This document shows positions 1 through 64,000 of a stretch of DNA of 64,000 bases, piece after piece. The stretch lies in the NCBI GenBank assembly GCA_000004985.1, contig GG738902.1; one strand, written 5' to 3'. The notes under the pieces were generated by a model. That model was not told the DNA's origin. It worked only from the letters and a program-made list of their open reading frames with translations, and did not search any database. Source of the stretch: Naegleria gruberi. Its lineage: Eukaryota. The position numbers and the translations under genes are program-made. Position 1 is the first letter of the stretch, and the number at the start of each line of letters is the position of its first letter.

Positions 1-1
1 G

Positions 2-768
2 GAAGGTAAATTTGGAAAGGAAAGAGTTGCTGTATTGAATATGGCTAATCCAAATACACCTGGAGGTGGATACAAGGGAGGATGTGGGTAAGTTTCTTTC
101 AATATTATTTAATCCAAAAATTCATATTGAAACTATATTACAGAGCTCAAGAAGAAAATTTACACAGAAGATCAAACTTGTATCAATGCTTGGACAATTA
201 TGTAGACAAGATTGACAAGACTAGAACATGGAATTATCCAATAGGATATGAAAGTGGAGTCTATAGTCCAGATGTTACATTCTTCAGAGGATGTGAAGCT
301 AAGGGTTATCCACTCCTTTCTGCTCCAAGATTAGTCGATGTCATTACCACTGCTGCAGTTCCAAACTCTCTCAATCATGGTGATGGAGAAATTGATGAGA
401 GAAATATTGGCAGTATTGAGGCCATTTTAAAGATTGCAGTTCAACACGGAGTTAGAAATGTGGTCTTGTCGGCTCTTGGTTGTGGAGCTTTCAGAAACTC
501 TCCAACAGCAATTGCTAAAGTTTTCAAGGAAAAGATTGAAGGTCCACAATTCAAAGGCCACTTTGATAGACTCTACTTTGCAATCATTGAAGATCACAAC
601 TCAAAGAAGGGACATAATCCTGATGGAAATATCAAACCCTTTGTCCAAGTTTTCAATGATTATTTGAAGGATAGAACCGATGTAACAGAACTCACTGACT
701 CACAATTCAATTATGATTATGATAATATGAATGATGTATATCAGCAATACTATGAAGAAAGTAGGTGA
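2..768 (+). CDS. Macro-domain protein of the TIGR02452/DUF2263 (microbial-type PARG-like) family; 5' end cut by the window; exons <2..87 and 144..768
   Basis: Frame 2 of 2..87 reads EGKFGKERVAVLNMANPNTPGGGYKGGCG. GTAAGT follows at 88 and ATTACAG ends at 143, giving a 56-nt intron. Splicing yields GG-AQEENLHRRSNLY, the N-P-x-x-PGGG ... AQEE-L-R-S-LY family signature. LSALGCGAFRN lies downstream and the stop is at 766-768. Confidence 0.8.
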
Positions 769-1086
769 GAGTATTATCAAATTGTATAATAAATAATCAA
801 TATTAAATCCAATAACTATTAAATAATTGTACTCTCGCTTTCCGATAGCCAAATAAATATTTAATTCACCATATGGTGAGAATGACCGATTTCTTATAAT
901 TGTGTTGGCAGTCCTGAGCCCGAGGACACAAGCAGCAAATTAATTTTTTAAGCTTAACGAAATAGCACCTCCTCAATAAACTTAAAACTTCTCACACCGC
1001 CAAGTGCGCTCTGATTCGGACACCTCAAACACCAATGCTTAATTTCTCATTTTGCATTATGATAACAGAGAAAACAAGATAAAAAA

Positions 1087-2268
1087 ATGGAACAATCGGA
1101 AGTGACCATTGCATACTTTAATAATGGCCTTGATGTGCTGAGTATGTTGAGTAGGTGGCAAGTACCAAGCTCGGAATCTGTCATGATTTTCATGTCAAGT
1201 GTTTTGTTTTGCATTGTGGCGACATTGGTTCTTCCTGGAAAGATGGTTCAGGGAGTTCCATTGAAGGATGGATCGAGGATTACATACAAGATTAATGGAT
1301 TATCGGTTGTGTTGCTTGGAACTTTATTTTATGGATTGTTGTGCTATTTCAATTTCCAAATTGGGAATGAGCTTATTTATTCATTGGTTTGTAAGAGTTT
1401 TGGACAATTGCTGGTTACAAGTTTGGTGTTTAGTTTTCTATTGACCAGTTTCTTAAATTTGAGATGTGTCCTTCAACCAGAGAGAAGTAATTACGTTTAT
1501 CCTAAATGGAATATTATCATGAATTTTTGGTGTGGTGTTGAATTGAATCCACACATTTTTGGATTTGAAATTAAGCAATTTTCGTATAGACCTGCATTCT
1601 TAATGATTGGAATTTTGAATTTAAGTTTTGCTTTCGAACAGTTTCGTCTCTATCAAACACTTTCTCAAAATTTCATAACTTTCCAAATCATTAGTTTCCT
1701 CTACTTGATTGATTGTTTCGTATTTGAAGAAGGACTCATTTTCATGTTTGATATTATTGAGGAAAACTTTGGATTCATGTTAGTTTTTGGTGATTACATG
1801 TGGACTCCATTTATTTTCACACTTCAAAATTTATATTTGATTAATGACTTTAATGTTAATCATTTCCAAACAGTTGCCAATATTTTGATATTCATTGTTG
1901 GTTATATCATCTTTAGAGGAGCCAATAATCAAAAAATTACCTTCCGTCAAGATCCAAAACAAGTTTGGCTTGGACTAATCGAACCTAAAGTATTGGAAAC
2001 TTCTCGTGATAGAAAGCTGCTCATTTCTGGATTCTGGGGAATGGCCAGAAAGATTAATTATTTAGGAGATATCCTAGTGGCCATCTCTCAAAGTTTCCCA
2101 TGTCTTCAATGTGGCCATGTCCTTCCATGGATGTATCCAATTTATTTAACACCACTTTTACTTCACAGAGCCATGAGAGATAATGAAAGATGTAAGGAAA
2201 AGTATGGAAAGTTTTGGGATGAATATTGTTCAAAGGTTAGGTGGGTTATGATTCCTGGAATTTATTAG
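1087..2268 (+). CDS. Sterol reductase of the ERG4/ERG24 family (C-14 / C-24(28) / delta-7 type), polytopic membrane protein
   Basis: 393-codon ORF whose ATG follows an A7 run. It has many hydrophobic segments. The C-terminal signature reads GFWGMARKINYLGDIL ... LLLHRAMRDNERCKEKYGKFWDEYCSKVRWVMIPGIY. Confidence 0.85.
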   Translation: MEQSEVTIAYFNNGLDVLSMLSRWQVPSSESVMIFMSSVLFCIVATLVLPGKMVQGVPLKDGSRITYKINGLSVVLLGTLFYGLLCYFNFQIGNELIYSLVCKSFGQLLVTSLVFSFLLTSFLNLRCVLQPERSNYVYPKWNIIMNFWCGVELNPHIFGFEIKQFSYRPAFLMIGILNLSFAFEQFRLYQTLSQNFITFQIISFLYLIDCFVFEEGLIFMFDIIEENFGFMLVFGDYMWTPFIFTLQNLYLINDFNVNHFQTVANILIFIVGYIIFRGANNQKITFRQDPKQVWLGLIEPKVLETSRDRKLLISGFWGMARKINYLGDILVAISQSFPCLQCGHVLPWMYPIYLTPLLLHRAMRDNERCKEKYGKFWDEYCSKVRWVMIPGIY

Positions 2269-2449
2269 AAATTTTTCGTAGAGATTAGAATAAACTTTCG
2301 AATTTTATGAAATTTAAAGTTTTTGAAAAGAATAATTTCAATGGCTTAATCATGATGTTTCTGATAAATAACTGAATGTAATATTTGTAGATGAAAACAT
2401 AGTCAAATGACGTCAACTGTCATCGATTAATAAAAATCAAATAAAAAAA

Positions 2450-3205
2450 ATGTCATCAGAGTTAATCGTGCCACCAACACCAAGAGGTGCAGCCTCTACA
2501 TCAGAAACAGCTCCAATCACTGAAATTGTAGCATTAAAAATTTCATACGAAATTCCAGAACAAATTTTATCCGAAAATGAACTTGATCAATCACACATTA
2601 GAATAACTTATTGTTTTCCTTCGGATACTTTAGTACAACAAGTTAAAAAACAATTTATTTCTCACTTGTTGGCTAAAGGAGTTGTTAATTTGGAAGTTTC
2701 TAATAAGAATGATGTAGATTCGAATACATTGGATCAGTTTCGTTTACTTGTTACAGGTGGAAAGGAATTATTAGTCGATAAAAAATCACTTCAAGAAAAT
2801 AGAATTGAAAATAATGGCAAACCACTTTCTGTCAATTTAATCAAAATTTCTAATAATCCATCCGAAACTGATGACGAAAATGTTGTAAACCTTTCAGATT
2901 ACGTCGAACGTGAAACTATCAAAATCAAAAAGAAACATGTCGAAGTCAAGCTCAGAATCCAAGAAAAAGTTGGTGATCAAGTTTTAACATGTGACATTTC
3001 CTGTAAAAACAATAAGAAATTTGGAGTCATTTCAAAAATGTATTGTCAACACAGAAATTATAATGCTGAAGATTTTGTGTTTGCAACAAGTGTTAATCAC
3101 GTCTTGTTGAAGAATGAAAAATCACTTTCAAGTATGGGAATGGTTGAGCAAGGAACTGTTTATGTTATTAATGTTTATCATAAGGATTTGGTTAGTTTTA
3201 AATAA
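2450..3205 (+). CDS. Hypothetical protein, possibly with two ubiquitin-like folds
   Basis: 251-codon ORF whose ATG follows an A8 run. Segments such as FRLLVTGGKELLVDKKSLQENRIENNGKPLSVNLI loosely resemble ubiquitin-like domains. No firm motif was found. Confidence 0.5.
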   Translation: MSSELIVPPTPRGAASTSETAPITEIVALKISYEIPEQILSENELDQSHIRITYCFPSDTLVQQVKKQFISHLLAKGVVNLEVSNKNDVDSNTLDQFRLLVTGGKELLVDKKSLQENRIENNGKPLSVNLIKISNNPSETDDENVVNLSDYVERETIKIKKKHVEVKLRIQEKVGDQVLTCDISCKNNKKFGVISKMYCQHRNYNAEDFVFATSVNHVLLKNEKSLSSMGMVEQGTVYVINVYHKDLVSFK

Positions 3206-3270
3206 AGGAATTTTATGGAAATAAATCTATTGGAAAATTGAATTTTAACTCAAAATAGGAATGATGCAGA

Positions 3271-3278
3271 AAAAAAAA
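3271..3278 (-). terminator. Pol III terminator (T8) 6 nt downstream of tRNA-Ala
   Basis: The minus strand after the discriminator base reads CTTACC followed by TTTTTTTT. Confidence 0.6.
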
Positions 3279-3284
3279 GGTAAG

Positions 3285-3357
3285 TGGAGATGCGGGGTAT
3301 CGATCCCCGTACCTCTTCCATGCTAAAGAAGCGCTCTACCATGTGAGCTACATCCCC
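3285..3357 (-). tRNA. tRNA-Ala(AGC): tRNA-Ala, anticodon AGC, 73 nt
   Basis: The reverse complement is GGGGATGTAGCTCACATGGTAGAGCGCTTCTTTAGCATGGAAGAGGTACGGGGATCGATACCCCGCATCTCCA. It folds as a cloverleaf with 7-bp acceptor, GCTC/GAGC D stem, CTTCT/GGAAG anticodon stem, loop TTAGCAT and CGGGG/CCCCG T stem. It carries the G3:U70 alanine identity pair. Confidence 0.92.
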
Positions 3358-3632
3358 TTACATTCTTTTCGAAAACAAGTCTTAATACAACGTTGAAGAA
3401 CGATTTTTACCAGCTGGCAAGATCAAGAAATTCAAGTGTTATTTCAACAAATTATTAATAATTGAACTTAGCACATAATATTAATTTTCTCTCGGAACAT
3501 ACCTCAATTTCCGAAGTCAGACACCACTCAAAAAAAAAATGCACATCGGAATTTCACTCCCTTACTTAAATCTCACTCTTCTTTTCCGATGCCAATCAAT
3601 GAAAAAAACAAGAAAACATCAATATCTTCCAG

Positions 3633-4145
3633 ATGGCCAAAAACAAGACTGCCAAATCTCAAACTCCTCAAGTGAAACCTCAAATCCAAAAGATTGAAAA
3701 ACAACATCAACAAATCAATAATGATTTGAATAAGCAATTGAAGAAGGAAAATTCCGAAAAGAAGAAGCAACATCAAACTTCCTCAGATGCTGCTTTAAAG
3801 AATCAAGAGAGCAAGCAAGTGTCTTCAACAGGTTCATCTCCAGAAAATATTAAGACAGAAGTTACTCCTTCCAATAATCAGGCAACATCAGATTTGTCTC
3901 CTTCTTCCGAGAGCAAATCAAATGATAAGAGGGAGAAAACAATGGAAAGAATTAGAAAGGTGGTAAAACAATTGAAGGAAGATCAAAAGAAGGAAGAAAA
4001 GAAATCAAAAGTTTTGAAAACTCCACTTATTGAAGAAATTAACGAATCGGAGGAGAAGGAATGTCAATCTTCTGAATCATCTTCAGAGAAGAAAGAAGAA
4101 AACGAACGAAATGACGCAGAAGCAAGTACTGTTGAATGTAAATAA
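3633..4145 (+). CDS. Hypothetical K/E/S-rich low-complexity protein
   Basis: 170-codon ORF with an ATG start and charged low-complexity composition. No recognisable domain. Confidence 0.5.
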   Translation: MAKNKTAKSQTPQVKPQIQKIEKQHQQINNDLNKQLKKENSEKKKQHQTSSDAALKNQESKQVSSTGSSPENIKTEVTPSNNQATSDLSPSSESKSNDKREKTMERIRKVVKQLKEDQKKEEKKSKVLKTPLIEEINESEEKECQSSESSSEKKEENERNDAEASTVECK

Positions 4146-4183
4146 ATATTGAAAAGTTTAGTTTTGGTTTATTGGTGATCAAT

Positions 4184-5521
4184 TTACAGAATAGAGGTAG
4201 TGATTGGTTTGGAAAGATAGGATGACTTCCTTCGGGTAGGAAGTGTTTTGGAAGCTACAGAATTGAGAAGATTATCATTTTCTTGTTGTAGTTTGAGGAT
4301 TGTCTCTTCACGATCTAATCTCATCTTGTCAGCTTCATTAATGTGTGAAAATAGTTCAGAAATAGTTCGTTCTTGTTTTTTGGCAACTGTTTGAAGGTTG
4401 ATACTATTAGATTGTTCTCTCTTGACTTGTTCCTGAAGTTGCTTGATTTTCTGTTCAAGTTGTTGAATGGTATCTCGTTGTTGCTTTATCATTTCATCCT
4501 CTTCTTGTAGTCTCTTTCTATTCTTGTAAGGGGGCAGCCATTTATCGTGTTCAACCTTGAGCATTTCTTGTAAGAGTTTGTGATGCAGTGATGCAATAGA
4601 ATTTTTGGACTCATCTTCCAAAGATTTATCCACACTTTCAATTTCAGTTTCTCGACTTCCAACAATTTTCACTCTCGATTCACTCAAGAGATTGGCAAGC
4701 TTTTCCTTATCGAGACTGTTTTGAGTCTTTCCATCTTTTTCATGGAGCATGGTATTGAATGAAATGACGAGCCTGGATAAGGTTTGAGCTCTATCATGCC
4801 ATCGTTCTGCCCAATCATCAGAAATTTCCTTCTGTTGAGCCAACTCGTGGTTTCTATTCAAAAGAGTGGCATTCTGGGATTCAATTTGTGCTAAACGAGT
4901 TCTCAGCATTTCATTCTCTGTGTGAACATCTTTTGAAATGTCCTTTTGTGCACACAGATTTGCGTGAAGATAATTATTCGTCCTCACTGAATCCACAACT
5001 ATATGTTCATATTGTTTTTTACATTCTTTCTTTGTTTTGTTCAATTTTCCCTTCAAATGATCAATTTTCTGATCCCTCTTAGCTAAACTCAAATGTACAG
5101 AGAGTGGATCCATATCCAAGCATGCCCTTTCATATCTATCCTTCGTCGTTTCATCCAATGAATAATTACTATCAGAGTCTAACGAAGCAATGGAAGACAA
5201 GGAATTTGATCTTTTCAATCTTCCACCATCTCCACTTCCTCTCCTTAAATTACTAGATGATGATGATGAAAATGATGGCAACAAGTGCCTATAATAATAA
5301 TAAGGCATGTAAGGATAATAACGATTCGGAATGGAAAAGGCATCATCAACAGAACCGTGCCAAAGTACTGAAGAGGACGGAGCTGATGGATAATGATCAT
5401 AGGGATCTGCTCCTGCTGGCCAAACACTTGATGAATAGGGTCCTCCCCAACGATGATAATTGACCATTTTTTTTAAATCCTTTTTATTTACGATTTTTTT
5501 ATTACCAACACTTGACTTCAT
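4184..5521 (-). CDS. Coiled-coil protein, function unknown
   Basis: The long minus-strand ORF has heptad-like Q/E/K/L-rich sequence over the C-terminal ~300 residues. The ORF-track start at 5551 is TTG. The first ATG is at 5521 (MKSSVGNKK). A second ATG at 5467 follows an A8 run and is an equally plausible start. Confidence 0.55.
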   Translation of the reverse strand: MKSSVGNKKIVNKKDLKKMVNYHRWGGPYSSSVWPAGADPYDHYPSAPSSSVLWHGSVDDAFSIPNRYYPYMPYYYYRHLLPSFSSSSSSNLRRGSGDGGRLKRSNSLSSIASLDSDSNYSLDETTKDRYERACLDMDPLSVHLSLAKRDQKIDHLKGKLNKTKKECKKQYEHIVVDSVRTNNYLHANLCAQKDISKDVHTENEMLRTRLAQIESQNATLLNRNHELAQQKEISDDWAERWHDRAQTLSRLVISFNTMLHEKDGKTQNSLDKEKLANLLSESRVKIVGSRETEIESVDKSLEDESKNSIASLHHKLLQEMLKVEHDKWLPPYKNRKRLQEEDEMIKQQRDTIQQLEQKIKQLQEQVKREQSNSINLQTVAKKQERTISELFSHINEADKMRLDREETILKLQQENDNLLNSVASKTLPTRRKSSYLSKPITTSIL

Positions 5522-5895
5522 TTTCTGTAATGAATAACAAGCAGCAACCAACGCAAGGATGCAAATTCAGTCATTGCTCTTGTTGCTATTCGCATCAATA
5601 TTTACCACTATTTGCCGTGCCGTTATTAAATTGGCTCAAACAAATACTTGAACCAACAAGGCAAATCTTATTACCATGAACCTCAAATCAAGCAACAAGA
5701 TAACACCTCAACAATTTCATTAATACATAACACCAATTCGGCACTTGCTAGCCTTTTATTTTCACTTGTCTTGTTGTCACTTGGAAGGATAAATTGTGGC
5801 ATAAGTTCTTTTAGAGTAATTAGTCAATTAAATTTCAATTGAACTCTTTAGTCTAAGCCCTTGCAATTAATTGATATCAAAAAAAATCTGCAAAG

Positions 5896-8800
5896 ATGCC
5901 ACTACACCAAACTTTCATCTACACTGGGAAGCTACAACCAGACGAAACTAAACATACAACATTTCCAACAACAAGAACAATATCGCGGAATAGTCGAATT
6001 TCTTTCTCTTCATCAACTATAACCACAAATTTAATTATTTCAATTCTACTGCTAGCATTTATCACCTCTCTCATACAATCTCTATATTATCAGATAGTGT
6101 ATTCATCCAACAATGACAACAAACTTTATAGTCACACATTCTTTGTGAATGCTGCCACTACATGCTATGGTGTTGACAGCACGGATCCTAGTGTTTGCTC
6201 GGGTAATGGAAATTGTACCAGTAAGAATAATTGTGAGTGCAATGATGGATTTAGTGGAAACAAATGTCAAACAGAGACGGTGAAATGTTATGGTGTAGTA
6301 GATACTGATCCTACAGTATGTTCAGGTCATGGAAATTGCTCTAGTAAGAATAATTGTCTGTGTGATTCAGGGTACAGTGGTAACAAGTGTCAAACCTTTG
6401 ATGGTACTAGTTCGATATCGTGTTATGGAATCGATTCGACAGATAGTTCAGTTTGTAATTACAATGGTAATTGCACAGCAACGAATAATTGCGTTTGTAA
6501 TCAAGGATATAGTGGAAATCAGTGCCAAACATTGGATAGCTCTTTTAAATGTTATGGAGTTGACTCTACTGACGTTTCTGTTTGTAATGGAAATGGAAAT
6601 TGTACATCAACTAATAATTGTGTCTGCAAATCTGGTTACACTGGGAATCAATGTCAAAATGAAGATAGTTCATTTAAATGCTACGGGGTTGACTCGACAG
6701 ATATCTCTGTTTGTAGCGGAAATGGAAATTGTACAAGCTCAAACAATTGCGAATGCAAATCTGGTTATACTGGTAATCAATGTCAATCAATTGATAGCTC
6801 TTTCAAGTGTTATGGTGTTGATTCGATAGATATCTCTGTTTGCAATGGAAATGGTAATTGCACTAGTTCAAATAATTGTGTTTGTAAATCTGGTTACAGT
6901 GGAAATCAATGTCAAACCTATGATGGCGGTAATAGTGGTTCATTTAAATGCTATGGAGTTGATTCTAGTGATATCTCTGTTTGTAGTGGAAACGGTAACT
7001 GTACTTCTGCTAATAATTGTGAATGTAAGGCAGGTTATAGCGGCAATCAATGCCAAACCTTCTCTACCTCTTTTAAGTGTTATGGTGTTGATTCGACAGA
7101 TAGTTCAGTTTGTAATGGAAATGGCAATTGCACCTCCTCTAATAATTGCGAATGTAAATCTGGATACACAGGAAACCAATGTCAATCAATTGATAGCTCG
7201 TTCAAGTGTTATGGTGTTGATTCGATGGATGTCTCTGTTTGCAATGGAAATGGTAATTGCACTAGTTCAAACAACTGTGTTTGTAAATCTGGTTACAGTG
7301 GGAATCAATGTCAAAACAATGATGGCAGTAGCACCATTAAATGTTATGGTATTGATTCGACTGACCCATCAGTTTGCTCAGGTCATGGTATCTGTTCCTC
7401 AACCAACGACTGCCAATGTGAAAATGGTTACAGTGGAAATAAGTGTCAAACCTTTGCAAACGAAACATCTACTTTCAAATGTTATGGTGTAGATTCTTCG
7501 GATCCTACTGTTTGCTCTGGTAATGGAAACTGTACATCCACCAACAATTGCCAATGCCAATCAGGATTCAGTGGAAATAAGTGTCAAACTACAGTTAATT
7601 ATTGCTTTGGTTATGATGAAAATGATAACAATGTTTGTGGTGGTCCAGATCGAGGAAAATGTACATCTAACGATGTTTGTGAATGTAAGGGAAGCTACGT
7701 TGGTTACGATTGTGGTGCTTTTGTTTCAGACAAATCACTCATCAAAATAACCTCAAAATATTCAAAGATTCTAAGCACCAATACTGACATTAATTTCATA
7801 ACAATTAGTATTCCAAAGCTCACTAACAGCTACAAGGGAATTGAGAATAGACTCAAGAGTACTTTGGTGATTTTCAGCAGTAATGTTACTATTGATTATT
7901 CCACTACTGGAATGATTGAACAGTTTCAATTGTATAAGAACATGACACTTGGCGTCTACTCTCTCAATTTAACCATTGTTGATACTACTTATAACATTCA
8001 AGTTGCTGCTACTGTTGAGAGCTCAATATTTTCTATACTGACTCTTGAACAAACTACTCAAAGTGTGGATACCTTGACAGCAAAAGAAATTGCACAAGTT
8101 ACAAAGCAATTGAACCAAATTACAAACCAACAACAATTTATTTCTACTGTGGTTTCTACTTTGAAAGAGAATGTTAATAATTACACAATTGATGATGGTT
8201 TAGATTTGACTTCGTCACTATTAGATATTTCCAATGTCAAGTTGGATACTAAATCTAAACTGGGAATATCTGAAACCCTAAAATCATATGCTCAAAATAT
8301 GATCGAAAAGTTTGACAATTTCACAACAGAACAAGTCAAACCAGTTGCAATTAACATCGTTTCTGTTGCCTCAAATATTTTAAATCAATCTATATTTACT
8401 GAACCATCATCTAAATTTGTGGTTATCGGTAATTCTATTCAATCCGTTGAAAAGACACTTTCCCTTGTTACGATTGTTAATCCAACAGAAAATTTATCAA
8501 TTGAAACTTCGATGATTAAGGTTCTTCTCATTTCAAAATCAGAATACAAGAATTTACATACTATAGATAAGGATTATACTCTTAATCTTCCAGAATTGGG
8601 GTTTGAATATTCGTTTGGTTTGGTAAAATATGAAAATTACTTGACAGAAGATTTGCAAAACACAAGTTCAATTTCTGACATTTTGCAAGTGAGACCAATG
8701 TTGAATGGTGTTTTTAGCCCTCTCAGACATTTATCCACTCCATTCAATTTGACTTTCTCTATCAAACATTTCGGTGCGCCACCAAGTAATGAAACAGTTG

Positions 8801-10590
8801 CAACTGTGGTTTGCAAATATTGGAACGAAACAACTAATGAATGGTTGAGTGATGGATGTAGCACCACAATCCTTTCGGCTGATCAAGTCTTGTGCTCATG
8901 CTATCACACAACAAAGTTTTCCTCCTTTGTGGATTATTCTAAAGTGAATTTCAGTACCAGAACTATTCAGACATCACTAGCCGTTGCCAACATCATTTTC
9001 AGTTCCTTATTTATTGCTGCAATTCTAGTTATCCTTGTGTTGTTGGTAATTTTCAGAAAATCCCAACCTGTAAAATCAAGATTTATTACTCCCTACTTTG
9101 CATTAACTGCCCTATTGATTGATAATTTGGTTTCTGGTATTATTGCCAAAGGACTTTTACTTGGAAATTACTCATTCAATGTAGTTATCATGACAAGTGT
9201 CTGTGCAGTAATTTCAAGTGCACTATTGGCAAGTGCAGTCTGGTGCTATTTTGTCATGTCCATTCGTTTCATCATCCACAGATACTTTTACGAATACATG
9301 ATGAGAGTGGTTGAGAACAGACAACAAAAGAATGCCGTTTTGGTTAAGATTTTGAACATTTTCAAACAGGATAAGCTTCTCATCTTGTCTAGTTTGATGA
9401 TTGGTTTTGGTTTTGTCTTGTACTTTACCATTTTTATCATTTTGAAGGGAGTGGATGCTTTCTCTGATTCTCAATTCACTTACTCAACAACCATTTCATT
9501 GTTTATTATTTTACTTTTCATGACGGCGATGGTAATTGCTATTTACATTTTAGACTTTTATTTGGACTTTACAAACAAACAATTAAGAGATGAATTAGTT
9601 GACATATCTGATGAAATAATGTTATTAGAAAGTGGAGATTCAAGCTTGAACAATCTCAATTCTAGAAAATCCCTTAAAATTACAAAACCTTTCGTTGATT
9701 TGTTGGAACAATCCCATATTAAGAAGTTTTTCAATTTATTCTACTCAAATGACAAGTTAATGTTCAGACCTGAGGCCATTTTCTTCATGTTAGGTATTTC
9801 ATTCTTTACCATTTCTTACTGCTTGGGATTTGCCAGTGTCCATGACCGTTACGTATCAAATCCAACTTCTACACAAATTCAAACAGTCGACATTCTCGAT
9901 GCAGTTGCATTCCTTTTTGAAGTCTTGATGACCGTTTGTTTGATTACTAGCTTTGGAGGTTTCTCTGTTGGTTGGGCCATTTTCACTGAAACCAGAAAGA
10001 GAAGTTGCTTCAAGGAATCCAGACAAGCTTCTGTCAATGCTGAGAGAATCAAATCTCAAAGACTTGAAAGCTACGAGGATCTTACCAACAGGTTTGATGT
10101 TTACAAGCTCATGAAGAACAAGTACTTGTTAAGACTCTTCCAACAATATGCCAAGTTGGAAATGTCACTAGAAAATTATATTGTTTGGATGCGAATTGAA
10201 CATGCCAGATCTAAATTTGCCAAATTGTGGGTTGATATGGATGGAGAAGCAGCATCTATCGAGGAATGGAATTCACTCTTGGAGGAATTACTTGGATGGC
10301 TAAAGGATCACTTGGATCCAGATGCAGAACTCGCTCTCAATGTCAGCCACCACTCTGTTAAACAATTCATTGCTGCTGTGCATATGCTAGAAAGCAAAAT
10401 TGACACCATTTCAACTAAGAACAGAGATTCCCTATTCAATTTGAAAGAAATGGTTAGACAAGCCATTGATTCATTAATCATCGATGTTCTCTACAATTTA
10501 ACAGACACCTATTCAAGATTTATCATCACGGATGAATACAAAGCTCTCAAAGAAGTAGAATCTGTTACCGAAATGAATACTTTCAAATAA
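5896..10590 (+). CDS. Adhesion-GPCR-like receptor: signal anchor, 12 EGF-like repeats, GPS motif, 7 TM helices, C-terminal RGS domain
   Basis: 1564-codon ORF. It has 12 repeats of CYGVDSTDxSVCSGNGNCTSxNNCxCxSGYxGNxCQ. The GPS motif CKYWNETTNEWLSDGCSTTILSADQVLCSCYHTTKFSSF (about 8812-8931) lies about 25 residues before TM1. Seven hydrophobic helices span about 8977-9985. The RGS-like region FDVYKLMKNKYLLRLFQQYAKLEMSLENYIVWMRIEHARSKF ... YSRFIITDEYKAL spans about 10093-10550. Confidence 0.85.
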   Translation: MPLHQTFIYTGKLQPDETKHTTFPTTRTISRNSRISFSSSTITTNLIISILLLAFITSLIQSLYYQIVYSSNNDNKLYSHTFFVNAATTCYGVDSTDPSVCSGNGNCTSKNNCECNDGFSGNKCQTETVKCYGVVDTDPTVCSGHGNCSSKNNCLCDSGYSGNKCQTFDGTSSISCYGIDSTDSSVCNYNGNCTATNNCVCNQGYSGNQCQTLDSSFKCYGVDSTDVSVCNGNGNCTSTNNCVCKSGYTGNQCQNEDSSFKCYGVDSTDISVCSGNGNCTSSNNCECKSGYTGNQCQSIDSSFKCYGVDSIDISVCNGNGNCTSSNNCVCKSGYSGNQCQTYDGGNSGSFKCYGVDSSDISVCSGNGNCTSANNCECKAGYSGNQCQTFSTSFKCYGVDSTDSSVCNGNGNCTSSNNCECKSGYTGNQCQSIDSSFKCYGVDSMDVSVCNGNGNCTSSNNCVCKSGYSGNQCQNNDGSSTIKCYGIDSTDPSVCSGHGICSSTNDCQCENGYSGNKCQTFANETSTFKCYGVDSSDPTVCSGNGNCTSTNNCQCQSGFSGNKCQTTVNYCFGYDENDNNVCGGPDRGKCTSNDVCECKGSYVGYDCGAFVSDKSLIKITSKYSKILSTNTDINFITISIPKLTNSYKGIENRLKSTLVIFSSNVTIDYSTTGMIEQFQLYKNMTLGVYSLNLTIVDTTYNIQVAATVESSIFSILTLEQTTQSVDTLTAKEIAQVTKQLNQITNQQQFISTVVSTLKENVNNYTIDDGLDLTSSLLDISNVKLDTKSKLGISETLKSYAQNMIEKFDNFTTEQVKPVAINIVSVASNILNQSIFTEPSSKFVVIGNSIQSVEKTLSLVTIVNPTENLSIETSMIKVLLISKSEYKNLHTIDKDYTLNLPELGFEYSFGLVKYENYLTEDLQNTSSISDILQVRPMLNGVFSPLRHLSTPFNLTFSIKHFGAPPSNETVATVVCKYWNETTNEWLSDGCSTTILSADQVLCSCYHTTKFSSFVDYSKVNFSTRTIQTSLAVANIIFSSLFIAAILVILVLLVIFRKSQPVKSRFITPYFALTALLIDNLVSGIIAKGLLLGNYSFNVVIMTSVCAVISSALLASAVWCYFVMSIRFIIHRYFYEYMMRVVENRQQKNAVLVKILNIFKQDKLLILSSLMIGFGFVLYFTIFIILKGVDAFSDSQFTYSTTISLFIILLFMTAMVIAIYILDFYLDFTNKQLRDELVDISDEIMLLESGDSSLNNLNSRKSLKITKPFVDLLEQSHIKKFFNLFYSNDKLMFRPEAIFFMLGISFFTISYCLGFASVHDRYVSNPTSTQIQTVDILDAVAFLFEVLMTVCLITSFGGFSVGWAIFTETRKRSCFKESRQASVNAERIKSQRLESYEDLTNRFDVYKLMKNKYLLRLFQQYAKLEMSLENYIVWMRIEHARSKFAKLWVDMDGEAASIEEWNSLLEELLGWLKDHLDPDAELALNVSHHSVKQFIAAVHMLESKIDTISTKNRDSLFNLKEMVRQAIDSLIIDVLYNLTDTYSRFIITDEYKALKEVESVTEMNTFK
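6163..7713 (+). repeat. Tandem coding repeat (EGF-like units of about 117-135 nt, 12 copies) with a higher-order 399-nt duplication
   Basis: The period is visible at nucleotide level. The block starting TGTCAATCAATTGATAGCTC at 6781 recurs at 7180, nearly identical for about 150 nt. Confidence 0.85.
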
Positions 10591-10672
10591 AATTTATTCA
10601 GGAAGCACGTATGATTAAGGCAAAGTTTTATTTAAATCCACGTATACTTTACTTCTTTATAAAATGAGATAA

Positions 10673-11910
10673 TTATCTTTTAATGGGCGGGCGTGTCTGT
10701 AAATCACTGATTGAATAATCCTGGAATATTTTCAACATGCGCTCTCTATTCATCAATTTTGTAGTGTGTGTAATTATTAAATCTCCTCTTTTACAAACGA
10801 ATTCGAATAGATCATCCCCAATATAATCCTCATGAATATAGTGAATGTAAAGAAGAATCTCAGGATACTTTGAAAAAAAGGGTGCAACTTCATAATATTC
10901 ATAACATGTACTCACTGAGACATCATACCGTAAAGTTAATTCCAAATATTTCAATCTTTCGGTTCTAGGAATATAGCGGATACACTTTGGTACAATTGAA
11001 AGAATTTGAGGTAGGAATGTAGCTTGTTCCTTGACAAAGCGAAATGTTGAGGGATCTCTTTTCACACAATTCATTACAATTTCCTGATAATTTTCAATGG
11101 CAGGATCAACATATTGGAGGGTGAGAGGATCCAACTCAAGTGCTGGTATTACAATTTCTGGATTCTTTTTGAAAGCTGCAGTCATAAATTGAAGATTGTG
11201 TGGCAGTTTTCTAATGGCCAATAGAGCCATTTCTAAATCAGATTTGAATTCAAAATAAATGTATCTGAATAAATGTGGATTAATTTCTAGAGCCATCTTG
11301 GTTAATTCTCTATCTTTTCTCAATTCCAATTTGATAAATGAAAAGGAAGCTGGATTTAATCTCATATTAATCAATGATTCTTTTACAATTTGCATATCCT
11401 GAAGAGATTCATCAAATTTTTCAAATGAAACTCCATAATTGAGCATTTCCATCATTAATTCTCTATCATTTCTATAAGAATGATTCGTTGGAAAATGATG
11501 TGCTTCCCTCTTTTTTTATCCAATTTCAGAATTTTCAAAAGATATTCAATCGATGAATCGTGACTCAAGGCATAAATTACAAATTCTCTCATTTTAAACA
11601 ATGATTCATCTAAAAGTTTTGCAATTTTTTGTGGATTTCCTTTTCCACTTTGAATTATTTGCATCATGAGTTCTTTATCTTTTCTAAAAGATTTTGGAAT
11701 TAGCTCAAGACATTCTGGATCAATTTCAAATGCCATTAACATTGATTCTCTTGTTTCTTTCCAATTATCTGGGAAATATGAAAATTTTGGATTGATTTGT
11801 TGTCCACTTTTGGCAGCCATCTTGCCTAATTCAAAATCCTTTTCCAAATTATTGACATTTGGCACATATCCATATTTGCTAGCCACCAATTCAAGAATTT
11901 CTCTATCCAT
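10673..11910 (-). CDS. DUF4116-repeat protein; reading frame broken once at a homopolymer (ORFs 11910..11455 and 11455..10673 are one gene)
   Basis: Both ORFs carry DUF4116-type repeats (FRKDKELMMQII, LRKDRELTKMALEINPHLFRYI, FKKNPEIVIPALELDPLTLQYV). The downstream frame is already open 60 nt upstream of its ATG. It reads KKREAHHFPTNHSYRNDRELMMEMLNYGVSFEKF, a complete repeat. One extra A in the A7 run (plus-strand T7, 11511-11517) fuses the two frames. Confidence 0.6.
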
Positions 11911-12248
11911 ACACCAATTAGACTCTTTAAATAATGAATACAGACAATCAGAATCTCTATTCGAAGAGAGTTTCTAATAGCTATTCTATGTTCGACCACG
12001 ACACTCAAGTATATCTTGAATTTCCATTTTTTTAGAACATTCAATCAATATTTCTTTATCAACACTGCGCAACCAACCAACTCTTTTCAAATACTCCCAA
12101 TAATTTGTTTCCTTTCTCAACTGGAACAAAAGCACGCTACATGATTAACAGATCGAAGTAAAAACTAGTTTGTTCGTTGCTTAGTTGGTTATTTTCACTT
12201 TTGTATTAAGACTAATATTTAATTGAATAGATTTCTTAATGAATGTTA

Positions 12249-12308
12249 GGGGATGTAGCTCACATGGTAGAGCGCTTCTTTAGCATGGAAGAGGTACGGG
12301 GATCGATC
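12249..12308 (+). pseudogene. Truncated tRNA-Ala(AGC) copy: 5' about 59 nt only, lacking the 3' T-stem strand and acceptor strand
   Basis: GGGGATGTAGCTCACATGGTAGAGCGCTTCTTTAGCATGGAAGAGGTACGGGGATCGAT is identical to nt 1-59 of the intact gene at 3357..3285. It then diverges into CTTTTTTGTACGC. The few bases upstream (GAATGTTA versus GAATGTAA) are also similar. Confidence 0.8.
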
Positions 12309-12314
12309 TTTTTT
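12309..12314 (+). terminator. T6 run immediately after the truncated tRNA copy (potential Pol III terminator)
   Basis: TTTTTT lies at 12309-12314, directly at the truncation point. Confidence 0.4.
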
Positions 12315-12785
12315 GTACGCTTCTATCTTTTTCAATGGAACAAGTTGAAATTACCTTCAATTATTTAAAATAGAATCTTTTTGTAGTATTATTTGAATAA
12401 CATTCTTAGCTAAGAACCATTAGATGACAAAAAACCAAAAACCGCCCAGCAAAACCGTTACACCATTATAAATGGTTTTTCAAAAAAAAACACCATCAAG
12501 AATTTATTCTCACCTGCAATGAAGTAACAACGACACACAGGTGCTAGTTTCAAATCCACATCAAATTACCTGTCTAGATGCCCTTTGCCAATTCTCTTTT
12601 ACCAAGAGCAAAGTGAAAGTCCCCAAAAGATGTTTCCACCATAATACAAAAACAAGTAACACATATTTTCATATATGAATAATATCTATTGCAAGATATT
12701 ATAATCACCATCAAACTATTTGACAAATAAAATTAGCCGGCTGGTTTGCCATCATAATATCCAAGTTGGATTTCAAACAACAAAA

Positions 12786-15700
12786 ATGTCCAAATTGCTT
12801 CTCCTACTATTACTTTCTCTTTTATTTGCAACAACAACAACACGAATAATCAGTGCCTACATCCTGCTACCACAACAATCAGCATCATCTTCACTTTATA
12901 ATAACCAAGATGATAATTCATCATCAACAACTATAATAACATCATCCTCATCATCATCAAATGTATTACTTTCTGCTACAGCAGCAGTGGTGGTGGAGAG
13001 GAATAAAACATTCTATATCAATGAAGCGAATGGCACACAAAGTGGTGATTGTTCCGAGCCTTCAAAAGCCTGCTCCTCCATCCTCTATTTAACTGGTTTG
13101 ATTTCACGATCGACCGATTATTTAACAAACAAGTTTTTAATCTATCTAATAGGAGATTGTATTAAATATGAACCAATAACATTCAGTACCATGACCTTGA
13201 CGAGTACTTTTATATTTCTCTCATACAATGATTCAAATAATACAAATAATAGTAGTGGCAGTACAGTTAATAGAGTGACATTGGCAAATAAGAGATGGTT
13301 AGCTCAATTTTCAAGTATGGGATTTGAAAATTTAATTGTGGACAAGATGGAAATATTTCCAGGAGATGGATTTTCATTTGTGAATTGTCTGGTTAGAGGG
13401 ATGAGTTTGAAGAGAGGATTTACTTGGATGATTGTGAAGAATACAGTGATTGAGGATTCAATTTTTGGAGATGATAGTGTCACGAGTTATATGAGGAATA
13501 AGGACGATAGACCAGTGATTGAAATTACACAGAGTAGAATTGTTCGTTCAAAGATGAATTTAGAATCAATTACTAATGTTATGAACTGTAATTTTACCGA
13601 ATCTAATATGACGATTAGCAATTCAGTATCTTCAACATTGCAGAATATTGCTGTTAACAATTCTAGAATTTTATTAAGAGTTGTCTTTTATATTAATGTG
13701 AATTATTTTGATTGCTCCAATAGTAGTTCATCATTTGCAATTGATGGAGCCAATGAGGTTAAAATTGTGAGGTTCAATTTTGAGAATTGTAATAATTATG
13801 GAGAAAGTACTCTCTTCTCTACTGTTAGGACTTTAAATATTGATCACATGAATTATATTAGAAATAAGGGTGCACTTACGTTTTTAGGAGTTTACCAAAC
13901 TAATATGGGATCATCTAATTTTATTGAGAATAGAAATGGTGCCATTCAAGTGGAAAATCATGGCGACTCACCAACATATTTTGTCGTGCAAGGTTCCAAG
14001 TTTTTGAGAAATAGCAGATTATCAAATGGTGGAGCTATTTATATGGATTCAGCTTTATCAAATTTCCATACCTATTCTAGTGTATTTGAAGATAATATGG
14101 CATTGAATGGAGGTGCTGTATATGTATTAGCATCCATTAGAAATACCTATACCAATACTGTTTTTAACAGAAATAAGGTTACAGACTGTGCTAAATGCGG
14201 TAATGGTGGAGCTCTTTATTCCAACACAAACTCTCTAGAGTGGAGATCCTCCAATTTTACAAATAATGTAGCCATTAAGGGAGGAGCTGTTTTTATTGAT
14301 AGAGTACCATCTATTACCTTTGAAACTCAGGATATTGTGTTTCAAAATAATGAAGCTCAATTTGGATCAGACTTTTTCTTTGAAAAGTATGAAGTTGACA
14401 AGTTCCCTGTTGATAAATATGCAAACTCTACTGCCAGCTCAATTATGAAGAGTTTCAAAGTACTCATGAATAATATTGAGATAGACTCAGGAAAGAACTT
14501 TGATGTCTATCCAGGTGAAACGATACAATTACAATATTCCTTTGAAGACATATTTGGAAATAGAATTGAATCTTCTCATAATCAACCTGTCATATCCTCT
14601 GATGCAAATATTACTCTATACACAGTTTTTACCTCAAATACGGACTTTAAGTTGCTCTTTGATTTGAATAATAAGGGAGAGATATCTACAACTGTTGAAT
14701 TGGTCATTGCCTATTCAGAATTTACTGTAATTAGTGAATTGCATCTCACCATTGCTCCATGTCCACAGTATCATCGTTTACAACAGGTCAATTTTAATGG
14801 ATACAAATGTGTCAAGCAAGATGTATTGCTTATTATCATTTCCTCTGTACTTTCATTTATTTCCCTGCTTATAATAATACCATTCATTTCATTCATTCTT
14901 TACAGGTTTGCACTCAAAAAGTTGTTTATATTCTACAAGAGAGAACGAGAGGAGAGAAGAATTGAAAAGCAATTGAAAGATTACCTCTTTAGAAATATTA
15001 ATGCCAATGATGAGAAACAAGGTCTCCTCAAATCTTTGACACATTCTAATATGATAATTCCAATCAGTGACATTCAAATTGTTTCCAAAATAGGAGAAGG
15101 ATCGAATGGTGTAGTATATTTGGGGCGATGGAAACAAACTGACGTTGCCCTCAAAAGTATCAAACATGATTCTACCGATATTGATATTGAAAATCAATTA
15201 GAAGAATTTGAACATGAAGCTTCCTTATTAGCAAGCTTACGTCATCCCAATGTCATTTCATTTTATGGTATTAGTTTCGGTCTCAATGTACAATACATGG
15301 TAGTTGAATATTCAGTTAATGGAAGTTTGGACAAGGCAATTCATCAATCCAAGATTAAGAAGAAGGTTCTCAGTTTTAGAGATAAGATTAATATTGTTCT
15401 TGGAATTTCAAAAGGTTTAAATTACTTGCATTCATTGAGACCACAAATGATTGTTCACAGGTATGTATTTGAATAGTCTTATTGAGATTAATACTGAAAT
15501 TATCAAATAATTTTAGAGATTTGAAACCTGGAAATATTCTATTGGATAGTAATTTTGAGCCAAAGGTAACAGATTTTGGAATGAGTCGATTTATTGGAAC
15601 TGAAAATTCATCCATGACCATGAATGTTGGTACATTACGATATTGTGCACCTGAGATATTCAACAATGACAAACACGATGCCAATCACATGGTCGATGTC

Positions 15701-16096
15701 TACTCATTCTCAATGATTATGTATGAATTATTATTTGAGGATGCTCCCTTCTCTGAAAATACTAAAAAGATGAAGAATAGAAGTTCAGGAATCTCTACAT
15801 CTGACTCCTCATCCGTAACAAGTGGAAGTGGTTCAAATAATATTAATGAAATGTACAGTATTCCAGTTCGAGTAGTGAGAGGAGAACGCCCAAGCATTCC
15901 CTTCTCGAATGAAAATGAATTGGAAATGTGGGCTGATGAGTTTATTACTGATAATGCCTCTCTAAACTACAAAGTACAAGCTCTTGAACAATATATTGAA
16001 TTGATGAAACAGTGTTGGGCTCAAGCTCCAAATCAAAGACCATCCTTTGGTCAAATTTCGGAAACCCTTTTGAATATTAGCATTTCTTTCAGATAA
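12786..16096 (+). CDS. Single-pass receptor protein kinase (TKL-like) with a Pmp/beta-helix-type repeat ectodomain; exons 12786..15460 and 15517..16096
   Basis: The ORF-track start at 12720 is TTG. ATG 12786 gives the signal peptide MSKLLLLLLLSLLFA. The ectodomain has repeated F-x-x-N ... GGA(I/V/L) motifs (NGGAIYMDS, NGGAVYVLAS, GNGGALYSNT, KGGAVFIDR). The TM helix is VLLIIISSVLSFISLLIIIPFISFILY. Kinase motifs are GEGSNGVVYLGRW..VALK, DFG and APE. Removing the 56-nt intron 15461..15516 (GTATGT...TTTTAG) restores IVHRDLKPGNILLD. Confidence 0.85.
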
Positions 16097-16428
16097 GCCA
16101 GCTACATGCCAACACAATCTCTCAATGATACAATCAAGCAAATTTTCTTCATAATTTATTGTAAATTATTGTAATCATTAAATTGTTTAGCACTGAGAAT
16201 CTTGTGGATACTTGGGAACGGTTTTCATGTTCCAAAACGAGACGCAAATAACAAAAACGCGAAAAAAAATAATTAGCGAAATTTGGGCGCGGATTTACTT
16301 TTCTTCAGCAAATTTCATCATCAGCACAAAGCAGCAAGCTTATCATCACCATCATCACGGAATAATTATCTTTTCTATTTATTTATTAATCTTCAATATC
16401 TAGATTTTATCTATTTGGAGAGAAGAGA

Positions 16429-17496
16429 ATGAACATTAGAATTCTTGTAACTACTTTAATATCATGTTTAGTAATCTTTCAAGCCACAATTTTATCGGTT
16501 GAGGCTTGTTCTTTCTTGTTGAAGGGAGAACAACAATGTACTCATTGGTCCTATCAGAAAGCTGCTATATGGCAACAGGAATGTCCATTCTCATCATGTG
16601 GAGGAAGATCACAATCACCCATTTCTATTTCACTCTATCAAACGACACTCTATGAGACCTATTTCATGAATGCCAAGGCACAGAGTTTGATCATGTATGA
16701 TTTCTCTACGGATGATAAGAGATTGATTGTGTTTAGGGGAATTGATAACTTTTTTCAACAATTTAGCTTTTCTGTCATTAATAATAATCATACTATTGTG
16801 ATGGAGAGTGTGAATGAGGAGTCAATTTCGATTGAGAGATCATTTTGGATTAGAAATAATACTTGGCAAACGTTTAATTCGATAACAGTGCCATATTATT
16901 TGAAACAATTTCACTTACATTCACCTTCTGAACATTTGGTCAATTCTGAGAGTTTTGATTTGGAGTTACATTTGGTTTTCCAAAGAAATGATCTTCCTTC
17001 AAATACAAGTGAAGCTCTAGTTCCAAAACTTGCTGTTGTTGGAATATTGTACAAGGTTCTTTTGGGAGCTATTGATAATCCACTTGTTGACATTGTCATT
17101 CAAAATGTTTTACAGAAACCAAGAGTTATTGGAAAGCCAATTCCAACCACTGTTACAGGAGGATTATTATTCGACCTAGTTACTGCACGTCAACAATTTG
17201 ATCCACTTTATTCATACTTTGTTTACAATGGAAGTTTAACAACTCCAAATTGTAATGAAAATGTCATGTGGAATTTGATTAATCCAAACATTATGAGTGG
17301 TGGTTATCATTACATTTCCTCCAGACAATTAACAACATTACAACAACTCATGAATCAAAATAAGCCACACATTGCAGAAGGTGCCAACTTGGGAAAAGTT
17401 CAAATTAACACTGGCTCTGCCTATATTGGAAATAATAGACCTTTACAACCTCTGAATGGTAGAACCATCATTAATATTGTAAAGAAATTACTGTAA
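16429..17496 (+). CDS. Secreted alpha-type carbonic anhydrase
   Basis: Signal peptide MNIRILVTTLISCLVIFQATILSVEA. Family motifs are GGRSQSPISI, QFHLHSPSEH...ELHLVF (all three zinc His positions present), YNGSLTTPNCNENVMWNL and NNRPLQPLNGRTI. Confidence 0.9.
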   Translation: MNIRILVTTLISCLVIFQATILSVEACSFLLKGEQQCTHWSYQKAAIWQQECPFSSCGGRSQSPISISLYQTTLYETYFMNAKAQSLIMYDFSTDDKRLIVFRGIDNFFQQFSFSVINNNHTIVMESVNEESISIERSFWIRNNTWQTFNSITVPYYLKQFHLHSPSEHLVNSESFDLELHLVFQRNDLPSNTSEALVPKLAVVGILYKVLLGAIDNPLVDIVIQNVLQKPRVIGKPIPTTVTGGLLFDLVTARQQFDPLYSYFVYNGSLTTPNCNENVMWNLINPNIMSGGYHYISSRQLTTLQQLMNQNKPHIAEGANLGKVQINTGSAYIGNNRPLQPLNGRTIINIVKKLL

Positions 17497-17768
17497 ATAA
17501 TTGTACAAAATAAAGATATAATTCCTATGAACAACCTCCTAAATAGAAAGATAAATTGAACATTCAATTTATTATTAATTGTAAAAATAGATCAAGAACC
17601 ACAATATGAAATTCTAGTACATAAAATATCGATTCAAACTCTGTGTGAATTCCATTCATGAATGAGGCATGTAGTGTAATTCTAACATCACGATCAGCTC
17701 ATTTATCTGAAGTGTTGGTGGCGTAACTCCACCCATGCCTTTTTATCTTTCGAATTCTTTTAAAAAAA

Positions 17769-18905
17769 ATGAACGATTTCAACAAGGTACTGACAGTTGT
17801 TTTCATATTGAATTGGTTACTTTTTATTGCATTTTGGAGGAGTTATGCCCCTAATCCACAAGAAAGTTATAACTTGGGTGTTGCCGATAATGAGGGGGTT
17901 GAAGTACCATCTGCACCATTTTATGCCAAAACTGAAGTAATTAGTCCAGAGAAAGTGGACGAAAGAAAAGAAAGTTCTGTAATTGTGAAAGGAGCTTCGG
18001 GATACAAGTGTATTTTGCCACCAACCGAAACTAACAAGCAATTTTTCGCTGTTGGTGAGAATTATTATAGTGGCAGTTCGGAAATGTTGAAATTTATTTG
18101 TGAATATTTAAAGAGACGAAACTTGGTGCAAGAAATTATTCCAAAATCAAGAAAGATGATGAAGAGATTAATATACGAAACTCATTTGATGGAAATGGTG
18201 GGATTGAGAGATGCAGTGATGAAAAGATATGCCAATTCCTTGATTGATAATCAGATATATTTTGGTGGACCACAAATCAAGAAAAATAGACGATTTGTTA
18301 TTCGAATCGGATTAATTCGAAAGGCAATTATCGAATATTGCAAAAGAAAACCGCCTTCTTTCATCAACAATTTGGATACACCACTCAGGGCTGCCTTATT
18401 TAATATTCGAAATGAATTAAGAGGGGATGCACTTTTTCTATTTATCAATTTACACGATCAACAGATATTGAGAGAAATTTCTAGAGAAATTGTTTCGAAT
18501 CTGCCACAATATCTTTCTAATATTGGAAATTCTTCAGATCTTTCAAAAATGATGAAGGAGAAATTAGCAGAAACAGTTTACAAAATGTTACAACGATATG
18601 GAAACAAAGAAATTAGTACTACAATCTCTCTTGAACTGGTAGCCTCAGTATTATCAGAAAACAAAAAACTTTTCAATAACTATGAAAATTGTTTCACCAA
18701 TCATTCAACCAGACCAATGCTTGGATGTTTTGGATTTATCAAGAACATGCCAAAACCACTTTACAATGCAATGATTAAGAAATTATTTGAGAGAAGTGGT
18801 GAAATCCGGATCCTTTGCCACAATCACCAAATAAGTGCAAACGCGAAAGAAAAGTTTGAAAAAATGTTTTCATTAAGATTGGATCGATTTCTGAAGAAAT
18901 TGTAA
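17769..18905 (+). CDS. Hypothetical protein with an N-terminal TM/signal anchor
   Basis: 378-codon ORF whose ATG follows an A8 run. No recognised domain. Confidence 0.5.
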   Translation: MNDFNKVLTVVFILNWLLFIAFWRSYAPNPQESYNLGVADNEGVEVPSAPFYAKTEVISPEKVDERKESSVIVKGASGYKCILPPTETNKQFFAVGENYYSGSSEMLKFICEYLKRRNLVQEIIPKSRKMMKRLIYETHLMEMVGLRDAVMKRYANSLIDNQIYFGGPQIKKNRRFVIRIGLIRKAIIEYCKRKPPSFINNLDTPLRAALFNIRNELRGDALFLFINLHDQQILREISREIVSNLPQYLSNIGNSSDLSKMMKEKLAETVYKMLQRYGNKEISTTISLELVASVLSENKKLFNNYENCFTNHSTRPMLGCFGFIKNMPKPLYNAMIKKLFERSGEIRILCHNHQISANAKEKFEKMFSLRLDRFLKKL

Positions 18906-19133
18906 ACTAAAGTTTTTTTAAACTATTCACAATAAAACTGATTCAATTGTAGCATTTGAACCAAATACAAGTAAAATGTTAGCTAACATTTGATAAGGTA
19001 GGTTCAATTGACTTTGAAACATTTGACAGTGCTTCCTTTTCGAATATCAAACAAGCAAATTATTATCAAATCACAGAACTTCACAATATAGAGGATTTTG
19101 CTGTTAATAATCAAAATTTGTATTGTACAATGG

Positions 19134-19970
19134 TTATTGAACAAATGGTTCAAAACCAAACTGAGTCATTCCCTTGTGCATAATATTTAATTCTATTGTC
19201 ACCTCTCCTCCAACACTTTCAGTCCTGGTTACCTCTCTTCCTTCACCTTTACAAACCATTGTCGAGTCGAAATATTCTGGGGCCACTCCCTTTACGGAAC
19301 CAATCCATTTCTGTATTAAGGATGTACTTTGAGGTTTAAACAGTTTAACTTTCAGACTGTGTTTTCCAGCTCCGATTGGTACTTGACACCATCCATATCC
19401 GATAATCTTTTGCTTTCCAGTTCCTTCTTGAACAACAAGACACAACTTTGGCCATCCATAAGGATTTGTACTTCTAAAACAAATCTCCAGAGGGAAATTC
19501 CAAATATACTTTGAGTTGAATCCTCTTGGCCTCATTGCAACCTGTGTCACACCACTTTCCAAGCTTACTCCTTCTCCAGTTGTTCTTGCAATTTCCCAAT
19601 CTTGCCCATAAACAAATTGAAAACTACACGAAATATTCATATTGCCAGGAAATTCTGCATGACTTATTACACCATTCACAATCACATAAAACGATGAAGT
19701 GGCATTATTATTTTGAACTGATGTATAATTATTATTCATGGTTGTATTATTGAGGGTGATATTTGTTGTATTCAAATTGATGCTATTCATCGGATCAAGA
19801 TTATTTACACTTGTTGATAAAATACTACTCGCTGAGGTTTCTATAATGTTGTTTGCTGCTTCAATATTTTCCGATATTATTGGCTGTTTATTTGGTCTGC
19901 CGAGCATACCTGCCGTACTTGGTCGTGAACTAACACCTGCTGGCTTTGAGCTTGATGGTCTATTGAGCAT
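19134..19970 (-). CDS. B9D1: B9 domain-containing protein 1 (ciliary transition-zone MKS module) with an N-terminal low-complexity extension of about 95 residues
   Basis: Strong collinear resemblance to B9D1: VNGVISHAEFPG...CSFQFVYGQDWE...WNFPLEICFRSTNPYGWPKLCLVV...GYGWCQVPIGAGKH...FKPQSTSLIQKWIG...PEYFDSTMVCKGEGREVTRTES. The ATG follows an A8 run. Confidence 0.85.
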   Translation of the reverse strand: MLNRPSSSKPAGVSSRPSTAGMLGRPNKQPIISENIEAANNIIETSASSILSTSVNNLDPMNSINLNTTNITLNNTTMNNNYTSVQNNNATSSFYVIVNGVISHAEFPGNMNISCSFQFVYGQDWEIARTTGEGVSLESGVTQVAMRPRGFNSKYIWNFPLEICFRSTNPYGWPKLCLVVQEGTGKQKIIGYGWCQVPIGAGKHSLKVKLFKPQSTSLIQKWIGSVKGVAPEYFDSTMVCKGEGREVTRTESVGGEVTIELNIMHKGMTQFGFEPFVQ

Positions 19971-20392
19971 TTTTTTTAAGGAATTGTTTGGATTTTGTGT
20001 AGATTTTTGGCGGGAAAGTCTAATAATACAACACTCCTCAAACGTTCTCAGATTCTAGTTTGAAGTAAATGGTTATACCTGTTTGTTTTACAGTCAGAAG
20101 ATTGGATTGTTTGAGAATAGTTGGGAAACATTGGATTCCATCTGCTGTGAAAGATTCTATAAAAGAAATTAAAGTATATCTTTCAAAAGACGAAGTAACT
20201 ATTTTAAGGGAAGGCGAGGTTTACCATTTGTCTAAATAATTATGACAAAGAATGTACGTTGGTTCATATGTACTAAAATGAGCATGCTTTGTGTTTTGAA
20301 AATTAGAACCAATTCCATCCAGTAAATAACAAGTTTGAAACTAAACATTGCAAACAGAGAAAAACAGTAAGGTTAATCCAAATCAAAAAAAA

Positions 20393-21763
20393 ATGTCCGA
20401 AAAACAACCTTCATCAAACTCTTCAAACAACAATAACACAAAGCATGATAGTAATAATAGTAATAATAATAACGACAATGGAATGACCAATAAGATTGGA
20501 CATAAACAATTCATCTTGGAAAAACCCATCGATACAATATTTACAACAAGTAATTCTTCATCAAGAAGTTTCATAACACCACTAACACCAGAACAACAGG
20601 AAAGGTTGAAAATGATCGATCCAAAGCAGGCTATGATGTTGTATTTTGTTACAAGTACATTCTTTTCACGTCTGTTTGCTCATCCATTGGACAGAATTTC
20701 AACCATTCTCCGAACACAACATGTTCTTCCAAATGCGTATGGTACAAGCTTTTATACAAATTTGCCAACAGCAGTATCTTCATCATTGGTACAACCACAG
20801 CAACAGGCTCCTTTTAGAGGTGCCATTGATGCTTTGAAAAAACTTCCAAAGGATAGAACATTGTGGAGAGGATTGGCTCCCGATGTTTATGGGTAGGTTC
20901 CATATAAACTATGGATTTTAATATTTGGATTAACATTTGGAAATTGGATTTTTATTAATCTGGAAATTTATTATTATGGATTTTTTAATATTTAATTAAA
21001 TCAATTTGGATTTATTAATATTTCGGAAAGTCGCTTATGTGCAAAAGTAGTGGAATTACAATTTGCAGATGAAATTAACAACTTTATTCAACCTTGGATG
21101 GGAACTCTTGTAGAACAAGATCCAAACGATCCAAGAAAGAAACTTTTAAATACAAAGGTGTTGGCTACCTCTGTAATATCTGGTGCTGTTGCATCCTTCC
21201 TTATTTCTTATCCATTCAGTGTTGTTTCAACAAGAATGCAATCCAATTTAATTCCACTCCATGAAGTGAAATATAATATGGATTGGCAAATGGTGAACAA
21301 GACCAACTTTTCCAATGTATGGCAATCATTTAAATCAATCTATCAATTTGAAGGAATAAGAGGATTCTATACTGGTTTATCAGCTGCTGTATCTGGTCTT
21401 GCTGTTTATAGAGGCATCTATTTTGCCTTATTCGATTCATTGAGACGATTGGGAATGAGTGACAATTATTCATTGAGTGAGAAATTCTTATATAGTCAAG
21501 GTTGTATATTCACTGCTGGTCTCAGTGCTTATCCTTTCCGTCTCATTGGTGATCGATTGAAAGCTCAAGCTGTCTTTAGAAAATTATACACGGAGGAGGA
21601 AACTCAGCTATTCTATAGAGGAACTTTGGATGCCATGAAAAAGATTTACCAACAAGAGGGAATTAGAGGATATTACAGAGGATTTGTTTTTTCATTGGGC
21701 ACAAGTTATGCAGGTGCCATCTTACTAAGCATGTTTGTTGCCCTTGGATCGAGACAATTTTAA
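20393..21763 (+). CDS. Mitochondrial carrier family (SLC25) protein; exons 20393..20892 and 21031..21763
   Basis: Three carrier repeats are present (HPLDRISTILRTQ; YPFSVVSTRMQS; YPFRLIGDRLKAQ; GIRGFYTG, GIRGYYRG). The ORF-track start at 20348 is TTG; ATG 20393 follows an A9 run. Donor GTAGGT is at 20893. Acceptor AG at 21029-21030 is the only nearby acceptor that keeps frame. It gives RGLAPDVYG-RLCAKVVELQFADEI (138-nt intron). The acceptor choice is the weakest part of the model. Confidence 0.75.
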
Positions 21764-21909
21764 CTGTCACCCTTTAGCAAATGTTCCACAAGATCAGTAG
21801 ATAAATAATAATTAATTGTACAAAACAAATTTCATGAATGGATCAACAACAATAACAGTACTGATTAAAATAGTATTAAGGTTAGCAAAAATTTTATTGA
21901 GGGAATAAC

Positions 21910-22791
21910 TTATTCAGTCTTCTTTACATCAGTCTTCTTCCTCTTATAACTTTGAATATAAAAGTTCAAGAACAAGGCCAAGAAGGCAGCAACAGTCAAG
22001 TCAACCAAGAAGAATGGATAATAATTACCAGCACAAGTTTGGTTATCTCCATACTTGAACCACAACCAAACCTTTGGAACAACCAAATCAAAAACAAATT
22101 GAATAATTTGCATTCTGGTAATCCATGGCTTGATAACATTCAAACAACCTGGAGTAAAGATTGGAGAATTCTTAACAGTACAAACATAAAAGTAGAAATA
22201 CATGATAACGTGAACACCAGCATTCAAAGTTGAAGGGAACCACATCATTTGTGACTTTTCCAAAATGACATACCAACACAATAATAAGGTAATCATGTGA
22301 TGGAAGGTATGCAAGAAAGTCAAACTCTTACACTTGATCATTAAAAAGACAGTATCTAACAATTCATAATATTTGGACAAGTAGAAAATGTACAACCAGA
22401 AAGGAACTGCACCCTTTCCCATTCTATTAGGAACATCACAAGTTAAGGCAGAGAGTTTTTCCATAAAGCTAGCTTCTGGAATTTCATTAACAACTTCAAC
22501 AGCTTCACCAACAAATCCCAAAACCATGATCAAACTCAACACACTGAGGAAAATATTGTGGAATTTAATGAACATTTCCAAGAGTGGATGTTTCATTGGT
22601 GTATTATTTCTAACCTTTTTCATATACAGTGGAAGTAAATAAAGAGACAATCCATAACCAACAACAGCTGTTGCTGGATAGATCCAGTGAGATATTGGTG
22701 CTTCATTGTAAATGTACTTGAAATCGTGAATGTACTGGGACATTCCTTCACCATTAGGAATGAATTGTAAAAGTCTATCGATGAACACCAT
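21910..22791 (-). CDS. ELO-family fatty-acid elongase
   Basis: Multi-pass membrane ORF with the histidine box LTFLHTFHHMITLL and NAGVHVIMYFYFY. The ORF-track start at 22896 is TTG. The first ATG is at 22791 (MVFIDRLLQ). Confidence 0.85.
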   Translation of the reverse strand: MVFIDRLLQFIPNGEGMSQYIHDFKYIYNEAPISHWIYPATAVVGYGLSLYLLPLYMKKVRNNTPMKHPLLEMFIKFHNIFLSVLSLIMVLGFVGEAVEVVNEIPEASFMEKLSALTCDVPNRMGKGAVPFWLYIFYLSKYYELLDTVFLMIKCKSLTFLHTFHHMITLLLCWYVILEKSQMMWFPSTLNAGVHVIMYFYFYVCTVKNSPIFTPGCLNVIKPWITRMQIIQFVFDLVVPKVWLWFKYGDNQTCAGNYYPFFLVDLTVAAFLALFLNFYIQSYKRKKTDVKKTE

Positions 22792-23949
22792 ACTGATTCG
22801 AGATGATGATGAATATAAGAGTGGGTGTTGAGTGTGTTGGTTTTTTTCAAAAGTTTGAGCATACAGTCTTTGCACCAACCAGCCTTTATGGTTCAAACAA
22901 CAACAAGATCATCTTCACAGCCTCATTGGAAATTTTCAATAATTGAAACATCATCAACAAGGTGATGCTTGAAGCTGTTGTTTTTTGATTTTTACTCCAA
23001 CAACGGATCCTACAAATTGAAAAGTCCAAAATTGTGCGGTATGAAGCAATTTGTGTTATTAGGAAGTAAATAATATTGATAAGGTGGACGAGAATGGTGG
23101 AGGATCATTGATTGAGGATTATATGATGATTATTTTAATAATTAATATTGATCATCTTGTGTTGAATATTAATGTCGATTTTGTTGAGGTCTGAAGCCTA
23201 ATTGAACCGTAATTAAAATGGATGTTCACCACGCCTGTTGCCGATCCGATTTGTAATACTAGACAAACTCTTATTAAATAAATAGGCATGACCATCATCA
23301 ATGCACAATAATAATTTAATATACGATCGTCATGATGATGATGATGCAACTTTAACGTTGATGATGATGAGCATGGAAGGATGAAAGTTCTCCTGACGCG
23401 TGAATTTCAAAATGTGTATTTACTTTTGAAACTTCGTTAATAATAATAACAGAGAATTAAATAGTGGAATATCAACGGTACTATTATAATCTGTTATTGA
23501 TAATTTATTGTAAGGAAATTGAATTCAAATTGTAAGGTGGAGCAAATTTTCACACAGTACCAACTTGCTTCCATTATCGGTCTATTTTGATTTTGTCCGT
23601 TAGAGTGAAATTCCACCATTTGGAAAATTTTATTATTTGGGATTGTGAAATTTGACAGTGGTCACAGACCTTTTTTGTGGTTGTATAATAACTAGTAATT
23701 TACAGTAATGATAAGGTTGTTTGACTTTGAGGTGGAGTAAGGATGTCCTTCATGAGTGTCCTTACTTGTCGAACAAGGCATTTCGGTCACAAATGATTTT
23801 CAATACCAAGACTGCAAATATTACTTGTGAAAATAAGAAAAGGTGATAGATGTGTTTAGCCTAAAGGTTTAGGTCTGAAAACAGATTAGGATAATTTTCT
23901 TCAATTCGAATTAAAAAAATACCATTGAGATTGACCATCAAACGTCAAT

Positions 23950-25269
23950 ATGACTGAACAACAAACAGTGTTAATTGATGATCTTCAATTAATTTCAAAT
24001 CAATTTCCATGTGGTGATATTCTTTGGGAAATTTTATCATTTTGTAATGATTTTACATTTATTGTAATGAATTGTGCACTAGTTTCCAAACAGTGGTACC
24101 ATGTCATTTTGGAAAGATGTAAACTCTCATTAACCTGCAATTCGGATCAGAAATTGAAGGGAAAATTTCTTGAAAGAGTTTCAAATTTCACAGTTAAAAA
24201 GAATGAAGAAGGAAATTTGTTTAATTGTCAAATTTTTGAATGTTTGAAGAATTTGACAAGAATTGATATCAGTGATAATGAAATTAGCGATGAAAGGGTT
24301 AAGCATTTTGGTAATTTGACTCATTTGACAAATCTTGTAATTAATTGTAACGACATTGGTGTAGAGGGAGCTAAATGTCTTTGTCAACTGAATCAATTAA
24401 CAAGGCTTAATATTGGAAACAACAGTCTTGAGACTGAAGGTGCTAAATACATTAGTGAACTGAAGAATTTGACCAAACTTGATATCGCTCGCAACTGTAT
24501 TGGTGATAGAGGTGCTCAATTTATTACTGAAATGAAACAACTGACTTCTCTAAACCTTAACAGGAATGGAATTGAATATTTAGGAGCAAAATTTATTAGT
24601 GAAATGTATCAATTAACGAGTCTTGATATCAGTAACAATGACATTGGTTCTGAAGGAGCTAAACAAATTAGCAAACTCGACCAATTGACCAAACTATATA
24701 TTTACGATAATAATATTGGTGATGAAGGAGCTATGCACATTAGCGAAATGAAACAACTAACTAATCTCGATATTAGCAGGAATGATATTGACTCAGAAGG
24801 TGCCAAATCCATATGTGAACTCTATCAATTAACAAATCTCAATATTTGTTCGAATTACATTGGTGAAACAGGTGCCAAGCATATCAGTGAAATGAATAAT
24901 TTGACCATTCTTGAAATTGGCAGTAATGAAATTGGATCTGAAGGAGCGTATCATATCAGCAGAATGCACCAATTGACTAGGCTCATGATTTTTGCTAATG
25001 ATATTGGAGAAAAAGGGGCCAAACATGTTTCTGAGATGAAACAATTAACTAAACTCGATATTTATGATAATAATATTGGTGATGAGGGAACTATACACAT
25101 TAGCGAAATGAAACAATTAACCTACCTCGATGTTTCAGCCAATAATATTGGTCACGAAGGTGCTGAATATATTAGGAAATTGAATCGATTGACATTTCTT
25201 AATGTTCACTATAATTCATTCAGTGATAGTGAATCAGAACTTATAGAAAAGGAGTTAATGAAGGATTAA
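23950..25269 (+). CDS. F-box-like / RNI-type leucine-rich-repeat protein
   Basis: The N-terminus ILWEILSFCNDFTFIVMNCALVSKQWYHVI is F-box-like. About 13 24-residue repeats follow (L(T/N)xLDIsxNxIGxEGAKxISEMKQ), visible as a 72-nt period in the DNA. Confidence 0.8.
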   Translation: MTEQQTVLIDDLQLISNQFPCGDILWEILSFCNDFTFIVMNCALVSKQWYHVILERCKLSLTCNSDQKLKGKFLERVSNFTVKKNEEGNLFNCQIFECLKNLTRIDISDNEISDERVKHFGNLTHLTNLVINCNDIGVEGAKCLCQLNQLTRLNIGNNSLETEGAKYISELKNLTKLDIARNCIGDRGAQFITEMKQLTSLNLNRNGIEYLGAKFISEMYQLTSLDISNNDIGSEGAKQISKLDQLTKLYIYDNNIGDEGAMHISEMKQLTNLDISRNDIDSEGAKSICELYQLTNLNICSNYIGETGAKHISEMNNLTILEIGSNEIGSEGAYHISRMHQLTRLMIFANDIGEKGAKHVSEMKQLTKLDIYDNNIGDEGTIHISEMKQLTYLDVSANNIGHEGAEYIRKLNRLTFLNVHYNSFSDSESELIEKELMKD

Positions 25270-25485
25270 CATGAATAAAAATTACTAATCTTAATTATTT
25301 ACGGTAATATTGAACAAAGATTGTAAAAGTGTTGTTTAATGTAATTGGAAGGAATGTGGAATTTGAGACGGATTAAGGATAACACCCAAGTCGAAAGTGG
25401 TCGCATTCTTTTCCTTTCACTGAAATTCTTGTTGTCAACTTTTACTGACAAGTGACAGCAACATAATTAAAAAAAATAGCAATAA

Positions 25486-26568
25486 ATGAACAATTACGAT
25501 GTAAGTTTCGTCTACCAACCATCTCATCATCCAACATGATTTCATCATCTCATCCACAGTTCGATTCCATCAACAAGGAAAGCAAAAAACAAGTGTAAGT
25601 TCAAATTTGAATCACAAGTCCAATATAATGTTGAAATAATATTCACAAACAGTGCTTGTCGTATCGTTGTCGGTGTTTGCATCCTTGGTTGCTGTATCTT
25701 TGCTGTCATTGCTGCTGTCGTCTTGGCTGCAGTCTTCTTCCCAAGAAGTCCAAATATTGTTAGTCAGTATGTATATATATATTAGAATCATTCATCATTC
25801 TCATCATCATATTTTGTTGTTGATTGGAATATCATCATCTTTATCGGAATGATATTAGACAATTGTATTTTACTCAATTTTCAGTGGATTTTTGTCCTGC
25901 TCAAAGTAAGAGCAATAATTCGGCATGTTGTGTTGGAAGTTCGTGTACCTTTTCCTATAATAATGCAACATTGGGTATTGCTTCGTATTTTGTGGTGCGA
26001 GCTACGAATGGTAACTTGTTTAATATATCATTGAATGCGTAGGTTTTATGATAATTTGATGATGAAATATTAATTCTTGATGGATGATGATGGTGTGGAT
26101 TTTATGTATTGATGTGATAATTGATGATTTTAGAGTCAAGATTGAAATCATGTATGGATCGGAAGTGATCGGTTCGAGTGCTTCGGAGAGTTATCCTGTT
26201 GGTCCACAAACTACTCAAGGTTTGTACTCATTGAAAATTACTTTATTCCTTAATTAATTAATTAATTCAATTTAAATTTAATAATTTTATTTGAAAATAC
26301 AAATAATAATGTGGAATGAAATGTAGATGTTAATGTACCAATTATATGGAAATCTTCTCTGAGTAGTAATGTAATGAAATCAATCATGTGCCAACTCACA
26401 GGTAATAACAATGCCTTACCTTATACATTCACGTTAAGTATGGGTTCAGTGACTTACTTCCTCAATACATTTGCATTCTCAAGTCAAACAGCAAGTCTTC
26501 AAGCTTCCATAGATGTTTGCTCATCCAATTGTAAAGTACAATACTACTCTTCAATGTGTCCAACCTAA
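25486..26568 (+). CDS. Six-exon gene for a type-II membrane protein resembling the LEA_2 / NDR1-HIN1-like family (not evident from the ORF track)
   Basis: Exons: 25486..25500, 25560..25594, 25653..25766, 25859..26038, 26134..26219, 26327..26568. The total is 672 nt, or 223 codons plus stop. Donors are GTAAGT, GTAAGT, GTATGT, GTAGGT and GTTTGT; all acceptors are AG. The product has the TM helix ACRIVVGVCILGCCIFAVIAAVVLAAVFFPRSPNIV. It continues QLYFTQFSVD...FVVRATNGNLFNISLNAVKIEIMYGSEVIGS. An alternative start at ATG 25536 (intron 1 retained) is also in frame. Confidence 0.55.
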
Positions 26569-26986
26569 TGATATAGTCATTCACATGTGGACATGAAATT
26601 TAATAAAAATTCAAGAAAACAATCTTTTTCTCAATGTTGGAATACATGAAAATTAAGAACTTGTAAGTCCCAATTAATGTAAATTCCTTGTCTGATTTGG
26701 CGAGATATGTTACAATGGAAAAATTCATTAAAATTCATCTGCGTCTCACTTTACTGGTCAGAACTTCTCCCGCCAAATCGTAAACGAGTAACCAATCATA
26801 ACTGTTACGCTTGAAAAATTTACTTTAGAAAAAAAAAACTCAATTCTCTCCCCTCTACACTCTTTCAGTTGTTGTTGCAACAAATTTTTATCGTAGTGAG
26901 GGTTTTTATATATTTTGTATAGTTCATCATCCAAATCCAAATCATCATCAACCACCTTACTTACTATATTATTTATTAAATCGAGA

Positions 26987-29900
26987 ATGGGTTGCGGAAA
27001 TTCAAAATCAACACTCGGTGTAGTTGAGACCGTCGAAGAAAAACCAAAACAACAAGCCACTGTCAATAACACCACTAATACTACCACTGCTGTCATGACA
27101 GGAACACTTGAACCAGAGGCACCAAAGAAGAAGGATGGTTTCTGTTACTTCTTTGGTCTTGACAGTCAAACTAAGGAAAACCTCACTGAAGGGAATAAGG
27201 ATATGAAGGAACTACTTGGAGGAAAAGGTGCTAACTTGTGCGAAATGTGCAATTTAGGTATTAATGTTCCTCCTGGATTTACTGTTTCTACAGAAGCCTG
27301 TGAACACTTTAGCCAGCTTCATAACCTTGCTACTTCAGCAGGAGAAGAAGGAGCTGAAAAAAAGAATCTCACTTTACCAGAAAACATTCAAACACAAGTC
27401 GACGAATATCTCAAAAAATTGGAACAAGCAACTGGAAAGAAATTTACCGATTCATATGAAAATGATACAGATAAGGTTCTCTTAATTTCTGTGAGATCAG
27501 GAGCTGCCATTTCAATGCCTGGAATGATGGACACTATTCTTAACCTTGGTATTTGTGACAAGAATATTACTCAACTCGTTAAAAACTTTGGTGGAAATGA
27601 AAAATTCGCTTGGGATTCATATCGTAGTCTCGTTCAAATGTTCGGTGAAGTTGTCATGTCAGTCAAGCCAGAACATTTCGAAGACAATATCAAAAAGCAA
27701 AAGGAAAAGAGAGGTATTACTCATGATTCTGAATTGAATTTGGAAGAAATTCAACAAATCGTTCAAGATCACAAACTTACTATTTTCGAACAAACTGGAG
27801 GTGAAGACTTCCCACAAGATGTTCGTCAACAATTGTACAGAGCTATTATTGCTGTCTTTAACTCATGGCACAATAAGCGTGCTGTGCAATATAGAAAGAT
27901 TCACAACATTACTGGTCTTAAGGGAACTGCTGTAAATATTCAATCCATGGTCTTTGGTAATGTTGATGAACGTTCATGTTCTGGTGTCTGTTTCAGTAGA
28001 AATCCTTCAACAGGTGAAAATCTATTCTATGGTGAATATATGATTCAAGCACAAGGTGAAGCTATTGTTGCTGGTCAAAGAACTCCAGAAAAGATTGAAA
28101 CCTTGGCTACTAACTTCCCAGAATGTAACACTAGTTTGAAGGAAATCAGTACCAAATTGGAAAAGCACTTTAAGGATGTCCAAGATATGGAATTCACAAT
28201 TGAACAAAATACTCTCTATATGTTGCAATGCAGAAATGGTAAAAAGACAATTCAAGCTTCTCTCAAGATTTACTGTGACATGATAGATGAAGGTCTTATC
28301 AATGAAAGAGAAGCCATCTCAAAGATTGATGCTACTCAACTCAACCAAATGCTCCATCCATTCTTGGATGATTCTGAAAAGGCTCATCACGAACCTTTGG
28401 CAACTGGTTTACCAGCAAGTCCTGGTGCTGTAGTTGGTAGAATTGCTTTCACCAGTGAACAAGCCATTAAAATGTCTGAAACCAGAAAGGAAGATGGTGA
28501 TGTCATCTTGGTCAGAGAACAAACAAGCACTGAAGATTTGGCTGGTATGCATGCTTCTCAAGGTTTCTTGACTACTAATGGTGGTCTTACTTCTCATGCT
28601 GCTGTTGTTTCTCGTCAACAAGGTAAATGCTGTGTAAGTGGATGTAGCTTGCTTTATGTCACTAGTGAAGAATCTTGTACAATTAATGGAACCCTCTTTA
28701 ATCAAGGTGATATTATTACTATTGATGGTTCAACTGGTAATGTCTACGGTAAGGCTCTCAAGACAACTAGACCAGGTATTTCTCAACCTGACTTTGTCAG
28801 AATTATGGATATTGAAAAGAAGTACAGAACTATGAGTGTCTATGCTAACGCTGATACATCTGTCGATGCTCATAAGGCTGTTGAATTCGGTGCTGAAGGT
28901 ATTGGATTGTGTAGAACTGAGCACATGTTCTTTGAAAAGACAAGAATAGTTGACATGAGAAGAATGATTGTTGCCTCCACCACAGAAAAGAGACAAGAAG
29001 CTATTAATGTTCTCAAAGATTATCAACGTTCTGATTTCCTTTCCCTCTTCCATGCTATGGAAGGAAAGAAGGTCACTATTAGATTGTTAGATCCTCCACT
29101 TCACGAATTTTTACCAGAAGATCCACAAGAAATTGAAGAATTGGCTTTGGCTCTTGGTGAATCTGTTAAGGATGTTACCCTTACTGTCTCTCAACTCAAG
29201 GAAAAGAATCCAATGTTGGGTCATCGTGGTTGTAGATTGGGTATTACCTTCCCCGAGATTACTCAAATGCAAGTTGAAGCCATTTTTGAAGCTGCTATTG
29301 ATGCTACTCATAAGGGCGAAGTTGTTGTTGATATTATGGTTCCATTAGTTCAATCTGTTCAAGAACTTGTCAACCAAAAGGAAATTATTGAAAAAGTTGC
29401 TTCATCATTGTTTGCCAAGCATGAAGACAGAAAATATCTCATTCATTACAGAGTTGGTTGTATGATTGAAACTCCAAGAGCTGTTTTGATGGCTAAAGAA
29501 CTTGCTGGTGTTGCTGATTTCTTCAGTATTGGAAGTAATGACTTGACTCAAATGACCTTTGGTTTCAGTAGAGACGACAGTGGTAAATTCCTTAAATATT
29601 ATCTCGAACGTGACTTGATTGAAAATGATCCATTCGAAGTTTTGGATACAGAAGGTGTTGGAAAGATTATTCAACTCACTGTCCAAACTGGTAGAGAAGC
29701 AAAGAATGGTTTGACTGTTGGTTTGTGCGGTGAACATGGTGGTGAATCTCACTCTGTTAAATTCTTGTACCAATGCGGTCTTTCATATGTCAGTTGTTCA
29801 CCTTATAGAATTCCAATCGCTAGACTTTCTGCTGCTCAAGAATCTGTCAAGAATTGGAGAAATGTTATTTGTGTTAATGGTGGTCCAGGATCAGGAAAGG

Positions 29901-30412
29901 GCACACAATGTGCCAAACTTGTTGAAAAGTATGGTTTTATCCATTATAGTACAGGTGATTTGTTGAGAGCTGAAGCTGCTAAGGATACAGAACAGGGTAG
30001 AATGATCTCGTCATACATTAAGGAAGGTAAGATTGTGCCTGGTGCTGTTACTCTTGGTTTGTTAAGAAATGCTATTTTGAACCATCCTAAAAAGGATGCT
30101 ACGTTCTTGATCGATGGCTTCCCAAGAGAAATGCAACAAGCTGTTGACTTTGAAGCTCATGTCTGTAAATTCAAGTTTGTCCTCTTCTTTGATTGTCCAG
30201 AAGAAATTTTGGAACAAAGATTGTTAGAAAGAGGTAAGACGAGTGGTAGATCTGATGACAATGCCGAAAGTATTAAGAAGAGATTCAAGACCTATAGCGA
30301 CCAAACAATGCCAGTTATTGGATACTTTAAGAAGACTGATAGAGTCAAGACAATTGATAGTTCAAAGACACAAGAAGAAGTGTTTGCTGAAGTATGCAAA
30401 TTATTTGATTAA
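26987..30412 (+). CDS. PPDK: Pyruvate phosphate dikinase fused at its C-terminus to an adenylate/UMP-CMP-type nucleoside-monophosphate kinase domain
   Basis: One uninterrupted ORF. The ORF-track start at 26915 is TTG; ATG 26987 gives MGCGNSKS. PPDK motifs are GGKGANLCEM, the catalytic-His loop GGLTSHAAVVSRQQGKCCVSG (about 28579-28640), GLCRTEHMF, IGSNDLTQ and GLCGEHGG...SCSPYRIPIARLSAAQ. From about 29861 comes the NMP-kinase domain: VNGGPGSGKGTQC, GDLLRAE, LIDGFPRE, FFDCPEE and GRSDDNAESIKKRF. Confidence 0.9.
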   Translation: MGCGNSKSTLGVVETVEEKPKQQATVNNTTNTTTAVMTGTLEPEAPKKKDGFCYFFGLDSQTKENLTEGNKDMKELLGGKGANLCEMCNLGINVPPGFTVSTEACEHFSQLHNLATSAGEEGAEKKNLTLPENIQTQVDEYLKKLEQATGKKFTDSYENDTDKVLLISVRSGAAISMPGMMDTILNLGICDKNITQLVKNFGGNEKFAWDSYRSLVQMFGEVVMSVKPEHFEDNIKKQKEKRGITHDSELNLEEIQQIVQDHKLTIFEQTGGEDFPQDVRQQLYRAIIAVFNSWHNKRAVQYRKIHNITGLKGTAVNIQSMVFGNVDERSCSGVCFSRNPSTGENLFYGEYMIQAQGEAIVAGQRTPEKIETLATNFPECNTSLKEISTKLEKHFKDVQDMEFTIEQNTLYMLQCRNGKKTIQASLKIYCDMIDEGLINEREAISKIDATQLNQMLHPFLDDSEKAHHEPLATGLPASPGAVVGRIAFTSEQAIKMSETRKEDGDVILVREQTSTEDLAGMHASQGFLTTNGGLTSHAAVVSRQQGKCCVSGCSLLYVTSEESCTINGTLFNQGDIITIDGSTGNVYGKALKTTRPGISQPDFVRIMDIEKKYRTMSVYANADTSVDAHKAVEFGAEGIGLCRTEHMFFEKTRIVDMRRMIVASTTEKRQEAINVLKDYQRSDFLSLFHAMEGKKVTIRLLDPPLHEFLPEDPQEIEELALALGESVKDVTLTVSQLKEKNPMLGHRGCRLGITFPEITQMQVEAIFEAAIDATHKGEVVVDIMVPLVQSVQELVNQKEIIEKVASSLFAKHEDRKYLIHYRVGCMIETPRAVLMAKELAGVADFFSIGSNDLTQMTFGFSRDDSGKFLKYYLERDLIENDPFEVLDTEGVGKIIQLTVQTGREAKNGLTVGLCGEHGGESHSVKFLYQCGLSYVSCSPYRIPIARLSAAQESVKNWRNVICVNGGPGSGKGTQCAKLVEKYGFIHYSTGDLLRAEAAKDTEQGRMISSYIKEGKIVPGAVTLGLLRNAILNHPKKDATFLIDGFPREMQQAVDFEAHVCKFKFVLFFDCPEEILEQRLLERGKTSGRSDDNAESIKKRFKTYSDQTMPVIGYFKKTDRVKTIDSSKTQEEVFAEVCKLFD

Positions 30413-30435
30413 ATGTAAATAAATATATAAATATT

Positions 30436-31311
30436 CTAATTTCCATACGTCTCTGCAAACTTTTGAAGTAAATATTGGTAAGCTGTTTTGTTAACAGATT
30501 CAATAAAAAACTCCTTGTCTGGTTGTCCAAAGAATGCAATACTATACCTATCTGATTCATAATTAGACAGGACAACTTGATGAGGAACACTCTTATATTC
30601 TTGATCAGTCCATTCTTGCATCAAATCTCCACAATTTACAATAATGGCATCTTTAACACAAGGTGCATCAATCATTTCATTAGTGATTCGGTCCAAAACT
30701 TTCAAACCACCTGTACTATCCTGACATAACAATGTTATTGAACCATAGTCAGAGTGAATTCCACATCCATTACTAAATTTTGGAGCACTTGAATCAAGTT
30801 TAGGATAATGTAAATATCTCAAACTATGTTCCATTTCAGAGTGAGCCAGAGCAAAATCATCCGTTTGTTTACTCAATCCTCTCTGTAAATCACCCAATAA
30901 TTCAATCAATAGACCATGCAATTCCAAGAATAGTTTCTTTGAAAATTCCTCAAATCCCTTAACAGAACCATGTTCATCTTCATTAGGAAAATAAACTTTT
31001 CCATAATCTACATCCGACTTGGACATTCGAACATTGTAAGCCTCCTTCAGATCAATGTCCTTTCCATTTAATTTCTCACTATTCGTACTAATGTAACCAC
31101 TTTCTCCCTTCACTGTATGAAGTTCTTGTTTCACTTGTTTCGGCAATTCAAAAAACAGTTTTGAAAATTCAAAAGCTTGATCAATTAATGGAATTAATGG
31201 ATGATCAACAAGATAGAAAAATCCGATACTGTTCAGGGCATGTTTAATTTCGTCCAATCTCGTGTCGCTGTTGTATGAAATGATGGGAATTAAAGTTTCG
31301 TTTGGTTTCAT
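30436..31311 (-). CDS. 2-oxoglutarate/Fe(II)-dependent oxygenase (isopenicillin-N-synthase-like)
   Basis: Iron triad and 2OG site: GIHSDYGSITLL (H-x-D), SVPHQVV (distal His), RYSIAFF (R-x-S). The N-terminal DIOX_N-like region reads IPIISY...IGFFYLVDH. The ORF-track start is GTG. ATG 31311 follows an A7 run. Confidence 0.85.
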   Translation of the reverse strand: MKPNETLIPIISYNSDTRLDEIKHALNSIGFFYLVDHPLIPLIDQAFEFSKLFFELPKQVKQELHTVKGESGYISTNSEKLNGKDIDLKEAYNVRMSKSDVDYGKVYFPNEDEHGSVKGFEEFSKKLFLELHGLLIELLGDLQRGLSKQTDDFALAHSEMEHSLRYLHYPKLDSSAPKFSNGCGIHSDYGSITLLCQDSTGGLKVLDRITNEMIDAPCVKDAIIVNCGDLMQEWTDQEYKSVPHQVVLSNYESDRYSIAFFGQPDKEFFIESVNKTAYQYLLQKFAETYGN

Positions 31312-31597
31312 TTTTTTGAGTTTCGTAAGGTAGGTACTTTCCCAAGTCCACACATAACTTGGTTAAAATTCACAGATTTCTTCAATAAATCTTTATTAGA
31401 AAGTTCCTTTCCTCAACATTTTCATCCAATTATTGAAGGGAAGATTTGGCGCCAAAAAATTTCCGGATATTGTAAACTGGTTCTGCTGGTTGCAAAGCAT
31501 TTTTCCAGCAAAACAAAAGTTTGTGTTTTCTACCAACTGACAAACCTATTTAAGACGAAACCAATTCGAAACACCACTAAACAAAAACAACAAAAAA

Positions 31598-32821
31598 ATG
31601 CCAAAACGTGATTCAGCAAGCAACAAAGAACAAGTAGTAGAAAACTCAACCGCCACAACTTCAAGACCACCCAACAAGAAACGCAAATCTTCAAGTCAAC
31701 CAACTTGTGCTGCTTTGGATTATTCGATTGAAGAATTGAGAAAACTCATCAATATTACATTATTCACCAGAAGAATGGACAATGATGAGAATGAAAAGAA
31801 TGCAAAGGATTGGAAACAATGGAATGAATGCAAAGATGCAGAACTCAATCTATTCGAAAGTAATTCTCGTCTCGTACGAAAGGTTTCTCATATTACGGAT
31901 TTTGATTTGAGTGAACAATCTGCTTCTAAAATACGTTTAGGCATTCGAGTTGATAACAAAACAAACATGGATCTGGAAATGCAAGTTTTCATTGATGAAA
32001 AAAAGATGAAATCGAGATGTTGTGAGAGAAATGCCGAAACTTTTATCATTTCCGAAAGGTCAAATCCCCAAACAGTTCATCCATTCATCCTTAAGAAACA
32101 TGAACAAGCTGAGGACGAAACTGAAATTGATAAGGAAGTTCTCAAAAAATTGGGAAGTGTCAAGTTTAAATTTTTCAAAACTAAAGTGACTCGAAAGAAT
32201 TCCATTTCAATTAATCGTCATTTTGAAATCGATAATGAAAATATCAAAATTAAGAGTAGCATGTTGAAGGAAGCTCCAATGTCACTTGGTTTGGGGGAGG
32301 GAATCAAGTCAGAGGTTAAAAGGGGAAGAACGTTAAGTTCATTGAAGGATTTAGTTTTGGAATGTGAAATTAAGTATACTAATCAAATAGGATATTTATT
32401 GGAATTGAGGAAGAATGGTATTGAATTGGAACCTGCAAATAATAGAGTTCAAGCTACTTCTTCTTCTGCAGATTCAAGTCTTGATGTTATTGAACTATCA
32501 GATAGTGAAGAAGAAACTAATTTGCCTCCAATTGGAAATTCAACCTCAACTCCATTGTTAAAAGTCTATGAAAATATCACTGAAACGATTCAAGATATTT
32601 CTAAAATGGAAGTTGAGGACTTGTTAAAGTTCATTAAGCGTACAGATGAAAAGTTATTTAATGTAGCCGAAACCCTTTTCAAAGAACATGAAATTAATGG
32701 ACGTGCCTTTTTGAGTCTCCCCTCCTCTACAAGCAGTATGCTCGCTTTAGGATTAAAAATTGGATCCCGAGCTAAAATAGAACAAATTATTAAGCAAATT
32801 CAACACAATCCACAAAATTGA
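31598..32821 (+). CDS. Hypothetical protein with a probable C-terminal SAM domain
   Basis: 407-codon ORF whose ATG follows an A7 run. The C-terminus VEDLLKFIKRTDEKLFNVAETLFKEHEINGRAFLSL...LGLKIGSRAKIEQIIKQI is SAM-like. Confidence 0.5.
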   Translation: MPKRDSASNKEQVVENSTATTSRPPNKKRKSSSQPTCAALDYSIEELRKLINITLFTRRMDNDENEKNAKDWKQWNECKDAELNLFESNSRLVRKVSHITDFDLSEQSASKIRLGIRVDNKTNMDLEMQVFIDEKKMKSRCCERNAETFIISERSNPQTVHPFILKKHEQAEDETEIDKEVLKKLGSVKFKFFKTKVTRKNSISINRHFEIDNENIKIKSSMLKEAPMSLGLGEGIKSEVKRGRTLSSLKDLVLECEIKYTNQIGYLLELRKNGIELEPANNRVQATSSSADSSLDVIELSDSEEETNLPPIGNSTSTPLLKVYENITETIQDISKMEVEDLLKFIKRTDEKLFNVAETLFKEHEINGRAFLSLPSSTSSMLALGLKIGSRAKIEQIIKQIQHNPQN

Positions 32822-32839
32822 AAATAAATATATCTATAT

Positions 32840-33880
32840 TTATTCATGCCAAGTTACATTGGGTCTCCATTTGAGGTAGACATTTTGATGATAATCCTGT
32901 GAAGCTTGTTGAGATAGCTCAACATGTTGATAATCACTCATGAAACTCGTTTGTGCAACTCTTTGAAATGGTTGAATTTTGTTCACACGTTTATGTCTGT
33001 ACGATGAATGAACACAGGATAAATAATCCTCCCACATTGCCTTTTCCTTTTCATTGAGTTGAACAGAGTTTGAATTGAGTAGTATTTGAGAGAGTCCATG
33101 AATTTGAATTCCTGGTTGATAATCAGTATCGTCAAAGAGTGTGCATTCTCTATAATTGAGAATTTGCTGACCATTGAATCCATCATTGTCGAATTTAAAA
33201 GGTGTTCCATCATCTCTGAACATGATGAATGTAAATTTGTGATTGAGTGGTGCAATTAAGTCTCGTTTCAACATATTTCCCAATCCCCATCCTTTGAATT
33301 TCATTTTCATGAATTGGAGTTGGCTTATGGTTAGTGATTCTTCTAGAAATGATAGAGGATTTTGGCAGTCTCTCTTTCTAATATTCAATCCGAAACAGAA
33401 CAGAAATTTGAAATGGAAATGTTCTTTCCAACTCATTGATTTAATTTCTGGAGAGGCAAACTTTTCCAATATTGATTCGATATCATTCTTTTTTGCTGCT
33501 GATGAGCCACATAAATAGTCCAGTTTATGCAACATTCGGTCAATCTCTGAAAAATCAACAAATTGTTTCGGTGCAGTTGACTGAACTGGTTGTTGTTCAT
33601 CATCATCAATAGGACGATAATAAATCTCCCCTTCAGTGCCATTTCCCAACACTTCTCTATAGTATAGTTTTGCAAATTTTTCACTTTCAATGAATTTCCG
33701 CCAACTTTTGCAAACTATTCTTGGATCGAAAAAGAGGAAAGCAGGTGGAAGAAACAATAAAATTTCATAGAGAATTGGTTCATGATCAAACCAGCAATAG
33801 TGCTGGGCAGCAGTATCAACAACGCGTTGATAGGTCATTTTTTTTGGAAACTCCTTTCGTCTGATTTTGGTACGAATCAT
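32840..33880 (-). CDS. Hypothetical protein with an F-box-like N-terminus
   Basis: EPILYEILLFLPPAFLFFDPRIVCKSWRKFIESEKF is F-box-like. A second in-frame ATG at 33838 follows an A8 run and may be the true start. Confidence 0.5.
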   Translation of the reverse strand: MIRTKIRRKEFPKKMTYQRVVDTAAQHYCWFDHEPILYEILLFLPPAFLFFDPRIVCKSWRKFIESEKFAKLYYREVLGNGTEGEIYYRPIDDDEQQPVQSTAPKQFVDFSEIDRMLHKLDYLCGSSAAKKNDIESILEKFASPEIKSMSWKEHFHFKFLFCFGLNIRKRDCQNPLSFLEESLTISQLQFMKMKFKGWGLGNMLKRDLIAPLNHKFTFIMFRDDGTPFKFDNDGFNGQQILNYRECTLFDDTDYQPGIQIHGLSQILLNSNSVQLNEKEKAMWEDYLSCVHSSYRHKRVNKIQPFQRVAQTSFMSDYQHVELSQQASQDYHQNVYLKWRPNVTWHE

Positions 33881-35457
33881 TAAATTAATTGTGTAAAGTT
33901 AATTATTTATTAATTATTCATCATGTTGAATTTAGTATAATATTGCACATGGTAAAAAAGTGATGAAATTTTCATGTAAGAAACTGACTCGTAGCTCTCT
34001 TCTAAAGAGGAAATTTCCCTTTCTGTATAATTATTCGATTTGATAATTCGTCCTAGAAGGAACTTTCTATTCGAAACAAGTGATCAAAACAAACACCATC
34101 TGCAGCTATCGTGCCACCAGTTCACAACTCAAACTGTCAATTCAACAACTGAAATAACAATCATCCTATCCAACAAGCAACCAATTCACAGCAATAAAAA
34201 CAAATTCTTCTCCTTTGTGTGTTAACATATGTGAAAATTATGAATCAATTATATTGACCAAACTCCATTATCAAAGTATCAGATGATATTCAAACCTCTG
34301 TGTTTTCATAGTTTTCGTTGTGTCTTTTGAAAACCATGTTAAACTCTAAAAATAAACACCAAAAAAAAATTGTTATTCACATTTTCACGCGCACTGCTGC
34401 TGAACACACAACAATTTTTGAATCCCTTTGAGAGTTGTTGAAACTTGCAAGTTGATTTTTGAAAAGTTTGAACACTGTGTGCACTGTTCAGCATATATAG
34501 TACCAATATATTGACACATTTGTTGGTCCGGAAAAATCATTTCATCATTGTATTGATCAATTTTTAGATCATCATCACGGAGAGAGCAAAATATCATATC
34601 TCAAGTTGAAAATCATCAACCAAGTTTGCGTAAGTTTAAGGCTTTTCCAAATCGTGTATATTTATTGATAATCTATGATAATCTGCTTTTTCAAAATCAA
34701 ATCATATTATAATAATATCAAACATATGTTGCTGATGATTAACAACAATAATAATAACAATATTTGAAATTCTACTTATATTTAACCTCTCTATATGTGT
34801 GTATTCCTCTATAACGCGGATCATATTGTTGTTGTGATGATATATATCTTGTTGTTTGTGTTGTGTGCACAATGTTCTATTTCATACTAAATTGTACTAA
34901 ATAATCAATTTCTCCTACTTTCTATCCATACACAATTATTACCTAAACTATATAAATTCAATATATAACCATTATAATAATACTATTTCTACTAATTTTA
35001 CTACTTTATTATACGAACAATACGAATAATAACAATGGACCACCCGTGAATATTTACCTCATCCTCTCAACTAATATTTGGCTATCAAAAAACATCTAAA
35101 ATTTCCTCATCATTATCATTTTAAAAAAAAACGGATCAATCAGAACTTCTCCCTGTCATTCAATAATTTGATAGTTGTTGTTGTTGTTTGAAGATAAAGC
35201 TTTTGCTAATAGAATCTCTAGTTGTATATAGTTAGTTCGTTTCAAGGATTTGTGGATTAACAACACAAAGAACGAGTTGAAAAAACTGTTTTATAGTAAT
35301 CGTACAGAAGAATTGAATTGTAACTTGTTGAATATAACAAGAACAATAACATATTCTTACAATATATAATTTATAACAAGAACAACATTTGAGGATCAAA
35401 TTGTTACTTTGCGAGAATAACTTGTTTTTACTACTCTAATTAAAACAAGAGAATATA

Positions 35458-37509
35458 ATGTTGACCAATCATGGAAAATCCGATAATTCATCTTCAGATG
35501 TTCTGACGATAGGTAATAATAACAACATGTATATCCATTCTGGAGGAGATGATTATTATTTACCTCCATCAGCTGAAAGAGATGACTCTTCAGTTCATTC
35601 TGGATCGGAGAGGAATGATTCATCCATGTTGGGTAGTATACCTGAAGATATCGATGATGATAATCTTGGTATCAAGGAATATGGAAGTTTTGCACCACAG
35701 TCAAAACAAGATTTCTCCTCTCCAGTATCTTTGAGACCTCCAGTTAGATTCCCTACACCTACTGTCCCTCTGCCACCTTCTCGTCCACCAACTCTCCAAT
35801 CTCTCTCTAACCCAAGACCTTCACTCCCACCATCTGTTGCTAATACTACTAATGCAATTTCAACACCATCCCAACAATATCCATCAAGTCCTTCCAATAC
35901 ATTCCAAGAATTCGTATCAGGTGAAGAATACAAGAGACCTGTTATTCTTTCTCCATATGATGATTCACATTTCCATCTTGTTGATGAAAAGAGCCGAGTT
36001 AAACAATCGTCGCCTCCTAAAAAAGCAACCACTTCAACAAGTACCACATCAAAGACAACCAATTCAAGTACTACTAGTAACAGTATTAATTCTACAAATC
36101 ATACATCTGCTGCTGTTACTTCAGTTAAATCATCTAATGGAACAACAACAACATTTGAGCCAAAAAACAATCAAGTAGGTCTAAAGACACTGCTGGCTCA
36201 AAAACAACAACAAATGCAACAACAAAAAGAAGACAAAATGGAAACTGATGAAAAAACAAAGGAAGATAAGAAGGAAGAAAAGGTCAAGGAAGAAAAGCCT
36301 AAAAAAACCACTAAGACATCAAAGAAAAAATCTAAGAAGGATTCAGATTCAGAATCGGAATATGTGGATGAATCGGAATCAGATGAATCAGATAAAAAAC
36401 CATCTAAAAAGACTAAAAAGAAGGAAAAGATTAAGAAACCAACCAAACCAAAAACAACCAAAAAGGAAACTAAAAAAGAGGAAGAGAAAAAGGAAACTAA
36501 AAAGGAAACTAAAAAGGAAACCAAAAAGGAAACCAGATCAAGTAAGAAGGATATTACTATTCCAAGTCCTAAGCGAACACTAGATCCGAGTGGTTCAGAG
36601 AATGAAACCAACGGAGGTGATGAGCCAAAATCTAAAAAGAATAAGATTACATCATCAATAATTGATGAACCAATTACTGCTACTATTACTACTAAACCTA
36701 GTGTGGAGACAATTAGTGCTCCTGTTGTAAAAACTACAAGTCAAATTGTTAAAGAGAAATTAGAGGCCAGAAAGTCTCAAACCAGACCAAACGAAGATCC
36801 TCCAAAGAAGAAATCTGAAACAAAACAAACTCTTGCCAAGAAACAAAAACATACTGCTGATGATAAGATGAAACAAAAGAAGAGTTCAGAGGCAATTTCG
36901 TACTATCTGAGAGCAGGTATCTTGTTTAGTGAAGGTGCTCACTTTTCAAAGGAAGCTTATTTGATTTCATCCAAGGAAAACAAACAAACTTATTTCTTTG
37001 ATGCAGTCAATTTACTACAACAAACTGTTGCCTACTTGAAACAAATTGCTAAAATGGCTCTTCAACATGGTGAAATTCAAAAGGCTGCTCTCACTCATCT
37101 GCTGTTATTCACAACTGTGAAAGTGTGGTTCAAGCTGAAATCAGAAACAATTGTAAAGTATAAGAATTATTTAATGGCAAAAGTTAATGAATTGGGAGGA
37201 GCCTCAACAGGCAATAGTCAATCAACTTCTCCAGCTGTGACATCCCCTCAATCAGTCTCGACTCCTTCACCAATTCATAGCTCCATGAATGCTACAGAAG
37301 GTATTCAGAAAAAGGAAGTGGAAAAACTTTGTAAAGAATTAGACGTTGTTTCCCAACTTGCTGAACAAGAAGATAATTTAAATCTTCAACTCAAGAACTT
37401 TGCTGTATACAGAGAAGATTCCGAACTAATGATTCGTGTCTATCAGGGAGATCTCATGTTTGTCACAATGTTCATTGAAGAAGAATTGATAAAACTAGAT
37501 GTGTTTTAA
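35458..37509 (+). CDS. Low-complexity P/S/T- and K/E-rich protein with a structured C-terminal helical domain (AF4/FMR2 C-terminal-homology-like)
   Basis: 683-codon ORF. The first ~470 residues are proline-rich, then Lys/Glu-rich with KKET repeats. The last ~210 residues (from about 36841) are non-repetitive and helical. Confidence 0.6.
   Translation: MLTNHGKSDNSSSDVLTIGNNNNMYIHSGGDDYYLPPSAERDDSSVHSGSERNDSSMLGSIPEDIDDDNLGIKEYGSFAPQSKQDFSSPVSLRPPVRFPTPTVPLPPSRPPTLQSLSNPRPSLPPSVANTTNAISTPSQQYPSSPSNTFQEFVSGEEYKRPVILSPYDDSHFHLVDEKSRVKQSSPPKKATTSTSTTSKTTNSSTTSNSINSTNHTSAAVTSVKSSNGTTTTFEPKNNQVGLKTLLAQKQQQMQQQKEDKMETDEKTKEDKKEEKVKEEKPKKTTKTSKKKSKKDSDSESEYVDESESDESDKKPSKKTKKKEKIKKPTKPKTTKKETKKEEEKKETKKETKKETKKETRSSKKDITIPSPKRTLDPSGSENETNGGDEPKSKKNKITSSIIDEPITATITTKPSVETISAPVVKTTSQIVKEKLEARKSQTRPNEDPPKKKSETKQTLAKKQKHTADDKMKQKKSSEAISYYLRAGILFSEGAHFSKEAYLISSKENKQTYFFDAVNLLQQTVAYLKQIAKMALQHGEIQKAALTHLLLFTTVKVWFKLKSETIVKYKNYLMAKVNELGGASTGNSQSTSPAVTSPQSVSTPSPIHSSMNATEGIQKKEVEKLCKELDVVSQLAEQEDNLNLQLKNFAVYREDSELMIRVYQGDLMFVTMFIEEELIKLDVF
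36463..36534 (+). repeat. Short tandem coding repeat (12-nt AAAAAGGAAAC[T/C] units encoding KKET)
   Basis: AAGGAAACTAAA / AAGGAAACCAAA is iterated, giving KKETKKEEEKKETKKETKKETKKET. Confidence 0.6.
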
Positions 37510-37626
37510 CAATCCAATAACAATACATTCAATAACTTATTTAAATGCAACAATAAATATATAAGATGATTTATTATTATTATGTTGACATTCAATTTAA
37601 TAATAAATCAAGGTTTGCTTTCTCTA

Positions 37627-38310
37627 TTAATGAGCTAAACACTTCTCCAAAGTTGGACAATAACTTGGAACCTTGAAAACATCAGCATCTACCTTCTCTG
37701 TTTGATCATAATATACAACTTGCTCATTACCAGTGAATGTAAAAGTATTCACATTCAAAATCCAACATTTTCCACTCTCAATTCGCTCATCATTAAAAAC
37801 CCAATATTCAGCATCTTGTCCATACTTGTTAACAGCTTCAATTCTATTGGCATTATATTGACCAATCTTTCCCTTTGTAATCTTTCCACTCTTTGGAACA
37901 CAAGATGGTTGCCACTTGCTTGGATCTGTATTCACTTTCACACATGAACAAATACCTTCGAATGGCACACGATATTCTACACTAATTGTTTCACTAACTT
38001 TGAAATCCCACAATGTGAATGAGTAAACCTTACCAGAGATTGAAAATGAACCGGATTGTCTGATCTTTCCAAGATTGTAATCACCAAAGAAGGAAGAAGA
38101 ACCTTCAGAAAGAGCCAAAGTTTGGTTGACATCATTTATGGCCACAATGTTGAAGGATGAGTTGTAGGAGTGGACATTTGGTAAGCAACAATAGTTGTTG
38201 TTGCCTTGTTGGTCCATTTGACTTTCCAATAGTTTGAAAGAATCGAATGCAGTCAAAAAAGAAACAAGAGTCAAGATGATGAATGAAACAGCAAGAGCTT
38301 GTACGTGCAT
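37627..38310 (-). CDS. Secreted Cys-containing hypothetical protein
   Basis: 227-codon ORF whose ATG follows an A7 run. Signal peptide MHVQALAVSFIILTLVSFLTAF. No recognised domain. Confidence 0.55.
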   Translation of the reverse strand: MHVQALAVSFIILTLVSFLTAFDSFKLLESQMDQQGNNNYCCLPNVHSYNSSFNIVAINDVNQTLALSEGSSSFFGDYNLGKIRQSGSFSISGKVYSFTLWDFKVSETISVEYRVPFEGICSCVKVNTDPSKWQPSCVPKSGKITKGKIGQYNANRIEAVNKYGQDAEYWVFNDERIESGKCWILNVNTFTFTGNEQVVYYDQTEKVDADVFKVPSYCPTLEKCLAH

Positions 38311-38441
38311 TTTTTTCTAGTCAACTGAAATATAACGACCACTCCCAATCAGCACAACACACCATCAAATTACAATCTAATAAAATTAGATGAAAGCTCA
38401 ACAAATAATTTTACAAAACACAAAACAATTAATTAAAAAAA

Positions 38442-39026
38442 ATGCCAAAACGTAAAGCTGCTGCCCCATCATCCACACAAACTCTAGAACCGTCATCAAA
38501 TAAAAAGAAAAAATCGGAAGAGAAGGTTGAATTGCTGAATAAAATATTGAATGCACTCGAGGAAAATAATGCATTACAAAAAGCCTTGCTCCGACATCTA
38601 GGAGGAAAAGTTCCTGCTCTTCCTTCATCATCAACAGCCAATTCAAATTCAACAAATAGGACTGCAGCAGTTAATTCAGTTTGTGAAAGTAGTGAAAGTA
38701 GTGATGAAGATGAAATAGTTAGTGATGATGTTGCAATATCATCAAAACGTTCGACTATTAAAACAACTTGTCCATGGACAGGTTCAAATCTGCAAGAACC
38801 TGTTCAATCTAAGAAATGTAAACACGTATATGAAAAGGCAGTGGCTTTCGCAAAATTGAGAACTGGAGGGGGTTATTTTGAATGTCCTATTATTGGTTGT
38901 AAGGAATGCAGAATTACTATAGTAGACCTTGTGGAAAGTCCATCCCTTGCTTTACAAATCAGAAAGGAAATTAAGAGAAAAGAAGAAGAAAAGAGAAAAA
39001 AGGCAGAAAGTTCTGAGGATTGTTGA
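38442..39026 (+). CDS. NSE2: SP-RING (Nse2/Mms21-type) SUMO-ligase-like protein
   Basis: CPWTGSNLQEPVQSKKCKHVYEKAVAFAKLRTGGGYFECPIIGCKECRITIVDL matches the C-P-x-T...P-V...C-x-H...C-P-x-x-G-C pattern of Nse2 SP-RING fingers. The ATG follows an A8 run. Confidence 0.7.
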   Translation: MPKRKAAAPSSTQTLEPSSNKKKKSEEKVELLNKILNALEENNALQKALLRHLGGKVPALPSSSTANSNSTNRTAAVNSVCESSESSDEDEIVSDDVAISSKRSTIKTTCPWTGSNLQEPVQSKKCKHVYEKAVAFAKLRTGGGYFECPIIGCKECRITIVDLVESPSLALQIRKEIKRKEEEKRKKAESSEDC

Positions 39027-39179
39027 ATTTTAAAATCCACAACCTATATTTTAATTCGTGAAACTGAAAGAAGATTGAGGATTAATTGAGGAATTGGTGA
39101 ATACAAAATATTTATTCAAGGGAATTGTGGAATTTTATTTAAAAGGATATTCAACTTGACAATTAGTTTGTGGAATCAT

Positions 39180-40016
39180 TTAATTAAGTTGGGAAGCAAG
39201 CATGGTATCTTTCAATTCGAGGGCCTTTTTCTTATTGAGAGATTTTACCAAATAATTTCCACATACCACCAAGTTATCTAAATCTCTAATCCATTGAGTG
39301 TTTCTCAACAGTTGGTACGAGGAATCAGTGAGTAAATTTCCTTGCAAATTTAACCTCTTGACATGCTCGAATTTGTTTGACTCACAGAGAATTTTCAAAC
39401 CCTCATCACCAATAAAGGTATTCACCAATTCGAGACGTTTCAAATTTACAAGATATGGAGATTGAACGAGTGATTTAACACTTTTAGGACCGAAATCTGG
39501 ATTATTGTGAATAATTAGAGTTTCGAGAGTTAAAAGTTTCGAACAATTTGCTAGCATCCCAAACGAGTCTGGACTAATATTCGAGCAAAACAGTTCTAAT
39601 TCTTTCACATTTGTTAGGAATGGGCTTTCAACAAGGGCTACTATTGCCGCATCATCAAAATCCATTCTGCCAAATCTGAGACTTGTGATATTTCTGCACT
39701 TTTCTGAATTCAAAAAGTGTTGCAACACTTCTAACGTTAATCCACTCGAGGACTGAATTTCCAATCTATTGAAATCTTGTGTTAAAAGAAGAGGTAGATG
39801 ATTCTCTTGATTGATAATTAGTGAGAGGTCAACTTTAACTTTCTTCTCACAGGAATTTAATTTCTTAATCCTTGGTAAAGAAGGTGGCGATGAAGGACAT
39901 GATGATGTCGAAGATGAAGCAATGGATACGTTATCTGGTTGTGTGGCTTGATCAGTTTCCTTCTTTACACTTTTGTTCAATTTTCTTGGTTTCTTGCTGG
40001 TGAGTTGTTTTGGCAT
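39180..40016 (-). CDS. RNI-type leucine-rich-repeat protein with a basic/Ser-rich N-terminus
   Basis: 278-codon ORF whose ATG follows an A9 run. Repeats include LTNVKELELFCSNISPDSFGML, LLTLETLIIHNNPDFG, LVNLKRLELVNTFIGDEGLKIL and FEHVKRLNLQGNLLTD. Confidence 0.65.
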   Translation of the reverse strand: MPKQLTSKKPRKLNKSVKKETDQATQPDNVSIASSSTSSCPSSPPSLPRIKKLNSCEKKVKVDLSLIINQENHLPLLLTQDFNRLEIQSSSGLTLEVLQHFLNSEKCRNITSLRFGRMDFDDAAIVALVESPFLTNVKELELFCSNISPDSFGMLANCSKLLTLETLIIHNNPDFGPKSVKSLVQSPYLVNLKRLELVNTFIGDEGLKILCESNKFEHVKRLNLQGNLLTDSSYQLLRNTQWIRDLDNLVVCGNYLVKSLNKKKALELKDTMLASQLN

Positions 40017-40758
40017 TTTTTTTATGAGTGGAAAAATTATTTTTAGATTTGAAGTGTTGCTTTTAACAAGCTGCTAACGAAAATTTATGTTTTTTCGAGC
40101 TAAACACATCAATCAAAAAATTCAATTTGAATAAAACATTGTTTTACAGTTATTTTCAATGTTTCTTTAAACAAGAATATTCTTGTCTATTTGATCTGTT
40201 AGTACTATTATGAAATAACTTAAAATTTAACTCTCGGAACTTCAACATGTCTTCCTAACGAATTCGTGTGGTGAACATTCCGAAACTTTCCTTTACACAA
40301 AACAACATGTTATTCAAGACAGAAAGTTCTTGTATTCCAATGTGTTCTTAAATACATTGCAAAGAAGATTTACATTCATGAGAAGAAAGCAACTACAATG
40401 AACGTTGGAAGGATTTCAATGATATACAGTTCAATTAAGCTTCAATTAACTTTAAAATAGATTCTAATAACATTGAAAACTATCTTGTAACAAAGATACC
40501 CAAATTAGAGTTTGACCTCCAGGAAATTATTTCCAAACAACTGCAATAATATTGAAAAATGGTTCAAAAGAATCAGATTATAATAATTTTCTCTCTGTTA
40601 TCCAAGCTTGAGGTGTTTTAAATTACTCCTTGCGGCATTTCAACAACTGACCTTGCCTTACAACTCCATCTCCGTCTCCTTCTATCATTCGCATAATTGG
40701 CTTCTAAACTGAGTCAAGTCAACTATGCCAAAAAAATCCATCAAAAAAAAAATTGAGA

Positions 40759-41385
40759 ATGAACAAACGCTTAACACTTTTATCTTTGTTCTTGCTATGC
40801 TTGTTAATAAGCATGTCACTTGTTCAACATGTCAACTCTTCTCGACCAAACTGTGCTGAGCCTCTCAACACACAAAACTCTGGTTCTTCAGATTCGTTTG
40901 GAAGGAAAACTCTTCAAGCAGCTGATCAAGATGTCAAGTTGTTGAACAATAAAGAGGGCATAACCTCTCTTCTCATTGATAGTATGGCCAGAAATGCAAT
41001 GGCTCAATTATCTCCAAGTGTTTTCAATGGTGTTCTAGGCCCAACCAATAAGTACATTCCACTTGTTACATTTGAAGCACATGCAAATGCCAAATGTTAT
41101 GCATGTCAAGTGGATTGTTTGAAAAAGTGGAAAGGATTAACGGAGAGAGCTCTTTTCAAATCATGTAAATATAGATATTTCTATTATGGATGTGATAGAC
41201 CATGTTATGGAAGTCATACTGCTTCACAGAAGGATACTGCTGATATGATTGCTATTTGTTATGTTAGGAATAATTGCAGATTTGGAAATGTATTGCTTGA
41301 TTATGCTAAAAAGTATAAGAAGAAGGCAATGAGTTCTATTGTGTGGGATATTGGAACAGCTGCTCAAAATACTAGAGCTGATTAG
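40759..41385 (+). CDS. Secreted Cys-rich hypothetical protein
   Basis: The ORF-track start at 40753 is TTG. ATG 40759 gives the signal peptide MNKRLTLLSLFLLCLLISMSLVQHVNS. No recognised domain. Confidence 0.55.
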   Translation: MNKRLTLLSLFLLCLLISMSLVQHVNSSRPNCAEPLNTQNSGSSDSFGRKTLQAADQDVKLLNNKEGITSLLIDSMARNAMAQLSPSVFNGVLGPTNKYIPLVTFEAHANAKCYACQVDCLKKWKGLTERALFKSCKYRYFYYGCDRPCYGSHTASQKDTADMIAICYVRNNCRFGNVLLDYAKKYKKKAMSSIVWDIGTAAQNTRAD

Positions 41386-41575
41386 TTTTGATATTCTTTG
41401 ATTTCGAATAAATAGTTGGAAATGAATTTATTCTAATCTCTGTTCTGATACACGAATTATTTCGGTCAAATATTGAGAGTATAGGTGTGATAGTAGTTGA
41501 TTCTTTTCAAATATTGTTCATAATCCTTAAAGAAAATAGGAAACTGTTCCATGTAAAATTGTAATTGTTTCAAAA

Positions 41576-43992
41576 TTACTCAAACTCCCTTGTAAATATT
41601 CCAGAAAGATCTTGTTCTGATAAAAAGGAACTACTCTCCCAAAATAGTGGATTCTCAAATCCTGTAATACCAACAGACGAGTAGTCTTCTGGTTGAGTAG
41701 GTGTAACTTCAATATTCAGTTGTGTATTTAGTGGAATGTCAATAGGAGTAGGTTGTACACTCACAACACGTCTAACTCTTATCAGAGACAAGTATTGTTC
41801 CATGTCTGCAAGAAGGTCCTTAAAGAAAAGCTCAACAAACTTGTATCGTTTTTTCATCAAATTAAAAGCTCTCATATCCTTCTCAAGAATATCGAAATAA
41901 TCAATTCCGTTATATCTGAAATCTGTACTTTGGCTTGAAATTAGTGTTTTGACAATTTGTAAATGCACATTGGTTGCCTTGGCTACACAGACAAGAGTTT
42001 CTATAGGGAAGAGTGGAAACCAAGCATGTTGCGTTATTTCTGTAATTTCCAAAGCTGCCTTCTCCATAATATCCCTAACAGTTGGATTGTGTGATTTAGA
42101 TAGAATTGAAATTCTCAGTGAGTTTGCAATTAGAGTAAATATTGGATCAACTAGTTCTTCATACTCAGGTCCTACAATTCACTTGTTCAGATATTTGTTT
42201 TATAATGAAACTTACCATATGAAAAACATGCAAGAGCAGGACTCTTTGTTGGAGTGTCTATCAATCCTTTGGCCACCTTTTTGATATTCTCCACACACAT
42301 TTGGACAACACTCCAAATTTCAAAACAATTTTCACTATTAACTTCTCTAGTCACTACACCGATCCATTCCTCTGGAAATTTATCCATTGTAAAGAAGCTA
42401 TAAATATCAGGCAATCTTCTGAGGAATTCTTTCAAGTCCAAACGATTCAAATCATCTCCCAATACATTGTTAAAATAAAATACAAGATTTTCCAAATTTC
42501 TCTCACAGTCTGTCATAGTAGCTCTCTTCTCCTCGCCACTGAGTTGCGTCTTGACATAGTACTGGAGAATTTGCATGTAGAATTTTGCATTTTCGTATCT
42601 TCCAACCCAGCCTTCATACGAGGCCAAATTACCATAAGTTGCTGCAATATGATAGCTTTGAATTTGGTCAAACATTTTAGAAAGTGCCTTTTTGGCTCTT
42701 TGAGCTGTCTTTTCTGCTAGCTCAGCGAGTCCATATCTACATTCACACAATGCTCTCACCGATAAGAAGAGAGGGAACATTTCCTTCTTGTTGCTCTTTT
42801 CTCCTTCGATATCATTTGGTGTTGTAATGTAATTTTCCAATTCTTCCTTGCTCACCAATGGACATCCATCACATGCAATATCAAAATAAAAGTCAATCAC
42901 ATTTCTCTTACTGAGATGACCAACTTCTTCCACATTATCACTATCGGAATCACTATTTTTTTCTGCAATATTATTGTTGGTGGTTGAATGGTATGGTTTG
43001 AATTTTGGATCATTCGAAACTACACCATCCTTTGGTTTGAATGAGGTAACTCCTTTCTTTTTCTTTCTCTTCTTTTTTTCCTCAGTTCCCTTGATTGCAT
43101 TCCTCTTTGATTCTCTATAAATACATTCCACAGATCGTTGTGTACATGCTGTACAACATGGCAATTTCTTATCTGTAATATTATGGTGAATTTTAAAATC
43201 AACAAATAATAAAATACCTACCACTATTAAGGATTTAAAATTAAAATGTTATTTAGATTATTTACATACCATTTTCTATTAAATAGTTAATAATATGAAG
43301 ATTAAAAACACATACCGATGCTGCTTTCTACAAGGCTCACAGGCAATTGGAAAGAATTCAGTATTATCGTCTGTTGCAGCTGTTTGATTTGGTGAGCCAG
43401 TCTTTTCGTTACCTTCTGAACCATTACTACTGCTACTACTCGATTGGCCATTAATAACATTAGTTGATAAATTAATATTTTGATTTGGAATAAATCCTCT
43501 ATTATTATTTACAAAATTCAAATATTCTTGTTGTCTTTGTTGGAAAAGCAATCCGAAACTGTTTGGATTCATTCCTCCCAATAATTGTTGCTGCATTAAT
43601 ATTTGTTGAAGACTTGGATTGTGATTATTCATCATTAATTGTTGATTTACAGGATTCATTGCAGGTTGTTGATTATTTACAGAAGAAATCGATGGATCTT
43701 GAACAGTTTCCCAACCAGAAGCAGAATTTCCTAAAGACTTTCCGAGTGATGATAAAAATCCACCATTATTTCCACTACTTGTATTATCATTACCTAAATT
43801 TGAAAGGAAATTCATTGATGATCCACTATTACTATTATTCATCATCATCATATTATTCATCAATACATTATTCATCATCAACTGGTGCTGAGACGTTGCC
43901 GAATAGCTTTGATTATTACTATTCATTTCAAACGTTTGTTTGGTGTTGTTATTTGTTGGTTCCGAGTTGTCTTGATGATTTAACGGACGCAT
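41576..43992 (-). CDS. Zn2Cys6 (Gal4-type) binuclear-cluster transcription factor, five exons including 6-nt and 2-nt micro-exons
   Basis: Exons (minus strand): 43992..43316, 43275..43270 (AAAATG), 43223..43222 (TG), 43172..42216, 42171..41576. The total is 2238 nt, or 745 codons plus stop. Donors are GTATGT, GTATGT, GTAGGT and GTAAGT; all acceptors are AG. The spliced product reads ACEPCRKQHRKCDKKLPCCTACTQRSVECIY (C-x2-C-x6-C-x6-C-x2-C-x6-C). The last intron (42215..42172) joins ...CFSYG to PEYEELVDPIFTLIANSLRISIL. That junction is collinear with the plus-strand paralog. Confidence 0.75.
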
Positions 43993-44561
43993 TTTTTTCT
44001 TTTAGAATTTAAAATTTCCCGCTACAAAAATGTTAAACACTTCAAAATTGGAATTAAAATTTTGTAATATTGTACCAAATAAATATGTTTAATCAAATTC
44101 CATTCTTGTAATTCATATCCTTTTGTTGTACAGCTTCACCAAGTCAACCAATAGACAATATTTGAACGATTCCACTTATTTTTTTCTATCAGGAAAATGC
44201 TTGAACAGAATCCTCAAATAATGATGAAGGAATGAGATCATAAATGAGTTTGAAGAATTGTCTTTCCACTCAGTATCATCATGTTATCAATACTGAGATC
44301 AACATGCTTAGTAGAGGTGGAGAATAATAAAATTGAAATACCAGCAGCACTTTGGAGGACCTCCATTCGATTCTTGCTCCAATCGTGCTCTTTTTTGTCT
44401 CTTGTTCTCAATTATCAATGTGCGCTCAATTTCCGACGCAAGAATCAAAAAAAAAAAAGACGTTTTCCGTTCGCTCGTCCGTGATGCTTTAGAAACAAGC
44501 AACAGATAACAACACTGTAAAAAAGAAGAATTTGTGGCGTTTTGAGAAAGAGAAGGAAAGA
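43993..44561. promoter_or_regulatory. Shared divergent promoter region between the two Zn2Cys6 paralogs
   Basis: A 569-bp spacer separates start codons 43992 (minus) and 44562 (plus). It contains only short ORFs of no coding character. Confidence 0.4.
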
Positions 44562-47128
44562 ATGAATTCGTCATCAACATCACCACAACAGGCTCCTCCT
44601 CAAGGCTTTGGAAGTTTTCCTTCCTCCCCTAACAATAACATGTATACACAGCCTCAGCAACAACAATATTCTTCCTATAATAATAGTTTAAATAGTAGTA
44701 ATAGTACTAATAACAACATGATGATGATGAATAGTGTCCACCATCATCAGCCTCTTCCTTCATCTCCTTATAATCAACATCATCATGTGGCATCTCAATC
44801 AAACACCTCACAACAGCAACAGTATTATGATAATAACAATAATTATCAGGAATATAATAGACCACCGAATAATAATAACATGAATCATTCATCATCGATG
44901 AATAATGGTACGATGATTTCACTTCCTAGTCAAAATTCCTCCTATCAGACGTCACCATCACAATATGGCAACAGTAATAACAATAACTTTATTTATAATA
45001 TTCCACCACCATCCACACCACAGCAACCACCACCTCAACAAAATTATCATAATGGAATGCAAGGAATGAGTAGTAGTTCATATCAATTTGCGAATAGTAA
45101 TGGAATGCACAATAGAATGAATAATCAAAATGTGTCACCACCCATGAATCAACAACAAAATCTCGAATCAAGTCCAGAAGAAAATTCGTCATCACCAAAT
45201 GCTGAGCAATTGGGAAATTCGGATTTTCATCCCATCGCCTGTATAAATTGCAGAAAGCAACACAAACAATGGTAAGTTTAGTTATATTTGGAATTAAATC
45301 GATAACATTTTATAGTGGTAAGTATTAAATAAGAGAAATTGATTATTTAATGTTTCGGATATATAATTTAAACCTATCAGATAAGAAATTACCAAGTTGT
45401 CAACGATGTATTTCGAAAGGTATAACTTGTGAATATAAAACGCCTAGAAGAATGAGATATCCAAATCAGTCGAAACAAAAACAACAGCAACAGTCAACTG
45501 AGGAACAGCAACAATCAGAACCAAAGAAGAAGAAAAAGAAAACCGACTCGAAAGATAACCTAACACCAAAATCAAACTCTCCTCTCGATCCAGAAAATGT
45601 TTGTGCTCCAAATACAACTCTCACTAGCAGATTCCCTCAAACTCTCTCAAAAAAGAATATTATTGATATTTATTATAGCATGATATGCGATCACTTTATA
45701 TTTATTGAAAAACCAGTATTGGAAAAGTATATTCTTTCCAAGAGTAATAGTGAAGATGTGGATGATTCAGAATTACCACTCAAGAAGGAAATGCAGACAT
45801 TCTTCTTCTCTGTGACAGCACTAGTGGAACAACGTATGGGAATGGGAGATTTATCTGAAAAATCAGCAAAGAAGGCTAGAGATTGTCTTTCTAAACTTTT
45901 TGATGAAATGAATAACTTTGTAGTTGCCTGTTCGTATGCAAATTTGGGATCATATGAGATTGGATCAGGACGAGTCAAACTATCCAGGTTCTATTTCCAT
46001 AATGCCAAGTTTTACTTTGAAAGTTTGGACGATTCTGAAAAGTCAAGGTTATCAGAGCATGAAAAGGCTCTCCAAAAATACTTGACATCAGTGGAAATTG
46101 TAAATGCAGATAATGATCTAGGAATTTCAGCCATGATACATGACATGCCAAAAGTTTTTCATTTCACCACAGGACATCACTTACCTCAAGAAATTGTTAA
46201 AGCAACTCAACAAGAGGTCAGTCCTTCGAATTGTTTGGACTATCTCAAGATTGTGGAAATGATTGCCTCGTACTTGAACAAGTATTTCAGAGGTATGGCC
46301 ACTAAAACTAGAGGAGAAAAGGAAATGGAAATGTATGACAAGGGTAGTAATCTCTGCCAAGGTTTACTAATGAACGGATTACGTGTAGGTGTCTTGACTA
46401 AGGCAGGGTATGGCAAGGATCTTATTGAAGAGTCTTCTTTGAGAATTACGTATGCGTCCGAGAGTGAATTTTTTCCATTCCTTCCTGTTATTGTAATTCC
46501 ACACGTTGCTCTCGCTGCCCGTATTCACTTACAAATTGTAAAAAAGATTGAAAATGGTACCAGACAAAATCATCAGAAAGGGCTCACTTTCCAAAATACC
46601 GTTGGACCTATTGATTATTTTGATATTCTGGCAAAAGATTACAGATCACTCATTATTCTCTCTAAAAGATTTAAGAGAGTGTCGGTATGTTACGGTTCTC
46701 TCCTTGATGAAATTAAAGAGATTTTAGGTAGGAGAGTTGAAGCTCAGCAAAACAACGACACCACCTCGACAAATAACTCTAATACTGTTACTACCCCAAT
46801 TGCAGATGATGCACTCTTACAGCCACTTTCCTTAGACTCTTCCAGCCTGCCTCCACTGTCCTTCCTTCTAGGTTCTATGAATGATAATCCTTCACTACCT
46901 CAATCTTCAAGCTCTCAAAAATCAACCCTTGATGGATATGCTTCCAACAATTTACAACAAAGCATTTTCAATTCAATAATTCAATCTCCAATCAAATCAC
47001 CCTCACAACAACAAGAGTTGTACTTTGCTGATCCATTCTTTACACACGAAGATTTACAACAAATATTTTCTCCACATACGTATGGCGATTTTGAGGATGT
47101 ATCAGAATATAGTTTTAATGTGAAATAA
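44562..47128 (+). CDS. Zn2Cys6 (Gal4-type) binuclear-cluster transcription factor, three exons including a 2-nt micro-exon
   Basis: Exons: 44562..45271, 45316..45317 (TG), 45381..47128. The total is 2460 nt, or 819 codons plus stop. The ORF-track start at 44532 is TTG. Both donors are GTAAGT (45272 and 45318). Acceptors are TTTTATAG (ends 45315) and CCTATCAG (ends 45380). The product reads ACINCRKQHKQCDKKLPSCQRCISKGITCEY. The N-terminus is Q/N-rich and the C-terminal region is collinear with the minus-strand paralog. Confidence 0.8.
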
Positions 47129-47154
47129 ATTAGTTCCTTTCCCATATAATATCT

Positions 47155-47493
47155 CTATTGTTCTTCCACGTATTTGGCTACATATTCAGGATAGCATGGC
47201 AATCTATCTCCTAGCATAACGTGGTGATTACCAGTTTGAGTTTCAGCTGTTGGTTCAAAGACTGGTTCCAAAGGCTTTTCCACAAATACTTCGTGATCTT
47301 TCTTAACTGGTAATTCTTCCTTCTTTTCTTCAACAACTGGTGTTTCTGTAATTGTTTCTTCCTTCTTTTCTTCAACTGGTGCTTCTACAACTTGAGTAGT
47401 TTCCACAGAAATTGGTGGTACTTGTTCAATTGAACAAATAAATGGAATTGTTTCTTGAATTAACTTTTTACAATTTTCAACTTGATAATTCAA
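47155..47493 (-). CDS. E/K/P/V-rich ORF without an ATG, probably the displaced 3' end of the upstream ankyrin/coiled-coil gene
   Basis: The 112-codon ORF starts at TTG. It has coding-like internal repeats (PVEEKKEETITETPVVEEKKEELPV). It overlaps the preceding ORF by 17 nt in a frame offset by +1. I found no canonical intron that joins them. Confidence 0.35.
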   Translation of the reverse strand: MNYQVENCKKLIQETIPFICSIEQVPPISVETTQVVEAPVEEKKEETITETPVVEEKKEELPVKKDHEVFVEKPLEPVFEPTAETQTGNHHVMLGDRLPCYPEYVAKYVEEQ

Positions 47494-49381
47494 TCAGGTA
47501 AATTCCAATTTGAACTTTTTTAGGAATAAATTGTTGTAATTCAACAGTTTCGTTTCCAAGGCTCTCCATGATTTTTCTTAATAATTCATAAATTTCAATA
47601 ATTTCACTTAATTCATCCTTATTTAACAATTGAATGTCAGTTAAATATTCTTGATTCAAATATGTTTTGATAAATTCATCCAATACTATTAACTTCTCTT
47701 CCAATTCTTGAATATATTTGGTCAATTTCATTAAAAAATTCTCCGATTTAATGCTTTCTACCATACAAGTCATGTTTAACTTTAGTTCATCAACTTGTGA
47801 ACTTTCTTGTTCAAGTTTCAATTCATTAGCATGTTCAAAACAATTCTTTAACTTTTCACAAATTTCCAAATATTCTTTTTGAAATTCATTTTCTAATACA
47901 GTACATAAAACCTTAATTGCATTGATTTGTGAATTGGATTGAGTTTCTTCTTGTCTTTCAATATTTGTTTCTTGTGTTTCGTCTTGTTCTTTAATATTTT
48001 CGTCTTGTTTTTCGAGAGTTTCTTGATTTTCATCATGTTTTTCCTCTTGTTGTTCGAGAGTTTCTTGGTTTTCATCATGTTTTTCAAGTGGTTCTTGTTT
48101 TTCAAGAATTTCTTTCTTAATTTTATCTTTTTCAACTTTTTCATTCAATTCCTTCTTAATTTTGGAAATTTCCTTTCCGTTGACTTTCCATAAATTGTTA
48201 ATTTTAATATTTGGTGATTGAAGTAATAATTTAACAATTTCTAAACGTCCTTTTTCACATGCAATATGTAATGGAGACTAATAAATATTTAAAAATGTTG
48301 TAATTATTATTACTTACTTCCTATTATGGTAATGTTTAAAATAAGTATTAAATACAAACCATCTAAATAATAATGTAAAATATTTTAAATATTTAATTCT
48401 TACATGCTACGAGGAAATAATTAATAAATTAATTATTAATTTACATACTTCCTAAAATAGATAAATAATTTAATTGGTTAATTACTCACTTTCTAATAAC
48501 AAAGTTGGCAAATTAATTTCAATATTTAATAATACTAACTTCCTATTAAAAAAATTAATATTAAATATTAAAAATACTAACAATCTAAAAAAATGTAAAT
48601 ATTTAAAATTGTTTAAAAACTTACAACTCTCTAAAACAAATATACACGTAATTTAATTAGTAGAGACTTACTTGCTAATAAAAATATTAATTTAAGATTA
48701 TATTACTTAAATTACATACTTCCTAATAAGGAACTTGTTCATAAATAAAGAATTTAATACTTACTCCCTAATAATATTAACATTAAATAGTTATAAGTGA
48801 AATACTAACTTTCTAATAAATTATTTTATAAATAACTAAGTATTAAATACTTACATGCTAATAAAATGCTAATTTAATACAAAATTACCAAATTTAGAAT
48901 ACTTACATACTAAAAATAGTATTATTTTTATATTTTTTAATATTAAATTACTTACAGTCTGAAAATATTATTATTACAATGCTAGCAACACTTACAAACT
49001 AATAGCATTAAATATAAATAATTAATTATTCAATTCCTTACATACTAATTAATTATTTAGTATTTTACAATATTTCCTTAAATACTTACTTTCTACAATC
49101 ATACCCATTTAGATCTTATTAAACAATTGATATTCTACTCACATACTACTCAATTTTAAATATTTATAATGTTAATATTAAATAGTACTTACTCCCTTAT
49201 TCACATCAAGTCCTCCACAATTCAACAATAACTTGACAATTTCCAAATGTCCCCTCTCACAAGCCATGTACAACAATGTCTTATTCCGATCAGATTCATT
49301 TACCTTCGTTGGCTTGAAATACTTTTTAAACTCGGCAACGTTTCCACTATTTGCAGCATCTACAAGATGAGGAGAGAGCAT
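47477..49381 (-). CDS. Ankyrin-repeat plus acidic coiled-coil protein; exon 1 49381..49193, long exon 48277..47477, separated by the mini-intron/micro-exon array
   Basis: Exon 1 reads MLSPHLVDAANSGNVAEFKKYF...TLLYMACERGHLEIVKLLLNCGGLDVNKG and ends in phase 0 before GTAAGT. The exon from 48277 reads SPLHIACEKGRLEIVKLLLQSPNIKINNLWKVNGKEISK..., continuous with ORF 48148..47477. The M of that track entry is a TTG codon. Confidence 0.7.
48278..49192 (-). other. Array of 20 mini-introns (37-50 nt) separated by 19 micro-exons (18 of 3 nt, one of 6 nt)
   Basis: Micro-exons on the minus strand: 49145-49143 TAT; 49092-49090 AAA; 49044-49042 TAT; 48998-48996 TTT; 48958-48956 ACT; 48909-48907 TAT; 48857-48855 CAT; 48812-48810 AAA; 48767-48765 GGA; 48722-48720 GAA; 48674-48672 CAA; 48630-48625 AGAGTT; 48584-48582 ATT; 48542-48540 GAA; 48492-48490 AAA; 48451-48449 GAA; 48406-48404 CAT; 48362-48360 ATG; 48320-48318 GAA. 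Each is preceded by (T/A-rich)AG. Each is followed by GTAAGT (10 times; 11 counting the exon-1 donor), GTTAGT (3), GTATGT (2), GTGAGT (2), GTAAGG, GTAAGA or GTTTGT. Intron lengths sum to 855 nt and exon lengths to 60 nt, matching the 915-nt span. Confidence 0.7.
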
Positions 49382-49532
49382 TTTGATGTTTGGTGTTGTT
49401 TTGTTTTTTTTGAATGAAATTTTCTTTTTATCACCATATTAAGGCCTTAATGAAAGTTCATTATGGTTTGGGAACTTGTAATTTCTAGAAGTTGCGTTTG
49501 GAGTTTAATTAGAATGTTTAAAAATTGAAGTA

Positions 49533-51506
49533 TTAATCAGAATCACCAGAATATGATTCATAATCATCGGTTGAAATCATTTCTTGTTCGCGTGGTAAAC
49601 CATTAATGTAATCGGCATAATCTACTCGCAAATATTTGACTAAATGGAAAAATTGAGATCGTAGCATGGTGTTACCTTGAACGAACTCTCGTGCTTCGAT
49701 TTCTACACTATTACAGTTAATTTCTAGTAAACGGATAGCTAGCTCAATTATTCCTGTTTGTATCAGGGCAAGATTCCTCTTATTTTCAATGTCAAAATTA
49801 AGAACTTTCAGTGTTTTAGTTTTGGCTAAAGTAAAGTTGACTGCCTTATCAATATCCAATAGAGCTATTAAACCTGCAAAAATGTAAATGGAACGTTTCT
49901 CCAACATTGCTCGCATTAAAATTTCTACTAGCTTTTCAAGATTAGGTGGCTTAATTCCTTTCACAATATAGTCACAAACTAAATTGATGAGGCAGTTATT
50001 ATTTAGTGGAATCCAAGAGTTTTTGATAGCCAAGCTATAAATAAATTCCATATTTGATACCGCATTGCTTATAGGTTCAATAGCGTCATACATTTGATAT
50101 GAAACAAGTACTCTTGCTGGTCCAGTTAGTTCATTATTTGATCTGAAATAGAAGAGTAATAAATCCGAAATGACTTTCCTTATGTTATCATCCAAAAGTT
50201 GTTTCTCTGAAAGCAGTTGGTGTATGCGTAAACATAGAACCAATCGACCAGCCATTGTTTCTGGAAGTACGGTTTTCCAAGTTATAAATCCAGGTATTAA
50301 AGATTTAACAGCTAGCACCATCCTTTCCGTCATTCCTAATATTATTAAAATGGTTTCTATGAATTTGAAATACTCAGATTCAAGTGGATATTTTACAATA
50401 TTAGAAATTATACTTGTCAATTCGTCATCCTTAATCATCTTGTTAGTTAATTCCATTGTAGCACACAAAAAATTAAGAAATGGTTCAACATCCTCAGGTG
50501 TTTCCACTTTAAATTCAATCGTACCGTTGTAAATTACTTCCAAACATGACTGATCGAGCATAATTTGGTCCAAATGATATGGTAAACCTAGTAATAAAAT
50601 TTTTCTAATGGAATATGGAGCATTTTCGAGAATCTCTTTGATATAGAAATTTCCGAATGTTTCATCGCTGAAAAGGGCACATTTCATGGCTATTTCTCGT
50701 AAATCTAACAACTCTGTAGCATCCCCAATAATTCTAAAATAATGTGCAATGAATGCACTAAATTTGAGTTTTTCAACAACTTTCAAAGCTTTTCTTAATC
50801 TTTGATTGTGTTCTTCATTTCGTTCCAAATCACTAATAGCATCAAACTCTTGATTTAGAAAAGCAAATGTTGGAAACGGACAACTATGAGCATAGATTCG
50901 GAGTATGTCTATTAAATTCTCATCTGGTTCTACGTCAATTCTTTCATATAATAGTTGGAATAAGTTTTGCAACATTGGTTCATTTTTGGTTGTACGAACA
51001 ATTCTAAGGTCTGCATACTTTGAAAGTAATTTTTTTTCTCTTGTTGTCCATTTTGGACACATTGCCTTGTCATTCCAATATTTTTCATTATAATGTGACA
51101 AGAAATCAATTAACTTGATGTAAAAAACATGAGAAAGAGTAGCACCTTCAGTATTCATACACGCCCAGACAGCATGAAAATACCAATACGGTACCACATG
51201 TTCATACTTAGTATTTGGAAACAGAAAATTGTCCCTTGTCTCCTTATAGTCATCCAAAAATCGATAAACCAACTGGCCAGCACCACCAAGGTTGATCACT
51301 TTAAATAAATTTGTAATATCATCATCGTCACTCCAAGAAATTTCCGTAAATGTTTCTTCATCTTCCATCATGTCATTTTGAACAATATCACACAACAGTT
51401 CATAGCTTGTGTAAATGTCTCCCCCAGGCAGCTCATCGGACAGTTGTGACTTGTGCAAATGTTCCTTCAGAGCATCACGGTTAGGTCCATCACGAAGTTT
51501 GAACAT
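49533..51506 (-). CDS. Large hypothetical protein (helical-repeat-like), no recognised domain
   Basis: 657-codon uninterrupted ORF whose ATG follows an A8 run. Confidence 0.6.
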   Translation of the reverse strand: MFKLRDGPNRDALKEHLHKSQLSDELPGGDIYTSYELLCDIVQNDMMEDEETFTEISWSDDDDITNLFKVINLGGAGQLVYRFLDDYKETRDNFLFPNTKYEHVVPYWYFHAVWACMNTEGATLSHVFYIKLIDFLSHYNEKYWNDKAMCPKWTTREKKLLSKYADLRIVRTTKNEPMLQNLFQLLYERIDVEPDENLIDILRIYAHSCPFPTFAFLNQEFDAISDLERNEEHNQRLRKALKVVEKLKFSAFIAHYFRIIGDATELLDLREIAMKCALFSDETFGNFYIKEILENAPYSIRKILLLGLPYHLDQIMLDQSCLEVIYNGTIEFKVETPEDVEPFLNFLCATMELTNKMIKDDELTSIISNIVKYPLESEYFKFIETILIILGMTERMVLAVKSLIPGFITWKTVLPETMAGRLVLCLRIHQLLSEKQLLDDNIRKVISDLLLFYFRSNNELTGPARVLVSYQMYDAIEPISNAVSNMEFIYSLAIKNSWIPLNNNCLINLVCDYIVKGIKPPNLEKLVEILMRAMLEKRSIYIFAGLIALLDIDKAVNFTLAKTKTLKVLNFDIENKRNLALIQTGIIELAIRLLEINCNSVEIEAREFVQGNTMLRSQFFHLVKYLRVDYADYINGLPREQEMISTDDYESYSGDSD

Positions 51507-52162
51507 TTTTTTTCTTATTAAAATTAGTTAAATATTATTAAATAAATAAGTTTGGAGCTATTTGGTTTTTTGGTGACAATATAATGTTACGCCACCGAAG
51601 CTCCAACTCAGAAAAATTTTCAAAATTCAAAGTAAAATTGTGTTTGTGTTATTAGAGTGTTAATAATTAAATACTGTCGGTTTCAATCCCTTATCGTTTA
51701 CGCAGACTTTTTATTGATGGTGCGATTTTATTATTGGTAAACAACTCAAGCAGGAACTATTCTAATCATTCAAAAAATTATTCATATTGGTGTGGGTGTA
51801 ATTAAGTTGGGGGGGCTACGTGCAGTTAAGAACAACTAGATCTGATGCTCTATTCAGTCTGTGTAATGTTACTTTTGGTTGCAACGAAGGAATGGAATTT
51901 TCTAATTATTTTGAATGTATCTGTCTAGAATCCAAAGTGAAACCTTTTCCAAGATTAAATAAAACAACTTTGGATTATTTAATAACAATTATTCCTTCGT
52001 CCCAATTAATATCAATCTCAAAAAGAGGAAAATCCAATGTATTACTGTATATCATCAAGTTGTGTCAATCATCCCACCTTTATTTATTGAGATAATCAGC
52101 TGGCTTCCAGTTTTTCTAAAATGCACTAATATGGCAATGCTTATTTTGACTTTTCAAAAAAA

Positions 52163-52564
52163 ATGACCAAAAATTGTAAAAGAAAAGGAGTTATTATTGA
52201 TGAATTAACGTATGAAGGATCATCAAAACCAAAGGATTTCTGTTGTGTTTGTAAATCCAAACATGATACAGTTATTTGGAAGAAGGGTTCCTTTACACTC
52301 ACTCCTTTAGCATTAAAGATGGCTTCACTTATGAAAAATTGTGTCATTGATGGCAATTTATGTGGAAATGTTTGTTGTAATGCAGCGTATGTGGAAATAT
52401 GTAATTATTACAAGTCTCCAATAGGGAAAGGAAAGGCAGATTCACTAAAAACCATCAAGGATCCCATCTGGAAAACTGATAACAAAATTCGAAAACCGAA
52501 ATTCGAAATTGTTAAATCGCAAAGAACACTTGTACCAATTTTACTTTACTATTTTATTCAATGA
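52163..52564 (+). CDS. Small Cys-rich hypothetical protein
   Basis: 133-codon ORF whose ATG follows an A8 run. It has Cys/His clusters (FCCVCKSKHDTVIW, CGNVCCNAAYVEIC). It may relate to the downstream hAT-like ORF, but I could not build an in-phase splice between them. Confidence 0.4.
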   Translation: MTKNCKRKGVIIDELTYEGSSKPKDFCCVCKSKHDTVIWKKGSFTLTPLALKMASLMKNCVIDGNLCGNVCCNAAYVEICNYYKSPIGKGKADSLKTIKDPIWKTDNKIRKPKFEIVKSQRTLVPILLYYFIQ

Positions 52565-52847
52565 ATAAGGGATGAAAAACATTCATTAGAAGAAGATAGA
52601 TTCCCAGTAATATATTCTCTCTCTGTACAATTTATTATTTCAATATCTGTCAAGTTAATTGAGATAGAAGGTTTTTCATTAGCTCATACCAAAATAGCTG
52701 GAGTTGAACTTCCTTGAAAAAGAAGTCTGGAAATTCCAGGAAAGAATTTGGAACAAAAATCTTTCCTAGAAAATCCAGAGAAAAATCTTTCCGGCTACAT
52801 TACCAAAAGGGTCAATCATCTCTCTACCAGCAGCCAATTCGAATCCT

Positions 52848-55004
52848 TTGACCAAACTATTCAATAATATTGAGGAACAATTTAGTAGTAAACAACTCTC
52901 CAAAAGAGAACAACGAAAAACATCTCAACTCAACGTTAATGATCCTAAATTTTGTGAGTTGGATATTGAAATCGTTCTTAAGTGTTTTCCAGAAATTAAA
53001 CCTGCAAGCTTTATTTTAGAAACCATATTACAGGAACAAAATGAGTATCCTCTTGATGTACGTTATATGGTAGCATTAGCAGTGGCCAAATATGATGTTG
53101 GAACTCAAAATATTTATGATATTGTCAAATTAGTTGGTAATTTGCCAGAGTTTGGTAATTTAAAATTACGCGATGCCATGAATTCTGACACAGTAATAAG
53201 ATGTATTGTTGAGATTGGATTATGTGTTAAAGTTGCACTTTCTTTAATCCTAAGTGAATCTTTGGATTTGTTGTGGTCTTGTGATGAAACAGAGGATCAT
53301 TATAGAAGATTTCTTGCCATTACAGCACATGGAATGTTGAAAGACAAACCCTGGCATTTTGTTCTTGGTTTATCCGAAATTAGTGATCATGCCAGCGTAA
53401 ATATTGGTTGCAAATCTGGAATATTGACACAATTCAATAATCAAAGAAGACTGGATTATAAAGAAACTGATCCTTATGGTGTCACAGTATTGGAAGATTG
53501 TATATTTTTGAGTTGTGCTGATCATACGGTTGCTTTAGCGGCTAAAAGAGCTCACAAGCAAATGGCAGAGATATGCAAGGAGTTTAAAGTATATGATCCA
53601 ACAAAAATTCCTCCGTGCTATCTTAGTATTATTCATTACATTACTTCCGTGATATCATCTAAGTTCAGAACTACTTCCAAAAACAAATATCTTGCATTCG
53701 AAAGTAAGTGGAAATTAAAAAGTAGACCAATGGTCTGTGTAGATGAAATAAGATATTGCTCAGTTGATATTGTAGCAAACTTGATTGTTGAGAGATTATA
53801 TTTTTTTAAAAGTATTAGAAGATACATCACTGACAAAAAGTTGTATGAGGTATTGATGTTATTGGATAGAAAAGAAATAGTGATGATGTTGTGTGTTAGT
53901 TCTTGCATGTGGACATCTCTTTACTCCAAATATATGAAGAGTGGTTCCATTATTTCCTCTTCCAGTTATTATTTGGAATATTTGGAAAAGCTTACAGCTA
54001 TCATTTCAAATCCAAATAATTATTCCTATATATTGAATGTAACTTTTGAAATAACACCAGAGTTATTTCGGGAATATTATAACTCAACTAAATCCTTAAC
54101 TTTGAATATTCCTTCACTAATATCAGGTCAAATAGAATATGAAAATAATATCTTGCCACTCAATCAATTTGAAGAGCAAATTGGTAAAAGCCTTGTTCAA
54201 AATAGAGCTATAGAACAAGACAAAGTTGCAGTTCTGATATTAGAAGAGTCGTCAGAAGATAATATAGAGCATGTAGATATTAGTTGCATTGGTAATGTTC
54301 AAGAAAACCTATTTATGAGGTTCGGTGAAGCAATCATCTCTGGAAATGTTACTTCCTTAGTGGATTATATTACCAAAAATAATTATGCTACAGAAAAGTT
54401 GTACTCAGATTTCATTACAGCAACAAATAGATTGTGTGAAAGAACATTCTCCACTGTGAAATATGCTCTTGATGATAATTCTAGAACCAGAGCACTGGTA
54501 ATCGAGTCAATAATATTAGTCAGGCAATTTCCATTAGACTTGAATGTCAGTAGCTTTTCTCCATTATTTGAATTCAAAAAGAAAGCTAGAGTATTGCTAG
54601 ATTCACAACAAACAAGAAAAGAGATCGCCTCGGAGAAGGTGGTCATTGAATTAAAACAGGCTGAAGAAGAATCCCAAAAAGTAGCAAAGAAGCACTCTCA
54701 ACAGTTAGAAGGAGAGTTGACAGATCAATTATTGAGAGTATGTGGAATAACATTAGATACCAATCTCAAACCTTATACTAACAAATGGTACGCATTGGTA
54801 GTAGATAAAATTAAAAAACACTACAATGGAAAGAAGAAGAAGAAATGGAGGAAAACTTTTCGGAAAAAGAGTGATTATGTACAATTTTTGGCACAAATTG
54901 CACTTGAAGAGGAGAATAGATTGTGGAGAGAAGGGTTGCCATCATCACAGTCTGATTACTCACAACAAAATGCGTTCACAATCGAGGAACCAAGTACACA
55001 ATGA
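52848..55004 (+). CDS. hAT-family transposase-like protein (domesticated gene or element remnant); no ATG at the 5' end of the open frame
   Basis: The frame is open from 52770; the first start-like codon is TTG 52848 and the first ATG is about 74 codons in. hAT-like motifs include FLAITAHGMLKDKPWHFVLGLSEISDHASVNI (insertion-domain/RNase-H region) and FLSCADHTVALAAKRA (C-x-x-H block). The C-terminal NRLCERTFSTVKYALDDNSRTRALVIESIILVRQF resembles the hAT dimerisation motif (S-E-R-x-F-S...R..L). Confidence 0.5.
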   Translation: MTKLFNNIEEQFSSKQLSKREQRKTSQLNVNDPKFCELDIEIVLKCFPEIKPASFILETILQEQNEYPLDVRYMVALAVAKYDVGTQNIYDIVKLVGNLPEFGNLKLRDAMNSDTVIRCIVEIGLCVKVALSLILSESLDLLWSCDETEDHYRRFLAITAHGMLKDKPWHFVLGLSEISDHASVNIGCKSGILTQFNNQRRLDYKETDPYGVTVLEDCIFLSCADHTVALAAKRAHKQMAEICKEFKVYDPTKIPPCYLSIIHYITSVISSKFRTTSKNKYLAFESKWKLKSRPMVCVDEIRYCSVDIVANLIVERLYFFKSIRRYITDKKLYEVLMLLDRKEIVMMLCVSSCMWTSLYSKYMKSGSIISSSSYYLEYLEKLTAIISNPNNYSYILNVTFEITPELFREYYNSTKSLTLNIPSLISGQIEYENNILPLNQFEEQIGKSLVQNRAIEQDKVAVLILEESSEDNIEHVDISCIGNVQENLFMRFGEAIISGNVTSLVDYITKNNYATEKLYSDFITATNRLCERTFSTVKYALDDNSRTRALVIESIILVRQFPLDLNVSSFSPLFEFKKKARVLLDSQQTRKEIASEKVVIELKQAEEESQKVAKKHSQQLEGELTDQLLRVCGITLDTNLKPYTNKWYALVVDKIKKHYNGKKKKKWRKTFRKKSDYVQFLAQIALEEENRLWREGLPSSQSDYSQQNAFTIEEPSTQ

Positions 55005-55092
55005 TGTTTTTGTTTTTTTTTAATAAAATTTTACAACAAAAATGCGCACCAATCAAATTACTGGCGTAACATTAGTGACAATACTTTACGTT

Positions 55093-55989
55093 TTATAACA
55101 AATCTATTGAAGATACCAGTGAATTGTACATGAATAAAAACATTTCATCACTCAGTTTGGAGGAATCAGCACCAAATTCACTGAGTGTTTTCAGGGCAAT
55201 ATTGTGTTTGGTTTTGATTAATGATGCTGAAAGTTTTACAGAGAGAGGAATTAATATTTCTCTCAGTTTGGCAACATTTGAATCTGAAATATTATTCTTC
55301 ATCCAATATAATGCAAATTCCAATAATTTCATCTCACCAAACACAACCTTTTGATCCTGATATTCCTCAATAAAACCAAGCATCATACTCTCATCAAAAT
55401 AATTAATATACATTGATAACTTCCAGGAACTTGTAAACTTGGTTTTTAATCTGGTTTCCATCTCTGGGATTGCAAAAGTTTTAGCCAAATAGTACAATTT
55501 GAAAAAGTGTTGCACATAATCACCATCTACCAACTTGTCAAGAAGAAAGTTTGTCAATTTAGGAATTCCCATCAAAATTGAAAGCCTAATCGCATCAATA
55601 ACATTATCCAAAGAATGATCGAGCAAATGGTCCCTCTCCTCTGCTTCGTACAAATAGAGCATTACATATTCAAAAGCCTCTCTATTATACACTTTGAGAT
55701 CAACTTGAATTGTTTTTGATTGATTTTCATCGGAGGTGATGATCATTGCATCGGAATGTTCTTCCTTCTTTTCATCATCATGATTAGTTGTTATATTATT
55801 ATTATTATTACTAGTAATATTAGAATTATTTGTTGATGATTGTTGCGTTAACTTTTCTAAAAAGTAAAGAGAAGAGACAATTATTGAAGAGTGAGCATAA
55901 TATTTGATCGGATCAGATAAAAGTTGTGGAAAGAGTAATACTACGTTATGATCACTTTCATTATTGAATTTCAACTCTTGTGAAGACAT
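55093..55989 (-). CDS. BTB/POZ-domain-like protein
   Basis: 298-codon ORF whose ATG follows an A8 run. The BTB-like region reads SDHNVVLLF...IKYYAHSSIIVSSLYFLEKL...TIQVDLKVYNREAFEYVMLYLYEAE. A helical BACK-like region follows. Confidence 0.6.
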   Translation of the reverse strand: MSSQELKFNNESDHNVVLLFPQLLSDPIKYYAHSSIIVSSLYFLEKLTQQSSTNNSNITSNNNNNITTNHDDEKKEEHSDAMIITSDENQSKTIQVDLKVYNREAFEYVMLYLYEAEERDHLLDHSLDNVIDAIRLSILMGIPKLTNFLLDKLVDGDYVQHFFKLYYLAKTFAIPEMETRLKTKFTSSWKLSMYINYFDESMMLGFIEEYQDQKVVFGEMKLLEFALYWMKNNISDSNVAKLREILIPLSVKLSASLIKTKHNIALKTLSEFGADSSKLSDEMFLFMYNSLVSSIDLL

Positions 55990-56075
55990 TTTTTTTAATT
56001 AAAATTATTATCCGTATTATTTTAATAATTAATGAAAATGTTAATTGTAAAGTATTTAAAAATATTTAAAAAAAA

Positions 56076-57596
56076 ATGAGCGGTCAATCTGTGGTGATTA
56101 CTCTGGTTGATCATCCTCAACAGGACCATCAATATTTATTTAATCTTCTCTTTCAAAAGATGCAACACCAAATCAAAGGCTTTGTCCGTTGGTTTGAAAG
56201 GCGGGAAAATATTTTAAATGAAATTCGAGTAAATAATAATAATCGTGATGATGATCATGATGAATATTTCATTCCGAAACCCTTCTCTGTATGGATTGAA
56301 AAGGAGGAAAATTTAAAGAAAGAAATGGGTTTTTTACCAATTGAATTTTCGTTGGATAATGCAAGTCTGGTGGCTTATACGATTGTTGCAACTCTTTTCT
56401 CATTGTCGTCCAATATGTTTGAAATTGTCGTATTCAACAAGAATGAATGTACTAGTGAGAGGAGTGAAGGATTTCTTCTCACGAGCCTACTTTTAGATCA
56501 AAATGAGGAGGAGTTTATTGAAAGTTTTCCCAATGAATTGATTGGTTCGAAAGAATTTATGAAGAAAGCTGTCGAAATGTGTGGAACTATTGTTAGGTGT
56601 GAGTGTTTGAATAAGGAGTTTTTGCAGGATCGTGATTTTGTGTTAAGGGCTGTGAATAATGCACCAATTTCCCTCTTGGAAGAGATTCCACTTCAATATA
56701 GAAATGATGATGAGATTGTTTTTAAGAGTTGTTCATTCATCCCAGCATGGGATGCAGAATTAATGTCAGATCGTTTAAAGAGCGACAAATCTTTCCTTTT
56801 AAAGGTGATTGAGAACGATCCTCCCATCTTTAAGTGTATTAGTCCAGAACTAAAAACCGATACAGATTTCATTATGGAATGCCTTGATAGGGCTGGCACT
56901 ACGCTATTTGATTACATTCCCGACTGGATTTTAGAATCAATCGTTAAGGATATCAATATATTGAAATCAGTTTCCTCCAAACGATTTATAAGGGATTATT
57001 TTGCACGAGCTGCCTCTAAATTCCTCCCCCATGAAGTAATTATTGAACTTTCCAATGACAGAGAGTTTGCCTATCAATGCATTAAGAATCAATCAACAGC
57101 TGCTTCATTCTTCTCACCAGATATTAGAAAAGAAATAGAATTTATCAAACTATCCAAGAATTTGAACATTGCCCCAGATAAGACAGTATTAGATCGTGAA
57201 TTCCTGAAAGAAATGTATAGCTTGGACATTCAAAATTTCCACTACATGCCAGACGAGCTCAAGAATAACAAAACCTTTGTTTTGGAGTTGATGGAAATCA
57301 ATGGATTAGGTTTGGAATTTCTCTCTTCTTCCCTAAGAACTGATCATGACATTATCCAACGAGCAATTCAACAAAATGGTTCCTCCCTCAATGTTGCCCT
57401 AACTAAAGAAAGACGAAACAAGAAACTTCAAGAAATGGCAACCGAAACTAGTGGCTATTTCGAATATTTACATGCTGACAACATGAAATTCTGGAAACAC
57501 TTTAATTTAAGATTGGAGAAGGAGTACTTTGGATTTGACATTCCCAAACGTTTTTGTTCAGTAGCAGCGTTACACAAAAAGTACCAACTTGATTGA
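56076..57596 (+). CDS. DUF4116-repeat protein
   Basis: 506-codon ORF whose ATG follows an A9 run. It has iterated repeats of about 48 residues (FLQDRDFVLRAVNNAPISLLEEIPLQYRNDDEIV; LKSDKSFLLKVIENDPPIFKCISPELKTDTDFIMECL; ELKNNKTFVLELMEINGLGLEFLSSSLRTDHDIIQRAIQQNGSSL). Confidence 0.8.
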   Translation: MSGQSVVITLVDHPQQDHQYLFNLLFQKMQHQIKGFVRWFERRENILNEIRVNNNNRDDDHDEYFIPKPFSVWIEKEENLKKEMGFLPIEFSLDNASLVAYTIVATLFSLSSNMFEIVVFNKNECTSERSEGFLLTSLLLDQNEEEFIESFPNELIGSKEFMKKAVEMCGTIVRCECLNKEFLQDRDFVLRAVNNAPISLLEEIPLQYRNDDEIVFKSCSFIPAWDAELMSDRLKSDKSFLLKVIENDPPIFKCISPELKTDTDFIMECLDRAGTTLFDYIPDWILESIVKDINILKSVSSKRFIRDYFARAASKFLPHEVIIELSNDREFAYQCIKNQSTAASFFSPDIRKEIEFIKLSKNLNIAPDKTVLDREFLKEMYSLDIQNFHYMPDELKNNKTFVLELMEINGLGLEFLSSSLRTDHDIIQRAIQQNGSSLNVALTKERRNKKLQEMATETSGYFEYLHADNMKFWKHFNLRLEKEYFGFDIPKRFCSVAALHKKYQLD

Positions 57597-57749
57597 ATCA
57601 TCGAGTACGAAACTTCCTTACCAATGCTTATGTGCGAAGATAGAGCTCTATTGATCAGATTCAGTTCCCGTTAAAGACTCAATTATTACTTTTACGTCAT
57701 TTGTCAGATATCTCTGTTCTCCCAAGAAATTGAAAAAAAAAACATTCAA

Positions 57750-58832
57750 ATGGAAGAGTGTAACATCATCATTGAACCTTTTGCCTATGGCCTCGATAAC
57801 AGCTCTGCTTTATCTACAACAACTAGAAATGTTCATTATTTTTCTCTGAGCGCCTACGGTGTGACCATGTTGATGGCCATAGCACTGTTATTATTTATGG
57901 CAGTGTTACTTGTTAGGAAAGGTCATTCTATGGTTTCGAACAAAAAGTTGCTGTACCTCTTGACCATCTTTTTGAATATTATTCAGGTTGTGGCCATAAT
58001 GTCAGGAGTTGGACATTCGGTGAGCAAGTTGACAAATGCTGCAGAGGTGGTTGGTCAGGCCTTTTTCATGATTCACTACGAGACGATTATTATAACATTA
58101 TTCTTATCAATTATTTGCCAGAGTATGACAACAAAGGTTTTCTATACTGTTTATTTTGTTGGAAAGAGAAGAACAAAGCTCCAGACCTTTCTTAAACATT
58201 ATGCAATTATCAATGCAATTATTTGGACTATTTTGGTTTCCTTGTTAGTGATAACAATCTTTTTCACCTTGATGGCATACTACTTTCCTGGTGTGAATCA
58301 GGAAATTGCCAAAGATGCTGCTGTTGATAGGTTTTATGTTGATGCTGCTGTTGGTTGTTTTTACATTATTTCTGTAACTGTCACAGGAAGTGTCAATATT
58401 GCTTTGGTTGTTTATCTTATCAGATCAATCAGGGAGTCAGCTGCTAGATGTGGGCTTAAACCAAGTGAAGAACAGAACACTGCATCTAAAAAATTAATTG
58501 CTATCAGTATTAGTCAATTATTTCTTGGAATTGGAATGGGATTAACAACATTTTTATTCATTTTAGGATTATTGGATTATATTGCATTTGCAGTTGCAAG
58601 TCACTTGCAAAGAATACTGGTATTCGTTTATTCTTTGTTGGTAGTTTTCACTTTTGGGCCTCTGGATGATTTGAATAAGCACCTTTCCTCAAATTCTCAA
58701 CTTAAAACCATTGCTTCTCCAACTTCTCCACAAAGAGCAAAAACCAAATCAGAATCACCAGAAACTGAATTGAAAGGATTTGATATTGCATCACCCTCAA
58801 TCAACCATTCAAATGTTGTTAGTAGTGTTTAA
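57750..58832 (+). CDS. Seven-transmembrane (GPCR-like) membrane protein, family unassigned
   Basis: 360-codon ORF with seven hydrophobic helices of about 20-28 residues and a Ser/Pro-rich cytoplasmic tail. Confidence 0.6.
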   Translation: MEECNIIIEPFAYGLDNSSALSTTTRNVHYFSLSAYGVTMLMAIALLLFMAVLLVRKGHSMVSNKKLLYLLTIFLNIIQVVAIMSGVGHSVSKLTNAAEVVGQAFFMIHYETIIITLFLSIICQSMTTKVFYTVYFVGKRRTKLQTFLKHYAIINAIIWTILVSLLVITIFFTLMAYYFPGVNQEIAKDAAVDRFYVDAAVGCFYIISVTVTGSVNIALVVYLIRSIRESAARCGLKPSEEQNTASKKLIAISISQLFLGIGMGLTTFLFILGLLDYIAFAVASHLQRILVFVYSLLVVFTFGPLDDLNKHLSSNSQLKTIASPTSPQRAKTKSESPETELKGFDIASPSINHSNVVSSV

Positions 58833-58862
58833 TCAATTTTGGAAACTATGAAACTTCCTTTA

Positions 58863-61800
58863 TTAATCAGCTAATTGCCTATTAGATGGTTTGATTTTAG
58901 TGGAAATTTCCCACAAATCTTCATCTGAATGATGAATAAGACGAGGCAATTCCTCAGTAAAGACGAATTGAAGATAGGCCAATTCTTGGAAGTCATAATT
59001 GAGACACAATTGTTGTAGGGAAGCAACACGCTCCAATGTCTTGAGGAGAATTCTCATCATCTTGTAATTAATTACCTTCTTGTTTGGACTTTTTGGATGG
59101 TCTAACAGTGGTTTGTTACCTTCCTTTGTGAATAAAACTTGACTTTGAAAGCTTCCTAAATATGGAACACATGGTAATTGTTTTTCTGACAAACTGTCAT
59201 ACATGGCAGCAATTTCCTTCGAATTGATAACCTTCTTTTGACAATCTTCCAATTCTTGATAAAGTTTGTGAACTTCCTTATTGTCTTCATAAAGCTCCTT
59301 GATTCTATAGACAGAGGTGGATCTGAGAGCTCCTAACAATGCCATAAATCCGAAAAAGTTGTTTTGTTGATAGCATGACTGAGCTGAACACAAGACTTTT
59401 GTGAAAACCTTCTTTCTATCTCTGTCATTTGTTTGAACAAGTACCATTTCGTTCGCCCAATGTTGAACCAGTTTGAAATGCTCTTGCATGAATAGAATAT
59501 TACTGCTGTACTTTTCTCTAATTTCCTTATCCTTGCTTTCAATATAGTAAAATTCGTAAGGTTTGATTTTGAGGAAGAATTTAGCCTCCAATAGAGTAAG
59601 TTGATGAGCAATCTCGTTGGAAGGCCAAGCTACAATATCAAAAGTAATTTTGAACGGATTGGTAATACGTTGAGTAGTAAAGTACAATTCTCTATCGTGA
59701 TTCCACTTTGACATTGGAATTTGTGGAGTGGATACCATTTGAAGTGTCAATCCTTTTGGAAGAATGAGTGTCTTGTCTGTTGATTGATCTCCATCTTGTC
59801 CAGGGCTTGTAATGTTACAACGAGAGCCTGAAGATGCCTGAATGGACAAGACATTCAATAAGAGGGCATTTTGAATCTTGGCAATACTGGAACTGCTACT
59901 ATCTGACATGTGTTCAATTTCCCGCATGAAATTAATACTCTTTGCAATACTTAAATTGTTAAAAGCATAAAAACCATCCTTGATTAATCTGGCTGCTGTT
60001 CTTTCTAAATTAATCTTGGCAATAAACAAATTGTCCTTCTTGGAGGAGTCCATCTTTGATTGTTGATTCAAGTGTTTGTACTTGGAAATGAGAATATCAA
60101 TAATGTGCTCTGGAGAACTAAATAAATTATATGTCAAGTAGAACATTTGAGAAAAGTTTTCAGTATTTTCAATATCATTCTCTGGATTAAATCCTAAAAT
60201 CTTATTAATGGATGCTTCCAATGTTGCTGCCTTGAGAGATTTAGATTCCAAATCGACAATGTAGTCCTCAGGTTCGGCTTCATTAATATTGCTAATGGAA
60301 GATGCCTCTATTCTACTCAAATATTCACTCAATAAAATATCACTACAGTTAGCACAGTGTGCTCTGAACACATCTGTATCATAGTCCAAGTCGTTTGCAT
60401 CTGGACAAAAGACCAACAAGCTGTGAGATTTTTCCATGAACATTAATAAAGCAATGAGTAATCTAAACTTGTTTTCCTTCTTTAAGAATTTCATAGACAA
60501 GTCTCTTGAATTACTAATTTCATGAACACTGATTCTCTCAGCAAAGTTGGTAATAAGCTCTGTCATGACACTTTTAACCATTATAAAGCAAGTATTACCA
60601 TCATGTCTTAAAAGTGAGTGAATGACTGTGTGTCGAATGAGTTGAATTAGTTTGTATAATAGTGCCTCAACAGTATCATCATCTGCTGCACTATCTGAAA
60701 CATTTTCCAAAACAGAAATCAAGTGCTTGGTCATACCTCCTTCCTTTCCTATAAATAAGTTAAAGATTAAATAGACCACAATTTGATAAGATTTGCTAAC
60801 AAAGTCAAGCTTTTTGGATTGTTGTTCAGATCTCTCTTTTGAAATACCTCTGAATGAAAGTACAACATTCTTGAAAAACTTTAAAACGTAAAATATAATA
60901 CTAATGTCATTCAGATCGTTAGCAAAATAGAGGGTCTTTTTCTTCCACCACTCAATCAAGGTATCTCTATTACAATTTCTCATGGTCCACAACATGATAG
61001 TACTCAGAATAATATTAATTTCGTTGAATTGTTTGAGTTTGAGCAAAAGTTCTTCTCCTTTGGTAAAGAAGTTGTCAACTAATGAATTAAATAAAATTCC
61101 AATGACTCGCTCACGTTGTTCCCTCGATTGATATCTTTCATCATAATCAATCTTGATGAAAAGATCAAGGAAATATTTGGCTGTCTTGAAAATTATCTTT
61201 TCATTGCCAGCCTCAATTGATTCCAAGAAGAAAGTAATGAGCTTGCTTACGAATGCGTTTTCCTTTCCAGCAGTGTCCAAATCCCAAATAGAGTGATAAT
61301 CTGTAATAATAGCCAAAGATTCACTCAATAATCTAGAAGCAGTATCCTTGGAAGTGCATCGATTTACCTTTTTACAATAAAAATCAAAAACACCAGCCGA
61401 TTCAGAATACCCCAAAAATGGAATTAAATCTCTGATAAATAGAGCAATATTTCTGTTACAGTAAACTACCAAATTATTGTTAGCTGCATTGTTGGTACCT
61501 AACAGTTTTTCCATTCCTTCAAAAAGTAATTGGATAAGACTCTTTGAAAGTTGAATAAGATCTGCCTCTTCATAATTTTTAACACCTTTGGATTGTGCAA
61601 CAAGGAGACTCTTAATAGCCATATCGAAAATAAACCAAGAATATCTGCATGACTCTGATTCAACACTGATATCGTCTTGTTGCTTTTGCTCCTTGCTATG
61701 CATGTAGAGAATGAATAAACTCAACAATTTGCAATGTAAAGTTTCATAATTAAATACATATTTCACATATCCAGAGAAAAATCTATTACCACGAGAGCTA

Positions 61801-63989
61801 TTTCCACACAAGTCATGGAAGTGGTTCATACAAGTTACCAAGGCATCAAATGTTCTCACCTGAAGGTCTGATCTAATCTTCTCATGAGTAGCTATATCCT
61901 TGACGAATTGGTCACTATCGGAATAGTTCAGAATTTCTAGAAGAATATCAAATATCAAGTACATGTATGGCATACACAAGCTGAAATCTATCAATACAAT
62001 CTTGTTGTATAAGTGATAAACAATATATTCTAGAATGGCTGATTTTTGAAGAGATGTACTCTTTGTAAATGCATTATAAGCAGCAAATAATAATTGCAAT
62101 CTTTCATCGGGTGGTTGAATAGTAGAGACAAGATTTGCATCAATTTTGAGTTTGGCTTTTTCAGTAAGTTTGTTAGACATCAAGTCCTTCTCACTGGCTG
62201 ACAAGTAACCAGGATTTAGTTTTGAATAAATCATCAATGTCTCATTAGTAACACTTTGTCTAATTGCCATATAATTCACAAGTAAATCACCAAATATTGT
62301 CTTATCTGCTTCATAGACAGAATTCTTTGCTGCCAATGGTAAGAAGGCATAACCAAGAATGTTTCTATTAGAAGAACCGAAATGAGCATTTCTAATATCT
62401 AGGGAGTCCATATATTTTTGAACTTTACCTTTAGAATCCTCAACATCAATACTGTAGAATGTAAATAACAAGTGATGGCCTGCAGTAATGTTTTCAGAGG
62501 TGAGTCCCAACAAGTCAACCTTAATTTCATCAACAAAGTGTACATTTTTCTTTGTATTGTTGGCGAGACTGGAGAATTGATATCTTTGTAGTTTGTTATT
62601 GTATTTTCCAATCAATCGTTTCAACATTTTGCTCTCAGTATTGGTAGTAGAGATAAAATCTTCTGGAGATGGCTTAGAGAGATCATTTTCTCTTACAGCC
62701 ACTTCAATTAGTAAATGTTTACATGATTTAACTCCTCCCAACCGAGCAAACTTTAAATGAATGTACATCATGTTCTTATAGACCATATTTGGATATCTTG
62801 ATTTTGTCCAAGGAATTTCTTCAATAATATCTTCATTCATTTCCTCTTCTAGCATTAAATTGGATTTGTTTCTTCTCTTTTGTGATTCTGTACTTCTACG
62901 GTGAGGTGAATCTGGACGGAATGGGTCTGTCCTCTCTTCATCCCAGAAATCCAATGAGAATGTATCATCCTCAATGTAACTAGATTGTTTAGTGAGAGTT
63001 GAACGAGAGAATGAACTCTTCCAATCCTTTTCCAATCTCGACTCGATAGTAACTTTACCTTTGATATGGTAAGCTTGAAGTCCGTTGTGTGAACTCTGAG
63101 GATCCAAATGTTTCAATAGAGTGATAATGTTAAATGTTTCAATATTGGCATCCACAATGATTGGATAAAACCTTTCCAAAACAATCTTATTAAAATTCAA
63201 ATCAATCTTGGTGTCATCAATATTTTCCGAGAAGAAGGATGAGCTCATTGAGTTTGAGGCTGTATTGCTGAAACTATTATTTAAACTTGTACCTTTCTTT
63301 TGTGCGAAAAGTTTACAAAATCCTAGCAAGAAGGACTGTTCAAAGTGAGCTAAAGTTTTCCTTCTCTCATCATTAGTATTATTCTTCCTGTCCTTTGAAG
63401 AACCTCCAAGTTCTTCTGCGGCCTCTTGTACTGTACTATGGGGAGCAATTCGTCTCACAACAAGAACACAATAAACTTGATCATGTGGATAACTAACATG
63501 GAAAGTTTTTTCTTGCACAATTGTTGGAGGCATTCTCAAATGTTCTTGTGCAGATGGAGGAAGAGTTGAAAGTTGAGCCTCCGTGAGGAAATTAAAATAC
63601 CAGTCCTCACTAATCTTCCTCTCAGTCTTGCAATCATACAACGAAAGGGAGAATGTGAATAATTCTCTCGAATCAACCATCAATGAAAAATCAGACACAG
63701 ACAGAGTAATAGTAATCTTGCTCTTGACAGGAAACTCGAGAGATGGCAATGTCCTATGGCACAGAATTAAATCCAAAGGTTTGTACTCATAGTATGGTTT
63801 GAGAAGCATCATTAACCTCTCTTCCAGAATTTCATTCTTGATATTCATGTCAGCAGCTGTTGGAGCACTACTCAAGATTGCATTTCCAAATTTGGCAGAC
63901 AATCTTCTATTTCCGTTAACTGAATATGTGAGCTCGTTGATAAATGTAACCATTTCATCATTTAAATTTTCCTTGGTAAGATCCTCCAA
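58863..63989 (-). CDS. DOCK-like (DHR-1 C2 plus helical scaffold) protein ending in RasGEF_N and RasGEF (Cdc25-homology) domains; 5' end may lie beyond the window
   Basis: 1708-codon uninterrupted ORF. Its first codon is TTG and the frame stays open to the window edge. The DHR-1-like region (about 62330-62800) reads YKNMMYIHLKFARLGG...LLIEVAVREND...VHFVDEIKVDL...HHLLFTFYSIDVED...LGYAFLPL. DOCK mid-region motifs are CRYSWFIFDMAIKSLL, NRNIALFIRDLIPFL, IKIDYDERYQSREQRERVIGILF and LWTMRNCNRDTLIEWW. The RasGEF_N-like region (about 60050-60260) reads LKAATLEASINKILGF...MFYLTYNLFSSPEHIIDILISKY. The RasGEF region (about 58920-59670) reads EIAHQLTLLEAKFFLKIKPYEF...NNFFGFMALLGALRSTSVYRIKELY...LPCVPYLGSFQSQVLFTKEGN. 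Confidence 0.8.
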   Translation of the reverse strand: MEDLTKENLNDEMVTFINELTYSVNGNRRLSAKFGNAILSSAPTAADMNIKNEILEERLMMLLKPYYEYKPLDLILCHRTLPSLEFPVKSKITITLSVSDFSLMVDSRELFTFSLSLYDCKTERKISEDWYFNFLTEAQLSTLPPSAQEHLRMPPTIVQEKTFHVSYPHDQVYCVLVVRRIAPHSTVQEAAEELGGSSKDRKNNTNDERRKTLAHFEQSFLLGFCKLFAQKKGTSLNNSFSNTASNSMSSSFFSENIDDTKIDLNFNKIVLERFYPIIVDANIETFNIITLLKHLDPQSSHNGLQAYHIKGKVTIESRLEKDWKSSFSRSTLTKQSSYIEDDTFSLDFWDEERTDPFRPDSPHRRSTESQKRRNKSNLMLEEEMNEDIIEEIPWTKSRYPNMVYKNMMYIHLKFARLGGVKSCKHLLIEVAVRENDLSKPSPEDFISTTNTESKMLKRLIGKYNNKLQRYQFSSLANNTKKNVHFVDEIKVDLLGLTSENITAGHHLLFTFYSIDVEDSKGKVQKYMDSLDIRNAHFGSSNRNILGYAFLPLAAKNSVYEADKTIFGDLLVNYMAIRQSVTNETLMIYSKLNPGYLSASEKDLMSNKLTEKAKLKIDANLVSTIQPPDERLQLLFAAYNAFTKSTSLQKSAILEYIVYHLYNKIVLIDFSLCMPYMYLIFDILLEILNYSDSDQFVKDIATHEKIRSDLQVRTFDALVTCMNHFHDLCGNSSRGNRFFSGYVKYVFNYETLHCKLLSLFILYMHSKEQKQQDDISVESESCRYSWFIFDMAIKSLLVAQSKGVKNYEEADLIQLSKSLIQLLFEGMEKLLGTNNAANNNLVVYCNRNIALFIRDLIPFLGYSESAGVFDFYCKKVNRCTSKDTASRLLSESLAIITDYHSIWDLDTAGKENAFVSKLITFFLESIEAGNEKIIFKTAKYFLDLFIKIDYDERYQSREQRERVIGILFNSLVDNFFTKGEELLLKLKQFNEINIILSTIMLWTMRNCNRDTLIEWWKKKTLYFANDLNDISIIFYVLKFFKNVVLSFRGISKERSEQQSKKLDFVSKSYQIVVYLIFNLFIGKEGGMTKHLISVLENVSDSAADDDTVEALLYKLIQLIRHTVIHSLLRHDGNTCFIMVKSVMTELITNFAERISVHEISNSRDLSMKFLKKENKFRLLIALLMFMEKSHSLLVFCPDANDLDYDTDVFRAHCANCSDILLSEYLSRIEASSISNINEAEPEDYIVDLESKSLKAATLEASINKILGFNPENDIENTENFSQMFYLTYNLFSSPEHIIDILISKYKHLNQQSKMDSSKKDNLFIAKINLERTAARLIKDGFYAFNNLSIAKSINFMREIEHMSDSSSSSIAKIQNALLLNVLSIQASSGSRCNITSPGQDGDQSTDKTLILPKGLTLQMVSTPQIPMSKWNHDRELYFTTQRITNPFKITFDIVAWPSNEIAHQLTLLEAKFFLKIKPYEFYYIESKDKEIREKYSSNILFMQEHFKLVQHWANEMVLVQTNDRDRKKVFTKVLCSAQSCYQQNNFFGFMALLGALRSTSVYRIKELYEDNKEVHKLYQELEDCQKKVINSKEIAAMYDSLSEKQLPCVPYLGSFQSQVLFTKEGNKPLLDHPKSPNKKVINYKMMRILLKTLERVASLQQLCLNYDFQELAYLQFVFTEELPRLIHHSDEDLWEISTKIKPSNRQLAD

Positions 63990-64000
63990 TTTTCTTTCCT

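What the first reader, a model, noticed from the sequence alone, without database searches (positions are those of the whole stretch)
26987..30412. Pyruvate phosphate dikinase fused in one ORF to an adenylate/UMP-CMP-type kinase domain
A single stop-free reading frame runs from the PPDK C-terminus (...GLSYVSCSPYRIPIARLSAAQESVKNWRN) straight into a complete short-type NMP kinase. That domain carries P-loop GGPGSGKGTQC, GDLLRAE, IDGFPRE, FFDCPEE and RSDDNAESIKKRF.

PPDK interconverts PEP + AMP + PPi and pyruvate + ATP + Pi. Adenylate kinase is the enzyme that supplies or removes AMP (2 ADP = ATP + AMP). In PPi-dependent glycolysis the two activities are functionally coupled.

A covalent fusion would be a Rosetta-stone style confirmation of that coupling and could channel AMP. 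I do not recall this domain fusion being described. The kinase domain looks closest to the UMP-CMP/AK1 subgroup, so its substrate (AMP versus UMP/CMP) cannot be decided from sequence by eye.
Basis: partly seen in the sequence, partly recalled or inferred. Interest (0 to 1): 0.65.

Follow-up and report, generated by a model that had tools for sequence, protein, structure and literature searches.

The report
Pyruvate dikinase–adenylate-type kinase fusion, Naegleria
In the amoeba Naegleria one intact gene encodes the glycolytic enzyme pyruvate phosphate dikinase joined directly to an adenylate-kinase-type enzyme and carrying a membrane-anchor signal; the fusion is real, kept by selection in three species (including the brain pathogen N. 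fowleri), found nowhere else I could search, and sits in the databases without any discussion I could find.

Summary
Window 26987-30412 (+) is one intron-free 1141-codon gene, identical to Naegleria gruberi XP_002671847.1/D2VVU5, which is named only "pyruvate phosphate dikinase". It holds a complete PPDK (aa 66-951) and, about 8 residues later, a complete short-type NMP kinase (aa 960-1141).

Positional orthologues with the same architecture exist in N. fowleri and N. lovaniensis. Both halves are under strong purifying selection (dN/dS 0.03-0.04). No other organism showed the fusion in three protein searches and a metagenome scan.

New points:
- All three orthologues start with the identical MGCGNSKST, a myristoylation plus palmitoylation consensus that unfused PPDKs lack.
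- The kinase module was copied at DNA level from a resident kinase that carries an RIIa/DPY-30 axonemal docking domain. The two genes share a 21-nt P-loop micro-exon with identical intron phases.
- The fused clade has both adenine-contacting residues of true adenylate kinases (Thr989, Gln1051).

Most likely it is a membrane-tethered bifunctional enzyme that couples PPDK's AMP to the ADP/ATP pool (PEP + PPi + 2 ADP = pyruvate + Pi + 2 ATP). Activity, substrate and location are inferred, not shown.

The sequence is already deposited, and I found no description of the fusion. Three key Naegleria papers could not be read.

The parts
26987..30412 (+). Complete single-exon CDS of the PPDK-kinase fusion (1141 aa plus stop). 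It equals XP_002671847.1 / EFC39103.1 / UniProt D2VVU5.
26987..27013 (+). N-terminal MGCGNSKST. Gly2 with Ser6 and Lys7 fits the N-myristoylation consensus, and Cys3 is a palmitoylation candidate. It is identical in all three fused orthologues and absent from all unfused PPDKs.
   Evidence: Acylation itself is inferred.
27014..27181 (+). Poorly conserved, low-complexity spacer of about 55 aa between the acylation motif and the PPDK core. Identity to N. fowleri is about 40%.
   Evidence: dN/dS 0.2-0.9, against 0.03 for the enzyme domains
27182..29839 (+). Pyruvate phosphate dikinase, aa 66-951. It comprises the ATP-grasp nucleotide domain (PPDK_N, aa 75-371), the mobile phospho-histidine domain (aa 505-584) and the PEP/pyruvate TIM-barrel domain (aa 605-952).
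   Evidence: TIGR01828 scores 1151 bits against a cut-off of 843. Pfam. End-to-end alignment to C. symbiosum PPDK 1KBL, 910 bits.
28589..28597 (+). T535-S536-H537 of GGLTSHAAVV: the catalytic phospho-histidine and the neighbouring Thr.
   Evidence: Invariant in alignment A1 and aligned to GGMTSHAAVVAR of 1KBL.
29726..29728 (+). Cys914 of GLCGEHGG, the PEP-domain catalytic Cys.
   Evidence: Invariant in A1 and aligned.
29840..29863 (+). Junction ESVKNWRN, 8 aa between the last PPDK helix and the first beta-strand of the kinase. It holds no Met and no stop, and is conserved as ESIKNWRK in the other two species.
29864..30409 (+). Short-type NMP kinase domain, aa 960-1141 (Pfam ADK; UMP-CMP kinase family TIGR01359).
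29879..29905 (+). P-loop GGPGSGKGT (aa 965-973, Lys971). In N. fowleri and N. lovaniensis the stretch G-GPGSGK-G is encoded by a 21-nt micro-exon.
29951..29953 (+). Thr989 of STGDLLR, equivalent to E. coli ADK Thr31, which contacts adenine N7. The fused clade has Thr or Ser here. Stand-alone relatives and characterised UMP-CMP kinases have Ala.
   Evidence: residue role from PMC3369945
30137..30139 (+). Gln1051, four residues after the Arg of DGFPR. It is equivalent to E. coli ADK Gln92, which contacts adenine N6. Dictyostelium and human UMP-CMP kinases have Asn here.
30218..30286 (+). Short LID and catalytic arginine/aspartate cluster RLLERGKTSGRSDDNAESIKKRF (aa 1078-1100).
   Evidence: Matches AK1, URA6 and UMP-CMPK at every Arg and Asp.
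20348..22896 (.). Upstream syntenic genes: a mitochondrial-carrier gene (20348-21763, +) and an ELO-family gene (21910-22896, -). They lie in the same order and orientation as upstream of the fused gene in N. fowleri and N. lovaniensis.

Best explanation
This is a genuine bifunctional enzyme gene restricted to Naegleria. One polypeptide carries four elements: an N-terminal myristoylation/palmitoylation signal, a spacer of about 55 residues, a complete catalytically competent PPDK and, 8 residues after its last helix, a complete short-type NMP kinase that most likely uses AMP.

PPDK interconverts PEP + AMP + PPi and pyruvate + ATP + Pi. The tethered kinase interconverts AMP + ATP and 2 ADP. The fused enzyme therefore links PPDK to the abundant ADP pool, with the net reaction PEP + PPi + 2 ADP = pyruvate + Pi + 2 ATP. 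In reverse, the kinase removes the AMP that PPDK produces.

The lipid anchor would place this ATP-buffering module on a membrane. The flagellar or plasma membrane is a reasonable guess, because the kinase module descends from a kinase with an axonemal docking domain.

Shown here: one ORF, conservation, synteny, purifying selection, intact catalytic motifs, the origin of the kinase module and the restricted distribution.

Inferred: both activities, AMP as substrate, acylation, the location and the physiological direction.

A physical AMP channel is not supported. The kinase is attached to the C-terminal PEP-binding domain, whereas AMP binds the N-terminal domain, so any benefit is by proximity.
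For: One gene:
- The ORF is continuous, with no Met between the domains.
- The exact model is deposited.
- Orthologues of 1135-1139 aa exist in N. fowleri and N. lovaniensis. They share upstream synteny (Mito_carr, ELO) with the window.
- In those species four phase-1 introns are spliced in frame across the fusion.

Selection (N. fowleri against N. lovaniensis, dS about 0.9-1.0): dN/dS is 0.032 for PPDK, 0.037 for the kinase and 0.015 for the junction.

PPDK competence:
- TIGR01828 scores 1151 bits against a cut-off of 843.
- Alignment to 1KBL scores 910 bits end to end.
- His537, Cys914, LCRTEHMF, IRLLDPP, MIETPR and GSNDLTQ are invariant.

Kinase competence: the P-loop, Arg994, Arg1047 and the RLLERGKTSGRSDDN...KKRF cluster are all intact.

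AMP as substrate:
- Thr989 and Gln1051 match ADK Thr31 and Gln92, which bind adenine N7 and N6.
- The Ala to Thr/Ser change is specific to the fused clade.
- The closest solved relative, yeast URA6 (213 bits), phosphorylates AMP, CMP and UMP.
- The sister stand-alone kinases carry an RIIa/DPY-30 docking domain like axonemal AK8, FAP385, EFCAB10 and NME5 (profile E 1e-5 to 3e-3).

Membrane anchor:
- MGCGNSKST is identical in the three orthologues while the next ~50 residues are about 40% identical.
- Every unfused PPDK lacks it.
- Dual acylation targets calflagins to flagellar membrane rafts in the discoban T. brucei.

Restricted distribution: only Naegleria proteins contain both parts in a 5.8-billion-protein word-indexed search, an exhaustive HMMER search of 1.84 billion representatives and a metagenome scan with a junction probe.
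Against: - No transcript, proteomic or enzymatic data were available.
- The kinase domain passes the curated cut-off of the UMP-CMP kinase family but fails the AK1 equivalog cut-off (209 bits against 284).
- Its NMP-binding segment KEGKIVPG resembles UMP-CMP kinases more than AK1.
- N. lovaniensis has Ser rather than Thr at the Thr31-equivalent position.
- The kinase is attached to the PEP-binding domain, far in sequence from the nucleotide-binding domain, so the geometry does not obviously favour AMP hand-over.
- Both deposited N. fowleri models lack the P-loop micro-exon. If that reflects real splicing, some isoforms would be kinase-dead.
- Membrane or flagellar location rests only on a sequence motif and an analogy.
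Confidence: 0.65

Rival explanations
1. The fusion is real, but the kinase domain is a pyrimidine (UMP/CMP) kinase. The fusion would then not couple AMP to PPDK. It would serve some other purpose, for example local UDP/CDP supply, or it has no kinetic meaning.
For: TIGR01359 (UMP-CMP kinase family) scores 228 bits against a cut-off of 207.6, while the AK1 equivalog scores 209 against 284. The top four distinct solved sequences are uridylate or UMP-CMP kinases. The KEGKIVPG segment is UMP-CMPK-like. UniProt names the N. lovaniensis orthologue 'UMP-CMP kinase'.
Against: Characterised pyrimidine-specific members (Dictyostelium, human) have Asn at the Gln92-equivalent position and Ala at the Thr31-equivalent position. 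The fused clade has Gln and Thr/Ser. Yeast URA6, the best hit, is itself a good AMP kinase. The parental lineage carries an axonemal docking domain typical of flagellar adenylate kinases such as AK8. There is no obvious metabolic logic linking UMP/CMP to PPDK.
Confidence: 0.17
2. Same bifunctional enzyme, but its physiological direction is gluconeogenic. PPDK makes PEP from pyruvate, and the tethered kinase pulls the reaction by converting the product AMP (with ATP) to 2 ADP, as adenylate kinase does for PPDK in C4 chloroplasts.
For: Both reactions are reversible, and the fusion stoichiometry works either way (established enzymology). N. gruberi is reported to prefer lipids over glucose as fuel (review text, citing Bexkens 2018). 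That would make gluconeogenic flux relevant. An unfused PPDK paralogue exists that could serve the other direction.
Against: Nothing in the sequence indicates direction. A membrane anchor and an origin from an axonemal ATP-buffering kinase fit local ATP regeneration better than bulk gluconeogenesis. Naegleria uses PPi-dependent PFK, which is the usual partner of glycolytic PPDK.
Confidence: 0.25
3. The kinase domain is not a working enzyme in the fusion. It acts as an adenine-nucleotide sensing or regulatory module for PPDK, or is switched off by skipping the P-loop micro-exon in species that have it.
For: Both N. fowleri gene models skip the 21-nt micro-exon in frame and so delete GGPGSGK. 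Skipping keeps the reading frame, so a kinase-dead isoform is possible.
Against: N. gruberi has no intron and always encodes the P-loop. The micro-exon is 20/21 nt conserved between diverged introns. It is used in both the N. lovaniensis fused and stand-alone gene models. All catalytic Arg, Asp and Lys residues are conserved, with dN/dS 0.037. Gene predictors commonly miss 21-nt exons, which would explain the N. fowleri models.
Confidence: 0.06
4. Artefact: two adjacent genes merged by mis-assembly or by a sequencing error that removed a stop codon.
For: None found. In principle a single-genome observation could be an error.
Against: The same architecture occurs in three independently sequenced and assembled species at a syntenic locus. 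There is no start codon for a separate kinase. The junction is conserved and under selection.
Confidence: 0.01

Closest known systems
Stand-alone pyruvate phosphate dikinase (e.g. Clostridium symbiosum 1KBL/1DIK, maize 1VBG, T. brucei 2X0S, and the unfused Naegleria/Willaertia paralogues P0003, P0124, P0005, P0004)
   Same: Full three-domain PPDK with about 50% identity to bacterial and DPANN PPDKs and 65% to the unfused Naegleria paralogue. All catalytic residues are conserved.
   Different: It carries an N-terminal acylation motif with spacer and a C-terminal NMP kinase domain. No other PPDK among the best 120 to 150 hits of three searches has a kinase domain.
Yeast uridylate kinase URA6 (1UKY) and the eukaryotic UMP-CMP kinase family (TIGR01359)
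   Same: Best solved relative of the kinase domain (213 bits). Same short LID, the same catalytic residues and Gln at the Gln92-equivalent position. URA6 phosphorylates AMP as well as UMP and CMP.
   Different: URA6 and other family members have Ala where the fused clade has Thr or Ser (Thr31-equivalent). They are free-standing proteins of about 200 aa.
Axonemal adenylate kinases with RIIa/DPY-30 docking domains (AK8 in 9FQR; compare radial-spoke FAP385, EFCAB10 and NME5)
   Same: The nearest stand-alone relatives of the fused kinase (Willaertia P0190, N. lovaniensis P0198; 70-72% identity) have the same layout: a docking domain followed by a short-type kinase. They share the P-loop micro-exon with the fused genes.
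   Different: In the fusion the docking domain has been replaced by a whole PPDK, and the targeting device is now an N-terminal acylation motif.
Functionally coupled but separate PPDK and adenylate kinase (PPi-dependent glycolysis of Entamoeba and Giardia, glycosomal PPDK plus glycosomal ADK of trypanosomatids, C4 chloroplast PPDK/AK/pyrophosphatase)
   Same: Same pair of activities and the same stoichiometric logic. In trypanosomatids the two are co-confined in one organelle (general enzymology from my own knowledge).
   Different: There the coupling is by co-location of separate proteins. Here it is covalent, 1:1, and probably membrane-tethered.
Tandem adenylate-kinase arrays (P0247, P0248, P0269, P0303, P0318, P0322, P0351)
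   Same: Same kinase subfamily (DGFPR...Q motif) used as a module in multidomain proteins. P0303 also starts MGCGASK, and P0247, P0269 and P0322 have N-terminal stretches that look DPY-30-like by eye (not tested with a profile).
   Different: They contain only kinase repeats and no PPDK.

Membership tests
Pyruvate, phosphate dikinase (TIGR01828 equivalog; EC 2.7.9.1) | Full-length match above the curated cut-off | tested here: met
   1151 bits against a cut-off of 843, aa 66-951. Alignment to 1KBL scores 910 bits over residues 8-868 of 873.
Pyruvate, phosphate dikinase (TIGR01828 equivalog; EC 2.7.9.1) | Three-domain architecture: ATP-grasp domain, mobile phospho-His domain and PEP/pyruvate TIM barrel | tested here: met
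   PF01326, PF00391 and PF02896 all score above their gathering thresholds.
Pyruvate, phosphate dikinase (TIGR01828 equivalog; EC 2.7.9.1) | Catalytic His in G-G-x-T-S-H and catalytic Cys in G-x-C-G-E | tested here: met
   His537 and Cys914 are invariant in A1 and aligned to the C. symbiosum enzyme.
Pyruvate, phosphate dikinase (TIGR01828 equivalog; EC 2.7.9.1) | PPi- and AMP-dependent PEP to pyruvate activity | not testable with these tools
   Needs an enzyme assay.
Adenylate kinase superfamily (Pfam PF00406 ADK), short type | ADK domain with a P-loop, an NMP-binding Arg, DGFPR and a short LID with an Arg/Asp cluster | tested here: met
   PF00406 E 1.7e-48. Motifs present: GGPGSGKGT, GDLLR, DGFPR and RGKTSGRSDDN...KKRF.
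UMP-CMP kinase family (TIGR01359, subfamily model) | Score above the curated cut-off | tested here: met
   228.4 bits against 207.6. From my own knowledge this subfamily model also covers proteins designated adenylate kinase, so membership does not fix the substrate.
UMP-CMP kinase, pyrimidine-specific type (Dictyostelium 1QF9, human CMPK1 1TEV) | Asn four residues after the DGFPR Arg, and Ala in the S-A-G-D/E-L-L-R motif | tested here: not met
   The fusion has Gln1051 and Thr989.
Adenylate kinase isozyme 1 (TIGR01360 equivalog) | Score above the curated cut-off | tested here: not met
   209.5 bits against 284.1. In the NJ tree, which was rooted on human AK1, the domain groups with URA6 and the UMP-CMP kinases.
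Adenylate kinase (functional class, EC 2.7.4.3) | Adenine-contacting Thr (E. coli Thr31) and Gln (Gln92) in the NMP site | tested here: met
   Thr989 and Gln1051. Residue roles from PMC3369945.
Adenylate kinase (functional class, EC 2.7.4.3) | AMP + ATP = 2 ADP activity | not testable with these tools
   Needs an enzyme assay.
Dually acylated (N-myristoylated and S-palmitoylated) membrane proteins | N-terminal Met-Gly, a small residue at position 6, no Pro at position 7 and Cys at position 3 | tested here: met
   MGCGNSK fits G-{EDRKHPFYW}-x(2)-[STAGCN]-{P} (PROSITE pattern, recalled from memory). It is identical in the three orthologues.
Dually acylated (N-myristoylated and S-palmitoylated) membrane proteins | Actual lipid modification and membrane association | not testable with these tools
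   Needs labelling or fractionation.

The most novel reading that the evidence does not exclude
Naegleria has built a lipid-anchored, two-enzyme ATP-regenerating module from a duplicated PPDK and the catalytic core of an axonemal adenylate kinase. It sits on the flagellar or cortical membrane and turns PEP + PPi + 2 ADP into 2 ATP on the spot. If so, it would be a covalent Rosetta-stone fusion for PPi-dependent glycolysis, one I found nowhere else. It would also be a parasite-specific target, since humans lack PPDK, in the brain pathogen N. fowleri. In the two intron-containing species the P-loop micro-exon could additionally act as a splice-controlled on/off switch for the kinase.
Probability: 0.3. 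Interest if true: 0.65.

Novelty: new variant of a known kind. Interest (0 to 1): 0.5.

Why it matters
PPDK uses AMP, which is scarce in cells, so PPi-dependent glycolysis has long been assumed to depend on adenylate kinase. A conserved, selected, covalent 1:1 fusion is genetic evidence for that coupling. It also offers a clean experimental system for comparing kinetics of the fused protein with the separated domains, to test whether proximity helps.

The conserved acylation signal, together with the kinase module's descent from a kinase with an axonemal docking domain, suggests spatially organised ATP buffering at a membrane in an amoeboflagellate. That is directly testable by tagging.

Three practical points follow:
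- The enzyme exists in the lethal pathogen N. fowleri, and PPDK has no human counterpart.
- Both public N. fowleri gene models are missing the kinase P-loop because a 21-nt exon was skipped.
- The protein names in the databases ("pyruvate phosphate dikinase", "UMP-CMP kinase", "hypothetical protein") hide the architecture.

Tried and rejected
1. Literature. Ten full-text searches found no mention of the fusion. They combined Naegleria, PPDK, dikinase, adenylate kinase, fused, bifunctional and the accession numbers. The three most relevant papers are not held: Opperdoes 2011 on N. gruberi metabolism, Fritz-Laylin 2010 in Cell, and Fritz-Laylin & Cande 2010 in J Cell Sci. Prior description therefore cannot be excluded.

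2. Other fusions. The long or multi-stretch hits of the exhaustive search were fetched and tested separately against each half. All were tandem-AK arrays or PPDKs with other extensions.

3. The junction-spanning search did not list P0001 or P0002 themselves. That word-indexed search is therefore not exhaustive, and I relied instead.

4. Metagenome scan with a junction probe. The 80 best loci cover only the PPDK side.

5. Structure prediction was abandoned. The mixed PPDK and kinase alignment A4 placed the short kinases on the PPDK region (spurious invariant G890 and G892). The tools return no coordinates, so inter-domain geometry could not have been measured anyway.

6. Single-sequence search of the stand-alone kinases' N-terminal extension gave only sub-threshold hits. 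A 9-sequence profile made them significant.

7. I first suspected that the P-loop was deleted in N. fowleri. This was rejected after reading the DNA: it lies in a skipped micro-exon.

8. Downstream synteny does not hold. The window has a 2OG-Fe(II) oxygenase gene where N. fowleri and N. lovaniensis have a SNAP-domain gene.

Full report
**Observation**

The window is Naegleria gruberi NEG-M. A stop-free frame runs 26915..30412 on the plus strand. Its first ATG is at 26987, and the 1141-aa product is identical to XP_002671847.1 / EFC39103.1 / UniProt D2VVU5, which is named only "pyruvate phosphate dikinase".

Pfam finds PPDK_N (aa 75-371), PEP-utilizers (505-584), PEP-utilizers_C (605-952) and ADK (964-1117, E 1.7e-48).

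With the window's composition (about 33% G+C), an open frame of 1141 codons has a chance probability of about 8e-39. The 188 kinase codons alone give about 5e-7. No Met lies between the PPDK end and the P-loop; the first is M1006. A separately translated kinase is therefore impossible.

**Is the fusion real?**

N. fowleri (P0002, 1135 aa) and N. lovaniensis (P0121, 1139 aa) have the same architecture at 74-75% identity. Their loci (L001, L002) are syntenic with each other. Upstream they are also syntenic with the window: a mitochondrial-carrier gene, then an ELO gene on the minus strand. These are positional orthologues.

N. gruberi has no intron. The other two species have four introns at identical positions, all phase 1. 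Two of them flank a 21-nt micro-exon that encodes G-GPGSGK-G, the P-loop.

The deposited N. fowleri models (P0002, P0127) skip this exon and so lack the P-loop. The exon is nevertheless present with canonical AG/GT flanks. It is 20/21 nt identical to the N. lovaniensis exon, while the flanking introns are diverged and full of indels.

It is not met. Introns exist near the junction in the sister species, but they preserve the frame.

Nei-Gojobori estimates for N. fowleri against N. lovaniensis (dS about 0.9-1.0) are:

| Region | dN/dS |
|---|---|
| PPDK | 0.032 |
| Kinase | 0.037 |
| Junction | 0.015 |
| N-terminal extension | 0.20 |

**Distribution**

- The word-indexed search of 5.8 billion proteins with the whole fusion listed only the Naegleria entries with both PF00406 and the PPDK domains.
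- A junction-spanning query found only an N. fowleri fragment with both.
- An exhaustive HMMER search of 1.84 billion cluster representatives ranked the Naegleria cluster first at 1905 bits. The next PPDK scored 866 bits.
- The other long or multi-stretch hits were fetched and tested against each half. They are tandem-AK arrays or PPDKs with unrelated extensions.
- A metagenome scan with a 120-aa junction probe gave 80 loci that all stop at the PPDK end.

Within what I can search, the architecture is confined to the genus Naegleria.

**Evolutionary origin**

Each Naegleria species also has an unfused PPDK (P0003, P0124, P0005), and Willaertia magna has one (P0004). In an NJ tree the fused PPDKs form a 100% clade. 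Its sister is a 100% clade of unfused enzymes that includes Willaertia. The PPDK duplication is therefore older than the Naegleria/Willaertia split. No fused Willaertia protein is in the databases.

The kinase domains of the three fusions, plus an unknown 393-aa protein (P0187), form a 98% clade. With 68% support it is sister to 244-aa stand-alone kinases of N. lovaniensis and Willaertia, which are 70-72% identical to the fused domain.

The stand-alone N. lovaniensis gene (L003) has the same 21-nt micro-exon, with introns at the same positions and phases. The kinase module was thus copied at DNA level, introns included. The breakpoint lies in exon 1, exactly where the catalytic core begins (RKVVFVLGG). 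N. gruberi later lost all four introns.

What was replaced is a 60-aa N-terminal extension. A 9-sequence profile of that extension identifies it as an RIIa/DPY-30-type docking domain:

| Hit | E-value |
|---|---|
| Radial-spoke FAP385 | 1e-5 |
| EFCAB10 | 4e-5 |
| PKA RI-alpha D/D domain | 5e-5 |
| Adenylate kinase 8 | 7e-4 |
| Axonemal enolase | 2e-3 |
| NME5 | 3e-3 |

The parent therefore looks like an axoneme-docked kinase of the AK8 type.

**Are the two enzymes competent?**

The PPDK part scores 1151 bits on the TIGR01828 equivalog, against a cut-off of 843. It aligns end to end with C. symbiosum PPDK (910 bits). The phospho-histidine (His537 in GGLTSHAAVV), Cys914 (GLCGEHGG) and the PEP-site motifs are invariant.

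The kinase part has the P-loop, Arg994 (GDLLR), Arg1047 (DGFPR) and the short-LID cluster RLLERGKTSGRSDDN...KKRF, all matching AK1, URA6 and UMP-CMP kinases.

**Which substrate?**

By family models the domain belongs to the UMP-CMP kinase family: TIGR01359 scores 228 against 207.6. It does not reach the AK1 equivalog (209 against 284). Its best solved relative is yeast URA6 (213 bits).

Three observations point to AMP.

1. The two side chains that contact the adenine of AMP in E. coli ADK are Thr31 (N7) and Gln92 (N6) (PMC3369945). Both are present as Thr989 and Gln1051. Dictyostelium and human UMP-CMP kinases have Ala and Asn at these positions. URA6 and the stand-alone heterolobosean kinases have Ala and Gln. 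Only the fused clade has Thr or Ser.
2. URA6 itself phosphorylates AMP, CMP and UMP efficiently (PMC13397275).
3. The parental lineage carries an axonemal docking domain, as flagellar adenylate kinases do.

I put AMP use at roughly 0.7-0.8. Exclusive pyrimidine specificity is the main rival.

**N-terminus**

All three fused orthologues begin MGCGNSKST. The next ~50 residues are only about 40% identical between N. gruberi and N. fowleri, and no unfused PPDK has the motif.

Gly2, Ser6 and Lys7 fit the N-myristoylation consensus, and Cys3 is the usual palmitoylation site. This reading rests on my own knowledge of the consensus. In the related discoban T. brucei, dual acylation takes calflagins to flagellar membrane rafts (PMC5617996). 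A review also reports glycolytic enzymes associated with the Naegleria flagellum during differentiation (PMC7729029). Membrane tethering is therefore a reasonable inference. Flagellar location is a hypothesis.

**Mechanism**

The two reactions and their sum are:

- PPDK: PEP + AMP + PPi = pyruvate + ATP + Pi
- Kinase: 2 ADP = ATP + AMP
- Sum: PEP + PPi + 2 ADP = pyruvate + Pi + 2 ATP

The fusion fixes the two activities at 1:1 and keeps AMP production next to AMP consumption. In reverse it removes product AMP.

The kinase follows the last PPDK helix after only 8 residues (ESVKNWRN). It is thus attached to the PEP-binding domain rather than to the nucleotide-binding domain. I see no basis for a physical channel; proximity is the conservative reading. 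Direction cannot be read from sequence.

**Comparison and novelty**

The parts are textbook enzymes and the coupling is textbook logic. It is otherwise achieved by separate proteins, for example co-confined in trypanosomatid glycosomes.

What differs here is the covalent fusion, the swap of a docking domain for a lipid anchor, and the narrow distribution. The sequence has been public since 2010, with domain hits precomputed. I found no paper that mentions the fusion, but three key papers were unreadable.

I rate it a new variant of a known kind, with interest about 0.5.

Noticed in passing
L001:11075-11095 (N. fowleri) and L002:11020-11040 (N. lovaniensis): The kinase P-loop (G-GPGSGK-G) is encoded by a 21-nt phase-1/phase-1 micro-exon. 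Both deposited N. fowleri models (XP_044567465.1/KAF0982752.1 and a 519-aa 'unnamed protein product') skip it and therefore lack the P-loop. This is either an annotation error or in-frame alternative splicing that would switch the kinase off.
   Followed up: partly
L003:3001-4118 (N. lovaniensis stand-alone kinase gene, micro-exon 3487-3507): The stand-alone 244-aa 'UMP-CMP kinase' gene has the identical micro-exon and intron phases. This shows DNA-level descent of the fused module. The N. gruberi fused gene has lost all four introns.
   Followed up: yes
P0190 / P0198 residues 1-60 (Willaertia and N. lovaniensis stand-alone kinases): Proteins annotated 'UMP-CMP kinase' carry an N-terminal RIIa/DPY-30 docking domain. 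Profile hits include radial-spoke FAP385, EFCAB10, AK8, NME5, axonemal enolase and the PKA RI-alpha D/D domain. They are probably axonemal adenylate kinases and may be misnamed.
   Followed up: yes
P0187 (393 aa, ENA metagenome/transcript contig of 1208 nt): It is the nearest relative of the fused kinase clade (98% bootstrap, SSGDLLR motif). Its N-terminal 208-aa region is unrelated to PPDK and of unknown nature. The same kinase subclade has apparently been fused to something else in another organism.
   Followed up: no
P0303 (924 aa, four tandem AK domains; organism unknown): It starts MGCGASK, the same dual-acylation-type N-terminus as the Naegleria fusion. Lipid-anchored AK modules may be a recurrent theme.
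   Followed up: no
window 30410-30438: The fusion's stop codon (30410-30412) and the stop of the convergent 2OG-Fe(II) oxygenase gene (30436-31353, minus strand) are only 23 nt apart. The two 3' UTRs must be extremely short or overlap.
   Followed up: no
window 23950-25269 (+) compared with L001:6097-7450 and L002:6508-7733: Between the syntenic ELO gene and the fusion, N. gruberi has a 439-aa leucine-rich-repeat ORF. The other two species have a 224-aa gene without Pfam hits. Downstream neighbours also differ (2OG oxygenase against a SNAP-domain gene), so there has been local rearrangement around a conserved core.
   Followed up: partly
window 48001-50000: G+C drops to 0.25, against about 0.33 across the rest of the window.
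   Followed up: no
P0267, P0304, P0305, P0313, P0393 (metagenomic PPDK-like proteins, 1292-3697 aa): These are long PPDKs with a C-terminal extension whose sequence, by eye, looks like a second divergent PEP-utilizers_C-type region, plus other extensions. It is a different, unexplained PPDK architecture that surfaced in the exhaustive search.
   Followed up: no

What the first reader, a model, noticed from the sequence alone, without database searches (positions are those of the whole stretch)
43173..43315. Minus-strand Zn2Cys6 paralog needs two micro-exons (6 nt and 2 nt) at the same site
On the minus strand exon 1 ends ...TGT AGA AAG CAG CAT CG followed by GTATGT (donor at 43315). The long exon starts AT AAG AAA TTG CCA TGT TGT at 43172, after ATTACAG.

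The 143-nt gap contains AATAG|AAAATG|GTATGT (43275..43270) and AATAG|TG|GTAGGT (43223..43222). Using both gives CAT CGA AAA TGT GAT AAG, that is ACEPCRKQHRK-C-DKKLPCCTACTQRSVECIY, a perfect Zn2Cys6 spacing.

Omitting either micro-exon breaks the frame or loses the third Cys. The introns are 40, 46 and 49 nt. The whole five-exon model totals 2238 nt, which is divisible by 3.

The 2-nt micro-exon is shared with the paralog, so it predates the duplication. The 6-nt exon shows a further subdivision of what is a single exon end in the other copy.
Basis: seen in the sequence. Interest (0 to 1): 0.75.

Follow-up and report, generated by a model that had tools for sequence, protein, structure and literature searches.

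The report
Two-base exon in Naegleria zinc-cluster genes
A Naegleria gruberi transcription-factor gene can encode its zinc-binding domain only if two tiny exons of 6 and 2 bases, separated by three very short introns, are spliced in; related genes back this reading strongly, but no transcript data could be checked.

Summary
The window is Naegleria gruberi. With consensus-quality splice sites the 143-nt gap allows four paths. Only the path using both micro-exons gives a canonical Zn2Cys6 cluster (Pfam 35.4 bits, cut-off 21; TG-only 19.6). One of 20,000 shuffles does as well.

Intronless orthologues in N. lovaniensis, N. fowleri and an environmental relative encode the same H-R-K-C-[D/S]-K with no gap. 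The same AG|TG|GTA 2-nt exon sits at the same two codon positions in the adjacent plus-strand paralogue and in a third gene, L007. Intron 1's position recurs in L009 and L010, and intron 3's in L008.

The micro-exon model is therefore well supported, but only by comparison; no RNA data were reachable. The claim that the 6-nt exon is a newer subdivision is probably backwards, because that intron position is shared across the family. Whether the 2-nt exon predates the duplication is plausible but unsettled.

The deposited model of this gene already contains both micro-exons. The paralogue's model and an N. fowleri model (which skips a 12-nt exon) miss theirs. Validated 1-nt exons in plants are the precedent. 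This is a new member of a known kind, of moderate interest.

The parts
43316..43992 (-). Exon 1 of the clade-B Zn2Cys6 gene: ATG at 43992, ending ...CAG CAT CG. It encodes the N/Q-rich N-terminus and Cys1 and Cys2 of the cluster.
   Evidence: Identical to the deposited N. gruberi protein P0001 except for 21 residues that P0001 drops.
43276..43315 (-). Intron 1, 40 nt, GTATGT...AATAG, phase 2 inside the Arg codon (CG^A).
   Evidence: The same position is occupied by introns in L009 (45 nt) and L010 (104 nt).
43270..43275 (-). 6-nt micro-exon AAAATG. It completes Arg, encodes Lys and supplies the first two bases of Cys3.
   Evidence: The same AAAATG is uninterrupted coding sequence in N. fowleri, N. 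lovaniensis, L009 and L010.
43224..43269 (-). Intron 2, 46 nt, GTATGT...TAATAG, phase 2 inside the Cys3 codon (TG^T).
   Evidence: The same position is used in the plus-strand paralogue and in L007.
43222..43223 (-). 2-nt micro-exon TG: the third base of Cys3 and the first base of Asp.
   Evidence: The composite site TAG|TG|GTADGT is conserved in three genes.
43173..43221 (-). Intron 3, 49 nt, GTAGGT...TTACAG, phase 1 inside the Asp codon (G^AT).
   Evidence: The same position is used in the plus-strand paralogue, L007 and L008.
42216..43172 (-). Exon 4 (957 nt), starting AT AAG AAA TTG CCA TGT TGT. It encodes the rest of the zinc cluster, a lysine-rich stretch and most of the conserved C-terminal domain.
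   Evidence: Aligns with the orthologues P0002, P0003 and P0004.
42172..42215 (-). Intron 4, 44 nt, GTAAGT...TTGTAG. It is absent from the orthologues.
   Evidence: The junction ...CFSYG|PEYEE... aligns with continuous ORFs in the orthologues.
41576..42171 (-). Exon 5 (596 nt, including the TAA stop).
   Evidence: A 97.7% identical copy is present in metagenome contig L011.
44562..45271 (+). Exon 1 of the adjacent clade-A paralogue, ending ...AAA CAA TG.
45272..45315 (+). Paralogue intron 1, 44 nt, GTAAGT...TTATAG (TG^T).
45316..45317 (+). Paralogue 2-nt micro-exon TG.
   Evidence: Zn_clus scores 42.8 bits with it. The deposited model P0005 lacks the whole cluster.
45318..45380 (+). Paralogue intron 2, 63 nt, GTAAGT...TATCAG (G^AT).
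45381..47128 (+). Paralogue exon 3, from AT AAG AAA TTA CCA ... to the stop.

Best explanation
The minus-strand gene is a functional Naegleria gruberi Zn2Cys6 (Gal4-type) zinc-cluster protein. The codons for Arg-Lys-Cys3-Asp are split by three very short U2-type GT-AG introns (40, 46 and 49 nt). These leave a 6-nt exon (AAAATG) and a 2-nt exon (TG).

The introns are far shorter than any exon-definition unit, so each is most likely recognised across the intron (intron definition). The tiny exons then never need to be recognised as exons.

The AG of intron 2 lies only 2 nt from the GT of intron 3, so the two sites probably cannot be occupied at the same time. The introns are therefore most likely removed one after another. 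Removing intron 2 creates an ordinary 5' splice-site context, ...AAAATGTG|GTAGGT. Alternatively, removing intron 3 first creates an ordinary 3' exon, AATAG|TGATAAG.

The product reads CAT CGA AAA TGT GAT AAG and restores the third zinc-ligand cysteine.

Shown here: the signals, the uniqueness of the path, the exact gap-free match to intronless orthologues, and conservation of the same intron positions in other family members. Inferred: that the mRNA is actually spliced this way, the mode of splice-site recognition, and the order of removal.

Evolution: the three intron positions are each shared with other family members, so this copy is best read as the one that retained a tight cluster of old introns. 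Most relatives lost them, or carry introns a few bases away.
For: The literal sequence and the model check out.

With consensus sites only four paths exist. Only the one using both micro-exons is in frame and has canonical C-X2-C-X6-C-X5/6-C-X2-C-X6-C spacing.

Pfam Zn_clus scores 35.4 bits with both micro-exons, 19.6 with TG only and 14.5 for the single-intron alternative; the cut-off is 21.

Shuffle controls give 1 of 20,000 for the minus gap, 33 of 20,000 for the plus gap and 34 of 20,000 for L007.

The orthologues P0003 (N. lovaniensis), P0004/L003 (N. fowleri-like) and P0002 (metagenome) are uninterrupted ORFs encoding HR[KR]C[DS][KR]. They align with the spliced product without a gap. 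N. fowleri even reads CAC CGA AAA TGT.

The same TG exon is flanked by introns at the same two positions in the plus paralogue and in L007, a gene about 45% identical to the plus paralogue, while the intron sequences are unrelated.

The position of intron 1 recurs in L009 and L010, and that of intron 3 in L008.

The long flanking ORFs (677, 957 and 596 nt) are intact in a genome of 33% GC.

The deposited protein P0001 contains HRKCDKKLPCC.

Introns of 44 and 56 nt elsewhere in the window show that this size is normal here.
Against: No transcript evidence could be obtained. The protein collection holds no transcript-derived copy of this gene.

The deposited model may itself have been fitted to homology, so it is not independent evidence.

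Branch-point-like motifs (YTNAY) are present in most of these short introns but absent from two of the three introns at the TG^T position. The motif is in any case uninformative in AT-rich sequence.

Skipping the 6-nt exon is in frame, so a Cys3-less isoform cannot be excluded.

A 2-nt exon puts the 3' and 5' splice sites within each other's footprints. This is unusual, and its efficiency is unknown.
Confidence: 0.85

Rival explanations
1. Regulated or leaky micro-exon use. The gene makes both the full product and an in-frame isoform that skips the 6-nt exon (CRKQHR-DKKLPCC). That isoform lacks Cys3 and so cannot form the zinc cluster, which would give a DNA-binding-dead variant. Skipping TG would give frameshifted, unproductive transcripts. 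The tight intron cluster would then act as a splicing-level switch on the DNA-binding domain.
For: The TG-only path uses the same consensus sites and stays in frame. The analogous 12-nt exon in N. fowleri is also in frame when skipped. In every A-type gene examined, at least one intron persists in this short region.
Against: There is no expression data. The skipped product scores below the Pfam cut-off (19.6 against 21) and has no counterpart among 45 homologues inspected. B-type orthologues do well with no intron at all here, so a switch is not required for function.
Confidence: 0.12
2. The zinc cluster of this copy is broken. Either the gene is a pseudogene or the domain has decayed, and the micro-exon model is a homology-driven over-fit like those produced by protein-guided gene predictors. 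The real transcript retains introns or uses a simpler path.
For: Many loose GT..AG paths keep the frame open (124 of 826). The deposited model could have been homology-fitted. No RNA evidence was found.
Against: More than 2.2 kb of ORF is intact in AT-rich DNA. All six splice sites match the consensus. Read-through of intron 1 hits a stop (...CRKQHRYVFLIFILLTI*). The identical TG arrangement is preserved in two other genes whose introns have diverged completely. Shuffles almost never produce such a path.
Confidence: 0.03

Closest known systems
1-nt micro-exons of plant APC11 and VPS55 (Guo & Liu 2015; Yu et al. 2022, PMC8831610)
   Same: These are constitutive coding exons shorter than a codon, flanked by canonical GT-AG introns. 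They are needed to keep the frame and a conserved domain, are conserved across homologues, are subsumed into a single exon in intronless relatives, and are routinely missed by genome annotation.
   Different: The plant cases are validated by RNA-seq and RT-PCR; this one is not. Here the exon is 2 nt, it sits next to a second micro-exon of 6 nt, the flanking introns are only 40-63 nt, and the organism is a heterolobosean protist with about 0.7 introns per gene.
Recursive splice sites (zero-length exons, ratchet points) in Drosophila and vertebrate long introns
   Same: A 3' splice site lies almost directly next to a 5' splice site (YAG|..|GTAAGT), so the two flanking segments must be removed stepwise.
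   Different: Recursive sites leave no nucleotides in the mRNA and subdivide very long introns (review PMC13149111). Here 2 coding nt are retained and the introns are among the shortest in the genome.
Spliceosomal twin introns (stwintrons) of fungi, and intron birth by donor duplication (PMC7138796, PMC5587772)
   Same: Both involve closely packed or abutting U2 introns removed by consecutive reactions. New splice sites are proposed to arise by duplication of an existing donor region. This matches the similarity I found between the two N. fowleri introns.
   Different: In a stwintron the internal intron interrupts a splice signal of the external intron. Here all donors and acceptors are intact before any splicing, and coding bases lie between the introns.
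Gal4-type Zn2Cys6 binuclear cluster transcription factors (Pfam PF00172)
   Same: The six-cysteine spacing is canonical, Pfam scores are above the cut-off, and a basic stretch follows the cluster.
   Different: The roughly 450-residue C-terminal domain matches no Pfam family, including the fungal 'Fungal_trans' region. The family, with at least 223 representative clusters, appears to be a Naegleria/heterolobosean-type expansion with N/Q-rich tails.

Membership tests
Zn2Cys6 binuclear cluster domain (PF00172) | Six cysteines spaced C-X2-C-X6-C-X5-12-C-X2-C-X6-8-C | tested here: met
   The spliced product is C-EP-C-RKQHRK-C-DKKLP(C)-C-TA-C-TQRSVE-C. The spacing is not met if either micro-exon is left out.
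Zn2Cys6 binuclear cluster domain (PF00172) | Profile score above Pfam's gathering threshold | tested here: met
   35.4 bits against a cut-off of 21 with both micro-exons, 19.6 with TG only, and 14.5 for the single-intron alternative. P0001 scores 31.6.
Zn2Cys6 binuclear cluster domain (PF00172) | Binds two zinc ions and DNA (CGG half-sites) | not testable with these tools
   This needs biochemistry.
Typical fungal Zn2Cys6 regulator architecture | Middle homology region (Fungal_trans, PF04082 or PF11951) downstream of the cluster | tested here: not met
   No Pfam family other than Zn_clus at E<=1 in P0001, P0002, P0003 or P0005.
Ultra-short coding micro-exon (<3 nt) | Flanked on both sides by canonical GT-AG introns with consensus-like signals | tested here: met
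   TAATAG|TG|GTAGGT, with introns of 46 and 49 nt. The same holds in the paralogue and in L007.
Ultra-short coding micro-exon (<3 nt) | Required for the reading frame and a conserved residue, with a gap-free match to intronless homologues | tested here: met
Ultra-short coding micro-exon (<3 nt) | Conserved in homologous genes while the flanking introns diverge | tested here: met
   Three genes carry it (Ng_minus, Ng_plus, L007). Intron similarity is not above chance, with all p > 0.2.
Ultra-short coding micro-exon (<3 nt) | Junctions observed in transcripts (RNA-seq or RT-PCR) | not testable with these tools
   No transcript-derived sequence of this gene is in the collections searched.
Recursive splice site (zero-length exon) | The 3' and 5' splice sites abut with no retained nucleotides, inside a long intron | tested here: not met
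   Two nucleotides are retained and the flanking introns are 46 and 49 nt.
Stwintron | An internal intron interrupts the donor, branch point or acceptor of an external intron | tested here: not met
   All three donors (GTATGT, GTATGT, GTAGGT) and acceptors (TAG, TAG, CAG) are intact in the genomic sequence.
Introner or transposon-derived intron family | Introns share sequence with each other or with repeats | tested here: not met
   All pairwise comparisons of the six N. gruberi introns are at chance level.

The most novel reading that the evidence does not exclude
The few codons around Cys3 of this heterolobosean Zn2Cys6 family hold a cluster of old, tightly packed introns (positions 5, 11 and 13 counted from the His codon). 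The ancestral gene would then already have had the 6-nt and 2-nt exons that the N. gruberi minus copy still carries.

Later lineages lost the introns wholesale or rebuilt them a few bases away, producing 7-nt (L005) and 12-nt (N. fowleri) exons. At least one of these arose by local duplication of the 5' part of a neighbouring intron.

This would be a natural demonstration that an intron-defining spliceosome has effectively no lower limit on exon size, and that new introns can bud from adjacent ones.
Probability: 0.3. Interest if true: 0.7.

Novelty: new member of a known kind. Interest (0 to 1): 0.55.

Why it matters
Exons shorter than a codon are very rare. As far as the literature searched shows, they have been validated only in plants (1 nt).

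A conserved 2-nt exon next to a 6-nt exon, in an intron-poor excavate, would extend the phenomenon to a very distant eukaryotic lineage. It would also give a compact system (143 nt, three introns) for asking how splice sites 2 nt apart are used, and in what order.

There is a practical consequence too. Such exons defeat gene predictors. Of the deposited models inspected, the N. gruberi paralogue (P0005) lacks its whole DNA-binding domain and the N. fowleri A-type gene (P0006) lacks Cys3. Counts of transcription factors in Naegleria are therefore probably too low.

Tried and rejected
(1) An open frame as a criterion. 124 of 826 loose GT/GC..AG paths stay open, so I replaced this with consensus-site enumeration plus the Cys spacing.

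(2) Recent gene conversion or an introner family as the source of the shared intron positions. The N. gruberi introns show no similarity to each other above chance. An old conversion cannot be excluded.

(3) Two metagenome scans for more relatives. Both returned nothing, because the tool chose uninformative patterns.

(4) The second protein search was saturated by low-complexity words and even missed N. lovaniensis. The third search, with the clean domain, gave the useful contigs.

(5) A look-up of the deposited protein P0001 on contigs found nothing on record, so no transcript or strain copy of the micro-exon region was found. L011, from a relative 97.7% identical in DNA, stops about 800 nt short of it.

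(6) My strict donor pattern excluded GTGAGT, so the shuffle test says nothing about L005.

(7) Branch-point motif search. YTNAY is too loose in AT-rich introns to discriminate.

(8) An Rfam scan of 41000-47500 gave no hit, so no structured RNA hides in the gap.

(9) Literature searches for '2-nt exon' and similar phrases returned only irrelevant hits. None of the papers listed for the Naegleria plus Zn2Cys6/zinc-cluster search mentioned Naegleria.

(10) Treating L007 and L009 as orthologues from a distant organism. I rejected this as unsafe, because the same metagenome contains a near-identical N. gruberi relative.
Full report
**1. What is in the sequence**

Reading the minus strand confirms every string and coordinate in the finding.
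- Exon 1 ends ...TGT AGA AAG CAG CAT CG, followed by GTATGT (donor G at 43315).
- AATAG|AAAATG|GTATGT occupies 43275-43270.
- AATAG|TG|GTAGGT occupies 43223-43222.
- The long exon starts at 43172 (ATTACAG|ATAAGAAATTGCCATGTTGT).
- The introns are 40, 46 and 49 nt.

A fourth, 44-nt intron lies at 42215-42172. With it the model is 677+6+2+957+596 = 2238 nt, or 745 codons, and reads ...ACEPCRKQHRKCDKKLPCCTACTQRSVECIY....

The plus-strand neighbour has CAA TG|gtaagt(44 nt)tatag|TG|gtaagt(63 nt)atcag|ATAAG.

**2. Organism and annotation**

The spliced protein matches 'predicted protein [Naegleria gruberi]' (P0001). GC content is 33%. This agrees with the published N. gruberi figures: 33% GC, 1.7 exons per gene, mean intron length 203 bp (PMC8296547).

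P0001 already contains HRKCDKKLPCC, so its annotators used both micro-exons.

The deposited model of the plus-strand paralogue (P0005) starts at MRYPN and has no zinc cluster at all.

**3. Is the micro-exon path special?**

A loose enumeration of GT/GC..AG paths leaves 124 of 826 open, so an open frame proves little.

With consensus donors (GTWDGT) and YAG acceptors, only four paths exist: both micro-exons, the 6-nt exon only, TG only, or neither.
- Two are in frame: both micro-exons, and TG only.
- Only the path with both gives the canonical cysteine spacing.

| Product | Pfam Zn_clus bits (cut-off 21) |
|---|---|
| Ng_minus, both micro-exons | 35.4 |
| Ng_minus, TG only | 19.6 |
| Ng_minus, best single-intron alternative | 14.5 |
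| Ng_plus, with its TG | 42.8 |

Composition-preserving shuffles of the gap offer an equally good path in 1 of 20,000 cases for the minus copy and 33 of 20,000 for the plus copy. The 11-mer TAGTGGTADGT occurs only twice in the 64 kb, at the two TG exons, against 0.05 expected. Rfam finds nothing in the region.

**4. Orthologues**

Three orthologues of the minus copy were found: N. lovaniensis P0003 (L001), an N. fowleri-like Logan contig P0004 (L003), and the metagenome protein P0002 (L002).
- All are uninterrupted through the zinc cluster.
- They encode H-R-[KR]-C-[DS]-[KR].
- The spliced N. gruberi product aligns with them without a gap.
- N. fowleri even reads CAC CGA AAA TGT, against the predicted N. 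gruberi mRNA CAT CGA AAA TGT.

This is the strongest argument that the mature mRNA contains AAAATG and TG.

**5. Family tree and intron map**

A neighbour-joining tree separates two groups.
- Clade A: Ng_plus, N. lovaniensis upstream gene, N. fowleri upstream gene, L005.
- Clade B: Ng_minus, L002, N. lovaniensis and N. fowleri downstream genes.

Each clade has full bootstrap support. L007 joins A and L009 joins B (100/100). L008 and L010 lie outside both.

Intron positions are counted from the first base of the His codon.

| Position | Location | Genes with an intron there |
|---|---|---|
| 5 | CG/AG^A | Ng_minus, L009, L010 |
| 6 | after His-Lys | N. fowleri A |
| 11 | TG^T of Cys3 | Ng_minus, Ng_plus, L007 |
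| 13 | G^AY of Asp | Ng_minus, Ng_plus, L007, L008 |
| 18 | after Cys-Asp-Lys | N. fowleri A, N. lovaniensis A |
| 20 and 27 | either side of ATTACCT | L005 |
| none | - | the other three B-type Naegleria genes |

Micro-exons of 2, 2, 2+6, 7 (L005, ATTACCT) and 12 nt (N. fowleri, CAATGCGATAAG) therefore occur at this spot in different genes. In each case, including them restores the canonical cluster. N. fowleri scores 36.9 bits with its micro-exon and 17.4 without. L007's TG path is the only consensus path, and 34 of 20,000 shuffles match it.

**6. Evolutionary reading**

Each of the three Ng_minus intron positions is shared with at least one other family member. The minus copy therefore looks like the gene that kept a tight cluster of old introns, not one that was newly subdivided.

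The TG exon (position 11 together with 13) occurs in both A-type and B-type genes, which fits an origin before the A/B duplication. Three points stop me calling that settled.
- All other B-type genes lack it.
- The intron sequences give no dating signal, because all pairwise comparisons are at chance.
- The metagenome that yielded L007 and L009 also contains a contig 97.7% identical in DNA to this window (L011). L007 and L009 may therefore be further paralogues of an N. gruberi-like genome.

All known carriers of the TG exon could thus belong to one lineage. That leaves old gene conversion between paralogues, or parallel gain, as alternatives.

**7. How new introns may arise here**

In N. fowleri the extra upstream intron (68 nt) aligns collinearly with the first ~55 nt of the downstream intron. 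The local score is 33 against a null of 18.4±2.9, p about 0.001. In contrast, the orthologous N. fowleri and N. lovaniensis introns show no residual similarity (p = 0.74).

This suggests a recent local duplication of the donor-proximal part of an intron. It would have created a new intron 12 nt upstream, and so the 12-nt exon. The idea resembles the donor-duplication route proposed for fungal complex introns (PMC7138796). I spotted the similarity by eye before testing it, so the p-value is optimistic.

**8. Mechanism**

Shown here: consensus donors and acceptors, intron sizes typical of well-supported short introns in this window (44 and 56 nt), and the unique coding solution.

Inferred from general knowledge of splicing: such short introns are recognised by intron definition, so the micro-exons need no exon definition. 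The AG of intron 2 and the GT of intron 3 are 2 nt apart, so their recognition complexes should overlap, and the introns are probably removed sequentially. Either order yields a normal substrate for the second reaction.

Branch-point-like motifs are present in most of the introns but are not discriminating in AT-rich sequence.

**9. Comparison with what is known**

Validated 1-nt exons in plant APC11 and VPS55 share the key properties: canonical flanks, a requirement for frame, conservation, intronless relatives, and frequent misannotation (PMC8831610).

Recursive splice sites and stwintrons resemble this case mechanistically, but it fails their defining features.

I found no report of a natural 2-nt exon, or of micro-exons in Naegleria, in the searchable library.

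The protein family is a Zn2Cys6 family with an uncharacterised C-terminal domain and at least 223 representative clusters.

**10. Verdict**

The gene model is very probably right (about 0.85) but is unverified at the RNA level. One evolutionary sub-claim is probably reversed and another is open.

This is a new member of a known kind, the ultra-short micro-exons. It has a wider context worth noting: a hotspot of tiny exons at Cys3 across a Naegleria gene family, and several misannotated public models.

Noticed in passing
window 44562-47128 (+): The deposited N. gruberi model of the plus-strand paralogue (P0005, 558 aa) starts at MRYPN inside exon 3 and has no zinc cluster. A three-exon model (44562-45271, 45316-45317, 45381-47128; 819 aa) restores a canonical Zn2Cys6 domain scoring 42.8 bits. 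The public annotation appears to be truncated because the 2-nt exon was missed.
   Followed up: yes
L003 3893-4159 (= L004 from ~6705): The N. fowleri A-type gene (NCBI FDP41_010721, P0006) is annotated as CRKMHK|KLPSC. This skips a 12-nt micro-exon, CAATGCGATAAG (QCDK), at L003 3961-3972. Including it raises the Zn_clus score from 17.4 to 36.9 bits, so this is a likely misannotation.
   Followed up: yes
L003 3893-3960 versus 3973-4028: The 68-nt upstream intron of the N. fowleri A-type gene aligns collinearly with the first ~55 nt of the downstream intron (p about 0.001), while the orthologous N. lovaniensis intron shows no similarity. This suggests a recent local duplication of an intron's 5' part that created a new intron and the 12-nt exon.
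   Followed up: partly
L005 7804-7887 (identical in L006): The A-type gene of an environmental Naegleria-like organism needs a 7-nt micro-exon, ATTACCT (7844-7850), between introns of 40 and 37 nt (GTATGT..CACAAG and GTGAGT..GTATAG). With it the product reads CRSMHKQCNRRLPSCDRC. These intron positions are different again.
   Followed up: partly
window 43832-43894 (-): The deposited model P0001 removes a 63-nt 'intron' (GTCTCA...AATAG) from the N/M/Q-rich part of exon 1. It has a weak donor, its length is a multiple of three and it contains no stop. Whether it is spliced cannot be decided from sequence.
   Followed up: partly
window 41576-47128 versus L001 3117-8133 and L004 6001-10802: Gene order differs between species. 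In N. lovaniensis and N. fowleri the A and B genes are tandem on the same strand, between a calpain gene and a Sec7 gene. In N. gruberi they lie head to head (B on minus, A on plus), about 570 nt apart. One copy has therefore been inverted or rearranged.
   Followed up: no
L011 1-1923 versus window 42373-40475: Metagenome ERZ929261 (run ERR1078381, PRJEB11402) contains a contig 97.7% identical in DNA to this window, so a close relative of N. gruberi NEG-M is present. The same sample yielded L007 and L009, which may therefore be additional paralogues of that genome.
   Followed up: partly
window 41576-43172 (-) and 45381-47128 (+): The roughly 450-residue domain downstream of the zinc cluster matches no Pfam family, yet it defines a large family: 223 representative clusters at E<=1e-3 and 81 at <=1e-10. 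Many members have N/Q-rich tails.
   Followed up: partly
window 6580-7571 (+): The intron-bridging scan picked up a long ORF with a repeated motif (...TCT GTTTGTAA/G ... GGTTACAG TGG...) recurring every ~130-170 nt. It looks like a tandemly repeated cysteine-rich module and not like introns.
   Followed up: no

What the first reader, a model, noticed from the sequence alone, without database searches (positions are those of the whole stretch)
45272..45380. A 2-nt micro-exon (TG) is required to encode the third cysteine of the Zn2Cys6 cluster (plus-strand paralog)
Exon 1 ends ...TGC AGA AAG CAA CAC AAA CAA TG followed by GTAAGT (45272). The next long exon begins AT AAG AAA TTA CCA AGT TGT after ...CCTATCAG (ends 45380).

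Joining them directly gives TG+A = TGA, a stop. Inside the gap lies TTTTATAG|TG|GTAAGT (TG at 45316-45317), a 2-nt segment flanked by a canonical acceptor and donor.

Including it gives CAA TGT GAT AAG, that is ...ACINCRKQHKQ-C-DKKLPSCQRCISKGITCEY. This is the exact Gal4-type spacing C-x2-C-x6-C-x6-C-x2-C-x6-C. It also puts the 592-codon downstream ORF in frame.

The two flanking introns are 44 and 63 nt. The same AG|TG|GT arrangement sits at the same codon in the paralog on the other strand. Two-nucleotide exons are at the extreme lower limit of what has been reported for spliceosomal genes.
Basis: seen in the sequence. Interest (0 to 1): 0.8.

Follow-up and report, generated by a model that had tools for sequence, protein, structure and literature searches.

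The report
Two-nucleotide exon in Naegleria gene
A Naegleria gruberi transcription-factor gene can only encode its zinc-binding DNA-binding domain if a 2-base exon (TG) between two tiny introns is spliced in; comparison with related genes strongly supports this, but exons this short (even 1 base) are already known elsewhere and no RNA evidence could be obtained here.

Summary
The window is Naegleria gruberi. Exon 1 ends CAATG at 45271. A 44-nt GTAAGT...TATAG intron follows, then TG (45316-45317), then a 63-nt GTAAGT...ATCAG intron. The 592-codon ORF resumes at 45381.

Only inclusion of TG gives an in-frame product with a canonical Zn2Cys6 domain (Pfam Zn_clus 38.1 bits, cut-off 21). The best single-intron alternative scores 13.1 bits.

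The predicted HKQCDKK matches the N. lovaniensis ortholog, where HKQCDK is contiguous. It also matches two N. fowleri annotations, where QCDK is a 12-nt micro-exon.

The ancient paralog on the minus strand (29% identity, unalignable introns) has the same AG|TG|GT at the same codon, preceded by a further 6-nt micro-exon. Its public model, XP_002671912.1, already requires both micro-exons. The plus-strand model, XP_002671853.1, is truncated and lacks the domain.

Verdict: almost certainly a real 2-nt exon, inferred without RNA data. It is a new member of a known kind, because 1-nt exons have been validated in plants and Fusarium.

In passing: a neighbouring ankyrin gene carries about 19 consecutive 3-nt exons separated by about 42-nt introns.

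The parts
44562..45271 (+). Gene A (plus-strand Zn2Cys6 gene), exon 1. N/Q-rich N-terminus plus the first half of the Zn cluster (C-x2-C-x6, ending CAA TG).
   Evidence: ORF 44532-45275; first ATG at 44562. FHPIACINCRK is conserved in the N. fowleri and N. lovaniensis orthologs. The start codon is inferred.
45272..45315 (+). Intron 1, 44 nt: GTAAGT...cgATAAC(10 nt)...TATAG.
   Evidence: The branch-like motif ATAAC, with its A at 45305, is a motif match only.
45316..45317 (+). 2-nt micro-exon TG. It supplies the third base of Cys3 (TG|T) and the first base of Asp (G|AT).
45318..45380 (+). Intron 2, 63 nt: GTAAGT...TTTAAAC...CTATCAG.
   Evidence: The same intron position (Asp codon, phase 1) occurs in the minus paralog and in N. 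fowleri P0005.
45381..47128 (+). Gene A, exon 3. Second half of the Zn cluster (AT AAG AAA TTA CCA AGT TGT...) plus the C-terminal domain, with the stop codon included.
   Evidence: The public model XP_002671853.1 (P0001, 558 aa) covers only the part from MRYPNQ onward.
43316..43992 (-). Gene B (minus-strand paralog, NAEGRDRAFT_73151), exon 1, ending ...CAT CG.
   Evidence: It matches P0006.
43276..43315 (-). Gene B intron a, 40 nt: GTATGT...AATAG.
43270..43275 (-). Gene B 6-nt micro-exon AAAATG. It completes Arg, encodes Lys and supplies the first two bases of Cys3.
   Evidence: P0006 contains CRKQHRKCDKK. The N. fowleri and N. lovaniensis orthologs encode CRKQHRKC without introns.
43224..43269 (-). 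Gene B intron b, 46 nt: GTATGT...TTAATAG.
43222..43223 (-). Gene B 2-nt micro-exon TG, at the same codon positions as in gene A.
   Evidence: It is required by the public protein P0006.
43173..43221 (-). Gene B intron c, 49 nt: GTAGGT...ATTACAG.
42216..43172 (-). Gene B exon 4 (AT AAG AAA TTG CCA TGT TGT ...).
42172..42215 (-). Gene B intron d, 44 nt: GTAAGT...TTGTAG. It is an independent example of a 44-nt intron in this genome.
   Evidence: The junction FSYG|PEYEE is present in P0006 and is spanned by the intron-less homolog P0007.
41576..42171 (-). Gene B exon 5, through the stop codon.

Best explanation
Bases 45316-45317 (TG) are a genuine internal 2-nt exon of an N. gruberi Gal4-type (Zn2Cys6) transcription-factor gene. 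The public model of that gene is truncated.

The pre-mRNA carries two independent U2-type mini-introns of 44 and 63 nt. Each has a GTAAGT donor, its own branch-like xTAAC/TAAAC motif 8-10 nt from the 3' end, and a YAG acceptor.

The donor of intron 2 begins 2 nt after the acceptor of intron 1. The two splicing complexes therefore cannot sit there together, and the introns are most likely removed one after the other, in either order. Each step is then an ordinary short-intron, intron-defined splicing event.

The product reads CAA TGT GAT AAG (Q-C-D-K). This supplies the third zinc-ligand cysteine and puts the 592-codon exon in frame. Skipping TG gives CAA TGA and a truncated protein without a DNA-binding domain.

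Shown here: the sequence anatomy, the frame logic, recovery of the domain, and agreement with homologs. Inferred: actual inclusion in mRNA, the order of intron removal, and the branch points.
For: - The anatomy and frame are exact.
- TAGTGGTADGT occurs only at the two paralogous sites in 128 kb of sequence, against 0.05 expected.
- A window-wide scan for AG|<=15 nt|GT between two AT-rich mini-introns found such sites in only three genes, plus one spurious hit.
- Of the 27 stop-free single-intron models, only one uses the GTAAGT donor. It gives KQCCQRC, which lacks the Cys3-Cys4 loop. It scores 13.1 bits on Pfam Zn_clus, against 38.1 bits with TG and a cut-off of 21.
- The N. lovaniensis ortholog encodes CAT AAG CAG TGT GAC AAG without interruption.
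- The N. fowleri ortholog has a 12-nt micro-exon CAATGCGATAAG. It is present in XP_044567429.1 and CAG4711921.1 as CRKMHKQCDKKLPSC.
- The paralog is 29% identical and its introns are no more similar to those of gene A than shuffled sequence. It still retains AG|TG|GT at the same codon.
- The paralog's public model XP_002671912.1 contains CRKQHRKCDKK, which can only be built using the 6-nt and 2-nt exons.
- 44-nt GTAAGT introns are otherwise used in this genome. Intron d of gene B is one, supported by P0006 and by the intron-less P0007.
Against: - There is no cDNA or RNA-seq evidence. No protein containing the predicted junction exists in the 15-billion-sequence collection. A scan of JGI metagenome contigs for the spliced junction found nothing.
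- The JGI model for this gene omits the whole N-terminal part.
- The 2-nt exon is not conserved in the N. fowleri or N. lovaniensis orthologs. Their introns sit 5 nt further out on each side, or are absent. Cross-species conservation of the exon itself is therefore lacking.
- The JGI paralog model may be computational rather than EST-based.
Confidence: 0.85

Rival explanations
1. One 125-nt intron (donor 45272, acceptor AG at 45395-45396) is removed. The in-frame product is ...CRKQHKQCCQRCISKGITCEY, with no micro-exon.
For: This is the only single-intron model that uses the strong GTAAGT donor and stays open.
Against: - The acceptor TTACCAAG lies inside conserved coding sequence (KLPS).
- The model deletes DKKLPS, which is present in every homolog.
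- Pfam Zn_clus falls to 13.1 bits, below the cut-off of 21.
- It does not explain the AG|TG|GTAAGT signal or its twin in the paralog.
Confidence: 0.03
2. The upstream ORF and the 592-codon ORF are not one functional gene. Either the locus is a decaying pseudogene, or the real gene is the truncated public model that starts at MRYPNQ and has no DNA-binding domain.
For: The public model XP_002671853.1 is exactly that truncated form. No transcript evidence is available.
Against: - The two halves of one Zn2Cys6 domain lie on either side of the gap.
- The N. fowleri and N. lovaniensis orthologs are single genes with the same N-terminal exon, and FHPIACINCRK is identical.
- The 247-codon upstream ORF and the 592-codon downstream ORF are both intact.
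- The splice signals are perfect.
Confidence: 0.05
3. The TG exon is real but is often skipped on purpose. Skipping produces CAA TGA, so the micro-exon would act as an on/off switch (unproductive splicing) for the factor. This is compatible with the main explanation, not exclusive of it.
For: Skipping creates an immediate TGA in both paralogs. Ultra-short exons are generally prone to skipping (background in PMC4674806).
Against: Nothing here measures isoform ratios. In N. fowleri, skipping the 12-nt exon stays in frame, so the switch logic is not conserved.
Confidence: 0.15
4. The AG|TG|GT is a chance or neutral internal motif in a single 109-nt intron.
For: Introns of about 90-110 nt exist elsewhere in the window, so length alone does not argue against a single intron.
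Against: - Removing all 109 nt gives a TGA stop.
- The expected count of the motif is 0.05 per 128 kb, about 4e-5 per 109 nt.
- The same motif sits at the same codon in a 29%-identical paralog whose introns are unalignable.
Confidence: 0.01

Closest known systems
1-nt constitutive exons of plant APC11 and VPS55 (Guo & Liu 2015, PMC4674806; Yu et al. 2022, PMC8831610)
   Same: Both are ultra-short internal exons flanked by canonical AG and GTRAGT. Both are required for the reading frame, are missed by genome annotation so that proteins come out truncated, and have homologous copies that are intron-less and act as a ruler.
   Different: This exon is 2 nt, not 1. It is in a heterolobosean protist with 44- and 63-nt introns. 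The plant cases are validated by RT-PCR and RNA-seq, and this one is not. The plant exons are conserved across land plants, whereas this one is seen only in two N. gruberi paralogs.
1-nt exon in Fusarium CYP621A P450 genes (Nelson & Syed 2026, PMC12940212)
   Same: The logic of inference is identical: a phase mismatch between two exons inside a conserved motif, a candidate AG|N|GT in the gap, and an intron-less family member as a length marker. [quoted passage not shown]
   Different: SRA reads confirm the Fusarium exon. It is conserved in 20 orthologs. Here the orthologs place the introns differently.
Adjacent micro-exons in plants (for example 5-nt + 12-nt in rice Os08t0562700, PMC8831610)
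   Same: The minus-strand paralog has two consecutive micro-exons (6 nt + 2 nt) separated by a 46-nt intron.
   Different: The exons here are smaller, the introns are much shorter, and there is no RNA validation.
Recursive splice sites (ratchet points) of Drosophila long introns (recalled from general knowledge, not checked in a paper here)
   Same: An acceptor is immediately followed by a regenerated GTAAGT donor, which implies stepwise removal of two intron segments.
   Different: Ratchet points leave 0 nt and lie in very long introns. Here 2 nt are retained and are essential, and the whole unit is 109 nt.
Gal4-type Zn2Cys6 binuclear cluster proteins (Pfam PF00172)
   Same: The six-cysteine spacing is C-x2-C-x6-C-x6-C-x2-C-x6-C, and Pfam scores 38.1 bits against a cut-off of 21.
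   Different: The host is non-fungal (Naegleria). No other Pfam domain was detected in the 489-aa segment scanned at E<=1. The C-terminal domain is shared only with Naegleria and Willaertia homologs.

Membership tests
Ultra-short internal spliceosomal exon (<=3 nt), as in APC11, VPS55 and CYP621A | Flanked upstream by a canonical 3' splice site (YAG) and downstream by a canonical 5' splice site (GTRAGT) | tested here: met
   TTTTATAG|TG|GTAAGT. The motif occurs twice in the window against 0.05 expected.
Ultra-short internal spliceosomal exon (<=3 nt), as in APC11, VPS55 and CYP621A | Required to reconcile the phases of the flanking exons; omission causes a frameshift or a stop | tested here: met
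   Exon 1 ends in phase 2 and exon 3 starts in phase 1. Skipping gives TGA. No single canonical intron restores the domain.
Ultra-short internal spliceosomal exon (<=3 nt), as in APC11, VPS55 and CYP621A | The product matches the uninterrupted sequence of homologs | tested here: met
   HKQCDK is contiguous in N. lovaniensis. CRKMHKQCDKK is present in two N. fowleri annotations. The B orthologs and the metagenome homologs L004 and L006 have no intron here.
Ultra-short internal spliceosomal exon (<=3 nt), as in APC11, VPS55 and CYP621A | The same micro-exon is conserved in related genes | tested here: inconclusive
   It is conserved in the 29%-identical N. gruberi paralog. It is not conserved in the N. 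fowleri ortholog (12-nt exon) or the N. lovaniensis ortholog (no upstream intron).
Ultra-short internal spliceosomal exon (<=3 nt), as in APC11, VPS55 and CYP621A | The junction is observed in mRNA (cDNA, RNA-seq or RT-PCR) | not testable with these tools
   No transcript-derived protein was found. The junction pattern is absent from JGI metagenome contigs.
Zn2Cys6 (Gal4-type) binuclear cluster, Pfam PF00172 | Six cysteines with spacing C-x2-C-x6-C-x5-12-C-x2-C-x6-8-C | tested here: met
   C IN C RKQHKQ C DKKLPS C QR C ISKGIT C.
Zn2Cys6 (Gal4-type) binuclear cluster, Pfam PF00172 | Scores above the Pfam gathering threshold | tested here: met
   38.1 bits against 21 with TG, and 13.1 bits for the single-intron alternative.
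Zn2Cys6 (Gal4-type) binuclear cluster, Pfam PF00172 | Binds two Zn ions and DNA | not testable with these tools
   This needs biochemistry.
Recursive splice site (0-nt ratchet point) | The acceptor AG is directly abutted to a regenerated GT donor, with no nucleotide retained | tested here: not met
   Two nucleotides lie between AG and GT and are needed in the mRNA.
Stwintron (intron nested in a splice signal of another intron) | Complete excision of the nested unit joins the outer exons productively | tested here: not met
   Excision of 45272-45380 as a whole gives CAA TGA.

The most novel reading that the evidence does not exclude
N. gruberi may have a lineage-specific tendency to generate and faithfully process clusters of mini-introns (about 40-60 nt) separated by exons of only 2-6 nt.

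Three neighbouring genes in this window point that way:
- a 2-nt exon in gene A;
- 6-nt + 2-nt exons in gene B;
- about 19 consecutive 3-nt exons in an ankyrin gene.

The N. fowleri and N. lovaniensis orthologs of the two Zn2Cys6 genes lack these arrangements. If the chain is really spliced exon by exon, this organism would be a natural system for ordered or recursive splicing across near-zero-length exons, and for intron proliferation, for example by tandem duplication of intron-plus-codon units.
Probability: 0.3. Interest if true: 0.8.

Novelty: new member of a known kind. Interest (0 to 1): 0.5.

Why it matters
- **Annotation.** It corrects a public gene model. XP_002671853.1 lacks its DNA-binding domain. 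One N. fowleri model, XP_044567455.1, drops four residues including a zinc ligand.
- **Range of the phenomenon.** It extends exons of 2 nt or fewer to Heterolobosea, a lineage far from plants, fungi and animals. This suggests the ability to splice across near-zero-length exons is a general property of the spliceosome.
- **Intron turnover.** The small Zn-cluster region shows at least seven different intron positions among Naegleria homologs. This is useful material for studying intron gain, loss and sliding.
- **Limits.** The finding is a curiosity rather than a new principle, and it still needs RNA confirmation.

Tried and rejected
1. I enumerated all single GT/GC..AG introns joining the two ORFs. 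None restores the six-cysteine pattern.
2. I searched for transcript-level evidence. Homology searches found no transcript-derived protein spanning the junction. An exact look-up of the predicted 819-aa protein found it absent from the collection. A scan of JGI metagenome contigs for the spliced junctions of both paralogs gave 0 hits.
3. I tried search for related loci on metagenome contigs with a 7-protein alignment. It matched 343 patterns, none confirmed.
4. I tested whether the introns of the two paralogs are homologous. Alignment scores are no better than for shuffled sequence. Recent gene conversion is therefore not the reason for the shared arrangement.
5. I considered the argument that a double-length intron betrays a hidden exon, and rejected it. 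Other introns in the window reach 92-107 nt.
6. N. gruberi DNA for further paralogs could not be fetched. P0006 is not on record in the contig index. P0012, from Willaertia, is not on record either.
7. Literature searches for Naegleria plus microexon or micro-exon, and for Zn2Cys6 plus micro-exon, returned nothing relevant.
8. Tandem Repeats Finder does not see the ankyrin intron chain as a tandem repeat. Pairwise intron similarity there is only weakly above shuffled sequence (mean z 0.78).
Full report
**Identity of the window.** The downstream ORF is 100% identical to the N. gruberi predicted protein XP_002671853.1 (NAEGRDRAFT_73153, 558 aa). The window's GC content is about 33%. The window is therefore nuclear DNA of the heterolobosean amoeboflagellate Naegleria gruberi, not a fungus.

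**Check of the observation.** The sequence is exactly as described.
- Exon 1 ends ...CAC AAA CAA TG at 45271.
- Bases 45272-45315 are a 44-nt GTAAGT...TTTTATAG unit.
- Bases 45316-45317 are TG.
- Bases 45318-45380 are a 63-nt GTAAGT...CCTATCAG unit.
- AT AAG AAA TTA CCA AGT TGT follows, in the frame of the 592-codon ORF.

With the first ATG at 44562, the three-exon CDS is 2460 nt and encodes 819 aa containing ACINCRKQHKQCDKKLPSCQRCISKGITCEY. Leaving TG out gives CAA TGA.

The 11-mer TAGTGGTADGT occurs only twice on both strands of the window, at this site and at the paralogous site. Shuffles predict 0.05 occurrences.

**The paralog.** It reads ...CAT CG|GTATGT(40 nt)AATAG|AAAATG|GTATGT(46 nt)TTAATAG|TG|GTAGGT(49 nt)TTACAG|AT AAG AAA. 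A 6-nt exon (43275-43270) is therefore followed by the 2-nt exon (43223-43222), giving H-R-K-C-D-K-K. A further ordinary 44-nt intron lies at 42215-42172.

The public protein for this gene is XP_002671912.1 (NAEGRDRAFT_73151, P0006). It contains FFPIACEPCRKQHRKCDKKLPCC and matches my spliced model at 100% over 551 aa. That sequence can only be assembled with both micro-exons. A 2-nt exon is thus already implicit in the GenBank annotation of the paralog. I could not determine whether ESTs supported that model.

**Alternatives for the plus-strand gene.** I enumerated every GT/GC...AG single intron that joins exon 1 to the long ORF without a stop.
- There are 27 such models, and 26 of them use donors with no consensus.
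- The only one using the GTAAGT at 45272 ends at an AG inside the coding sequence (45396). It yields ...KQCCQRC..., deleting the conserved DKKLPS loop.
- On Pfam Zn_clus (PF00172, gathering cut-off 21 bits), the TG model scores 38.1 bits and this alternative scores 13.1 bits.

**Homologs as a ruler.**
- The N. lovaniensis ortholog lies in L005, next to the ortholog of the paralog, in the same neighbourhood. It encodes CAT AAG CAG TGT GAC AAG without interruption, followed by one intron.
- The N. fowleri ortholog (L001) has CAT AAG|GTAAGT..AAAAG|CAA TGC GAT AAG|GTTAGT..TTCAG|AAA, which is a 12-nt micro-exon encoding QCDK.
- One NCBI model, XP_044567455.1 (P0002), skips that exon and falls below the Pfam cut-off (17.2 bits, against 36.7 when it is restored).
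- Two other N. fowleri annotations, XP_044567429.1 and CAG4711921.1, include it as CRKMHKQCDKKLPSC.
- The N. fowleri and N. lovaniensis orthologs of the minus-strand paralog encode CRKQHRKC with no intron.
- Two metagenome homologs (L004, L006) also have no intron in the Zn-cluster region.

In every case the homolog reads exactly as the N. gruberi micro-exon models predict.

**Conservation and evolution.**
- The two N. gruberi paralogs are only 29% identical. Each has its own ortholog in the other species, so the duplication is old.
- Their introns align no better than shuffled sequence. The AG|TG|GT junctions are nevertheless kept, which argues for selection on splicing.
- The 2-nt exon is not shared with N. 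fowleri or N. lovaniensis.
- Across the homologs examined, the approximately 60-nt Zn-cluster region carries introns at seven or more positions:
  - phase 0 before Cys2 (P0009, P0010, L010);
  - phase 2 in the Arg codon (Ng-B);
  - phase 0 after HK (Nf-A);
  - phase 2 in Cys3 (Ng-A, Ng-B);
  - phase 1 in Asp (Ng-A, Ng-B, Nf P0005);
  - phase 0 after DK (Nf-A, Nl-A);
  - phase 0 after DKK (Nl P0003).
- The Asp phase-1 intron is shared by three paralog lineages and is probably old. The Cys3 phase-2 intron is specific to N. gruberi.
- Whether this reflects loss in the fowleri/lovaniensis branch or gain in gruberi cannot be decided here.

**Mechanism.** This part is inferred.
- Each of the two introns has a consensus donor, a YAG acceptor and a branch-like motif at the usual distance. 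These are ATAAC with its A at 45305, 10 nt from the 3' end, and TTTAAAC with its A at 45372, 8 nt from the 3' end.
- Introns of 44 nt are used elsewhere in this genome (gene B intron d).
- The donor of intron 2 starts 2 nt after the acceptor of intron 1, and only about 13 nt after its putative branch point. Simultaneous assembly on both introns is sterically implausible.
- The likely route is sequential removal. Either order leaves a normal short intron next to a long exon.
- This resembles recursive splicing, except that 2 nt are kept.

**Comparison with what is known.**
- Validated 1-nt exons exist in Arabidopsis APC11 (PMC4674806), in plant VPS55 (PMC8831610) and in Fusarium CYP621A (PMC12940212).
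- PMC12940212 also notes that 2-5-bp exons were found computationally in Arabidopsis, Drosophila and humans.
- Adjacent micro-exons (5 + 12 nt) are validated in rice (PMC8831610).
- The present case is therefore a new member of a known kind. As far as my searches show, it is the first noted in Heterolobosea.

**Seen in passing.**
- The neighbouring ankyrin-repeat gene (minus strand, ATG at 49381) has 20 introns of 37-50 nt between 49192 and 48278. All 20 start with GT, all 20 end with AG, all 20 have G at +5, and 19 of 20 end in TAG.
- These introns are separated by 18 exons of 3 nt and one of 6 nt.
- The JGI model P0013 threads 11 micro-exons through this array, nine of them 3 nt long.
- Every unit is a multiple of 3, so any subset keeps the frame. 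Which exons are used is unknown.
- A window-wide scan finds AG|<=15 nt|GT between two AT-rich mini-introns only in these three genes, plus one spurious hit.
- This strengthens the view that N. gruberi really processes such exons. It deserves its own follow-up.

**Verdict.** RNA evidence is still missing. Novelty: a new member of a known kind. Interest is moderate (0.5). It would be higher if the broader micro-exon phenomenon in this genome proves real.

Noticed in passing
window 48278-49192, minus strand (gene from ATG 49381 to stop 47477): An ankyrin-repeat gene carries a chain of 20 mini-introns of 37-50 nt (median 42). All 20 have GT, all 20 have AG, all 20 have G at +5, and 19 of 20 end in TAG. 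They are separated by 18 exons of 3 nt and one of 6 nt: TAT AAA TAT TTT ACT TAT CAT AAA GGA GAA CAA AGAGTT ATT GAA AAA GAA CAT ATG GAA. The public model P0013 uses 11 micro-exons from this array. Any subset keeps the frame, so actual usage is unknown. No orthologs were found. TRF sees no tandem repeat, and intron-to-intron similarity is weak (mean z 0.78)..
   Followed up: partly
window 43270-43275, minus strand: A 6-nt micro-exon AAAATG lies one 46-nt intron upstream of the paralog's 2-nt exon. It makes two consecutive micro-exons (6 + 2 nt)..
   Followed up: yes
L001 3706-3972 (N. fowleri VFQX01000007.1): The N. fowleri ortholog has a 12-nt micro-exon CAATGCGATAAG (L001 3774-3785) between introns of 68 and 187 nt. 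NCBI model XP_044567455.1 skips it, losing QCDK including a zinc ligand, and scores 17.2 bits on Pfam (below the cut-off of 21). XP_044567429.1 and CAG4711921.1 include it..
   Followed up: yes
window 44562-45450, plus strand: The public N. gruberi model XP_002671853.1 (NAEGRDRAFT_73153) starts at MRYPNQ, downstream of the Zn cluster. It therefore lacks about 260 N-terminal residues and the whole DNA-binding domain..
   Followed up: yes
window 41576-47128 compared with L001 and L005: The two Zn2Cys6 paralogs are head-to-head in N. gruberi (B on the minus strand, A on the plus strand, 569-nt spacer). In N. fowleri and N. lovaniensis they are tandem on one strand (A then B, downstream of a Peptidase_C2 gene). 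This implies a local inversion or rearrangement..
   Followed up: no
window 43832-43894, minus strand: The JGI model P0006 removes a 63-nt in-frame segment (GTCTCAG...AATAATAG, with a weak donor) from the N/M-rich part of exon 1 of the paralog. The ORF is open across it, so this may be a prediction artefact or an exitron..
   Followed up: no
window ~47486-47493, minus strand, compared with L007 836-860: An ENA metagenome contig (ERZ929261) is about 94% identical and comes from a close N. gruberi relative. Relative to it, the window lacks 5 + 6 nt. This ends the ankyrin gene's ORF at ...IELSS* and puts the following 112-codon ORF (47493-47155) out of frame. In the relative the two ORFs are one..
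   Followed up: partly
window 25500-26400, plus strand: Another multi-intron gene has candidate introns of 58-107 nt (25595-25652, 25767-25858, 26039-26133, 26220-26326). A clean 56-nt intron lies at 15461-15516. These were used only as a rough guide to intron length in this genome..
   Followed up: no

What the first reader, a model, noticed from the sequence alone, without database searches (positions are those of the whole stretch)
48278..49192. Chain of 20 mini-introns separated by 19 frame-preserving micro-exons inside an ankyrin-repeat gene
Exon 1 (49381..49193) ends ...LDVNKG in phase 0. The next long exon starts at 48277 with SPLHIACEKGRLEIVKLLL, also in phase 0. The minus strand between them is not one anonymous intron.

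It parses completely into 20 units of the form GT[A/T/G]AG[T/G/A] ... 37-50 nt ... (T/A-rich)AG. Every adjacent pair of units is separated by exactly 3 nt, once by 6 nt. Coordinates are in the feature list. Introns sum to 855 nt and spacers to 60 nt, which equals the 915-nt gap.

All spacers are multiples of three, so any subset of inclusions keeps the frame. None of the 20 spacer codons is a stop. The unit interiors are diverged and AT-rich, while only the splice-consensus ends are conserved. That is the reverse of what a simple satellite shows.

Introns I could confirm by frame and motif elsewhere in this window are 40-138 nt, so 37-50 nt is a working size here. The Zn2Cys6 genes 3-6 kb away demonstrably need 2-nt and 6-nt micro-exons.

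Full inclusion would insert YKYFTYHKGEQRVIEKEHME between two ankyrin repeats. Full skipping leaves a 29-residue repeat spacing, 4 short of the canonical 33. Neither extreme is obviously correct, and combinatorial use is conceivable.

Alternative readings are stepwise (recursive or nested) removal of a long intron, or a recent tandem proliferation of an intron unit. I am not aware of a described gene with this density of consecutive micro-exons.
Basis: partly seen in the sequence, partly recalled or inferred. Interest (0 to 1): 0.9.

Follow-up and report, generated by a model that had tools for sequence, protein, structure and literature searches.

The report
Twenty tandem mini-introns, one-codon exons
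Between two coding exons of a Naegleria gruberi ankyrin-repeat gene lie 20 head-to-tail minimal introns separated by single codons, which looks like one tiny intron multiplied by tandem duplication with every copy kept spliceable. If RNA data confirm it, this would be the densest run of introns and micro-exons I could find described.

Summary
On the minus strand, 49192..48278 parses into 20 GT...AG units of 37-50 nt separated by eighteen 3-nt spacers and one 6-nt spacer. No spacer codon is a stop.

This is far beyond chance. The junction motif occurs 18 times in 915 nt, against a simulated mean of 0.38, and nothing comparable occurs elsewhere in the window.

The organism is Naegleria gruberi and the gene is NAEGRDRAFT_73154. 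Its public model already threads 11 micro-exons through this interval.

Unit interiors are almost unalignable. Even so, G+1, T+2, G+5, A-2 and G-1 are present in 20 of 20 units, although interior G content is 4.9%. That pattern requires selection on every splice site.

Two neighbouring Zn2Cys6 genes give a complete Zn_clus domain only if 2-nt and 6-nt micro-exons between 40-63-nt introns are spliced in. The N. fowleri orthologue needs a 12-nt micro-exon at the same place. Naegleria therefore appears to splice such structures.

Best reading: a frozen "intron minisatellite" made by tandem duplication of one codon plus one mini-intron, with each unit spliced individually.

No transcript data could be reached, so actual micro-exon usage remains inferred. 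I rate it a new variant of a known kind.

The parts
49193..49381 (-). Exon 1 of NAEGRDRAFT_73154. It runs from the ATG to ...LDVNKG (63 codons), ends in phase 0 with codon GGA, and encodes an N-terminal cap and ankyrin repeat 1.
   Evidence: Pfam Ank_2, Ank and related families match. It is identical to the N-terminus of P0001. AlphaFold pLDDT is 96-98.
49146..49192 (-). Mini-intron 1 (47 nt, GTAAGT...GAGTAG, a tandem acceptor), followed by micro-exon TAT at 49145-49143.
49093..49142 (-). Mini-intron 2 (50 nt, GTGAGT...TTGTAG), followed by micro-exon AAA at 49092-49090.
49045..49089 (-). Mini-intron 3 (45 nt, GTAAGT...AATTAG), followed by micro-exon TAT at 49044-49042.
48999..49041 (-). Mini-intron 4 (43 nt, GTAAGG...TATTAG), followed by micro-exon TTT at 48998-48996. 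The public model uses this micro-exon.
48959..48995 (-). Mini-intron 5 (37 nt, GTAAGT...TTTCAG; the shortest unit and the only CAG acceptor), followed by micro-exon ACT at 48958-48956. The public model uses this micro-exon.
48910..48955 (-). Mini-intron 6 (46 nt, GTAAGT...TTTTAG), followed by micro-exon TAT at 48909-48907. The public model uses this micro-exon.
48858..48906 (-). Mini-intron 7 (49 nt, GTAAGT...TATTAG), followed by micro-exon CAT at 48857-48855. An internal AG 11 nt upstream is used by the public model, giving the 14-nt exon 48868-48855.
48813..48854 (-). Mini-intron 8 (42 nt, GTAAGT...TATTAG), followed by micro-exon AAA at 48812-48810.
48768..48809 (-). Mini-intron 9 (42 nt, GTTAGT...TATTAG), followed by micro-exon GGA at 48767-48765. 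GGA is the same codon as the last codon of exon 1.
48723..48764 (-). Mini-intron 10 (42 nt, GTAAGT...TATTAG), followed by micro-exon GAA at 48722-48720.
48675..48719 (-). Mini-intron 11 (45 nt, GTATGT...TATTAG), followed by micro-exon CAA at 48674-48672.
48631..48671 (-). Mini-intron 12 (41 nt, GTAAGT...TTTTAG), followed by the only 6-nt spacer, AGAGTT, at 48630-48625. The spacer can also be read as AGA followed by a GTTGTA donor.
48585..48624 (-). Mini-intron 13 (40 nt, GTAAGT...TTTTAG), followed by micro-exon ATT at 48584-48582.
48543..48581 (-). Mini-intron 14 (39 nt, GTTAGT...TAATAG), followed by micro-exon GAA at 48542-48540.
48493..48539 (-). Mini-intron 15 (47 nt, GTTAGT...TATTAG), followed by micro-exon AAA at 48492-48490.
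48452..48489 (-). Mini-intron 16 (38 nt, GTGAGT...TTTTAG), followed by micro-exon GAA at 48451-48449.
48407..48448 (-). Mini-intron 17 (42 nt, GTATGT...TCGTAG), followed by micro-exon CAT at 48406-48404.
48363..48403 (-). Mini-intron 18 (41 nt, GTAAGA...ATTTAG), followed by micro-exon ATG at 48362-48360.
48321..48359 (-). Mini-intron 19 (39 nt, GTTTGT...TAATAG), followed by micro-exon GAA at 48320-48318. Its 3' end and the GAA are identical in a second strain (L001).
48278..48317 (-). Mini-intron 20 (40 nt, GTAAGT...TATTAG). It is present in the second strain (L001) with a 3-nt slippage deletion in its interior and intact splice sites.
47477..48277 (-). Exon 2. It begins SPLHIACEKGRLEIVKLLL (ankyrin repeat 2) and continues into an E/K/Q-rich helical region. 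In this strain it ends at a stop created by an 11-nt deletion relative to strain L001. The old reading frame continues to 47155.

Best explanation
The 915-nt interval is a tandem array of 20 minimal-size U2-type spliceosomal introns inside the N. gruberi ankyrin-repeat gene NAEGRDRAFT_73154.

Origin (inferred). A single ~40-nt intron together with one flanking codon, most simply the GGA that ends exon 1, was duplicated in tandem. The copy number then grew by slippage or unequal exchange while the copies were still alike. This fixed the spacer at 3 nt and the period at about 45 nt.

Maintenance (largely shown). The AT-rich interiors have since diverged by substitution and slippage until they are barely alignable. 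Every unit has nevertheless kept a consensus donor (GTAAGTAtT) and acceptor (TtaTTAG). Retaining any one unit would give a stop codon or a frameshift. The array is therefore a 'frozen intron minisatellite' held in place by purifying selection on 40 splice sites.

Processing (inferred). In a short-intron organism that splices by intron definition, each donor pairs with the nearest downstream acceptor, probably sequentially from 5' to 3'. The one-codon spacers are then kept as micro-exons. They add up to 20 residues (YKYFTYHKGEQRVIEKEHME) to the loop between ankyrin repeats 1 and 2. Because all spacers are multiples of 3 nt, occasional donor-to-distant-acceptor skipping stays in frame and is tolerated. 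A mixture of isoforms is therefore expected.
For: Anatomy and significance:
- The parse is exact.
- There are 18 junction motifs against 0.38 expected, and none of this kind elsewhere in 64 kb.
- The array is in the sense orientation, exactly between two phase-0 ankyrin-repeat exons.

Selection on splice sites:
- G+1, T+2, G+5, A-2 and G-1 are present in 20 of 20 units, with interior G at 4.9%.
- Mean pairwise identity is 1.0 at these positions and falls to the ~0.40 background in the middle of the units.
- Interiors are barely more alike than shuffled sequence, and Tandem Repeats Finder is silent.
- All eight units whose length is a multiple of 3 contain an in-frame stop. The four units without an in-frame stop have lengths that shift the frame.

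Tandem-duplication origin:
- The period is tight, with units of 37-50 nt.
- Residual similarity extends 10-20 nt either side of the junctions, and units 1 and 20 are 73% alike over 41 nt.
- Spacer types cluster by position. The 5' half is mostly TAT, CAT, TTT and ACT. The 3' half is mostly GGA, GAA, AAA and CAA, which are one or two AT-biased changes away from the GGA that ends exon 1.

The species can splice such structures:
- Zn2Cys6 genes A and B give a full-length Zn_clus match (43.5 and 36.3 bits, profile positions 2-37/38 of 39) only when 2-nt and 6-nt micro-exons between 40-63-nt introns are joined.
- Public model P0086 contains the gene B micro-exons.
- The N. fowleri orthologue needs a 12-nt micro-exon at the same place.

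This gene specifically:
- The public model (P0001 / XP_002671913.1) can be threaded through the interval in only one way with GT/GC-AG introns. That path has 12 introns and 11 micro-exons, nine of which are my 3-nt spacers.
- A second strain conserves the last 1.5 units and the GAA spacer.
- AlphaFold keeps both flanking ankyrin repeats at pLDDT 95-98 with a 16-residue insert at pLDDT ~78.
Against: - No transcript evidence was reachable. It is unknown whether the public model rests on ESTs or is ab initio.
- That model uses two non-consensus choices, 14-nt and 7-nt exons that compensate each other's frame. This could be an artefact of a gene predictor.
- Evidence that the spacers are translated is weak. 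'No stop codon' has p of about 0.1, and '3n spacers' could largely reflect descent from one founding duplication.
- Pfam scores do not favour inclusion. Ank_2 scores 63.9 bits for skip-all, 67.5 bits with only the last codon added, and 58.2 bits for include-all.
- The gene looks weakly constrained. pN/pS between two strains is 0.99 (16.5 nonsynonymous and 3.5 synonymous differences). This strain has an 11-nt frameshifting deletion near the 3' end. No orthologue was found in N. fowleri. This sits awkwardly with long-term selection on 40 splice sites.
- Homology between unit interiors is weak, so the tandem-duplication origin is inferred from period and junction similarity, not demonstrated.
- A branch-point motif could not be shown to be enriched.
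- Only 1 of 19 spacers ends in G. Five of the eight independently supported introns I read in the window have G at exon position -1.
Confidence: 0.6

Rival explanations
1. One long intron with decoy sites. The whole 915 nt is removed in one step (donor at 49192, acceptor at 48278). The internal units are a degenerate intronic minisatellite whose splice-site look-alikes are not productively used. The mRNA is exon 1 joined directly to exon 2.
For: - The skip-all protein is a good ankyrin match (Ank_2 63.9 bits).
- A 29-residue repeat spacing is within the ankyrin range.
- Evidence that the spacers are translated is weak.
- The gene is weakly constrained.
Against: - Under this model the internal sites would be neutral. 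Yet all 95 internal invariant positions (the five invariant positions in each of the 19 internal donors and acceptors) are intact while the interiors have decayed to background identity.
- Twenty consensus donors, each 37-50 nt from a consensus acceptor, would have to be ignored by a spliceosome that demonstrably uses 40-63-nt introns next door.
- I could confirm no intron longer than 92 nt in the window.
Confidence: 0.15
2. Stepwise (nested or recursive) removal. Internal units are excised first to shorten an intron that is too long for an intron-definition spliceosome. The remnant, including all spacers, is then removed, so no micro-exon reaches the mRNA.
For: - It would explain selection on the internal sites without requiring the spacers to be coding.
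- Removing units 2-19 would leave a 144-nt remnant, within the size range seen in the window.
Against: - The defining recursive-site feature, an acceptor abutting a donor (AG|GTRAGT), is absent. There is no AGGTRWGT in the array, and the spacing is always 3 or 6 nt.
- Nothing favours pairing donor 1 with acceptor 20 over donor 1 with acceptor 1, which is 47 nt away.
- No splice signal is interrupted and then rebuilt, as happens in stwintrons.
- If the spacers were never exonic, there would be no reason for all of them to be multiples of 3 nt.
Confidence: 0.08
3. Programmed combinatorial micro-exon choice. The array exists to generate many in-frame isoforms, up to 2^19, that differ in the length and sequence of the inter-repeat loop of an ankyrin binding module. 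This would be analogous to schistosome micro-exon genes.
For: - All spacers are multiples of 3 nt, so every donor-acceptor combination stays in frame.
- The insertion point is the loop between two confidently folded ankyrin repeats. By general knowledge of ankyrin repeats, this is a ligand-contact region.
- The public model is itself a partial-inclusion isoform with 11 micro-exons, nine of them among the 19 spacers.
- The gene evolves fast between strains.
Against: - There is no RNA evidence of multiple isoforms.
- Combinatorial use would relax, not strengthen, selection on each individual site, yet none has been lost.
- The spacer peptide has no recognisable feature.
- The protein has no signal of being a recognition molecule.
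- Neutral tolerance of mis-pairing explains the same facts.
Confidence: 0.1
4. Not a splicing feature. It is a DNA-level repeat (for example an array of protein-binding sites), a mobile-element cluster, or an assembly artefact.
For: None specific. The region is the most AT-rich 2 kb of the window (GC 0.25).
Against: - The conserved core is exactly the donor and acceptor consensus, in the gene's sense orientation, filling an obligatory intron position.
- There are no terminal inverted repeats or target-site duplications, and neighbouring spacers differ.
- There is no Rfam match.
- An independent metagenomic contig from another strain reproduces the last 62 nt.
- The units are diverged enough to assemble uniquely.
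Confidence: 0.03

Closest known systems
Intron gain by expansion of an intron-containing tandem repeat. Examples are Cryptococcus CNN00420 (Sharpton et al. 2008, PMC2395259) and human introns arising from tandem arrays (Zhuo et al. 2007, PNAS 104:882). I cite Zhuo et al. only from the reference list of PMC3488318; the paper itself was not held.
   Same: New introns arise because a repeat unit carrying both a donor and an acceptor is multiplied head to tail inside a gene. Copy number grows by slippage or unequal exchange.
   Different: - In those cases the units are near-identical and recent, and each contains a sizeable exon segment.
- Here the exon part is a single codon and the intron is of minimal size.
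- There are 20 copies, and the copies have diverged except at their splice signals.
Single very small micro-exons. Examples are the 1-nt exon in Fusarium CYP621A (PMC12940212) and 3-nt exons in Drosophila hth (PMC7392893), human MAP4K5 (PMC8632122) and RPS24 (PMC12207440).
   Same: Exons of 1-3 nt can be spliced and can be conserved.
   Different: Those are isolated micro-exons flanked by ordinary, usually long, introns. They are not 19 in a row at ~45-nt spacing.
Schistosome micro-exon genes (MEGs; PMC10526429)
   Same: Runs of symmetric (3n) micro-exons, so that any inclusion pattern stays in frame. Protein variation arises by differential splicing.
   Different: - MEG exons are 3-81 bp, are separated by long introns (up to 5 kb), make up most of the coding sequence, and encode secreted proteins.
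- Here the introns are ~43 nt, and the array is a small insert in an otherwise ordinary ankyrin gene.
Recursive splicing, and dual-specific AGGT splice-site arrays such as human UBC (PMC10809524)
   Same: Many internal splice sites lie within one intron-like interval. In UBC a tandem array of sites gives stochastic in-frame isoforms.
   Different: Recursive and dual-specific sites are an acceptor abutting a donor (AG|GT). This array has none, and its sites are separate and 3 nt apart.
Tandem mini-introns with 2-12-nt micro-exons in the Naegleria Zn2Cys6 genes, described in this report
   Same: Same genome and same neighbourhood. The intron size class is similar (40-63 nt in the N. gruberi genes, and ~68 and ~190 nt in N. 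fowleri), the donor and acceptor consensus is the same, and the micro-exons are flanked directly by introns.
   Different: There are only 2-3 introns per cluster, and the micro-exons there encode an indispensable Cys of a conserved domain. Their use can therefore be inferred from the protein, which is not possible for the ankyrin array.

Membership tests
U2-type GT-AG spliceosomal intron (each of the 20 units) | Donor GT with the species consensus (GTAAGT-like, G at +5) | tested here: met
   G+1, T+2 and G+5 in 20/20 units, A+4 in 17/20, T+6 in 18/20. Independently supported introns in the window have the same consensus.
U2-type GT-AG spliceosomal intron (each of the 20 units) | Acceptor YAG preceded by a T-rich tract | tested here: met
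   AG in 20/20 units, T-3 in 19/20 (one C), T-4 in 15/20, T-6 in 17/20.
U2-type GT-AG spliceosomal intron (each of the 20 units) | Length within the range this species splices | tested here: met
   Introns of 40, 44, 46, 49 and 63 nt are required to rebuild Zn_clus domains in the same window. Sixteen of the 20 units are at least 40 nt. Four are 37-39 nt.
U2-type GT-AG spliceosomal intron (each of the 20 units) | Recognisable branch point at a suitable distance from the acceptor | tested here: inconclusive
   Candidate motifs (TTAAC, TGAAC, CTAAAT, TTAAT) are present but not enriched over shuffled interiors. The sequence is too AT-rich to judge.
U2-type GT-AG spliceosomal intron (each of the 20 units) | Actually excised from the transcript | not testable with these tools
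   No RNA data could be reached. RNA-seq exists under PRJEB23822 (PMC6142364).
Introns multiplied by tandem repeat expansion | Head-to-tail units of constant period, each carrying a donor and an acceptor | tested here: met
   The period (unit plus spacer) is 40-53 nt across 20 units.
Introns multiplied by tandem repeat expansion | Demonstrable sequence homology between units | tested here: inconclusive
   Interiors score only slightly above shuffles (z = 6 for the mean, and the best pair is within the shuffle range). Tandem Repeats Finder is silent. Similarity of 72-88% is confined to ~24-46 nt around the junctions, where selection on splice signals could also explain it.
Introns multiplied by tandem repeat expansion | Copy-number differences between close relatives | not testable with these tools
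   The only second-strain contig (L001) ends inside unit 19.
Recursive splice sites (ratchet points) | Acceptor directly abutting a donor (AG|GTRAGT, a zero-length exon) | tested here: not met
   AGGTRWGT has 5 matches in the window and none in 48278-49192. The spacing is 3 nt in 18 cases and 6 nt in one.
Stwintron (spliceosomal twin intron) | An internal intron interrupts a splice signal of an external intron, and the signal is rebuilt after the first excision | tested here: not met
   Every unit has complete signals of its own, and no signal is split.
Micro-exon gene (schistosome MEG type) | Consecutive symmetric (3n) micro-exons | tested here: met
   All 19 spacers are 3 or 6 nt.
Micro-exon gene (schistosome MEG type) | Micro-exons form most of the coding sequence and are separated by long introns | tested here: not met
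   The spacers total 60 nt against ~990 nt of ordinary exons, and the introns are 37-50 nt.
Ankyrin-repeat protein (host gene) | Significant match to the ankyrin repeat profiles | tested here: met
   Ank_2 1.4e-16, Ank 1.9e-13, Ank_3, Ank_4 and Ank_5. AlphaFold gives helix pairs with pLDDT 95-98 on both sides of the array.

The most novel reading that the evidence does not exclude
The array is a built-in isoform generator. Stochastic or regulated pairing among 20 donors and 20 acceptors yields a large family of in-frame mRNAs, up to 2^19, that differ by which one-codon micro-exons they carry. This would diversify the inter-repeat loop of an ankyrin binding module. Tandem intron multiplication of this kind may also be a general, still active route of intron gain in Naegleria, with the Zn2Cys6 clusters as small examples and this array as the extreme.
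Probability: 0.12. Interest if true: 0.9.

Novelty: new variant of a known kind. Interest (0 to 1): 0.66.

Why it matters
If the units are spliced as they appear to be, four things follow.

1. **Intron gain.** This would be a clear natural example of intron gain by tandem multiplication of an existing intron. It is caught at a stage where selection has frozen 20 copies in place, a textbook case of a neutral ratchet in gene structure.

2. **Limits of splicing.** It pushes the known limits of the spliceosome. There would be nineteen consecutive 3-nt exons at ~45-nt spacing, compared with isolated micro-exons elsewhere. It offers a compact 915-nt natural substrate for studying splicing order, steric limits and intron definition.

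3. **In-frame variation.** It provides a way to make in-frame protein-length variation without exon definition.

4. **Annotation.** Naegleria gene models miss or mangle micro-exons:
   - The N. fowleri Zn2Cys6 model lacks a cysteine-coding 12-nt exon.
   - The N. gruberi gene A model lacks the whole zinc cluster.
   - Micro-exon-aware re-annotation is therefore warranted in a genus that includes a human pathogen.

Tried and rejected
- **Metagenome scan for similar arrays.** The pattern was TTAG-N3-GTAAGT...TAG-N3-GTAAGT...TAG-N3-GTWAGT. It returned more than 120 loci, but every match I checked was a (GTAA/GTTA)n microsatellite (582 matches, none a real array).
- **Viral-contig scan.** A stricter pattern against viral contigs hit one microsatellite.
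- **5' side of the array in the second strain.** I searched for it through the upstream neighbour ORF657. Only the N. gruberi protein itself and a 24%-identical stranger were found.
- **N. gruberi scaffold.** It could not be fetched through the look-up of encoding contigs, so no genome-wide scan was possible.
- **N. fowleri syntenic locus (L122).** It has the Zn2Cys6 gene but no match to the ankyrin gene, ORF657 or ORF718. There is therefore no orthologous array to compare, and no array-like junction chains appear in its 22.7 kb.
- **Branch-point enrichment.** Not significant.
- **Pfam scoring of eight splice variants.** Differences were 9 bits or less and were not discriminating.
- **RNA folding of the interval.** z = -3.3 on 20 shuffles, with no end-bridging helix of note.
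- **Rfam.** No match.
- **Mobile-element (introner) reading.** Rejected because there are no terminal inverted repeats, no target-site duplications and no similar interiors.
- **Literature searches**. I found no report of tandem intron arrays or micro-exons in Naegleria.
- **Papers not held.** The N. gruberi genome paper and Zhuo et al. 2007 were not available.


Full report
**1. What is there**

The window is Naegleria gruberi. The spliced ankyrin protein matches 'predicted protein [Naegleria gruberi]' P0001 (XP_002671913.1, NAEGRDRAFT_73154) at 95% identity over 100% of the query. Window GC is about 33%.

On the minus strand, exon 1 (49381..49193) encodes MLSPH...LLLNCGGLDVNKG. Exon 2 starts at 48277 with SPLHIACEKGRLEIVKLLL. 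The joined protein matches Ank_2 and the other ankyrin profiles.

- 20 GT...AG units of 37-50 nt, summing to 855 nt.
- 19 spacers, eighteen of 3 nt and one of 6 nt, summing to 60 nt.
- The spacers are TAT AAA TAT TTT ACT TAT CAT AAA GGA GAA CAA AGAGTT ATT GAA AAA GAA CAT ATG GAA.
- They translate to YKYFTYHKGEQRVIEKEHME, with no stop.

**2. Is it more than chance?**

Yes, by a wide margin.
- The junction motif AG-N3-GT[ATG][ATG]G[TAG] occurs 18 times in 915 nt.
- First-order Markov sequences of the same composition give a mean of 0.38 and never more than 4 in 2000 trials.
- The rest of the window has 47 loose matches in ~127 kb of both strands, and no strict matches.
- A three-junction pattern matches only here, with no match in any of 100 shuffles.
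- Chains of adjacent mini-introns occur in the window only in this array and in two Zn2Cys6 genes.

**3. Conserved ends, diverged middles**

Tandem Repeats Finder reports no ~45-nt period.

Global alignment of unit interiors scores only slightly above shuffles, and the best pair is within the shuffle range.

Column by column, pairwise identity is as follows:
- 1.00 at +1, +2 and +5.
- 0.7-0.8 at +4, +6, +7 and +9.
- 0.7-1.0 at -6 and from -3 to -1.
- Close to the compositional background (~0.40) in between.

Interior G content is 4.9%, yet the three G positions of each unit (+1, +5 and -1) are G in 20 of 20 units.

Even a modest neutral divergence of 10% per site would be expected to destroy about ten of these 100 invariant positions. 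None is lost. This requires purifying selection on every donor and acceptor, or a very recent origin. Recent origin is contradicted by the diverged interiors.

The one comparison available with another strain is contig L001 from ENA metagenome ERZ929261, which is ~97-98% identical. It covers the last 62 nt of the array. It shows intact junctions, the same GAA spacer, and one 3-nt slippage deletion inside unit 20. Slippage in the AT-rich interiors therefore does speed their divergence.

**4. Can this organism splice such things?**

This is the strongest indirect evidence.

*Zn2Cys6 gene A, 3-6 kb away.* The sequence reads ...CAA TG|GTAAGT..TATAG|TG|GTAAGT..ATCAG|ATAAGAAA.... Joining the 2-nt exon fuses two long ORFs into one 829-codon frame. 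It also restores CINCRKQHKQCDKKLPSC.

*Paralogue gene B.* It has three introns of 40, 46 and 49 nt, with micro-exons AAAATG and TG.

*Domain test.* With the micro-exons, both genes give full-length Zn_clus matches (43.5 and 36.3 bits, profile positions 2-37/38 of 39). The unspliced halves give nothing, or 23.6 bits over half the profile. The public gene B model (P0086) contains these micro-exons.

*N. fowleri orthologue (P0085, locus L122).* It has AAG|GTAAGT...AAAAG|CAATGCGATAAG|GTTAGT...TTCAG|AAA. This is a 12-nt micro-exon encoding QCDK, and the NCBI model skips it.

Micro-exons of 2-12 nt are therefore a conserved feature of Naegleria genes. In N. gruberi their flanking introns are 40-63 nt, and in N. 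fowleri ~68 and ~190 nt. The intron positions in this little cluster differ between species and paralogues, which suggests local intron turnover.

**5. The public model of this gene**

P0001 carries FTYHFISIKLGQEEME between KG and SPLH.

An exhaustive search for GT/GC-AG exon chains that translate to this peptide gives a single solution:
- Units 1-4 are removed together as one 194-nt intron.
- Micro-exons TTT, ACT and TAT follow.
- Next comes a 14-nt exon that uses an AG inside unit 7.
- Next comes a 7-nt exon that uses a weak GTATTT donor.
- Then come GGA, CAA, GAA, GAA, ATG and GAA.
- In total there are 12 introns and 11 micro-exons.

I could not find out whether this model rests on ESTs. 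If it does, it is direct evidence of partial inclusion. If it is ab initio, it shows only that a gene finder also prefers many short introns to one 915-nt intron.

**6. Origin (inferred)**

Several features fit tandem duplication of [one codon + one mini-intron], with copy number growing while the copies were still alike:
- The period is tight.
- Junction-centred similarity of 72-88% extends over 24-46 nt, and units 1 and 20 are 73% alike over 41 nt.
- Spacer types cluster by position. The 5' half is mostly YAT-type. The 3' half is mostly GGA, GAA, AAA and CAA, which are close to the GGA that ends exon 1.

Known precedents are intron-containing repeat expansion in Cryptococcus CNN00420 (PMC2395259) and introns arising from tandem arrays in human (Zhuo et al. 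2007, cited from PMC3488318).

**7. Processing (inferred)**

With 20 consensus donors, each 37-50 nt from a consensus acceptor, nearest-neighbour pairing is the default expectation in a short-intron organism. All spacers would then be retained.

Sequential 5'-to-3' removal avoids the problem of a 3-nt 5' exon. After unit k is removed, the 5' exon is long again.

Retention of any one unit gives a stop or a frameshift, which explains selection on each site. Because the spacers are multiples of 3 nt, skipping is harmless, so mixed isoforms are likely.

The insert lies in the loop between two ankyrin repeats. AlphaFold folds these repeats confidently (pLDDT 95-98) even with the 16-residue insert of P0001 (pLDDT ~78).

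Pfam scores for eight variants differ by 9 bits or less and do not decide the matter.

**8. What argues against**

- No RNA data could be reached.
- The coding signal in the spacers is weak. 'No stop' has p of about 0.1. Spacer G+C is 22% against 11% in the interiors. '3n spacers' could largely be inherited from one founding duplication.
- The gene looks weakly constrained. pN/pS between the two strains is 0.99, though on only 20 differences. This strain carries an 11-nt frameshifting deletion near 47490 that the other strain lacks. There is no orthologue at the syntenic N. fowleri locus.
- A branch-point signal could not be demonstrated.

**9. Rivals**

- *Single long intron with decoy sites.* It fails to explain the perfect preservation of the internal sites.
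- *Recursive splicing.* It fails its defining test, because there is no AG|GT juxtaposition.
- *Stwintron.* No splice signal is interrupted.
- *Introner or other mobile element.* There are no terminal repeats, no target duplications and no shared interiors.
- *Programmed combinatorial diversity.* It is not excluded, but it is not needed.

**10. Comparison and novelty**

Isolated 1-3-nt exons are known (PMC12940212, PMC7392893, PMC8632122, PMC12207440). So are runs of symmetric micro-exons separated by long introns in schistosome MEGs (PMC10526429), tandem dual-specific splice sites in UBC (PMC10809524), and intron gain by repeat expansion (PMC2395259).

My literature searches found nothing like 20 minimal introns separated by single codons, and nothing on micro-exons in Naegleria. 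I file it as a new variant of a known kind.

**11. Dead ends**

My attempt to test generality by scanning metagenomes was swamped by (GTAA)n microsatellites and is uninformative.

**12. Verdict**

- The interpretation as genuine, individually selected mini-introns is well supported by the sequence.
- Inclusion of the micro-exons in mRNA is the most likely outcome but is untested.
- Existing RNA-seq (PRJEB23822, PMC6142364) could settle the question quickly.

Noticed in passing
window 45272-45381 (+): Zn2Cys6 gene A needs a 2-nt micro-exon (TG, 45316-45317) between a 44-nt intron and a 63-nt intron. Joining it links ORFs 44532-45271 and 45381-47128 into one 829-codon frame and completes the Zn_clus domain. 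The public N. gruberi model P0084 (558 aa) starts downstream and lacks the zinc cluster altogether.
   Followed up: yes
window 43315-43173 (-): Zn2Cys6 gene B has three tandem introns (40, 46 and 49 nt) separated by micro-exons AAAATG (43275-43270) and TG (43223-43222). The public model P0086 includes them and carries PF00172.
   Followed up: yes
L122 10706-10990 (N. fowleri VFQX01000007.1): The N. fowleri orthologue of gene A has a 12-nt micro-exon, CAATGCGATAAG (L122:10774-10785, encoding QCDK), between two introns. The NCBI model FDP41_010721 (P0085) skips it and so lacks one of the six zinc-binding cysteines. Intron positions are shifted by 5 nt on each side relative to N. gruberi. The adjacent N. 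fowleri paralogue (L122:12814-14802) has no intron at this place.
   Followed up: partly
window ~47480-47500 (-): The ankyrin gene in this strain has an 11-nt deletion (5 + 6 nt) relative to strain L001. This shifts the frame and creates the stop at 47477. In L001 the ORF runs on for about 100 more codons to ...YVEEQ. The downstream frame is still open in the window (47493-47155). It could be a recent truncation, a strain polymorphism or a sequencing error.
   Followed up: partly
window 47497-48277 (-) compared with L001: Exon 2 of the ankyrin gene differs from the second strain by 16.5 nonsynonymous and 3.5 synonymous changes (pN/pS 0.99), plus in-frame indels. The adjacent 1.35 kb (45800-47154, the 3' part of Zn2Cys6 gene A) is 99.6% identical. 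The ankyrin gene is evolving quickly or without constraint.
   Followed up: partly
window 48225-48265 and 49227-49267: The two ankyrin repeats that flank the array are 78% identical at the DNA level over 41 nt (family D4). They are therefore a fairly recent duplicate pair.
   Followed up: no
window 47939-48114 (-): There are imperfect 21-, 30-, 33- and 42-nt coding tandem repeats in exon 2 (the E/K/Q-rich region ...EKHDENQETLE...), with a 3-nt indel between strains.
   Followed up: no
window 6421-7589 (+): A long array of ~129-138-nt (higher-order 270- and 399-nt) coding repeats encodes Cys-rich, EGF-like modules (CYGVDSTDISVCNGNGNC...GYTGNQC).
   Followed up: no
window 24643-25180 (+): There are 7.5 copies of a 72-nt coding repeat (IGDEGAKHISEMKQLTNLDICANN), which looks like a leucine-rich repeat of the ribonuclease-inhibitor type.
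   Followed up: no
L002-L081 (JGI metagenome contigs): Long (GTAA/GTTA)n microsatellite tracts are common in a group of JGI metagenome contigs. They mimic AG-N3-GTAAGT periodicity, which is a trap for any pattern-based search for intron arrays.
   Followed up: yes
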